From Candidatus Helarchaeota ASGARD archaeon Hel_GB_B (lineage in GTDB: Archaea > Asgardarchaeota > Lokiarchaeia > Helarchaeales > HEL-GB-B), in assembly GCA_005191425.1 (NCBI GenBank), contig SUPR01000024.1, positions 1 to 32,000 on the forward strand: 32,000 nt of DNA, given 5' to 3'. The position numbers were made by a program, and so were the translations under genes. Below the pieces are notes generated by a model. That model was given only the letters and a program-made list of their open reading frames with translations, had not been told where the DNA came from and ran no database searches. Positions 1 to 32,000 of this stretch are shown in pieces (position 1 is the first letter of the stretch; each line of letters opens with the position of its first letter).

Positions 1-415
1 TTCTTCTATTATGTTCTTCAGGCATTCTAAAATCATATGACCTGAGTCCAGCTTCAATATGCCCAACCTTAATATGTAATTTAACTGCAGCAAGAGCTCC
101 AGCAAGTGCAGAATTTGTATCACCTTGTACCAATAAAATTTTAGGAATATTATCCAGAAGTATATGTTCAATCCCAATTATTGCTTTTCCGGTCTGCTCA
201 CCTTGTGTTCCTTTACCAATTTTTAGGTGATATTTGGGGTTCTTTAATTCTAAATCTTCAAAAAACTTTTTTGATAATTCGTAATCATAATGCTGGTCTG
301 TAAAAATTATGTCAAATTCTAAATTCTCTTTTTCAAGTTCCCTAATAATTGGAGCTAATTTTATAATTTCCGGTCGAGTACCCATTACAATAGTAATTTT
401 TTTCTTTTTTATCAA
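1..415 (-). CDS. wecB: UDP-N-acetylglucosamine 2-epimerase (non-hydrolysing WecB family), 5' part only; runs off the window
   Basis: Manual translation of the minus strand from TTG at 415 gives ...ITIVMGTRPEIIKLAPII...FTDQHYDYELSKKFFEDLEL...LVQGDTNSALAGALAAVKLHIKVGHIEAGLRSYDFRMPEEHNRR. This carries the GTRPE, GDT and HIEAGLRS..PEE.NR motifs. AGGA lies upstream. Confidence 0.95.
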   Translation of the reverse strand, partial: MIKKKKITIVMGTRPEIIKLAPIIRELEKENLEFDIIFTDQHYDYELSKKFFEDLELKNPKYHLKIGKGTQGEQTGKAIIGIEHILLDNIPKILLVQGDTNSALAGALAAVKLHIKVGHIEAGLRSYDFRMPEEHNRR

Positions 416-448
416 ATCGCTACTTCCTGTTTTGAATTTTATTTTTAA

Positions 449-2776
449 TTATTGGGTAATATTAACAAAAGGAATAAAATATATTTCTGAATATTGATTG
501 CAGTACATTTTAATATATGGAGTACTTGATGAATTAACCCATCCTTGTTCTAAATCAGGGGTAATATATAATTTTTTAATTTTAGATTTAAAAAATGTAT
601 AAAAATACCAATTATGGACAAAATAATTTGTCATAAAAACCGTATTAAATCCAATATATAATCTATTAGTATCGTTCCTTATTGAGTTAAAATAACTTGG
701 TTTTAGGTAATTTAAATCTTGGATATATACAAAACTATGATTTCTATCCCAAAATAGTCCTATATTTAGGTACATACCTCTAGTCCCTACAATATACAAT
801 GTATTTTCAGTCCAATTATTGTAAGTGCCGTACCACTGGGCACCATATACTTCAGATTTAAAATTAATCGTCCCTGAACCTATTGAAGTTGCTGTAAATG
901 AATAAAGATTTAATGGAGAAAGTATAATTATGGAGATAAAAAAGAACCCAAGTTTCCAGCGCCTCTTCTTTTTACCTTTAATTAGAGTAATTAGATAGAA
1001 ACTTGAATAAATAGTTAAAGGCTCAAAGCAAAAAATAATTGTCCGGGATGGTTGCTCATATGTTCCTTGAAGTGCAAAAAAAGCCGTTATCAACGATATA
1101 CCTAGAATCCACCCTAAAAGTATAATATATTCTAATTTATTTATCCTAAAACCCATGACAAATCCAATAATACCAAATGTTAATGAATATGCTATTGTAA
1201 TTAATAATGTAGCAAAAAATTCAAAAGGAATAAAGTTGACCATATCATGAGTTAAAGGAAAATAATACCAAAACCAAGGATTGAATAAAATTAAGACAAT
1301 TATACCAAATAATATGTATCCCAACCATCCTATTTCAAACTTTAATATTGGTTTTTCGTCTTTTATCATTTTTGATATATAATATGTGAAAATAAAGGTA
1401 ACAAAAATACCTATTAACCCCAATATTCCATATTTTATGAGGTCAAAAATTGAAGTTATCCCAAATTGGACGTCAGATATGTTAAAATTATAAGTCCATA
1501 AAATTGTAAAAATATAACACGGAATTAGAGTAATGAAAATTTTCAAATTGAAACCCTTCTTAAATGAGAGCAAAATAAAGCCGGTCATTATTATTATTGC
1601 GCCAACAATAATCGATACAATATGAGAAACACATAAAAATAAAAACAAAAACACAAAAATTGATACATTTTTTATTGAATAATCATTGTAAATTCTGATA
1701 AAACTAATTATTAAAATAGAAACTATAAAATCACCAATTAACTGAGGCCAAATTACAGATGTAGACGATAAAAACACAGGAGATGCAATAGTTAGAAACA
1801 GCCCCGTTATTAATGCATTTTTCCAACTTTTTGTTATCATTTTTGCCAATAACATTAAAGAAATAATAATACAACTACCAAAAAAGATTGGAATTAACCT
1901 AAATAAACTTAATAAACTCAGACCAGTAATATAATAACTTCCCATTAACGATAAATAAAAAATCGGATAATAGAATTTGTAGAGATACATATATGAAGTA
2001 TCAAAATAAGAGTGTTCTATTGCATCTCTTACAAATGCATAATGAACCCATTGATCACTTGCCCAACTAAAATAGGGGAGCATTATGTTAAAATATTGAG
2101 AATAATAATTTATATATATTCTATATAATATTCCAAGACAAAAAATAAGAAAAATGGGCAATAAGACGTATTTAAAAATATAACGTGTATTTTTATAAGA
2201 ATTATAATACCTTAAATTGAGCTCAAATGTCTTATATCTTTTTATCCATAAAATCGAGGTCGATATTATATTGAAAATTAATAACAGATGAAATGAATAT
2301 GTTTCATCAATATAATGAATAGATATATTTAAAATATAGAGACTTAAACCGGAAATACAAATACTTAATACCACTCCAATTACAGATTTTAACAGCTTAT
2401 TAATATCCGAATCTTTAGTATATATAATATTAATAATACAATATCCGGGAACAAAAAAGATAAATAAAAAACCAAAAAAATAACGAAAAAAAGCTAAATT
2501 AGGTATATAAAAACCAAATATCGTAAACAAGTTAATTATTAATAAAAACCACAAATCAAAATTTGAGTAATGTTTTAAAAAAATTAGGACGCTATTTTGA
2601 GTATTATCATTTCCCTTCTTTTCTATAATAATAGTTTTCTTAACTAAGTCTTTTATTATATTTAATGTTTCCTTATCGGATTTGTTATATTTACTTTCAA
2701 TAAATTCTTTTAAATCCTTAGCAGTGAAATTTTCGTTTTCTAAGATTATCTTTTGGATGTCATTAATTAAGTTCAA
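449..2776 (-). CDS. Large polytopic membrane protein: short soluble N-terminus, DUF1616-like TM block, GT-C-fold-like body and external C-terminal domain
   Basis: 775 aa, TTG start. FFGFLFIFFVPGY resembles the DUF1616 signature. A WASDQWVHY loop follows the first TMs of the second module, as in the acidic first external loop of GT-C enzymes. More than 12 hydrophobic segments; sequon-rich C-terminus. Confidence 0.6.
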   Translation of the reverse strand: MNLINDIQKIILENENFTAKDLKEFIESKYNKSDKETLNIIKDLVKKTIIIEKKGNDNTQNSVLIFLKHYSNFDLWFLLIINLFTIFGFYIPNLAFFRYFFGFLFIFFVPGYCIINIIYTKDSDINKLLKSVIGVVLSICISGLSLYILNISIHYIDETYSFHLLLIFNIISTSILWIKRYKTFELNLRYYNSYKNTRYIFKYVLLPIFLIFCLGILYRIYINYYSQYFNIMLPYFSWASDQWVHYAFVRDAIEHSYFDTSYMYLYKFYYPIFYLSLMGSYYITGLSLLSLFRLIPIFFGSCIIISLMLLAKMITKSWKNALITGLFLTIASPVFLSSTSVIWPQLIGDFIVSILIISFIRIYNDYSIKNVSIFVFLFLFLCVSHIVSIIVGAIIIMTGFILLSFKKGFNLKIFITLIPCYIFTILWTYNFNISDVQFGITSIFDLIKYGILGLIGIFVTFIFTYYISKMIKDEKPILKFEIGWLGYILFGIIVLILFNPWFWYYFPLTHDMVNFIPFEFFATLLITIAYSLTFGIIGFVMGFRINKLEYIILLGWILGISLITAFFALQGTYEQPSRTIIFCFEPLTIYSSFYLITLIKGKKKRRWKLGFFFISIIILSPLNLYSFTATSIGSGTINFKSEVYGAQWYGTYNNWTENTLYIVGTRGMYLNIGLFWDRNHSFVYIQDLNYLKPSYFNSIRNDTNRLYIGFNTVFMTNYFVHNWYFYTFFKSKIKKLYITPDLEQGWVNSSSTPYIKMYCNQYSEIYFIPFVNITQ

Positions 2777-3085
2777 TTGGCTTTACCTTTTTCATTTGTT
2801 TATAATTTTATTTAATGTTAATGAGGAAATAAACCAATTTAATTAATAAAGTTTCCCTTATTAAAATTGAGAGATCCCAACTGGGATTAAATTAAAAAAC
2901 AAAGTGGTTTATTTTTAAAAAATGACATATATATTTTTATAATTCAAATTTGTTATAAAGTCAAAATAATTGGTTAGAAAAAATAGGACTATTTTTATTA
3001 AAAATTATTCAATAATTTATTTAATATTTTATTTTAAGTTTAGAATTTTAATATATAATAAAAATATTTAGAATTTAGGGGTGAT

Positions 3086-4291
3086 TTAAGTTTCTCGGAT
3101 CTTCTTACTCGAAAACATATCCGCAAGTAATCCTGTACACAAAATTTGGATTCCAGTAAGAATTAATAGTGATGTCAAAGTAATTTGGCCGAATGATAAA
3201 TGGCATCTCAGTATGAATGATTCATATACATTATATACCCCCAATAAAATCCCTACTAATAAAATTATTACGCCAATCAAACCAAATAAAGCAATGGGAT
3301 GATAATCTCTAAATGTTTTAAAGAGTATTAATGAAGTTCTAATGCCATATTCAGCAGAGTCGCTCATTAATCTGGATTTTCCTTTATTTCGTTTCTTAAA
3401 TGTAATAGGTACTTCTCTAACTCTGAATCCCTCTTCTACTGCGCGAATTATCATTTCTTGAGTGTATGTATATGAGGAACTTAAATGCAAAACTTCTAAT
3501 AATTCAGCTTTTATTACTCTAAATCCGGTATTAGGGTCTTTTAAAGGGAGCCCCGTAACATTTCTGACCATCCATGAAAAAATTTTGTTACCAAGCCTTT
3601 TAATACCGGACATTTTCTCTATTTTTCCCAGAAATCGCGAACCCAATACCAAATCTGCTGCATTTTTTCTTATTAAATCCAATAATGAATCAATTTCTTC
3701 GGCTAAATATTGACCGTCCGCATCAATTGTAATAATTATATCAGCATTTTGCTTTAAAGCTTCTCTCAGTCCGGCTCGCATTGCTCTTCCCAGCCCTTTA
3801 TTCCTGTAGAAAGAAACGACCGTAGCACCTAAATCATATGCAATTTTTTCAGTTCTATCAGTAGACCCATCATTAACTACAATAATTTCATTGGTATAAC
3901 TTTTACATTTCTTAATTACACTTCCAATTGTTTCCTCTTCATTGTAAGCAGGTATTACAATAATTATTTTTTTCTTTGATAGGTCAATTGGATTTTCCTT
4001 TTTTAGAATTATAGGTTTATATTTCTTTTTTCTAAATACCTTTTTTAAAAAATGTATTGTAAAAAGAACCAGTCCACCTAAAAAACACCACCAAGCGAAT
4101 GCTCCGATATAACTAATTATGCCGAATAAGGGATATAGATCTAAAGGCCAAAATATAAATGAATATAAAAAATTAGGGACTGTAATTATAAAACCATAAA
4201 TAAAAGAGATAATAGCAAAAACAATGGGAATGCAAATGAGTAAAAAAGCTAATGCCCATAAACTCCAAGCAATTGACCTAATTTTGACCAT
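3086..4291 (-). CDS. GT2 glycosyltransferase, DPM1/GtrB-like polyprenyl-phosphate sugar synthase, with an extra N-terminal membrane segment
   Basis: VIPAYNEE, VVNDGSTD, N.GLG.A, DADGQY, GSRF and FRVREVPI motifs. Two C-terminal TMs ending G.QI..TGLLAD, plus about 85 hydrophobic N-terminal residues. Confidence 0.9.
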   Translation of the reverse strand: MVKIRSIAWSLWALAFLLICIPIVFAIISFIYGFIITVPNFLYSFIFWPLDLYPLFGIISYIGAFAWWCFLGGLVLFTIHFLKKVFRKKKYKPIILKKENPIDLSKKKIIIVIPAYNEEETIGSVIKKCKSYTNEIIVVNDGSTDRTEKIAYDLGATVVSFYRNKGLGRAMRAGLREALKQNADIIITIDADGQYLAEEIDSLLDLIRKNAADLVLGSRFLGKIEKMSGIKRLGNKIFSWMVRNVTGLPLKDPNTGFRVIKAELLEVLHLSSSYTYTQEMIIRAVEEGFRVREVPITFKKRNKGKSRLMSDSAEYGIRTSLILFKTFRDYHPIALFGLIGVIILLVGILLGVYNVYESFILRCHLSFGQITLTSLLILTGIQILCTGLLADMFSSKKIRET

Positions 4292-4330
4292 TATTAATCA
4301 TTCCTATTAACTTTTAGATTTTTTAATGAT

Positions 4331-5542
4331 TTAACTTGTCAATTTTTTATAGATTTTTAAATATTCTTTATAAATGGTATTGATATTTCTATTTTGTAAT
4401 AAATATTGTCTTGCATTTTTTATAATTTTTCCCCTTAAATCATCATTTTTCAATAGTAATAGTATTTTATTGACTAATTGAGTTGTATTTGAAGGCTCAA
4501 TTAAGAGACCAGTTTCTTTGTCCTTAATAATTTCATTTATACCACCAATATTTGAAGCAATAACTGGACATTTCATCTTAAATGCTTCTAGAATTACATT
4601 TGGTAGTCCTTCTTCAATAGAATATATTCCTTTTATTGAAGGTAAAATTAGGACTTCTGCATTTTTAAGGTAATGATAGACATCATTATGAGGAACCGAA
4701 CCTTTAAATATAATATGTTTCTCTAATCCATCTATTTCTATTTTTTCTTTCAATTTTTTAAAGTATTTTTCATTAATTTCTGTAGAACCTATTAATATTA
4801 ATTTCAAAGTTTTATAATTACTTAATACTCTCTTAAATGCATCAATTAATGTATTTAATCCTTTATAATAGACAATTCTCCCGACATATAAAAGATATCT
4901 ATTTTCTCTAATTTTTTCTTTATTTTGAATACCATCGCTTTTATAATAATTTAAAGAAACTCCTGAGGGAATAACGCGAACTTTTTTGTGATTTTGAATA
5001 TATCCTTTACTTAAAATATACTTTTTAATAAATTGACAATTAGATATGATTATATCTGAATTTTTTAATGACATCATTTCAAATTTTTCTAATAAAATGT
5101 GAAAAATTTCTTTAAATATTTGATTTCGGAATATCAAGTTCATTTTTTCTATTTTATTTTCATAATATTCATTATATTTAGCGCCTATTCTAATTACTAA
5201 GGGTATTTCAAATATTTTTTTAATAAGAGTACCAATTAAACCACCTAAATGGGGGTCAAAAATTTGAATTAAATCAATTCTTTTTTTTCGGAATACTTTT
5301 AGAAACGCAAAAAAAAGTGAAACATACCGTATTAATAATAAATAATTATAAGACTTTTTTCCTACTAGATGAATATCCAAATATTTTAAATATTCCAGTC
5401 CATCTTTAGAAACTTTTTTGCTTCTATCAGAAATAATTATGACTGAATGATTATTTTTTTTTAGAAATTTTGCTAATTCAAGCGCTTGTATTACTTGTCC
5501 GCCACCTTTTTCTAATTGGGGTAATAAGAATAAAATTCGCAT
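4331..5542 (-). CDS. GT4 family glycosyltransferase
   Basis: N-terminal GGGQ, YVGRIVYYKG, and LILPS...EGLPNVILEA (E-X7-E) followed by PVIASNIGGINEII. Confidence 0.92.
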   Translation of the reverse strand: MRILFLLPQLEKGGGQVIQALELAKFLKKNNHSVIIISDRSKKVSKDGLEYLKYLDIHLVGKKSYNYLLLIRYVSLFFAFLKVFRKKRIDLIQIFDPHLGGLIGTLIKKIFEIPLVIRIGAKYNEYYENKIEKMNLIFRNQIFKEIFHILLEKFEMMSLKNSDIIISNCQFIKKYILSKGYIQNHKKVRVIPSGVSLNYYKSDGIQNKEKIRENRYLLYVGRIVYYKGLNTLIDAFKRVLSNYKTLKLILIGSTEINEKYFKKLKEKIEIDGLEKHIIFKGSVPHNDVYHYLKNAEVLILPSIKGIYSIEEGLPNVILEAFKMKCPVIASNIGGINEIIKDKETGLLIEPSNTTQLVNKILLLLKNDDLRGKIIKNARQYLLQNRNINTIYKEYLKIYKKLTS

Positions 5543-5556
5543 TAAATTTACCTAAT

Positions 5557-6804
5557 TTAACTTTTTTGTTCAATTTTTTTAATTAAGTAAAGAATCCTTT
5601 TTGTTAAATTGAGTCGTTCATATTTTTTAATTTCATTATCAGGATATTCAACTAATTTTTTACTTTTAATAAAATAATTGATCTTTTTTATTAAGAAATC
5701 TTTTATTTCCTTTATTTTTTTAGGGTCAATAACCACACCAACTTTATTTTGTGTAATAAGCTTTGCACATATCCCATTGATAGGTACCAAACCTAGTATT
5801 GGTTTTTTAGCACGCATATATTCATAAATCTTACTTGGAATAATTATTTCTGTTTCTTTTTTTGGATATAATAGGACTAAATTTAGGTCAGAACTTATCA
5901 TTAATTCGATTGTAGATTTTTTCGATATGAAACCAAGCAGCTGTACATTATTTAAATTCATTTCTTTTACTAATTTTTCTACATATTTTGGATATTTTCC
6001 ACAAAAAATTATTTGAAATTTGTCGCTTAAATCTTTTCTTTCATCTAATAGTAGTTTTATCGCTTGAAAAAAATGTATTGGATTTACATAATTACCTGGA
6101 TAAAGAGTACCAGCATGAAGTATAGTAAAGCGTTTAAACTGAATAGGTGAAATATTTCTAAATGCTGAATCATCATAACCAAAAGGAATAAAAAAAATCT
6201 TAGAACTGTCAATTTTTATATTGTTTAGAATATCAATATATTTTTCAGAGGCTATAAAAATCAGGTCAGTCTCATTTAAAATTTTTCGCTCTAAGTGTTT
6301 AGCAATAAAATAATAATACCGTTTTTTTAAATTTAAATATGGATTCTGAGTCCATAAATCAGCAAGATATATCATTAATTTAATATTAGTTAGTTTTTTA
6401 AGCATATAGCCTAATATTAAATTGCTTGCAGGAGGTACCATGACAAATAAATGTGTAATCTTATTTTTTTTAATAATATGAGTTCCCATTATAAGTGAAT
6501 ACAATATCCAACTAACATATTGATCTGGAAACAGTAAGTGCCGAAATATAACTCTAAAAATTTTGTAGCGTCGTAAAAATTTTATGATGAAAAATTCTCT
6601 TATCCTAAAAATCATTTTGTTATGCAATTTATTGTCTCTTATATAATTTTCATAAAAATCAAGTTTACTCGTTATTACATAAGATTTTATCCGTAATTTA
6701 TCAAAATTTTTAAATAATGATGAACAAAAGTCGGCATCTCGACCATTTAAAGGAGGAAACCTATACGACAATATACCAATTTTCTTTTCAACTATTATTA
6801 TCAC
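5557..6804 (-). CDS. GT4 family glycosyltransferase (PSK.YEY subtype)
   Basis: SYRFPP N-terminus, DLW..NPY, IPFGYD, HAGTLY, IPSKIYEYMRAKKPIL. Start uncertain (GTG). Confidence 0.88.
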   Translation of the reverse strand: MIIIVEKKIGILSYRFPPLNGRDADFCSSLFKNFDKLRIKSYVITSKLDFYENYIRDNKLHNKMIFRIREFFIIKFLRRYKIFRVIFRHLLFPDQYVSWILYSLIMGTHIIKKNKITHLFVMVPPASNLILGYMLKKLTNIKLMIYLADLWTQNPYLNLKKRYYYFIAKHLERKILNETDLIFIASEKYIDILNNIKIDSSKIFFIPFGYDDSAFRNISPIQFKRFTILHAGTLYPGNYVNPIHFFQAIKLLLDERKDLSDKFQIIFCGKYPKYVEKLVKEMNLNNVQLLGFISKKSTIELMISSDLNLVLLYPKKETEIIIPSKIYEYMRAKKPILGLVPINGICAKLITQNKVGVVIDPKKIKEIKDFLIKKINYFIKSKKLVEYPDNEIKKYERLNLTKRILYLIKKIEQKS

Positions 6805-7993
6805 CAGTTCTTATTTTTTTGTATACCTCCAGTAATTTTACTGCTTGTTTTTCCCAATTATATTTGATTTGAGCATTTTTCGATATTTCGTCTCTGTTCC
6901 AATTCATTTTTAGTCCCTCAACGATTTTTAAAAACATATCCTCAAGGTTATTGATTTTAAATAATAGACCATTTTTATATTCTTTAATATGATATCTGAA
7001 AATTGGAATATTAGGACAAATACATGGTGTTCCACATGAAAGCGCCTCGATAGTAGTCATTGACCAGCTCTCATCAATTGATGGATTGATATAGAGATCT
7101 GCCAAATTGTAATAATAAATTAAATTTAGACGGGATATCCAACCAAAAATATGAATATTTTTAGTTAATTGTTTGAGTTCTCTTTTTAATTTTAATCTTA
7201 ATTTTTTATTTTTTATCCCAATTATAATGATATTAACTATAATACCTCTATCAATTAATAGTTTGCAAATTTTTATGAATTTGTAGAATCCTTTCTCTTC
7301 TATTGGTAATCCTACGTATAAAATTGTCTTACTCATATTATTAAATAATTTATAAGTAGAATTATTTAATTTTAATATGTGAAATCTTCTTGGATTAATC
7401 CCAATTCCTATTATTTCCATTTTTTTATCTGAGATCCTAAATTTTTTATTAAGAATATATTGATGATAATTACTAAAGCACAGAAATTTATTACATGGTA
7501 ATCGAGATATGATAAGATCTCTTATAAAAAATTTAATGTTTGAAAGTTTGGATATATTCTTAAAGATTAAATTTTTAGATGGAATGGCGTTTGGACCAAT
7601 TATACACGGTAAATTTAATAATTTACATGTTAATGCCCCAAAAAAGCTCGTGATGAAGCCAGAAAATAAATGTACTACTGTTTTTTCTTGTTTCAATTGT
7701 ATTAATTTTTTAACTAAATAAATAGGAGATCCTTTAATCAAGAAAATAATAAACTTTTGAAGTCTACTAAATCTATTTTTATTTGAATCATTATAATATT
7801 CTTTTTCAAATATAAAATAATTTGGAACTTGCTTTTTTTTAGCTCCTTTTATAATAAGTTTAAGAGTAATTATGATAATTTCCAATTCTCTCTTATCTAT
7901 ATACTCAATTATCTCCATAAAAGGATAATTTTTTGTAAATTTGTCCTTTACTATAAAATCATTTATCCAAATAATATTCATCAATAAAATCAA
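6788..7993 (-). CDS. GT4 family glycosyltransferase
   Basis: IGIGIN, YVG....KG, and ADLYINPSIDESWSMTTIEALSCGTP (E-X7-E). Overlaps the downstream gene by 17 nt. Confidence 0.88.
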   Translation of the reverse strand: MILLMNIIWINDFIVKDKFTKNYPFMEIIEYIDKRELEIIIITLKLIIKGAKKKQVPNYFIFEKEYYNDSNKNRFSRLQKFIIFLIKGSPIYLVKKLIQLKQEKTVVHLFSGFITSFFGALTCKLLNLPCIIGPNAIPSKNLIFKNISKLSNIKFFIRDLIISRLPCNKFLCFSNYHQYILNKKFRISDKKMEIIGIGINPRRFHILKLNNSTYKLFNNMSKTILYVGLPIEEKGFYKFIKICKLLIDRGIIVNIIIIGIKNKKLRLKLKRELKQLTKNIHIFGWISRLNLIYYYNLADLYINPSIDESWSMTTIEALSCGTPCICPNIPIFRYHIKEYKNGLLFKINNLEDMFLKIVEGLKMNWNRDEISKNAQIKYNWEKQAVKLLEVYKKIRTGDNNS

Positions 7994-8139
7994 ATTCTGT
8001 AAATATTAATAAATTTTTTAATCTAAAATTATTCTCAATATCTACAAAAATAATCTATTTTAAAAAAAATTGATTGAATCAAAAGAATTAACAGTCTTAA
8101 AAAAAATTATTTTATTATTATAGATTTTGGCAGCTTGAA

Positions 8140-10290
8140 ATGATTAATAACAAGAAATCCATTGTACATTATTCAAACTATTCATTCAATATGCTTTTTA
8201 TGTTAATTTCCTATTCTATTGCTTATTTATCAAATTTTTTTCTCGATATTTTTACTTCTTGGATTGGAGGGCCAACATTACTTGGAACAGTTAATTTGAC
8301 AAGAAAATGGGCATTAATTATCGCTACAATTTTAGAACTTGGAATCGTAAGCACAATTCCAAAATTTATAGCAGAAAATAGAAAAGGAAATTTTATTAAA
8401 ATTTCAGTTATAATTTTAATATTAGATACATTCACTTGTTTAACATCTGGGATTCTTTTATACTTTTTATATCCATTTAATAATTTTTTAATAATAGAAT
8501 TTGGGCTGATATCTGCGTCTTCAATAATATTTCATGGACTTTTTTATTCAATATCCAGGGGAAGAGAAAGAATTAAACAAATGTTTTACCTACAATTTTC
8601 ACTAGCTACCATCCGTTTAATTAGTTTTATTGTATTAATCATAGTTGGATTTGATTTATTTTTAGTAATTCTTTTAAGTTTTGCTATAATTCCAATTATT
8701 GCAATCCTATTAATCATTCCATTTATGAATTTCAAACAACTGCTCTCAAAAAATCCTAAAATTATGAACAATAATAAATTGTCATTTACAAGTTATTTTA
8801 AATTCACAATGCCGGTTTATGGTTCTACGATTATTGCAATTGTTGCCTCTCAGATGGACATAATATTCATTGGTTTCTTTTTTACGCCTAATGAATTTGG
8901 ACTTTATTTAGTCGCCGTTTCTATTACAGGTGTTTTAAGCGTCATCAATAACGCAGTCAATATACTTCTTTTACCAAAAATTTCCAAAATTTCTAATGAT
9001 AAATCAAAAGTTATTTCCTTAATGAACCAATCTTTAAAATTCTTTTTCTTAATTTATATTCCTATTTCACTTATTATATTATTTTATCCAGATATTATCA
9101 TCCATTTTTTATATGGCCCAGGATATTCAGCAGCGACCTTTATCAGTATGAGAATTTTAATTATTTCATCTATTTTTACCCAAATTAGTTCCATTTTTAT
9201 TGAATTTTTTATCGCATTAAATAGACCTACCTATAAATTATATGGACTTATTTTATTATTAATTTCTAAATTTTCTTTTTTATCAATTTTTATTCCAATA
9301 AATGGTATCTATGGTATAAGCCTTGCTGTTATTTTATCAGAATTAATTCAATTTACTTTTCTTTTTATCTTATTCAAAAAATTATTAAAACAGAAATATT
9401 CTAATAATAAAATTTATTTTAAACGTTTGGACTTCCGGTTCTGGATTTTATCAATAACCATTCCTTCAATAATTTTTGGATCGGGACTTTTTATTCCAAA
9501 TTATTTTTTTAAATTGCTAATCATTGGAGGGGGATTACTGATAATTTTTATACTCTATTTATTTACAGGAAAACTATTTTTCTTATCTAATTTATTTAGG
9601 AATGGAATTCAAAAGTATTCTACTCAGAGAACTCAAATAATTTCTTCCCGTATTCATTATATCCTATCTAAATTACTACATAAAATACCAGTTATATTAG
9701 ATGATGGATGTGGAAGGGGTAATATTACCTTAGAACTTGCTAAATATTATTATATTGTAGCAATCGAGCCCATGGCCAAAAATTTTAAAAATAATTTAAA
9801 ATTAAAAAGGAAAAATCTAATGTCTAATTTCATTGTTAGTTCCGGAGAAAATCTACCATTTAAAAATAATACCTTCGATTTCATACTTTCTCAAATGGTC
9901 CTGGAGCATTGTGATTCTTCCGAAAAATATATAAAAGAAACATCTAGAATACTTAAAAATCAAGGCTTTCTATATATCTCAATTCCAAATCGTTTATTCC
10001 CTATCGAGCCACATACTAAATTACCTTTTATCTCATATTTACCAGTAAAGTTTCAACCATATCTTAGAAAATTAGTTAATTTCCAATTTACTTTTCCCCG
10101 AATTATTAATTTACTTAATTTATTCTATAATAAAGTTTATGATATTAATTTATTTATTCTAAAAAATAAATTTTATTACTCAAATTATTTCCTTTTATTT
10201 TATATTTCTCACAATTTCAAATATATTAAATTTTTTTACCCTTTAATTAAATTTATTATTCCTTCTTGGGCATTTTTAATCAAAAAGTAG
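8140..10290 (+). CDS. Fusion: MOP/Wzx-type oligosaccharide flippase (about aa 1-485) plus class I SAM-dependent methyltransferase (about aa 487-716)
   Basis: About 14 hydrophobic segments with DIIFIGFF..NEFGLYLVA and LLPKISK motifs typical of Wzx/Polysacc_synt. In the same frame follow VILDDGCGRG (motif I), GENLPFKNNTFDFI, VLEH and RILK..GFLYISIPN. Confidence 0.85.
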   Translation: MINNKKSIVHYSNYSFNMLFMLISYSIAYLSNFFLDIFTSWIGGPTLLGTVNLTRKWALIIATILELGIVSTIPKFIAENRKGNFIKISVIILILDTFTCLTSGILLYFLYPFNNFLIIEFGLISASSIIFHGLFYSISRGRERIKQMFYLQFSLATIRLISFIVLIIVGFDLFLVILLSFAIIPIIAILLIIPFMNFKQLLSKNPKIMNNNKLSFTSYFKFTMPVYGSTIIAIVASQMDIIFIGFFFTPNEFGLYLVAVSITGVLSVINNAVNILLLPKISKISNDKSKVISLMNQSLKFFFLIYIPISLIILFYPDIIIHFLYGPGYSAATFISMRILIISSIFTQISSIFIEFFIALNRPTYKLYGLILLLISKFSFLSIFIPINGIYGISLAVILSELIQFTFLFILFKKLLKQKYSNNKIYFKRLDFRFWILSITIPSIIFGSGLFIPNYFFKLLIIGGGLLIIFILYLFTGKLFFLSNLFRNGIQKYSTQRTQIISSRIHYILSKLLHKIPVILDDGCGRGNITLELAKYYYIVAIEPMAKNFKNNLKLKRKNLMSNFIVSSGENLPFKNNTFDFILSQMVLEHCDSSEKYIKETSRILKNQGFLYISIPNRLFPIEPHTKLPFISYLPVKFQPYLRKLVNFQFTFPRIINLLNLFYNKVYDINLFILKNKFYYSNYFLLFYISHNFKYIKFFYPLIKFIIPSWAFLIKK

Positions 10291-10323
10291 TAATAAAAGC
10301 TATGAAGCAACCTTCAATTCGTA

Positions 10324-11523
10324 TTATCTCATTATTTTTTTGTATTCTGTGTAATAATTTTTTACCATTTTTTCCAGGGTAAATCGAGTTGAATTAGACA
10401 ATGAATTTCGACTAAATTTTTCGTATATATCTTTATTTGAATATATAGTTTCAATTTTTTTCACAATATCTTCAATTTTTATTGGTTCTTTAAGATATAA
10501 CCCATTATAACCATTTTTAATAATTTCATTAGCAAATCTGGAGTTTGGGACTATTACTGGGAGACTCGCAAACTGGCTTTCTATTAATGATAGAGACATA
10601 CCTTCTTCAGTTGATAAATGAACAAATATGTCTGAAATGCCTAGAAAGTCTCTTTTATCTTCCTCTGAGACCCATCCAGGGATAATTATATTTCCCTCAA
10701 CACCTAATTTTTTTGCCAATTTAAATAAATTTTGTCTTTCTCTTCCCTCACCCAAAATTATTACTTTTACACCTGGAAATTTCGTACTAAGCCTTGGAAT
10801 TGCTTTAATTAATAAATCGTTTCTTTTGCTCTTTATTAACCTACCTGTCATTATTATTATTGGTCTATTAATTTCCTTATTTAATTCATATTTTCTAAAC
10901 ATTTTTTTATTTCTATAATATGAATAATCTACTTTTGGTGTCCCATTTAATATCATGTTTGTATTTTTAATTCTTAATTCTTTTTTAATATCTTTTTCCA
11001 ATCTCTTGCTTACGCAAATTACTTTATCGGCTCTTTTTAAGATATATCGGAATGTCTTCCTTAATATTTTTTGTATATTATAAAAATCCGCTGGACCATG
11101 AACTGTAATTATTAAAGGTATCTTTAATAACTTCTTAATTATAATTCCTATTAATCCTGTTGGAACAATAAATGAAGAATGTATTAACGATATCTTTAAC
11201 TTTCTACAAATCTTAAATAAGATTATTAATTCCCCTAAAAGATCGCCCAATGCAACTAGCATTCTTAAATATTTTGATTTTACATTTATTCCAATTCCCA
11301 ACTTTTTTATTTTTTCTGGCAGATAATTTTCAAAACGCCTAACAGTTAGTCCATTTATTATTTCTTTTTTCTTTAAATTTTTATATCGCCTTGTAATTAT
11401 AATTGACTCTATTTGATATTTTTTTAATCCTTTACATAAATTTAAAACAAAATATTCTGCACCACCACCAGTAATAGGAAAAAAGCCTGGAATTAAATGA
11501 ATTACCCTTTTACTTTTTATCAT
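10324..11523 (-). CDS. GT4 family glycosyltransferase
   Basis: FFPITGGGAE, ITVHGPAD, ICVS, ILNG, TGRLIKSK, and FVHLSTEEGMSLSLIES (E-X7-E). Confidence 0.92.
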   Translation of the reverse strand: MIKSKRVIHLIPGFFPITGGGAEYFVLNLCKGLKKYQIESIIITRRYKNLKKKEIINGLTVRRFENYLPEKIKKLGIGINVKSKYLRMLVALGDLLGELIILFKICRKLKISLIHSSFIVPTGLIGIIIKKLLKIPLIITVHGPADFYNIQKILRKTFRYILKRADKVICVSKRLEKDIKKELRIKNTNMILNGTPKVDYSYYRNKKMFRKYELNKEINRPIIIMTGRLIKSKRNDLLIKAIPRLSTKFPGVKVIILGEGRERQNLFKLAKKLGVEGNIIIPGWVSEEDKRDFLGISDIFVHLSTEEGMSLSLIESQFASLPVIVPNSRFANEIIKNGYNGLYLKEPIKIEDIVKKIETIYSNKDIYEKFSRNSLSNSTRFTLEKMVKNYYTEYKKIMR

Positions 11524-11804
11524 TTTTATCTATTTCTTATCATTTCTTAATTTCTAATTATTACAATTAACTAGTGTTATTTTTTATATCAAATCCTTTT
11601 TTTTAACTTATTATTCAATGAATTTCTCTTTAATATCAATTGATTTTCGATTTATCACTATATTGATTATGTATTTTTAATCATTCTTAAAATCGAAAAT
11701 TTTATTAATTCAATAAGTAACTTTCTATCACCTTATTCCTTACTTTTTTGAGGAATAAGATATATCCATTATTTATAATTTATAAACTAAGAGTGAAATA
11801 TATT

Positions 11805-12170
11805 ATGGCTAAAGATAAAATTTATGGCGCTTTGATCCTTGTGATTGCTTTAATAGCACTAATTTGGTATTTTCTCTATGCAGTTATATACGGTGGATTC
11901 TATGGATGGTACCTCACTAAGACAGCTGCAATAACGGCTATGATCAATGCAGGATGGCCATCTTGGCTTGTCGCTGGAATTACCCTTGGTGGACTTTCAT
12001 GGCGTTGGGCTGTAATAGGGCCAATGTTTATTATGGCGGCAGTTATCCTTGGAATCGCAATGTGGATAGGCTTTACAATGCTTACAACTCCACCTCCAGT
12101 ACCTCTTGAAGAGCTTGAAGAGTTAGGGCTCGAAGAGGAAGGCGAGGAAGAAAATAAAGAAGAAAAATAG
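11805..12170 (+). CDS. Small two-TM membrane protein with acidic tail; archaeal TTPPP family, DPM2-like by eye
   Basis: ATG at 11805 with GAGTGA upstream (the ORF track starts at 11748). 121 aa, two hydrophobic helices, ending WIGFTMLTTPPPVPLEELEE... Confidence 0.7.
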   Translation: MAKDKIYGALILVIALIALIWYFLYAVIYGGFYGWYLTKTAAITAMINAGWPSWLVAGITLGGLSWRWAVIGPMFIMAAVILGIAMWIGFTMLTTPPPVPLEELEELGLEEEGEEENKEEK

Positions 12171-12214
12171 ATTATATCATAAATAATGCCATTTAACAAT
12201 AAATAACCTTTCAC

Positions 12215-12244
12215 TCGTTAGAGCTAAGCTCTAACGAATTTTTT
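12215..12244 (+). terminator. GC-containing palindrome followed by a T-tract; candidate terminator or protein-binding site
   Basis: TCGTTAGAGCT-A-AGCTCTAACGA (perfect 11-bp arms, 12215-12237), then ATTTTTT, 44 nt after the stop at 12170. Confidence 0.45.
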
Positions 12245-12856
12245 GTTAAATTTTTAATTTTTTAAATTCACCCTTATTTTTGTTTAAAAATAGTAATTTA
12301 ATTCCTCAGATATATAATTTTGTCTAATAAAATAGTTAATTTATTTTTAATGAAATATTTGTATTAATAATCTAAACTAAAATTTCGATTTTATTCATAT
12401 TAATGGAGCCATTTTCACATAATATTTGAATATTTTTCCCGTCAAATACTTATACCTCTATACTTCTTTTCTATATAAAATTTGAGTAAAGAAAAAAAAA
12501 TGAGAGAATAAAGATTATTAGAAATTATAAAAATTAAAGCAAAATTCTTGTTTTAAAAAGAACAGAAATACCACATTAAATAAACTTCTTGATAAAAAAT
12601 AACAAAATTTTTGTATCACTTAATTTTTAAAAATGGTAGAACAAATATTTATAAACCCAAATTAAATATTGAAATATCACATAGAATTAATTTGAATATT
12701 AAGAAAACAATTTTAAATTATTTATTTGGGAAAAACGAATTGAATAAAATTTAGAAAAAAGTTGATTTTGATTTTTAAATAAACAAATGTTTAAAATATG
12801 AATTCGAACTAAAAATGAGTTATAATAATATTAAGATGTACAAGTGAAAAGACTAG

Positions 12857-13987
12857 ATGTTAGATAAAGAAGAGATATTAAAGTTAGATAAATTAAATAT
12901 ATCGAAAGATATTTACAAATTACCGGAAAGTATGATCCAAGCAAGAAATAGTTGCAAGACGATAGATTTTTTATCGATAAAACAGATAATAAACTCAAGA
13001 GAATTTCCCAATTTTCCTAATTGTTGTATAATATGTGGAATGGGAGGTTCGGCGATTAGTGGAGACATTTTACACGATTATTTAGCAATGAAAGTAAAGT
13101 TTCCGATTATTACATTAAGAAATTATGAGCTCCCAACATATGTAAATGAAAATTCATTAGTTTTTATAATAAGTTATTCAGGAAATACAGAAGAAACATT
13201 AAATGCCTTAAAGGAGTCATTAGAAAGGGGAGCATTAATAATAGGGATTTCTTCAGGAGGAAAATTGAAGGAATTTTGTAAGAAATTACAAATACCGTTA
13301 ATATTAGTACCTGCAAATTTAGCGCCAAGAGCTGCTTTGGGATATTTATTTACGTCATTATTAATAACTTTACAAGAGCTTGGATTAATAGAACCGATTG
13401 ATGACGAAATTTCAGAAATGATAGAAGTAATGAAGGTATTAAGAGAGGAAATTTCAATAAAAGTTCCATTAGAAAATAATATTGCAAAACAAATAGCACT
13501 TAAATGTATCAATAATATTCCAGTAATTTATATAGATAATAATTATAAGTCAGTAGCTAAAAGATTTAAATCGCAAATTAATGAAAACAGTAAGATGCCA
13601 TGTAAAATTGATGAGTTTCCAGAATTAAATCATAATGAAATTGTAGGTTGGGAATGCTCACTTGAAATGTCTAAAAAATTTATATGTTTATTATTAAGGA
13701 CTTCTAATGAGATAGAGCCAATTAAAACAAGGATAGAATTGACCAAATCGATTATTCTTAAGGAGAAATTAATAGATGTAATAGAGATTTACGCTAGAGG
13801 CGAATCCAAATTAAGTCAAATTTTTTCGTTAATTCTTATTGGCGATTATATCAGTTTATATTTAGCTATACTAAATAATCAAGACCCATCACCTACAGAA
13901 TCAATTGCTCGTTTAAAGACCGAACTAAAAAATCAATTAAATCTTGTCCAGAAAATTGAAAATGACCTATTTGCAAAAGAAGCATAG
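12857..13987 (+). CDS. Bifunctional phosphoglucose/phosphomannose isomerase (SIS-fold PGI/PMI)
   Basis: GMGGSAISGD, SYSGNTEETL, ISSGGKL, PRAALGY, RFKSQINENSK, PELNHNEIVGW and GDYISLYLA motifs. Confidence 0.95.
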   Translation: MLDKEEILKLDKLNISKDIYKLPESMIQARNSCKTIDFLSIKQIINSREFPNFPNCCIICGMGGSAISGDILHDYLAMKVKFPIITLRNYELPTYVNENSLVFIISYSGNTEETLNALKESLERGALIIGISSGGKLKEFCKKLQIPLILVPANLAPRAALGYLFTSLLITLQELGLIEPIDDEISEMIEVMKVLREEISIKVPLENNIAKQIALKCINNIPVIYIDNNYKSVAKRFKSQINENSKMPCKIDEFPELNHNEIVGWECSLEMSKKFICLLLRTSNEIEPIKTRIELTKSIILKEKLIDVIEIYARGESKLSQIFSLILIGDYISLYLAILNNQDPSPTESIARLKTELKNQLNLVQKIENDLFAKEA

Positions 13988-14182
13988 AATTTTCTTTTTA
14001 ATTATCAAACAAAAATTTATTTTCCAATTATTTTGAAATTAAATCAAGATAGAAAATTTTTAATAGAATTATGGTTTCAATCATTTTAACTTTTAACAAA
14101 TAGAAATAATAATAATTCAAATAAAATTTTTAATATTTCAATGAAATCTTTAAATTAAATTATAACTTGTTGGTGAATAAAT

Positions 14183-14587
14183 ATGCCTCGGAAATTTACA
14201 TATCGTGGTTATACAGTTGAAGAGTTACAGTCAATGCCAATGGACGAGTTTATAAAGATTTTACCGTCCAGACAAAGAAGGTCGTTATTAAGAGGGTTAC
14301 CAAATAGACAGAAAAAGTTTTTAGAGAAATTGAGACGGGCTAGACGAGCCCTAAAGAAGGGTAAAAAGATAATAGTTAGAACACATAATCGTGATTCAAT
14401 AATTACACCAGAGATGATAGGGCTTACAGTAGCTGTCCATAATGGGATTGAATTTATTGAATTTACAATAACACCAAATCATATAGGACATTATTTAGGA
14501 GAATTTGCACCAACAAGAAAAAAAGTAGTACACGGTAATCCGGGTATAGGAGCGACTAAAAGCTCTCAATATGTTCCATTAAAATAA
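14183..14587 (+). CDS. rps19: 30S ribosomal protein uS19
   Basis: [48 protein letters not shown] Shine-Dalgarno. Confidence 0.98.
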
Positions 14588-14599
14588 TTGTGATAAAAA

Positions 14600-15067
14600 T
14601 TGGGTAAACATAATTATGCAATTTTAGGATTAGACCCTGATAAGACCGCTAAGGCAGTAGGAAGAGATGTAAAGGTATCGCCAAAGCCGGTCCGGGAAAT
14701 TTGTAATTGTATCAAGGGTATGATGCTAGATAAAGCAAAAACATTTCTTGAAAATGTAGTAGATATGAAACAGGCTGTACCATTTAAAAGACATAATAAA
14801 CATCAAGGACATCGGAAAGGACTTGATAAATTTAAATGGGATGCAGGAAGATATCCAGTTAAAGCGGCACGTGAAGTACTTGCAGTAATAGAAAATGCTG
14901 AAAATAACGCAGAGTATAAGGGTTTAGATATTGATCGCGTTAGAATAATACATGCGATAGTACATAAGGCGCCACCTATTAAAAAATATATACCAAGAGC
15001 TTTTCGACGTTCTACACCATATTTTAAGAGATTATCACATATTGAAATTGTAATAGAGGAAGAATAA
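14600..15067 (+). CDS. rpl22: 50S ribosomal protein uL22
   Basis: VSPK..REIC, AVPFKRHNK, GRYPVKAA, NAENNAEYKGLD, PRAF.R, HIEIV. TTG start. Confidence 0.98.
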   Translation: MGKHNYAILGLDPDKTAKAVGRDVKVSPKPVREICNCIKGMMLDKAKTFLENVVDMKQAVPFKRHNKHQGHRKGLDKFKWDAGRYPVKAAREVLAVIENAENNAEYKGLDIDRVRIIHAIVHKAPPIKKYIPRAFRRSTPYFKRLSHIEIVIEEE

Positions 15068-15087
15068 AAAGTAGAGGTAAAGAATTC

Positions 15088-15798
15088 ATGCCGGCAGTAG
15101 AACATTTTATCAAAAAAAGAATAGAAAAAGTTCAAATTGATGAATTTCTTGCCAAAGAATTAAAAAAAGCATGGTATGGAAAAGTCGAAATTCAGAAGAC
15201 TCCACTTGGGACAAGAATTGTAATTCATGCAGCCCGCCCAGGACTTGTAATAGGACGTCATGGAAAAAATGTAAAATATTTAACAAATATTATGGAAGAG
15301 CGATTTGGACTTGAAAACCCACAAATAGAAGTATCAGAAATTGATGAACCCGAATTAAATGCACGAGTTATGGCAGAACGATTAGCATCTCGTTTTGAGC
15401 GAGGGACACAATATAGAAGAGCGACTTATTCTATTTTACGAAGGATAAAAGATGCAGGTGCTAAAGGGGTAGAAATTGTAGTCAGTGGAAAATTAACAAG
15501 TCATAGAGCACGTTATAAGAAATTTAGACATGGATTTGTTGCTAAATGTGGCGATCCTGCTAATTTATATGTCGATTCTGCTGTGGCTTATGCAATATTA
15601 AAGAAGGGAGTAATTGGGATCAATGTAAAAATTATGAGAAATCCGGATTTACTTCCAAATGAAATTAAATATAGAAAAAATATCGATGAATCCAAATTAA
15701 ACGAAATAATAGGTATTGAAGAAATTCCAGAAGAAGAGATTGAAAAAGAAGAAACTGATTTAGAACAAATTATTGATGAAGAAAAAAGTGAAGATTAA
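15088..15798 (+). CDS. rps3: 30S ribosomal protein uS3
   Basis: KTPLGTRIVI.AARPGLVIGR.GK, ENPQIEV, GAKGVEIVVSGKL; acidic C-terminal tail. Confidence 0.98.
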   Translation: MPAVEHFIKKRIEKVQIDEFLAKELKKAWYGKVEIQKTPLGTRIVIHAARPGLVIGRHGKNVKYLTNIMEERFGLENPQIEVSEIDEPELNARVMAERLASRFERGTQYRRATYSILRRIKDAGAKGVEIVVSGKLTSHRARYKKFRHGFVAKCGDPANLYVDSAVAYAILKKGVIGINVKIMRNPDLLPNEIKYRKNIDESKLNEIIGIEEIPEEEIEKEETDLEQIIDEEKSED

Positions 15799-15819
15799 TT
15801 TATATGGAGTGATTTTTTA

Positions 15820-16029
15820 ATGCCAATTCTGCGTAAAAAACAAATTCGAAAAATGTCAAATGATGAAATCAAGAAAAAATTAAACGATTTGAGAAATGAA
15901 CTAGCTAAAGAACGTTCTTTAGTCGCTGGTGGTGGAGCTATAGAAAAGCCAGGTAGAATTCGGGAACTTAGAAGGACAATAGCAAGATTATTAACTTACC
16001 GAAATTTAAGAAAATTAGGAAAAATATAA
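15820..16029 (+). CDS. rpl29: 50S ribosomal protein uL29
   Basis: MPILR..QIRKMS, KPGRIRELRRTIARLLT. Confidence 0.97.
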   Translation: MPILRKKQIRKMSNDEIKKKLNDLRNELAKERSLVAGGGAIEKPGRIRELRRTIARLLTYRNLRKLGKI

Positions 16030-16032
16030 TAT

Positions 16033-16311
16033 ATGAAAATTAAACCAACAAATATTATTAATCAAAAATTAATTGGATTAAAAGTTAAAATTGTTTCATT
16101 ATATGATAATCTTCCTAAATGGAAAGGAAAAATTGTTGATGAAACATATAATATGTTTATAATTTCCGATGAAACTTCAAAAAAATTAAAAAAAATTCCA
16201 AAAAAAGGAAATTTGTTTGCATTTTATGTTGATAATAAAATAATAGAAGTTAACGGAAAAATTCTAATTGGACGACCTGAAAATCGAATTAAAATGAAAA
16301 GAAAGTATTAA
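16033..16311 (+). CDS. rnp1: Ribonuclease P protein component 1 (aRpp29/Pop4)
   Basis: LIGLKVKIV, G.IVDETYNM, IPK, V.GKILIGRPE.RIK; conserved position before uS17. Confidence 0.95.
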   Translation: MKIKPTNIINQKLIGLKVKIVSLYDNLPKWKGKIVDETYNMFIISDETSKKLKKIPKKGNLFAFYVDNKIIEVNGKILIGRPENRIKMKRKY

Positions 16312-16319
16312 GTGAATAA

Positions 16320-16655
16320 ATGATGGTTAGAAATATAGGTATAGGAGTCCCACCTCCAAAGAGAGAGTGTAACGACCCGAAATGCCCATTTCATGGCAAT
16401 TTATCAATTAGAGGACGTATTTTTGAAGGAAAAATAGTAAGTACAAAAATGAGGAACACAGTTGTTGTAAGACGTGATTATCTTCATTATTTAAAAAAGT
16501 ATAAGAGATATGAAAAAAGACATGGTACAATTTCAGCTCATTTACCTCAATGCTTTGAAAACATTGAAGTGGGCGATATTGTAAAAATTGCTGAATGCAG
16601 ACCTTTAAGTAAAACTATTTCATATGTAGTAGTACAAATTAAATCTAAAGAGTAA
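16320..16655 (+). CDS. rps17: 30S ribosomal protein uS17
   Basis: RNIGIGV.PP...[29 protein letters not shown]. Start at 16320 or 16323. Confidence 0.98.
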
Positions 16656-16851
16656 TTTTAAATTTAGTCTTAGTATTAATATAATTAGCTTGGGTTCTTA
16701 TTTTATTTTTATTTAAATTTATCTTACTTTTTCTGAAAAAATATTTATAAATTATTTGATTTAGATTTTTAAGTAAAAATATATTCAAATATGAATAATA
16801 ATTTATTACAATTATAAAATAATATAGATAACATTTTTAATGGAGATAAAA

Positions 16852-17721
16852 ATGGCGAGCAAACCAAAAACAATCTTTGAGCGATTAGAAGAGCGTATGG
16901 AAAAATTAGAACAAATTATTAATACAATTGTTCCTGGAATTTTGGACCAAGTTATTCCTGCATTGGATAAAGTAAAAGAAGATCTTCCAGCTTCTATTGG
17001 GCCTAATTTAATGAATTTTGCAGATATGATAGGAGAACAGATAGAAAATGTTTCGAAATCGGTTTCTAGTATTTCTTCTCCAGGTGGAGGAGGACCTGTA
17101 AATGTTGATTTATCTGAAGTTACTGCATCTTTGAATAAAATATTAGATAGTTTTAATGTATTATTAAAAGGTTTTGACCAAGTAAATTCAAAAATAGACA
17201 ATTTAACCAGTGAAATTTCATTATTAAAGAACGATGTTAATCAAATCAAAGCAATAAGTAGTTCAGTAGCACCAGTAACACAAACTGCTCCACCAGTAAA
17301 TGTAAGACCTCAAGTCACTGCCCAACCAGCAACACCAGCTCCTGCAAGCTTTCAAGCCACTGCGCAACCTAAACCTACACCAACAATTAAAGCAGCTCCA
17401 GCACCTACTATTACTCCGCAAGAAAAAATTCCAACGATTACCACTGAATCATCAGTAGTTCCAACAGAGGTTTTTGACCTTTTTGATTCAATTACTGAGA
17501 AACTTAAATCCGGAATGTTGGCACAACAAATGGCACAACACATGGAACAAGTCCGTGATAAAATCGTAAATATATATAAATGGCACCCTACCTTATATGA
17601 ATTAGCGTCTCAGGCAAGAAAACTTAAAAAAGCAGGAGTTGAAGACCCAGTCGATGCTGATACATATCAATTATTACTAGAAAAAGTACAAGAGTGGAAA
17701 CAAAGAATAAAAACAGGCTAA
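16852..17721 (+). CDS. Coiled-coil plus Pro/Ala/Thr-rich linker plus C-terminal four-helix domain resembling the Vps28 CTD (candidate ESCRT-I-related protein)
   Basis: 289 aa from ATG 16852 (GGAG 6 nt upstream; the ORF track starts at 16840). Heptad segment about 17104-17250, low-complexity linker about 17251-17460, helical domain LFDSITEKLK...EDPVDADTYQLLLEKVQEW. The CDS call is firm; the Vps28 call is by eye only. Confidence 0.6.
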   Translation: MASKPKTIFERLEERMEKLEQIINTIVPGILDQVIPALDKVKEDLPASIGPNLMNFADMIGEQIENVSKSVSSISSPGGGGPVNVDLSEVTASLNKILDSFNVLLKGFDQVNSKIDNLTSEISLLKNDVNQIKAISSSVAPVTQTAPPVNVRPQVTAQPATPAPASFQATAQPKPTPTIKAAPAPTITPQEKIPTITTESSVVPTEVFDLFDSITEKLKSGMLAQQMAQHMEQVRDKIVNIYKWHPTLYELASQARKLKKAGVEDPVDADTYQLLLEKVQEWKQRIKTG

Positions 17722-18034
17722 TTTCCTTTTTATCAATTTTTAAAATTACCAGATCAATTTTCATTCAAGATATTTTAAATTAGAAAAAATTTTTTAATCA
17801 TCATATTTTTTAATTCCTATCACAAGAAAATTTTTAAACAAATTTTCAAGTTAAATTTTTACTACAAATCACAATGATTTGTAAAAAAAATAAATGAGAC
17901 GATTCATTCTTATCGTGACATTAATAAAAAATCACATATAATTTCATATAAATTTAATTTATTAAAATTAGACATAATAATAAAAATATAAAGATAGAAA
18001 GATACAAAATAAAATAAATAAAAGGTTGAATATC

Positions 18035-18460
18035 ATGGGTAAAGCGCGTATAAGACGAAGCGGTGCGTTATATTTACCATACATTACCAAAGGAATTCAA
18101 AATGAGACTGTATTAAAATGTAGCGATAATAGTGGCGGTAAGTTTTTGCGAGTAATTTCAGTGATAGGATATAAAGGACGTTTAAATAAGATACCGAAAG
18201 CATCTATTGGACAAATGGTGGTAGTATCAGTAATTAAAGGTAGCCCAGAATTACGGAGACAGGTTGTCCGTGCAATAATTATAAGACAAAAAAAAGCATA
18301 TAGGCGTCCAAATGGTCAATGGGTAAAGTTTGAGGACAATGCAGCAGTAATTGTAAACCCAAATGGAGATCCAAAAGGCTCAGAAATAAGAGGCGCAGTA
18401 GCTAAAGAAGCTGCAGAAAGATGGCCCAGATTGTCTGCTGTAGCATCAATGGTTGTTTAG
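18035..18460 (+). CDS. rpl14: 50S ribosomal protein uL14
   Basis: CSDNSGGK, KGSPELRRQV, RRPNG.WVKFEDNAAVIV, G.VAKEAAERWPR. ATG 18035 preferred over TTG 18026. Confidence 0.98.
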   Translation: MGKARIRRSGALYLPYITKGIQNETVLKCSDNSGGKFLRVISVIGYKGRLNKIPKASIGQMVVVSVIKGSPELRRQVVRAIIIRQKKAYRRPNGQWVKFEDNAAVIVNPNGDPKGSEIRGAVAKEAAERWPRLSAVASMVV

Positions 18461-18472
18461 AGGTGTTAAAAA

Positions 18473-18853
18473 ATGCGTCAAAAAACTAAATCACCAAGAA
18501 AAAATAGAAAAAGATTGTATAAAGCACCAAATCATAGAAGAAATAAATTTTTTCATGCAAAATTAATTGATGACTTACGTGCAGAATATGGTATTCGAAG
18601 GTTAGGTATCCGTAAAGGAGACCATGTGATGGTAATCAGAGGCGAGTTCAAGGATGTTGAAGGAAAAGTCTCAAGGGTCGATAGACAAAATTATAAAATA
18701 TATATAGAAGGCGTCCAGATCGAAAAAACAGGTGGAGCTTCTTATGATTATCCTATTAACCCAAATGATGTTATTATAACAAAATTAAATCTAAAAAAAG
18801 ATAAGTATAGAAAGAATATTATTGATAGAAAAGAAAAAATTGAGTTTGAGTGA
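18473..18853 (+). CDS. rpl24: 50S ribosomal protein uL24
   Basis: SPRKNRKRLYKAP.H.R, IRKGD.V.V.RG.FK, IYIEGV, YPINP. Confidence 0.97.
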   Translation: MRQKTKSPRKNRKRLYKAPNHRRNKFFHAKLIDDLRAEYGIRRLGIRKGDHVMVIRGEFKDVEGKVSRVDRQNYKIYIEGVQIEKTGGASYDYPINPNDVIITKLNLKKDKYRKNIIDRKEKIEFE

Positions 18854-18861
18854 TCAAATAT

Positions 18862-19623
18862 ATGACAAGAAGAGGTAAAAGTAGACATCAAAAACGATTA
18901 GCAGCCCCAAAATATTGGCCAATTAAAAGAAAAGAACACAAATTTACTGTAGCATCTAGGCCAGGACCACATTCTGTTAAAAATAGTATACCTTTAATTA
19001 TTGCAATCAGAGATATTTTAAATTTGTGTAAAACTAGGAAGGAAGCTAAATATATAATAACAGAAGGCAATGTTATAGTTGATGGAAGGGTTAGAAAAGA
19101 TCCACGCTATTATGTTGGATTAATGGATGTTTTAGAGATCCCTAAACTTAATAAATGCTACAGAATTTTACCAATACCACTGCATGGATTAATCTTACAC
19201 GAAATTGAAGAAGATGAAAAAGATTTTAAATTATGTAGGATCGAAAATAAGACTACACTAAAAAAGGGTAGAATCCAATTAAATTTACATGATGGTAGAA
19301 ATATCATCATAGATGTTAAGGATCCAGAAAACCCAATAGAAGATGTTTACAAGACCCAAGATGTTTTAAAAATAGCGATCCCAAGCCAAGAAATTTTAGA
19401 ACACCTAAAATTTGATGATGATGTATTAGCAATAATAATAGCAGGAAAGAATTTGGGTTATGTCGGAAAAATAATCAACATTGAAAGAAGTGAAGGACCC
19501 TTTCAGAATATTATTAAAATGCAGTCAAAAGATGAAGAATTACAAACTGCATTAGAATATGCGTTTATGATAGGTATAGAAAAACCATTAATTTCCCTTC
19601 CAGAAAAAAGACAAGGTTTGTGA
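18862..19623 (+). CDS. rps4e: 30S ribosomal protein eS4
   Basis: HQKRLAAPK.WPIKRKE, PGPHS, VDGRVRKD, GRIQLNLHDGRN. ATG 18862 preferred over GTG 18850. Confidence 0.98.
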   Translation: MTRRGKSRHQKRLAAPKYWPIKRKEHKFTVASRPGPHSVKNSIPLIIAIRDILNLCKTRKEAKYIITEGNVIVDGRVRKDPRYYVGLMDVLEIPKLNKCYRILPIPLHGLILHEIEEDEKDFKLCRIENKTTLKKGRIQLNLHDGRNIIIDVKDPENPIEDVYKTQDVLKIAIPSQEILEHLKFDDDVLAIIIAGKNLGYVGKIINIERSEGPFQNIIKMQSKDEELQTALEYAFMIGIEKPLISLPEKRQGL

Positions 19624-19628
19624 TATAA

Positions 19629-20237
19629 ATGAGCTATGACGAAGACGAAATAAGGAAAGAATTTTTCACCGAAGAGCAGAAAGAAATGATATTGAAGAAA
19701 TGGGAATCAAATAGAATGTTAAGACCAAAAATATCGAAAGTAACAGTCAATATAGCGGTCGGGACGAGTGGAGAAAAATTAAAAAATGCAATGACTGTAC
19801 TAGAATCAATTAGTGGACAAAAGCCGGTTCAATGTACTGCAAAGAAAACTATTAGAGATTTTCATATCAGAAAAAATGAACCGATCGCAACAAAAGTAAC
19901 ACTTCGGGGTAAAAAAGCGGAAAGATTTCTTGAAAAAGCTTTTGATGTTATGGACTTTAAATTAAAATATTCATCCTTTGACAAATTTGGAAATGTATCT
20001 TTCGGAATAAAAGAACATATAGAACTCCCTGAAACAGAATATGACCCAAATTTAGGGATTTTTGGAATGGATATTAATATTTCAATTGAGAGACCTGGTT
20101 CAAGAATAAAGAATAGATATAGATTGAAGTCCAAGATCTCTCATAAACATAATATGAACATTTTAGAAAGTATGATATTTTTGAATACAAAGTTTAATAT
20201 CAAAATTGTTGAAAAATATCTAATTCATTATTATTAA
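19629..20237 (+). CDS. rpl5: 50S ribosomal protein uL5
   Basis: KVTVNIAVG.SGE, GQKPV, KVTLRG, FDKFGNVSFGIKEHI, YDPNLGIFGMDI. Confidence 0.97.
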   Translation: MSYDEDEIRKEFFTEEQKEMILKKWESNRMLRPKISKVTVNIAVGTSGEKLKNAMTVLESISGQKPVQCTAKKTIRDFHIRKNEPIATKVTLRGKKAERFLEKAFDVMDFKLKYSSFDKFGNVSFGIKEHIELPETEYDPNLGIFGMDINISIERPGSRIKNRYRLKSKISHKHNMNILESMIFLNTKFNIKIVEKYLIHYY

Positions 20238-20249
20238 TTGATGGTTATT

Positions 20250-20396
20250 ATGGTTAAAAGAAAAGTTGGAAAAGGAAGTCGTGTATGCCGTAGATGTGGT
20301 TCACATAGAGGTTTAATACGACGATATAAATTAAATTATTGTAGAAGATGTTTTAGAGAAACTGCAAAAAAATTAGGTTTTAAAAAATATTCATAG
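20250..20396 (+). CDS. rps14: 30S ribosomal protein uS14 (zinc-binding type); not in the ORF track
   Basis: Manual translation [48 protein letters not shown], with CxxC...CxxC. Alternative ATG at 20241. Confidence 0.97.
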
Positions 20397-20405
20397 ATGG
20401 TTATT

Positions 20406-20798
20406 ATGACATTAATGGACCCTTTAGCTAATGCATTAACAAATATATTAAACCACGAAAGAATAGGTAAAAACGAAGTATTACTTCGACCTGCTTCAAA
20501 AATGATTTCGGCTACCCTTCGCTTAATCCAAAAAGCAGGTTATATCGGTGAGTTCGAATACATAGATGATGGAAGGTCTGGACAATTTAAAGTTCAATTA
20601 TTAGGTAGAATTAATAAAACAGGTGTAATAAAACCAAGATATCCCGTTAAAAAAGATGAATTTCAGAAATGGGCAAACTTATATCTTCCTGCCTACAATT
20701 TTGGTTTATTAATTGTATCTACATCCGAAGGTCTAATGACACACAATGAAGCTATTGAAAAAGGAATTGGAGGAAGACTAATCGCATACATTTATTAA
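20406..20798 (+). CDS. rps8: 30S ribosomal protein uS8
   Basis: [50 protein letters not shown] 20406 preferred over 20397. Confidence 0.98.
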
Positions 20799-20817
20799 GA
20801 TTGATTGGTGTAAAAAA

Positions 20818-21387
20818 ATGAGCGAAGCTTATGAAAAAAGCATAAATATCACGGATAATGTCTCTGTGGAAGTCAAAAATAAGATAGTAAAAGTAAAAGG
20901 ACCCCATGCAGAGTTGACAAGAGATTTTAATCATGCCATGCGAGTAGAACTAAAAATAGATGGAAATTCAATATTAATTCGCGGTGATAATTCAAGAAAA
21001 AAGATAAAAGCATTAGTAGGGACTATATATTCTCATATTAATAATATGATAAAAGGGTCATTAGGTGATTTTAAGGTCATATTAAAAATTGTTTATGCAC
21101 ATTTTCCAATTAACGTTAAAGTCGAAAAAAATTTGATTTTCATTGAAAATTTTTTAGGTGAACGAAGACACAGAACAGCTAAAATTATTGGTAAATCCAC
21201 AAAAGTAGAAGTTGTTGGCGATGACGTAATAGTTTCAGGGCCTAATATAGAATATGTTACTCAAACTGCAGCTAATATAACTAAAGCTACAAAAATAAAA
21301 AATAAAGACCCACGAATATTTCAAGATGGTATATATAAATATAAAAAATTGTATAATGATAATATAATTTGGGAACTTAAAATTTAA
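20818..21387 (+). CDS. rpl6: 50S ribosomal protein uL6
   Basis: VKGP, LKIVYAHFPINV, ENFLGE, QTAANI, KDPRIFQDGIY. Confidence 0.98.
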   Translation: MSEAYEKSINITDNVSVEVKNKIVKVKGPHAELTRDFNHAMRVELKIDGNSILIRGDNSRKKIKALVGTIYSHINNMIKGSLGDFKVILKIVYAHFPINVKVEKNLIFIENFLGERRHRTAKIIGKSTKVEVVGDDVIVSGPNIEYVTQTAANITKATKIKNKDPRIFQDGIYKYKKLYNDNIIWELKI

Positions 21388-21398
21388 CAGTGAATAAT

Positions 21399-21851
21399 AT
21401 GAATATGAGTAGAAAAGAAAAAAAACATTATCTCAAAGTACGAAATAAAATCTCCAATAATAGGCCAAAATTCCGAAGATGTGAATCATGGAGATATAAA
21501 AGAGTTAAACCAAATTGGAGAAAATCTCGCGGCATAGATAGTATGGTTAGAAGAAAAGAAAAAGGAGTCATAAAATCTCCAAATATAGGATATAGAGGTC
21601 CAAAAAAGGTTAGAGGTTTACATTCATCTGGTTTAAAAGAAATTTTAATCCATAATGTAAAAGAATTAGATAATATTAATCCTAAACTTGAAGCTATCAG
21701 AATTGGTAGAACCGTTGGAATTCTTAAAAGAATTGCAATTTTAGATAAAGCTTATGAATTAAATATTAAAGTTTTAAATGTTGGAAAAGCCTTAATAAAA
21801 GAAGAAGAATTAATAGATTTAACTACTATTGAAGGAGAAGAAACCAGTTAA
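21399..21851 (+). CDS. rpl32e: 50S ribosomal protein eL32
   Basis: RPKFRR.ESWRYKRV..NWRKSRGIDS, PNIGY, RGLHSSG, IKVLN. Start uncertain (21390, 21399 or 21405). Confidence 0.97.
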   Translation: MNMSRKEKKHYLKVRNKISNNRPKFRRCESWRYKRVKPNWRKSRGIDSMVRRKEKGVIKSPNIGYRGPKKVRGLHSSGLKEILIHNVKELDNINPKLEAIRIGRTVGILKRIAILDKAYELNIKVLNVGKALIKEEELIDLTTIEGEETS

Positions 21852-21863
21852 AAGGTCAATAAA

Positions 21864-22313
21864 ATGAATTTAAAATCGCAACGAAGAATTGCAGCAGAAA
21901 TTTTAAAAGTAGGTATTAACCGGGTTTGGATTGACCCTGAAAGAATTGATGACGTATCACTCGCAATTACTCGAGATGATATTAGAGCATACATTAAAGA
22001 TGGTACTATAAGGCCTAAATACAAAAAAGGTATAAGCCGAAGTAGAGCTCGAATAATACACATTAAAAAGAAGATGGGTAGAAGAAGAGGACCCGGTAGC
22101 AGAAAAGGAAAAAAATATTCAATAGTATCTCGAAAAAGAAGACATATACTAAAGGTCAGACCAATCAGAAAACATATTAAAAAATTGAGGGCAAGACGTA
22201 TAATAACACCTTCAGTTTATAGGAAACTTTACCGCTGGAATGATGGTAATATGTTTCGTAATGTAGCACATGTTGATCAATTTATTAAAGATAAAAAATT
22301 AACTAGAAGATAA
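21864..22313 (+). CDS. rpl19e: 50S ribosomal protein eL19
   Basis: QRRIAAEILKVG..RVWIDP, AITRDDIR, GRRRGPGSRKG. Confidence 0.98.
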   Translation: MNLKSQRRIAAEILKVGINRVWIDPERIDDVSLAITRDDIRAYIKDGTIRPKYKKGISRSRARIIHIKKKMGRRRGPGSRKGKKYSIVSRKRRHILKVRPIRKHIKKLRARRIITPSVYRKLYRWNDGNMFRNVAHVDQFIKDKKLTRR

Positions 22314-22331
22314 ATTTTATGGAAGATTAAA

Positions 22332-22928
22332 ATGGCAAAAGGTCCGAAATATCGCGTTAGATTTAAAAGACATAGAAATGGAAAAACTAATTACTATTTA
22401 AGAAAAAGATTGATTCAATCTAATTTACCAAGAATTGTTATACGTAAATCTAATAAATATATTTTAATTCAATTAATAGAAGCTCAAATTGAAGGCGATA
22501 GAATCTTATCAAGCACAAATTCTAAAGAATTAATCAAAAAATATGACTGGGGCGGTAGTTGTAATTCAATACCTACTGCATATCTCACTGGTTATTTAGC
22601 AGGTTTGAAAATTAATGCAAGTAATAACATAGAAAAAGCAATTTTAGACCTCGGGCTCCAAAAAATAACTTATGGTTCAAAATTATTTTCTGCCCTGAAA
22701 GGGCTTGTTGATGCAGATATTAATATCCCCCATTCAGATAAAATTTTCCCCCCAGAAGAGAGAATTTCAGGGGAGCATATTCAATCAATTGCAAATTCAC
22801 TTTATGATACAGATCCAGATAGATATAAAAAACAGTTTTCCCTTTATTTGAAAAATAATTTTGACCCTAGAAATTATGTTGAATTATTTAATAAAACTTT
22901 AAAAAAGATACAAAATAGTTTTAATTAA
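22332..22928 (+). CDS. rpl18: 50S ribosomal protein uL18
   Basis: MAKGP.YRV.FKR.R.GKTNY, PRIVIRKSN, AYLTGYLAG, AILDLGL, ALKGLVDA, RISGEHI. Confidence 0.98.
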   Translation: MAKGPKYRVRFKRHRNGKTNYYLRKRLIQSNLPRIVIRKSNKYILIQLIEAQIEGDRILSSTNSKELIKKYDWGGSCNSIPTAYLTGYLAGLKINASNNIEKAILDLGLQKITYGSKLFSALKGLVDADINIPHSDKIFPPEERISGEHIQSIANSLYDTDPDRYKKQFSLYLKNNFDPRNYVELFNKTLKKIQNSFN

Positions 22929-22945
22929 GTCTAATGGTGAATAAA

Positions 22946-23578
22946 ATGGCTCAAAGAGACATTGAAGAATGGGTACCTAAAACAAGAGTAGGTAAATTGG
23001 TAAAAGAGGGTTTTATTACATCGATAAATGAATTATTTCAAAATGTGATGCCAATAAGAGAACCGCAAATTGTTGATATTTTACTTCCTAATTTAAAAGA
23101 AGAAGTATTGGATATTAATCTAGTCCAAAAACAAACAGATGCTGGAGAAAAATCTCGATTTAAAGCTACCGTTGCTGTTGGAACAGCTGGATTTCTAGGA
23201 ATTGGAGAAGCAAAAAACCTCGAAATCGGCCCAGCAATTAGACAAGCTATTATACACGCTAAATTAAATATTGCACCAATTAGAAGAGGATGCGGTAGTC
23301 ATGAATGCAAATGCGGAGGACTACATTCTCTTCCTTTTAAAGTCTCTGGAAAATGTGGGTCAGTCCGAGTTTTTTTAAAACCTGCACCACGAGGACTTGG
23401 TATCGTCGCAGCAAAAACGGTTAAAACAATATTTAAACTTGCAAAAATTGAAGATGTTTGGTCTTGGACTAAAGGACATACCAAAACTACAGTAAACTTC
23501 GCAAAAGCGACCTTTTACGCCCTAAAAAATACCTATAAAGTTATGAGTCCTGTTTGGGATTGGACAAGAAGAGAATAA
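22946..23578 (+). CDS. rps5: 30S ribosomal protein uS5
   Basis: WVPKT.VG.LV, QKQTDAGEKSRFKA, RRGCGS, PAPRGLG, G.TKTTVNFAKA. ATG 22946 after GGTGA. Confidence 0.98.
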   Translation: MAQRDIEEWVPKTRVGKLVKEGFITSINELFQNVMPIREPQIVDILLPNLKEEVLDINLVQKQTDAGEKSRFKATVAVGTAGFLGIGEAKNLEIGPAIRQAIIHAKLNIAPIRRGCGSHECKCGGLHSLPFKVSGKCGSVRVFLKPAPRGLGIVAAKTVKTIFKLAKIEDVWSWTKGHTKTTVNFAKATFYALKNTYKVMSPVWDWTRRE

Positions 23579-23636
23579 ATAGCATAAAAAACAATTTATT
23601 TTTAGATTTTTAATCTTTATTTCAATTGATTAAAAT

Positions 23637-24077
23637 TTAAAATTTCCAGTAATGGTCTATCACATTTTTTCTGGATAAATAGTTTAAAAAGAATATACCA
23701 ATGATAAATATTATTAATGGAATAGATGTTATGAATAAAAATATCCAGCCGATTTTTCTGCTCTTTTTAAAATAATAAATACCACTTAAAATGACTATTG
23801 AATAAATTAAGAATATAACACCAAGTGCTAATGATAAAGCGTTTATATTCGTATTAGACAGGCCAAACTGTGCTAAAAAAGTATTTCCATTTCCCATCAA
23901 ATTATCAAGACCAAATTGCTGGAAAATCCAACCTATCAAATTATTTATTAGGGGTGTTAGAATTTCAATAACTAAATAGCTAAACAATGAAGTGTAATTT
24001 GGAAGAGGTGATGGTATAAAGTTCAAAATAGAAATTATGAGTCCAATTATAATTATAAGAATATAAAAATAAATCAT
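23637..24077 (-). CDS. Hypothetical membrane protein (3-4 TM)
   Basis: 146-aa ORF with clear hydrophobic segments, ending IIGIFFLNYLSRKNVIDHYWKF; co-oriented with rpl30. Confidence 0.75.
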   Translation of the reverse strand: MIYFYILIIIIGLIISILNFIPSPLPNYTSLFSYLVIEILTPLINNLIGWIFQQFGLDNLMGNGNTFLAQFGLSNTNINALSLALGVIFLIYSIVILSGIYYFKKSRKIGWIFLFITSIPLIIFIIGIFFLNYLSRKNVIDHYWKF

Positions 24078-24179
24078 TAAATCAGGAAAATATCCTTTAT
24101 TATTTTGAATTTTAATCTACCGACCAAAATCATTTAATTTAAAATGAATAGGATTATCTATAATAGAAAAATATTAAAT

Positions 24180-24674
24180 TTAAATCATTTTCATTATTAA
24201 ATCATTTATTTCCGTATTTCTATTTCCGAGTACGCCTCCTGCTTTATAGTGCCTTTTAATTTTACCATGATGTCCACCTTTTGGAGGTCTTAATCGGAAA
24301 ACAGGTTTTATTTTCTGGATATCATGAATATTTATTTCGTTAGAAATTATTGCCTTAGACAAATCTTTGATGGATTGATATTCAGTGTATTTTTTCAGAT
24401 ATTGGTCAGTTAATTTTTTGCGGCCTTCCAGTCTACCTCTCTTTTTTAGTAGTAATTCCAGAGTATCTTCGTTTATTTCGCCCCATGTTGTATAATCTTT
24501 TACTTTTTGGAGCATTCCTAAATAAGATTTGCGGTCATCAATTAGTACAGCGTGGTTTATTCGGTTTAATCTTAACATCTTTAATGTGTCTTTAACTTCT
24601 TTTCTAACATTTACATTTCCGCGGATTCTTACAACTATAAGCTTTTTATTTCCTTTTTCATTAACTTGGGACAT
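24180..24674 (-). CDS. rpl30: 50S ribosomal protein uL30 (archaeal long form), inverted relative to the operon
   Basis: VVRIRG.VNV, TLKMLRL.R.NH, GMLQKVKDY.TWGEI, PVFRL.PPKGG, GGVLG.R...INDLI.KMI. ATG 24674 preferred over GTG 24683. Confidence 0.98.
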   Translation of the reverse strand: MSQVNEKGNKKLIVVRIRGNVNVRKEVKDTLKMLRLNRINHAVLIDDRKSYLGMLQKVKDYTTWGEINEDTLELLLKKRGRLEGRKKLTDQYLKKYTEYQSIKDLSKAIISNEINIHDIQKIKPVFRLRPPKGGHHGKIKRHYKAGGVLGNRNTEINDLIMKMI

Positions 24675-24936
24675 TGTGTTCACTAATTGCCTAAAATAAT
24701 TAATAATTTTAAAAATCTATATTTTGTTTTAAATTTTATGATAGTGATTAATAAAATTTTTAAACAATAAATATGCCATATTTCTGATACAATTATATTA
24801 TAAAAATTGTAAATAAAAGTTCTTTTTATTTACTATTATTTCAATTAAATTTTTTTAATTATTATTTAAATTATATTTTTAAATAATGGTTTGAGATTAT
24901 TAGATAGAATTAATCTCTTTTTAAGATGAAAAAACA

Positions 24937-25530
24937 ATGGAAAAAAGAAAAATTAAAAAAGATAAAAAAAAGAAAATATTGGATGATTCTAATCTCGAAT
25001 CAGATAAAAATAAGAAAATATTGGATGATTCTAATCTCGAATCAGATAAAAATAATAATGAGGATGATAATGAAATTAAAATTAATGAGATTAAATTTTC
25101 CAAATTGGATAATATTATAGACCAAATAATGGATAAAGAATTAGAAAACTTGGATTTTTTCAATGATAAGGAAAATACGGATAGACAGTATATTTGGGGG
25201 TTTTCATTAACCGTTACACCGGATAGTAAACCAATTATAAGAGAATTTGAGAAAAAGCGTGAGAATTTTATAAATAAAGAGGACGAAAATGTATGGGAAC
25301 CATTGATTGAAGTTATGGAACAAGATAATGGATTATTAATAATAATAGAAATACCAAATACTACTGAAGACGAGATTAAATTAACTTCATATGAAGATTA
25401 TTGTGAGTTATCAATAAATTCATCAAAAAATCTTCATAAACAAATTAATTTCCCATTTAAAGTCGACCCTAAATCTGAAAAAATGAAATATAAAAATGGT
25501 ATTCTGGAAATTTTATATTCAAAATTATAA
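24937..25530 (+). CDS. hsp20: Archaeal Hsp20 / alpha-crystallin small heat-shock protein, divergent
   Basis: YIWGFSLTVTPDSKPIIREF resembles archaeal YGFS.T.GPDGKP.IREF. EPLIEV, F.VDP.S.K.KYKNGILEI. Confidence 0.85.
   Translation: MEKRKIKKDKKKKILDDSNLESDKNKKILDDSNLESDKNNNEDDNEIKINEIKFSKLDNIIDQIMDKELENLDFFNDKENTDRQYIWGFSLTVTPDSKPIIREFEKKRENFINKEDENVWEPLIEVMEQDNGLLIIIEIPNTTEDEIKLTSYEDYCELSINSSKNLHKQINFPFKVDPKSEKMKYKNGILEILYSKL
24970..25053 (+). repeat. Perfect in-frame 42-bp tandem duplication (2 copies)
   Basis: AAGAAAATATTGGATGATTCTAATCTCGAATCAGATAAAAAT at 24970-25011 and 25012-25053; encodes KKILDDSNLESDKN twice. Confidence 0.97.
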
Positions 25531-25752
25531 TGTTGATTTAGAATTGATTGGGTTAATTGATATAATCTTTTAGAATATATTTTGTAATTAAAAATAAATA
25601 ATAAATACAAAAAAGTATTTACTTGTTTTTTAATATGATTGATAAATATTATTTACATTAAAAAACTTTATTTTATTGAGTTTAGAACAAACTTTAAAAA
25701 TCAAATTTAGAAAAAAACACACACAAATTATCTATTTTAAAAAGTGTTTCAA

Positions 25753-26205
25753 ATGGCTCAGATACGAGATGAGAAAAAGATAAAGAAAAGAAGAGGATCC
25801 CGGACTTGTGGTTACGGGACACAAGGCCAACATAGAAAAAGTGGTCAACGTGGTGGTAGAGGTAATACTGGTGGAAAAAAGCATAAATGGACATATATTG
25901 TAAAATATGATCCAGACTATTTTGGAAAAAAAGGATTTAAAAGGCCCCCAGATAAACAAATTAAAATCAAAACAATTAATGTTGGAGAAATTAACCAGTT
26001 AATAGAGAAAAACTTAATTGAAAAAGAAGAAAAATTTTTTACGTTAAACGTAGTAGAATTAGGTTTTGGAAAGGTGCTTGGAAAAGGGACTTTAAATTTT
26101 CCTGTTAAAATCACTGCCAAAAGTTTTTCAAAAAAAGCTGTTGAAAAAATAAATAATGCTGGAGGTCAAATTAATATTTTAAATGAAAATAAAATAAGTG
26201 AATAA
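25753..26205 (+). CDS. rpl15: 50S ribosomal protein uL15
   Basis: KKRRGSRTCGYG....HRKSG.RGGRGN.GG.KHKW, YFGKKGF, KVLGKG, FSKKAVEKI..AGG. ATG 25753 preferred over GTG 25744. Confidence 0.98.
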   Translation: MAQIRDEKKIKKRRGSRTCGYGTQGQHRKSGQRGGRGNTGGKKHKWTYIVKYDPDYFGKKGFKRPPDKQIKIKTINVGEINQLIEKNLIEKEEKFFTLNVVELGFGKVLGKGTLNFPVKITAKSFSKKAVEKINNAGGQINILNENKISE

Positions 26206-26271
26206 AAGAAATAAAATTAAACAATAATATTTTTCTTAATGATGATTTGAGGTTTATGGAATAGACTAAAA

Positions 26272-27900
26272 ATGACGAGTACATTCCTCCGCGCTATGAG
26301 TCCATTTTGCCGGGTCATGCCGGAAATAAAGCAACCAAATCGAGATGTATCATTTAAAGAAAAAGCTATATGGACAATTGTAGCTTTGCTTATTTATCTT
26401 GTTATGTCTAATATGACCTTAATAGGAGTAAAAGCTCAGCAGAGTGGTGTAGATTATTTTTATTGGTGGAGGGTACTTCTAGCTTCAAATAGATTTACAT
26501 TAGCAGAACTAGGAATTGGCCCCATTGTAACTGCTGGATTGATTATGCAACTGTTAGCAGGTTCCAAAATAATTAAGGTAGATTTTTCAGATCCCACAGA
26601 TCGTTCTTTATTTACTGGTGCCCAAAAAGTTTTTGCAGTTTTTTTAACTACGGTTCAAATTATTGCATATATTGGCGCAGGGGCTTATGGACCAATTGGA
26701 GGTGAAGGACTCCAACTTATGGATATAGTATTAATTTTTGTCCAATTGATGATGGCAGGAATTATAATTATCTTATTAGATGAATTATTACAAAAAGGCT
26801 GGGGACTTGGGTCAGGAGTTTCTCTTTTTATATGTGCAGGAGTTGCAAGACGGATTATCTGGCTAAGTTTTTCTCCAATTCAAGGTGGAGATGGACTAAT
26901 GTATGGTATAATAATAGCTTTTGTTCAGACAATTATTTCAATGAGTACTGGAAATGTTGGAAAATTTCAAATTTCACCAAGTGAGACAGAAAAATATTAT
27001 TTTTTAAGACCAAACGATTTCAGTTCAATTTGGATACAAAGACCAGTTGGTATTCCCTCAGATATTAATGGTATCCCAATAACTCCGGGGACTGCTGATT
27101 ACAATAATGCAATGACAGCATTAATGAATTCTCAAAAATCATCATCTGCGCCTACATTAATAGGGCTGATAACAACTATTGTAATTTTTTTGGTTGTAAT
27201 ATTTATAGAGACAGTTCGAGTAGAAATTCCACTACAATATTCGCGGTATCGTGGTTTTAAAGGAAAATATCCAATAAAATTATTATATGTATCAAATATA
27301 CCTGTTATTTTAGTCCAAGCATTATATGCTAATTTATTATTCTTTGGGCAATTATTAGGTACTCAGTTTCCTACAAATCCATGGGTACAAATATTTGCAA
27401 AATTTGACCAACAACAATTACTTCAAGGTGGGGCATTTCTTCGCCCGCAATTTCCATGTATTCTGTATTTTCTTTCACCGCCGCGGGGGCTGTATGAATT
27501 GATTTATTATCCTGGACAGTGGGTTATACATATAATAGTATATACAATTATTTTAATAATTTTATGCGTTTGGTTTTCTAAAATTTGGGTAGATGTAAGT
27601 GGAATTGCGCCTAGAGATATTTCTCAGCAGATTTTAAATTCTGGACTGATGGTACCTGGGTTCAGGAGAAACCCTAGAATCATCGAAAAAATTTTAAAGA
27701 GATACATTCCAACAGTTACAACTCTTGGTGCAATTTTGGTAGGACTAATAGCTGCTATAGCTGATTTTATGGGTGCTTTAGGTACAGGAATGGGTGTATT
27801 ATTAACAGTAGGTATTTTATATCAATATTACCAGATTCTAGCCCAAGAACAACTTGCATCTATGAACCCTGCGATGCGGAGTATTCTAGGATTGGATTAA
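26272..27900 (+). CDS. secY: Preprotein translocase SecY / Sec61-alpha, with an enlarged TM5-TM6 loop
   Basis: PFC.VMPEI..P, ELGIGPIVTAGLIMQLLAGSKII, DELLQKGWGLGSGVSLFI, YPIKLLYVSNIPVIL, RYIP, GTG.GVLL.V.I.YQYY. Confidence 0.98.
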   Translation: MTSTFLRAMSPFCRVMPEIKQPNRDVSFKEKAIWTIVALLIYLVMSNMTLIGVKAQQSGVDYFYWWRVLLASNRFTLAELGIGPIVTAGLIMQLLAGSKIIKVDFSDPTDRSLFTGAQKVFAVFLTTVQIIAYIGAGAYGPIGGEGLQLMDIVLIFVQLMMAGIIIILLDELLQKGWGLGSGVSLFICAGVARRIIWLSFSPIQGGDGLMYGIIIAFVQTIISMSTGNVGKFQISPSETEKYYFLRPNDFSSIWIQRPVGIPSDINGIPITPGTADYNNAMTALMNSQKSSSAPTLIGLITTIVIFLVVIFIETVRVEIPLQYSRYRGFKGKYPIKLLYVSNIPVILVQALYANLLFFGQLLGTQFPTNPWVQIFAKFDQQQLLQGGAFLRPQFPCILYFLSPPRGLYELIYYPGQWVIHIIVYTIILIILCVWFSKIWVDVSGIAPRDISQQILNSGLMVPGFRRNPRIIEKILKRYIPTVTTLGAILVGLIAAIADFMGALGTGMGVLLTVGILYQYYQILAQEQLASMNPAMRSILGLD

Positions 27901-27991
27901 AAAAATCAAATTTTATTTCTAAAAATAATGATGAATAAATTTTTAATATAACCATTTTATTCTATACTATAAATTTTTAAATGTGGTCTAA

Positions 27992-28261
27992 ATGCCAGAA
28001 CCGAGATATCGTTCACGATCAAAAGCAAGAAAAATAATAAAAACACCTGGAAAAAGAATAAAAATACATTATAGACGTAGAAGATATAGTACAGATAAAT
28101 GTGCAATTTGTAAAAAAGAATTACATGGTATGGCTTCAAGAGTTCCTAAAAAAAGAAGAAAATATGCAAAAACACGCAGAAGACCTAATAGAATTTATGG
28201 CGGTAATTTATGTCCCGCTTGTCTAAAGTCTGCATTAATAGAAAGTGTAAGATCGCAATGA
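27992..28261 (+). CDS. rpl34e: 50S ribosomal protein eL34
   Basis: MP.PRYRSRS, KTPG, CAIC...L.G, RPNR.YGG.LCP.C. Confidence 0.97.
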   Translation: MPEPRYRSRSKARKIIKTPGKRIKIHYRRRRYSTDKCAICKKELHGMASRVPKKRRKYAKTRRRPNRIYGGNLCPACLKSALIESVRSQ

Positions 28262-28287
28262 TAAATTCCCAGAATGGGGTTTAAATT

Positions 28288-28833
28288 TTGGTGGAGCTTC
28301 TTATTACAATTACAGGACTTCATGGTGTCGGAAAAACATTAATTGGAAAAAAATTATGTGAATATTTTAATTTGGGTTATAGTTCAGCGGGCATAATTTT
28401 TAGGAACATTGCAAAAGAGTTTAACATGTCATGTGCTGAATTTAATGAATACGCATTGACTCACCCAGAAATTGACAAGAAAATAGACGGAATTACTCTA
28501 GAGTTAGCAAAAAAAGGTAACATTATAATAGAAGGTATACTAAGTTCATGGATTACCCGTGAATTAAATCCATTTAGAATATTATTAATAGCACCATTGG
28601 AAGTCCGAATTCAACGAATTGCCAAAAGAGATAATATCACATTTGATGAAGCTATGGAAATTACAACAGCTCGAGAAAAATCTGAAAGAACTCGGTTTAA
28701 AAGATTATATAATATTGACATTCTTGAAAAAAATATTTATGATATTTCAATCAATACATATTCATTTGATATAGATAGTATGATTAAAATTTTAACAACA
28801 GCAATTAATGAACATAAAAATAAAAAAGAATGA
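28288..28833 (+). CDS. cmk: Archaeal cytidylate kinase
   Basis: ITITG..G.GKT P-loop, SAG.IFR, IDKKID, EG.LS.W, R..RIAKR, YDI.INT; conserved position between eL34 and eL14. Start TTG 28288 or GTG 28291. Confidence 0.92.
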   Translation: MVELLITITGLHGVGKTLIGKKLCEYFNLGYSSAGIIFRNIAKEFNMSCAEFNEYALTHPEIDKKIDGITLELAKKGNIIIEGILSSWITRELNPFRILLIAPLEVRIQRIAKRDNITFDEAMEITTAREKSERTRFKRLYNIDILEKNIYDISINTYSFDIDSMIKILTTAINEHKNKKE

Positions 28834-28879
28834 TTTGGTTATTTAGAACAATTATAAGTTTTTGAGGAAGGATTTCAAA

Positions 28880-29161
28880 ATGCCAGCAATAGAAATTGGA
28901 CGTATTTGTTTAAAACTATCAGGGCGAGAAGCAGGTCGAAAGTGTGTAATTTTAGATGTAATTGATAAGAATTATGCACTTATTACTGGTCCTAAAGACC
29001 TTACTAAGGTTAGAAGAAGACGTACTAATATTAGACATCTTGAACCTTTTAAATATAAGATATTTATTGAAAAGAATGCAAGTGATTCAGATGTTATTGA
29101 AGCATTGAAAAAAGAAAATTTATATGAATTTATGCAGACCCACGTTAAATTGGATATTTAA
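28880..29161 (+). CDS. rpl14e: 50S ribosomal protein eL14
   Basis: MPAIEIGRIC.K..GREAGRKCVI.D.ID.N..L.TGPK, RRR.NI.HLEP. ATG 28880 after GAGGA. Confidence 0.97.
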   Translation: MPAIEIGRICLKLSGREAGRKCVILDVIDKNYALITGPKDLTKVRRRRTNIRHLEPFKYKIFIEKNASDSDVIEALKKENLYEFMQTHVKLDI

Positions 29162-29219
29162 TTAATTCTTTTTAATTTAATAATTCCTTTATTTATTTCA
29201 GTTAAGTGGTGAATAACTT

Positions 29220-30218
29220 ATTTCTAAAAACAAGCTTCCTTGCGATATAGAAGATAAATTTTTAATTAAAGCAGAAAGTTATACAGACCCAAATTTTGGG
29301 GTTATTCCAGAAAAAAGGCCAATTCATCAATATATTAACTTCGGGATAATTAATTTAGACAAACCAGCAGGTCCTACATCTCATGAAGTAGCATCATGGG
29401 TAAGAAAAATTCTTAACATAAAAAAAACAGGGCATTCAGGAACTCTTGACCCACGTGTAACTGGTGTACTCCCTATTGCTCTGAATGATGGCTGTAAGAT
29501 CCTTCAGACCCTTTTAAAAGCTGGTAAAGAATATGTTTGTGTAATGCATTTGCATAAACAAATATCTGAACAGAAAATAAGAGATATTATTTATGAATTT
29601 AAGGGAAAAATTTACCAACGTCCTCCACTACGCTCCTCTGTTAAACAGAGACTACGTATTCGAGAAATTTATTATATAGATATCCTTGAAATTGAAGATA
29701 GAAATGTTCTTTTTATCATAGGATGTCAGGCAGGGACCTATATCAGAAAATTTGTATTTGATTTGGGGTTAGCCTTAGGTTGTGGAGCGCATATGCGAGA
29801 ACTTAGACGTACTAGAGTTGGTCCTTTTAAAGAAAAAGATAATCTATTTAATCTCCAAGATATAAAAGATGCTTATGAATTTTATATTGAAGAAGGAGAT
29901 GAAACATATCTTAGAAAAATTATTTTACCTATGGAATATGCATTAACAGGTATGCCAAAAATTATTGTAAGAGATTCTGCTGTTGATGCACTATGTCATG
30001 GCGCTAAATTAACAGCACCGGGTATTTTAAAAGTGAGTGCGCATCTGAAGAGTAATGATTTAGCTTGTGTTTTAACGCTTAAAAATGAGTTAGTTGCACT
30101 TGTAGAGCCAAAATATTCAGCTTCTCAAATTGTTAAGATAGACCACGGAGTTATTGGGAAAGTTAACCGTGTTATTATGCCGATTAATACTTATCCTTCG
30201 TGGAAATCATATAAATAA
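29220..30218 (+). CDS. cbf5: H/ACA RNP pseudouridine synthase Cbf5 (TruB family), with PUA domain; apparent ATT start
   Basis: The frame is open from 29217 and reads ...TDPNFG..PEKRPI...GIINLDKPAGPTSHEV...GHSGTLDP.VTGVLP, then QRPPLRSSVK, AGTYIRK, ELRRTRVG and VDALCHGA. The ORF track start at 29544 would drop the catalytic Asp. Confidence 0.95.
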   Translation: MSKNKLPCDIEDKFLIKAESYTDPNFGVIPEKRPIHQYINFGIINLDKPAGPTSHEVASWVRKILNIKKTGHSGTLDPRVTGVLPIALNDGCKILQTLLKAGKEYVCVMHLHKQISEQKIRDIIYEFKGKIYQRPPLRSSVKQRLRIREIYYIDILEIEDRNVLFIIGCQAGTYIRKFVFDLGLALGCGAHMRELRRTRVGPFKEKDNLFNLQDIKDAYEFYIEEGDETYLRKIILPMEYALTGMPKIIVRDSAVDALCHGAKLTAPGILKVSAHLKSNDLACVLTLKNELVALVEPKYSASQIVKIDHGVIGKVNRVIMPINTYPSWKSYK

Positions 30219-30240
30219 AAAATTAATTTACGACCTCATT

Positions 30241-30867
30241 ATGAATTCTAAGAAATTAAATTCGGAACATTATTTTACTAAGCATCCTACATCGAAATTA
30301 AAATTATATAAAATTACTGGGACATTTTTGAGTAAATCATTTAACTTTTTCACATCTACAGGAGTCTTTTCCTATAAAAAAGTAGACAAGGGTACTTCTT
30401 TGTTACTAAATTCTTTAATACTACCAAAAAATAAAAAAATTGAAATTTTAGACCTTGGATGTGGGTATGGTATTATAGGAATAGTTTTGGCATCTCTATT
30501 GCCCGAATCGCACATTACTATGATTGATATTAATTCACGCGCTATTTGGTTAAGTAAGAAAAACATTACTATTAATAATCTCAAAAATATTGAGGTAAAA
30601 TATGGTGATTTTTTACAAATAATAAATAATAATTTTGATTTAATTTTAACTAACCCACCAATATCTCTTGGAAAATCAATATTATTTAAATTATTTAGAA
30701 AAAGCTATGAGGTTTTAAATAATGGTGGCACACTTCAACTTGTCATTAAAACTAAACAAGGCGCCAAATCTACATATAATGAATTAAAGCAGATCTTTGG
30801 TGAAAATAATGTTAAATTACTTAAAATAAAAAGTGGATATAGAGTATATCAAGCTCATAAAATTTAA
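30241..30867 (+). CDS. Class I SAM-dependent methyltransferase, RsmC/MJ0882/YbxB-like small family
   Basis: HYF...P N-terminus, GVFS...VDKGT.LL, LDLGCGYG, DIN.RA, TNPP, GG.LQLV, GY.V. ATG 30241 avoids overlap with cbf5. Confidence 0.88.
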   Translation: MNSKKLNSEHYFTKHPTSKLKLYKITGTFLSKSFNFFTSTGVFSYKKVDKGTSLLLNSLILPKNKKIEILDLGCGYGIIGIVLASLLPESHITMIDINSRAIWLSKKNITINNLKNIEVKYGDFLQIINNNFDLILTNPPISLGKSILFKLFRKSYEVLNNGGTLQLVIKTKQGAKSTYNELKQIFGENNVKLLKIKSGYRVYQAHKI

Positions 30868-30949
30868 AAGATTCAATTTAATTTATTTGTAAAAGGCAAG
30901 TTTCATATTTATTTGAACTTTTGTTCGTCAAATTAAATTTTTATTAAAT

Positions 30950-31051
30950 GCCGGGATAGCCAAGCGGATTACGGCGCAGGCCTGGAGTTATTTCGTTGCT
31001 TGAGAGCCTGTGACACTCTGTGTCGCGTGAGTTCGAATCTCACTCCCGGCG
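30950..31051 (+). tRNA. tRNA-Ser(GGA) with a 17-nt intron (30988-31004) at canonical position 37/38; CCA not encoded
   Basis: Acceptor stem GCCGGGA/TCCCGGC, D-stem GCC/GGC, anticodon stem CAGGC/GCCTG, long variable arm GACAC-TCT-GTGTC, T-arm GTGAG-TTCGAAT-CTCAC, discriminator G. Confidence 0.93.
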
Positions 31052-31084
31052 CTATAATTATTATAAAAAAATTTGGTGTTAAAA

Positions 31085-32000
31085 TTGGCTAATGTCGGGA
31101 TTATATATGATGATATTTATTTAGAACATGATACCGGGAACCATCCAGAATCTGCAGATAGATTGGTCGAAACTATGAAATTAATCAATGAAAAAAAGGT
31201 GCTGGAATATCAAAATGTGTTTTTAATTAGTCCAAGACCTGCTACAATTGATGAGATTGCTATTGTTCATAAAAGAGATTATATAAAATATATTGAAGAT
31301 TTTTGTAAAAAAGGCGGAGGATATCTTGATGGTGATACGCCTTGCTCAAGCCGATCTTATGAAGCAGCATTATATGCAGCTGGGGGAGGTCTTGCTGCTG
31401 CCGAAAAAATTAAAGAAGGTAAAATTGATTATGCTATTGGTTTAATAAGACCACCAGGACACCATGCAGGGAGATATACAGCTCGCGGATTCTGCATTTT
31501 CAACAATATTGTAATACTTGCTGAATTTCTTTTAAAAGATTTTAATAAAATAATGATCCTTGATATTGATGCCCACCATGGAAATGGCACACAAGATATG
31601 ACATATGATAGAAAAGATATTTTGTATTTTGGGATACAACAAGATGGTAGGACATTATATCCAGGATCAGGTTATCCTGAAGAAATTGGTATGAAGGAGG
31701 GAAAAGGGTACAATATTAATGCACCTTTAGCCCCTGGGTCAGGTGATAAATCATTTAATAATATTATTGATGAGGTTTTTATTCCGATAGCTAAACAATA
31801 TAGACCGGATTTTGTTTTAATGTCTGTCGGTTTTGATTCTCATTTTTCAGACCCTCTTACAGATCTTCGACTAACGACTCAAGGGTATAGAAATATCATA
31901 CATAAAGTAAAGAATTTTGTTAATGAATACTGTAATAAAAATCTTATAATTTTACTGGAAGGGGGCTATAACCTCAGAGCTATATCTCGTTCAATTGTCA
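31085..32000 (+). CDS. Histone deacetylase / AcuC / acetylpolyamine amidohydrolase family protein; 3' end beyond the window, not in the ORF track
   Basis: TTG start after GGTG. Manual translation shows HPE..RL, RPPGHHA, GFCIFNN, DIDAHHGNGTQ, YPGSG, SVGFDSH.SDPL and LEGGY, all in one frame. Confidence 0.95.
   Translation, partial: MANVGIIYDDIYLEHDTGNHPESADRLVETMKLINEKKVLEYQNVFLISPRPATIDEIAIVHKRDYIKYIEDFCKKGGGYLDGDTPCSSRSYEAALYAAGGGLAAAEKIKEGKIDYAIGLIRPPGHHAGRYTARGFCIFNNIVILAEFLLKDFNKIMILDIDAHHGNGTQDMTYDRKDILYFGIQQDGRTLYPGSGYPEEIGMKEGKGYNINAPLAPGSGDKSFNNIIDEVFIPIAKQYRPDFVLMSVGFDSHFSDPLTDLRLTTQGYRNIIHKVKNFVNEYCNKNLIILLEGGYNLRAISRSIV

Follow-up and report, generated by a model that had tools for sequence, protein, structure and literature searches.

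An uncultured Asgard (Helarchaeota-type) archaeon, known from a metagenome-derived assembly, encodes a single polypeptide that joins a 14-TM MOP/Wzx-type flippase to a class I SAM methyltransferase (MTase), and we confirm this fusion as genuine (Table 1). It lies in the window, the whole 32,000-nucleotide stretch of DNA that was analysed, within a glycan locus. The best explanation for the fusion, its conservation, its folds, its SAM motifs and the content of its locus, to which we give a probability of about 0.6, is that the fused MTase methylates a lipid-linked glycan in the cytoplasm and that the same polypeptide then flips the glycan.

Table 1 Features of the fusion gene and the surrounding glycan locus, in window coordinates
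Feature	Position	Strand	Basis
UDP-GlcNAc 2-epimerase (WecB-type), N-terminal part, cut by window edge	2..415	-	Profile match
DUF1616 protein, 775 aa, head of locus	449..2776	-	Pfam
AglJ/DPM1-like GT2, likely dolichyl-phosphate hexosyltransferase	3086..4291	-	Pfam Glycos_transf_2; TIGR04182 AglJ E 6e-51, below equivalog cut-off
Three consecutive GT4 genes (4331-5542, 5557-6804, 6788-7993), divergent from fusion gene	4331..7993	-	Pfam
Flippase–methyltransferase fusion ORF, 716 aa, ATG start, stop codon included	8140..10290	+	ORF listing, Pfam, AF2 model
14-TM MOP/Wzx (Polysacc_synt_3) flippase domain, residues 1-479, predicted N-in/C-in	8140..9576	+	Pfam, hydropathy, AF2, Foldseek
Basic cytoplasmic helix from TM14 to the N-terminal helix of the MTase fold, residues 480-512	9577..9675	+	AF2, conserved residues
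Complete class I SAM methyltransferase, residues 490-716, Methyltransf_11 core and C-terminal cap	9607..10287	+	Pfam, homologues, models
SAM motif I LDDGCGRG, residues 520-527	9697..9720	+	D521, G523 and G525 invariant in family alignment
Family signature PNrlFPIEPHtkLPfisyLP (PNRLFPIEPHTKLPFISYLP), residues 616-635	9985..10044	+	Subfamily alignment
GT4 gene, convergent with fusion gene; same position in all syntenic relatives	10324..11523	-	Pfam, synteny
Bifunctional phosphoglucose/phosphomannose isomerase (PGI/PMI; sugar supply)	12857..13987	+	Profile match

One reading frame across both domains

As the DNA is only ~25% G+C, an open frame of 716 codons is not a product of chance, and Pfam places flippase and MTase families on the protein and no others. 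Independent contigs agree across the domain junction. In four runs, each from a different study of hydrothermal vent and marine sediment metagenomes, Logan contigs span at least positions 9474-9746 and show no indel, and a single 7.8-kb Logan contig reaches across 8900-10300. None of the 25 substitutions in the contigs makes a stop. Among the public runs listed as carrying the sequence, none was RNA.

Judged from sequence, conservation of the fusion falls within a single Asgard clade, the Helarchaeota order, and four further lineages at 40-51% identity (Loki-, Prometh- and Helarchaeota MAGs) retain it. Identity to the window protein is 97% for P0001, 49% for P0002, 51% for P0003 and 50% for P0009, all with both domains; P0007, of 744 aa, also has both and is ~41% identical in the MTase part. 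The flippase and MTase halves are about equally conserved among these relatives, and a flippase tree groups all of them in one clade (support 100/100). Gene order is shared as well: GT4 genes, fusion, GT4, PGI and S19 operon follow one another around P0007 (G126) and around a P0003-like fragment (L004), and synteny was identical wherever the gene context of relatives was read.

Nested in the fusion clade is P0010, which has the same 14-TM flippase and synteny but whose frame stops right behind TM14; its lack of the MTase is most simply a secondary loss. Because P0010 exists naturally without the MTase, the flippase scaffold does not depend on it. P0011 was considered as a split, MTase-only form and rejected: its contig carries an inverted duplicate at the 5′ end, and the + frame runs unbroken across linker, TM13-14 and MTase, which makes P0011 a truncated fusion.

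Flippase, linker and methyltransferase

The membrane domain matches Polysacc_synt_3 (PF13440) over residues 127-330 with 53.2 bits (cut-off 23); Polysacc_synt (PF01943) scores 26.5 bits over residues 17-284 in hmmscan, slightly below its cut-off of 28.2, and 29.6 bits in a genome-wide profile search. Hydropathy and the positive-inside rule give 14 TMs, with K/R-rich loops that alternate and lie on the same side as both termini. The AF2 model of the full protein likewise has 14 TM helices (mean pLDDT 89.6, pTM 0.77), of which TM13-14 span residues 429-476, and its flippase part shows the two-lobed MOP fold. The top structural matches in Foldseek are MurJ (6nc9, TMt 0.73 over 514 columns) and WzxE (9g95, TMt 0.75); MATE structures are also matched (TMt 0.72-0.73). 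The predicted topology leaves the N and C termini of the membrane domain in the cytoplasm, which would put the MTase on the cytoplasmic face, hanging from TM14, where SAM is available.

In the linker, K492, R497, R504 and K511 are conserved in the fusion alignment, and model confidence falls to pLDDT 69-78 at residues 481-500, which are a likely hinge. Because of this dip, the model does not fix the MTase against the flippase entrance, a point that we count against the main reading. A predicted complex of flippase 1-479 and MTase 490-716 scored 0.00 in a run without controls and carries no weight either way.

Methyltransf_11 (PF08241) covers residues 520-613 with 65.7 bits (cut-off 21.2), stand-alone homologues align to residues 495-716, and stand-alone MTase clusters in the ESM Atlas match residues 490-716 (TM 0.76-0.81). 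Modelled separately, the domain reaches pLDDT 92.1 and, by VIA-align, Z ~20 to many class I MTases, among them small-molecule enzymes such as the sugar MTases RebM and DesVI; against 3l8d, Z is 20.0 with an rmsd of 2.6 over 192 residues. For the substrate, fold searches returned only generic class I MTases, without a specific characterised neighbour. Fusions and stand-alone relatives alike retain motif I, E543 (the acidic beta-2 residue), D580 (motif II), E589/H590, N617 and H625. Within the family signature, N617 and H625 are invariant in the subfamily alignment and E623 is nearly so; together with E589/H590, these three are candidate catalytic or substrate-binding residues. The MTase looks catalytically competent, and both its modelled fold and its Z scores concur.

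A first-pass annotation had read an in-frame flippase–MTase fusion at 8140-10290, and one ORF with both Pfam domains bears this out. Its concern about an assembly artefact over ~9500-9700 is answered by contigs from four runs, with no stop or frameshift; hydropathy and AF2 agree with its estimate of ~14 TMs; and both motifs that it named (LDDGCGRG at ~9697-9720 and PNRLFPIEPHTKLPFISYLP) are where it had placed them. The SAM pocket is intact, with all SAM-binding motifs kept.

Locus context and proposed role

The fusion gene sits among six glycosyltransferase genes (the AglJ-like GT2 and five GT4s), with WecB and PGI/PMI, and is followed beyond the PGI/PMI gene by an S19 ribosomal-protein operon, a boundary kept in relatives. 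The locus resembles a dolichol-phosphate glycan pathway of archaea, whose lipid-linked glycan the AglJ-like GT2 would likely start, and its content suggests that the fusion protein translocates a polyprenol- or dolichol-linked oligosaccharide. We propose that the enzymes of the locus (AglJ-like GT2, five GT4s, WecB and PGI/PMI) would assemble an oligosaccharide on dolichol phosphate at the cytoplasmic face, that the tethered MTase, working at the membrane surface, would methylate one of its sugars once this lipid-linked glycan is complete or almost so, and that the same fusion protein would then move the methylated glycan outward. We infer that the glycan is the substrate, that it is O-methylated and that methylation comes before flipping. 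The tether probably keeps the tailoring enzyme close to its membrane-bound substrate; we do not think that it is an obligatory gate.

Related modules speak for a link to glycans. Relatives of the MTase module are fused to GT4, GT2, GT29, WecB/TagA and UDP-GlcNAc 2-epimerase, and in G149, a member of the same class, 9 nt separate a Wzx-type gene from a downstream stand-alone class I MTase, next to which comes a GT2. Two findings from elsewhere in the genome are counted against the main reading, namely two further Polysacc_synt flippases in a profile search and an AglB oligosaccharyltransferase on contig C113, outside the fusion locus. A search for the Rft1 family gave no match in this genome or in control genomes and is uninformative.

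In the same order, the stand-alone MTases nearest in sequence (39-40% identical) adjoin cdc6/orc1 and mevalonate-pathway genes, not glycan loci, and this weighs against a glycan substrate.

The MTase might instead act on the polyprenol or dolichol phosphate carrier, on a membrane lipid head group or on a protein, or might be a non-catalytic SAM-binding module for regulation or docking. We regard this as unlikely, even though the nearest stand-alone homologues in sister genomes lie outside glycan loci and phosphoethanolamine and lipid MTases are among the many fold matches. Against a non-glycan target, most multidomain relatives of the MTase module have glycan enzymes as fusion partners, and the fusion gene is itself embedded among glycosyltransferase genes; against a docking module, the SAM-binding and family-invariant residues are all kept, so the domain is not degenerate.

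Methylation by a tethered enzyme might also act as a trigger. In MurJ, the TM13-14 helices form a lipid-tail groove; were the MTase to dock under the cytoplasmic entrance by the corresponding groove, it could methylate a dolichol-linked glycan held by the flippase, and methylation could then set off translocation. We consider such a machine rather doubtful.

Stricter still is a checkpoint, in which methylation would be an obligatory licence and only methyl-capped glycan would be flipped, giving quality or chain-length control by analogy with WbdD/Wzm-Wzt or WsaE. Conservation of the fusion over relatives 40-51% identical and the joining of the MTase directly after TM13-14 are in keeping with this idea. 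So are two findings from other systems: Wzx flippases can discriminate terminal residues of their substrate (PMC6436433), and where export depends on ABC transporters, methyl caps such as those set by the WsaE MTase domain terminate the chain and license its export (PMC2943079). However, P0010 keeps the same flippase and gene order within the fusion clade and has no MTase, and Pfam found no ABC exporter, kinase or coiled-coil ruler in the glycan-locus ORFs of the window. Nor is there an evident polymer that would need length control, since no Wzy (PF04932) scored over the cut-off in the 94%-complete genome (best 18.6 bits against 31.7), with the proviso that Wzy proteins are very diverse in sequence. 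Wzx pathways, moreover, flip a single unit, which leaves no chain to terminate. We therefore hold an obligatory checkpoint to be improbable. The first-pass annotation had suggested both a physical coupling of methylation to flipping and a WbdD-like capping, quality-control or chain-length checkpoint. The former is reasonable, given the in-frame fusion, the intact SAM motifs and the predicted cytoplasmic face; the latter is not supported, given a locus in which no ABC exporter, kinase or ruler was found, the lack of a Wzy above cut-off and the MTase-less P0010.

That the join is an assembly artefact, as a metagenome-derived assembly might produce, or a recent one-off fusion without function is refuted to the point of hardly deserving consideration by a junction that agrees in four independent runs with no indels, by conserved linker residues in a fusion kept in five diverged lineages and by the flippase tree.

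Related fusions and known systems

The flippase–MTase architecture is not unique to Asgard archaea, and similar joins are sporadic elsewhere. The ESM Atlas holds two bacterial clusters with a Polysacc_synt(_3) and Methyltransf_11 architecture, a lead to Methyltransf_11–Polysacc_synt_3 fusions that was not confirmed at the sequence level. Ten long frames from Acidobacteriota were tested: eight proved to be an ordinary flippase plus open upstream sequence with no second domain, one was without any Pfam match and one was a flippase–FkbM fusion; the Polysacc_synt_3–FkbM MTase fusion of Acidobacteriota G714 (L047) was verified, and its MTase family differs from the Asgard one. A search with the MTase profile for longer proteins found flippase fusions in Asgard archaea only, and the best 150 matches of an exhaustive search included no bacterial flippase–MTase fusion, so the bacterial ones are not close kin. 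They share with the Asgard protein a plan in which a Wzx-type membrane part precedes a tailoring enzyme on the cytoplasmic side, whereas the Asgard fusion is conserved across a clade. Literature searches found no characterised Wzx–MTase fusion, and the first-pass remark that no characterised example was known holds as far as the literature was searched.

The fusion is a real, clade-conserved combination of known parts, and it gives the biology of Asgard surface glycans, as yet almost unexplored, a concrete and foldable candidate. To our knowledge, how flippases sense a finished lipid-linked glycan is poorly understood, both for bacterial Wzx and in the eukaryotic dolichol pathway. A clade-conserved fusion of tailoring enzyme and flippase, together with a natural MTase-less sister, offers a construct pair for telling coupled from co-localised activities. 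If a triggered modify-then-flip machine were true, it would give a natural handle on how a flippase senses a completed lipid-linked oligosaccharide; should the MTase be no more than a tethered tailoring enzyme, the likelier case, the protein is a tidy Rosetta-stone gene fusion and little more.

We know of no solved or studied flippase with such a C-terminal SAM MTase. With Wzx/PST flippases in general, the fusion shares the Polysacc_synt_3 match and a glycosyltransferase-rich locus. It has the same fold as WzxE of E. coli (PDB 9G95 series, PMC11706664; TMt 0.75) and, like the 14-TM MOP protein MurJ (PDB 5T77, 6NC9; TMt 0.73), it has the extra C-terminal TM13-14, although its identity to solved flippase structures is just 14-18%. 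Unlike WzxE and MurJ, it carries a 227-residue cytoplasmic SAM MTase after TM14, is archaeal and would probably use a dolichol-phosphate carrier.

WsaE of Geobacillus stearothermophilus, an MTase with two GT domains, and WbdD of E. coli O9a place methyl caps that end chain growth ahead of ABC-transporter export (PMC2943079). They resemble the Asgard protein in that a glycan MTase is fused to an enzyme of the same pathway, as relatives of the window MTase are to GT4 and GT2. Their exporters, however, are Wzm/Wzt ABC transporters and polymerisation is cytoplasmic, whereas the Asgard partner is a Wzx-type flippase, and neither the kinase nor the coiled-coil ruler of WbdD is found in the 716-aa protein.

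In Haloferax volcanii, the SAM MTase AglP and the flippase-like AglR act in a dolichol-phosphate N-glycan pathway, for which AglR/Agl15 are Wzx-like flippase candidates and AglJ is the initiating GT2 (PMC3871713). We take this pathway as a precedent for the chemistry proposed for the fusion. The likeness extends to an archaeal dolichol-phosphate pathway, a cytoplasmic SAM MTase, a MOP-type flippase and, in the window, an AglJ-like GT2; unlike Agl-type systems, the fusion locus is without an oligosaccharyltransferase. Set beside AglP and AglR by description, the MTase and flippase that are separate proteins in H. volcanii are one in the Asgard fusion.

A flippase and a methyltransferase in one reading frame

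The first-pass annotation described a polysaccharide flippase of about 14 transmembrane segments running in frame into a class I methyltransferase, and quoted two motifs. The single 716-residue open reading frame, its Pfam families and its motif positions bear this out (see table), and both hydropathy and an AlphaFold2 model give 14 segments. NCBIfam matches were limited to weak ones to generic methyltransferases and a weak one to Wzx_EPS. By hydropathy and the positive-inside rule, lysine and arginine are enriched at the N-terminus, in alternate loops and on the C-terminal side of the membrane domain, a distribution that predicts a cytoplasmic methyltransferase. In the AlphaFold2 model, computed from an alignment of 46 sequences (mean pLDDT 89.6, pTM 0.77), the 14 transmembrane helices are joined to a Rossmann-type domain by a helix (480-512) running on from TM14 and into the methyltransferase fold's N-terminal helix. 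Confidence drops at residues 481-500 (pLDDT 69-78), which makes the hinge and the relative domain orientation unreliable in the model. The top Foldseek matches of the membrane half were MurJ, the 14-TM lipid II flippase (6nc9, TMt 0.73 over 514 columns), and WzxE, a 12-TM flippase for lipid III (9g95, TMt 0.75).

Features of the fusion, its locus and related loci
Feature	Position	Details
Fusion open reading frame	8140-10290 (+)	716 aa; locus very AT-rich, G+C about 25%
Polysacc_synt	residues 17-284	Pfam, score slightly under cut-off
Polysacc_synt_3	residues 127-330	Pfam, 53.2 bits (cut-off 23)
Methyltransf_11	residues 520-613	Pfam, 65.7 bits (cut-off 21.2)
LDDGCGRG	residues 520-527, nt 9697-9720	SAM motif I
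PNRLFPIEPHTKLPFISYLP	residues 616-635	second motif
775-aa protein	449-2776 (-)	at the head of the glycan locus; borderline DUF1616, without an NCBIfam family
GT4 genes		three divergent from the fusion, one convergent, a fifth further upstream
GT2 gene		matches AglJ (E 6e-51, under equivalog cut-off) and dolichyl-phosphate hexose transferases
WecB-type epimerase fragment		neighbour gene
Bifunctional PGI/PMI		neighbour gene
140-aa hydrophobic protein	11748-12170 (+)	acidic E-rich tail, no family
293-aa ORF	16840-17721 (+)	in ribosomal-protein operon, G+C dip (0.244)
Minus-strand stretch	23637-24683 (-)	L30 gene (24180-24683) and 146-aa ORF
tRNA	30950-31051 (+)	102 nt; Rfam (45 bits), not reported by ARAGORN
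P0010, flippase-only relative	L002:1854-3311 (+)	485 aa; contig about 19% G+C
G149 Wzx-type and methyltransferase pair	L058:1732-3276 (-)	same class as the window's genome
G714 fusion (Acidobacteriota)	L047:1572-3896 (-)	775 aa; Polysacc_synt_3 63-350, FkbM methyltransferase 587-740

The possibility that the junction is an assembly artefact was addressed at read level, using Logan contigs from four runs, each belonging to a separate study, with metagenomes from hydrothermal vents and marine sediment. One 7.8-kb contig covers the whole of 8900-10300, and each of three others reaches across at least 9474-9746. The comparison over 8900-10300 reported no indel, and 25 substitutions in the Logan-contig strain cause 14 amino-acid changes and no stop. 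The alignment with relatives is colinear across the junction, with TM13, TM14 and linker residues including K492, R497, R504 and K511 conserved. On read-level evidence, architecture, and residue and synteny conservation, the fusion is real.

Modelled alone, residues 490-716 (pLDDT 92.1) have numerous class I small-molecule methyltransferases as fold matches at Z about 20. RebM and DesVI, which methylate sugars, are among them, and no single characterised neighbour stands out. The module superposes on entire stand-alone bacterial methyltransferases of 221-287 aa in the ESM Atlas (TM 0.76-0.81), and in exhaustive phmmer searching, proteins of about 230-290 aa aligned across 495-716 by the hundred, at 30-40% identity. 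Longer proteins carry it fused to GT4, GT2, GT29, WecB/TagA or UDP-GlcNAc 2-epimerase. Family alignments retain motif I (D521, G523, G525), the post-beta-2 acidic residue (E543 here, D in most), D580, E589/H590 and the signature PN...PIEPH...LP (N617 and H625 invariant, E623 nearly so). With these residues retained, the SAM pocket is intact and the domain not degenerate, contrary to the concern that the pocket might be missing.

Relatives and history of the fusion

Word-indexed searching returned a protein of the same length, 716 aa, that is 97% identical, together with the full-length fusions P0002 (49% identity) and P0003 (51%), whose MAGs carry the labels Lokiarchaeota and Promethearchaeota. 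When 1.84 billion representatives were searched exhaustively with phmmer, the only three at E<=1e-30 were P0009 (a 721-aa fusion, 50% identical, labelled Helarchaeota), P0010 and P0011 (252 aa). Within the phylum, two of 400 species genomes have a full-length match: that of the window and G126, its sole congener, whose 744-aa fusion P0007 (about 41% identical within the methyltransferase part) lies on a 16,518-bp contig. P0007 and a P0003-like fragment in locus L004 share the gene order GT4 genes, fusion, convergent GT4, small ORF, PGI/PMI and S19 ribosomal operon.

P0011 was rejected as a stand-alone methyltransferase. Its contig (L004) begins with an inverted duplicate (nt 1-270) of the flippase linker region, and no stop interrupts the plus-strand frame from nt 191 through linker, TM13-14 and methyltransferase; P0011 is a truncated fusion, and the duplicate an assembly artefact of the public metagenome contig. 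P0010, in which a stop directly follows TM14, has the same synteny as the fusions, with the convergent GT4 starting 66 nt past the stop, and is a true methyltransferase-less orthologue. Maximum-likelihood analysis of the flippase part unites the seven sequences in a single clade (100/100). P0010, on a long branch and with deviant composition, groups with P0002 and P0003 (94/96), and this trio lies within a larger group supported at 97/94. Since P0010 nests among fusions, the simplest history would be an ancestral fusion followed by a single methyltransferase loss.

In G149, a Wzx-type gene ends with a stop and is followed, after a 9-nt spacer, by a 228-aa class I methyltransferase gene whose end overlaps a GT2 gene. 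We rejected this pair as an unfused orthologue because identity to the fusion halves is 26-28% and the methyltransferase alignment reaches the PN motif only; the operon is a parallel unfused arrangement in another Asgard lineage.

The first-pass annotation had asked whether the architecture is common and already characterised. By the ESM Atlas listing alone, a cluster of about 752 aa (71 members, mostly Acidobacteriota) has Methyltransf_11 in 99% and Polysacc_synt_3 in 99%, and one of about 678 aa (60 members, mostly Bacillota) has Methyltransf_11 in 100% and Polysacc_synt in 97%. A scan of 401 Acidobacteriota genomes looked for long frames with Polysacc_synt_3, of which ten were tested: one, in G714, carries a C-terminal FkbM-type methyltransferase, eight were ordinary flippases that had open sequence upstream and lacked a second domain, and one matched nothing in Pfam. 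Judged by its domains, the G714 protein is an independent bacterial fusion with another methyltransferase family. Literature searches yielded no characterised flippase-methyltransferase fusion, as the annotation had supposed. We conclude that two ordinary parts are truly fused and clade-conserved in an Asgard glycan locus, in a design recurring sporadically elsewhere.

The glycan locus and its surroundings

The fusion locus contains no ABC exporter or kinase, and profile searches of the 94%-complete genome found no Wzy above cut-off; AglB/STT3 is encoded on a different contig. Two further Polysacc_synt flippases lie on other contigs, and the fusion would therefore serve one particular glycan. 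The DUF1616 protein could be the membrane glycosyltransferase or polymerase that the pathway lacks. The place of the 140-aa protein is taken by a 107-110-aa ORF in L004 and L005, both syntenic with the fusion locus.

The closest stand-alone methyltransferases of the same order (two genomes, 39-40% identity to the module) lie outside glycan loci. Those in L008, L021 and L022 all adjoin cdc6/orc1, and those in L021 and L022 are also near mevalonate-pathway genes (thiolase/HMG-CoA synthase/DUF35), a setting that would speak against a simple glycan picture. A separate Cdc6/Orc1-encoding record (L035, G124:C193) bears the bacterial title 'Candidatus Deferrimicrobium sp.' at NCBI, yet its genome is placed in the window's archaeal order; the record is probably mislabelled.

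Elsewhere in the window, the minus-strand L30 stretch lies within the plus-strand S5 ... SecY ribosomal operon, skews flatten around it, and it may be a local inversion. The 293-aa ORF belongs to no real family; its one match, to Baculo_PEP_C, is below threshold. The tRNA's length suggests an intron-bearing archaeal tRNA.

Coupling of methylation and flipping

In the best-supported reading, glycosyltransferases would work at the cytoplasmic face to build a dolichol-phosphate-linked oligosaccharide, which the tethered methyltransferase would methylate there before the same polypeptide flips it; we infer the substrate, the methylated atom and the order of events. The first-pass annotation had gone further, suggesting that methylation or capping could act as a quality-control or chain-length checkpoint, in its strong form an obligatory methyl cap as export licence, for which the methyltransferase is favourably placed, directly after TM13-14, the helices forming the lipid-tail groove in MurJ. 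Wzx pathways, however, flip a single glycan unit, no polymer machinery is seen in the locus, and the natural methyltransferase-less P0010 shows a flippase scaffold independent of that domain. Although Wzx proteins are able to tell terminal sugars apart (PMC6436433), such a checkpoint, modelled on the ABC-transporter systems of WbdD and WsaE (PMC2943079), is possible but unsupported.

The main value of the fusion is as a natural test case, in which fused forms and a naturally unfused one could tell whether tailoring and flipping are coupled. The proposed roles are mirrored in Haloferax volcanii by the methyltransferase AglP and the flippase candidates AglR/Agl15, which are separate proteins there and fused in the window protein (PMC3871713).
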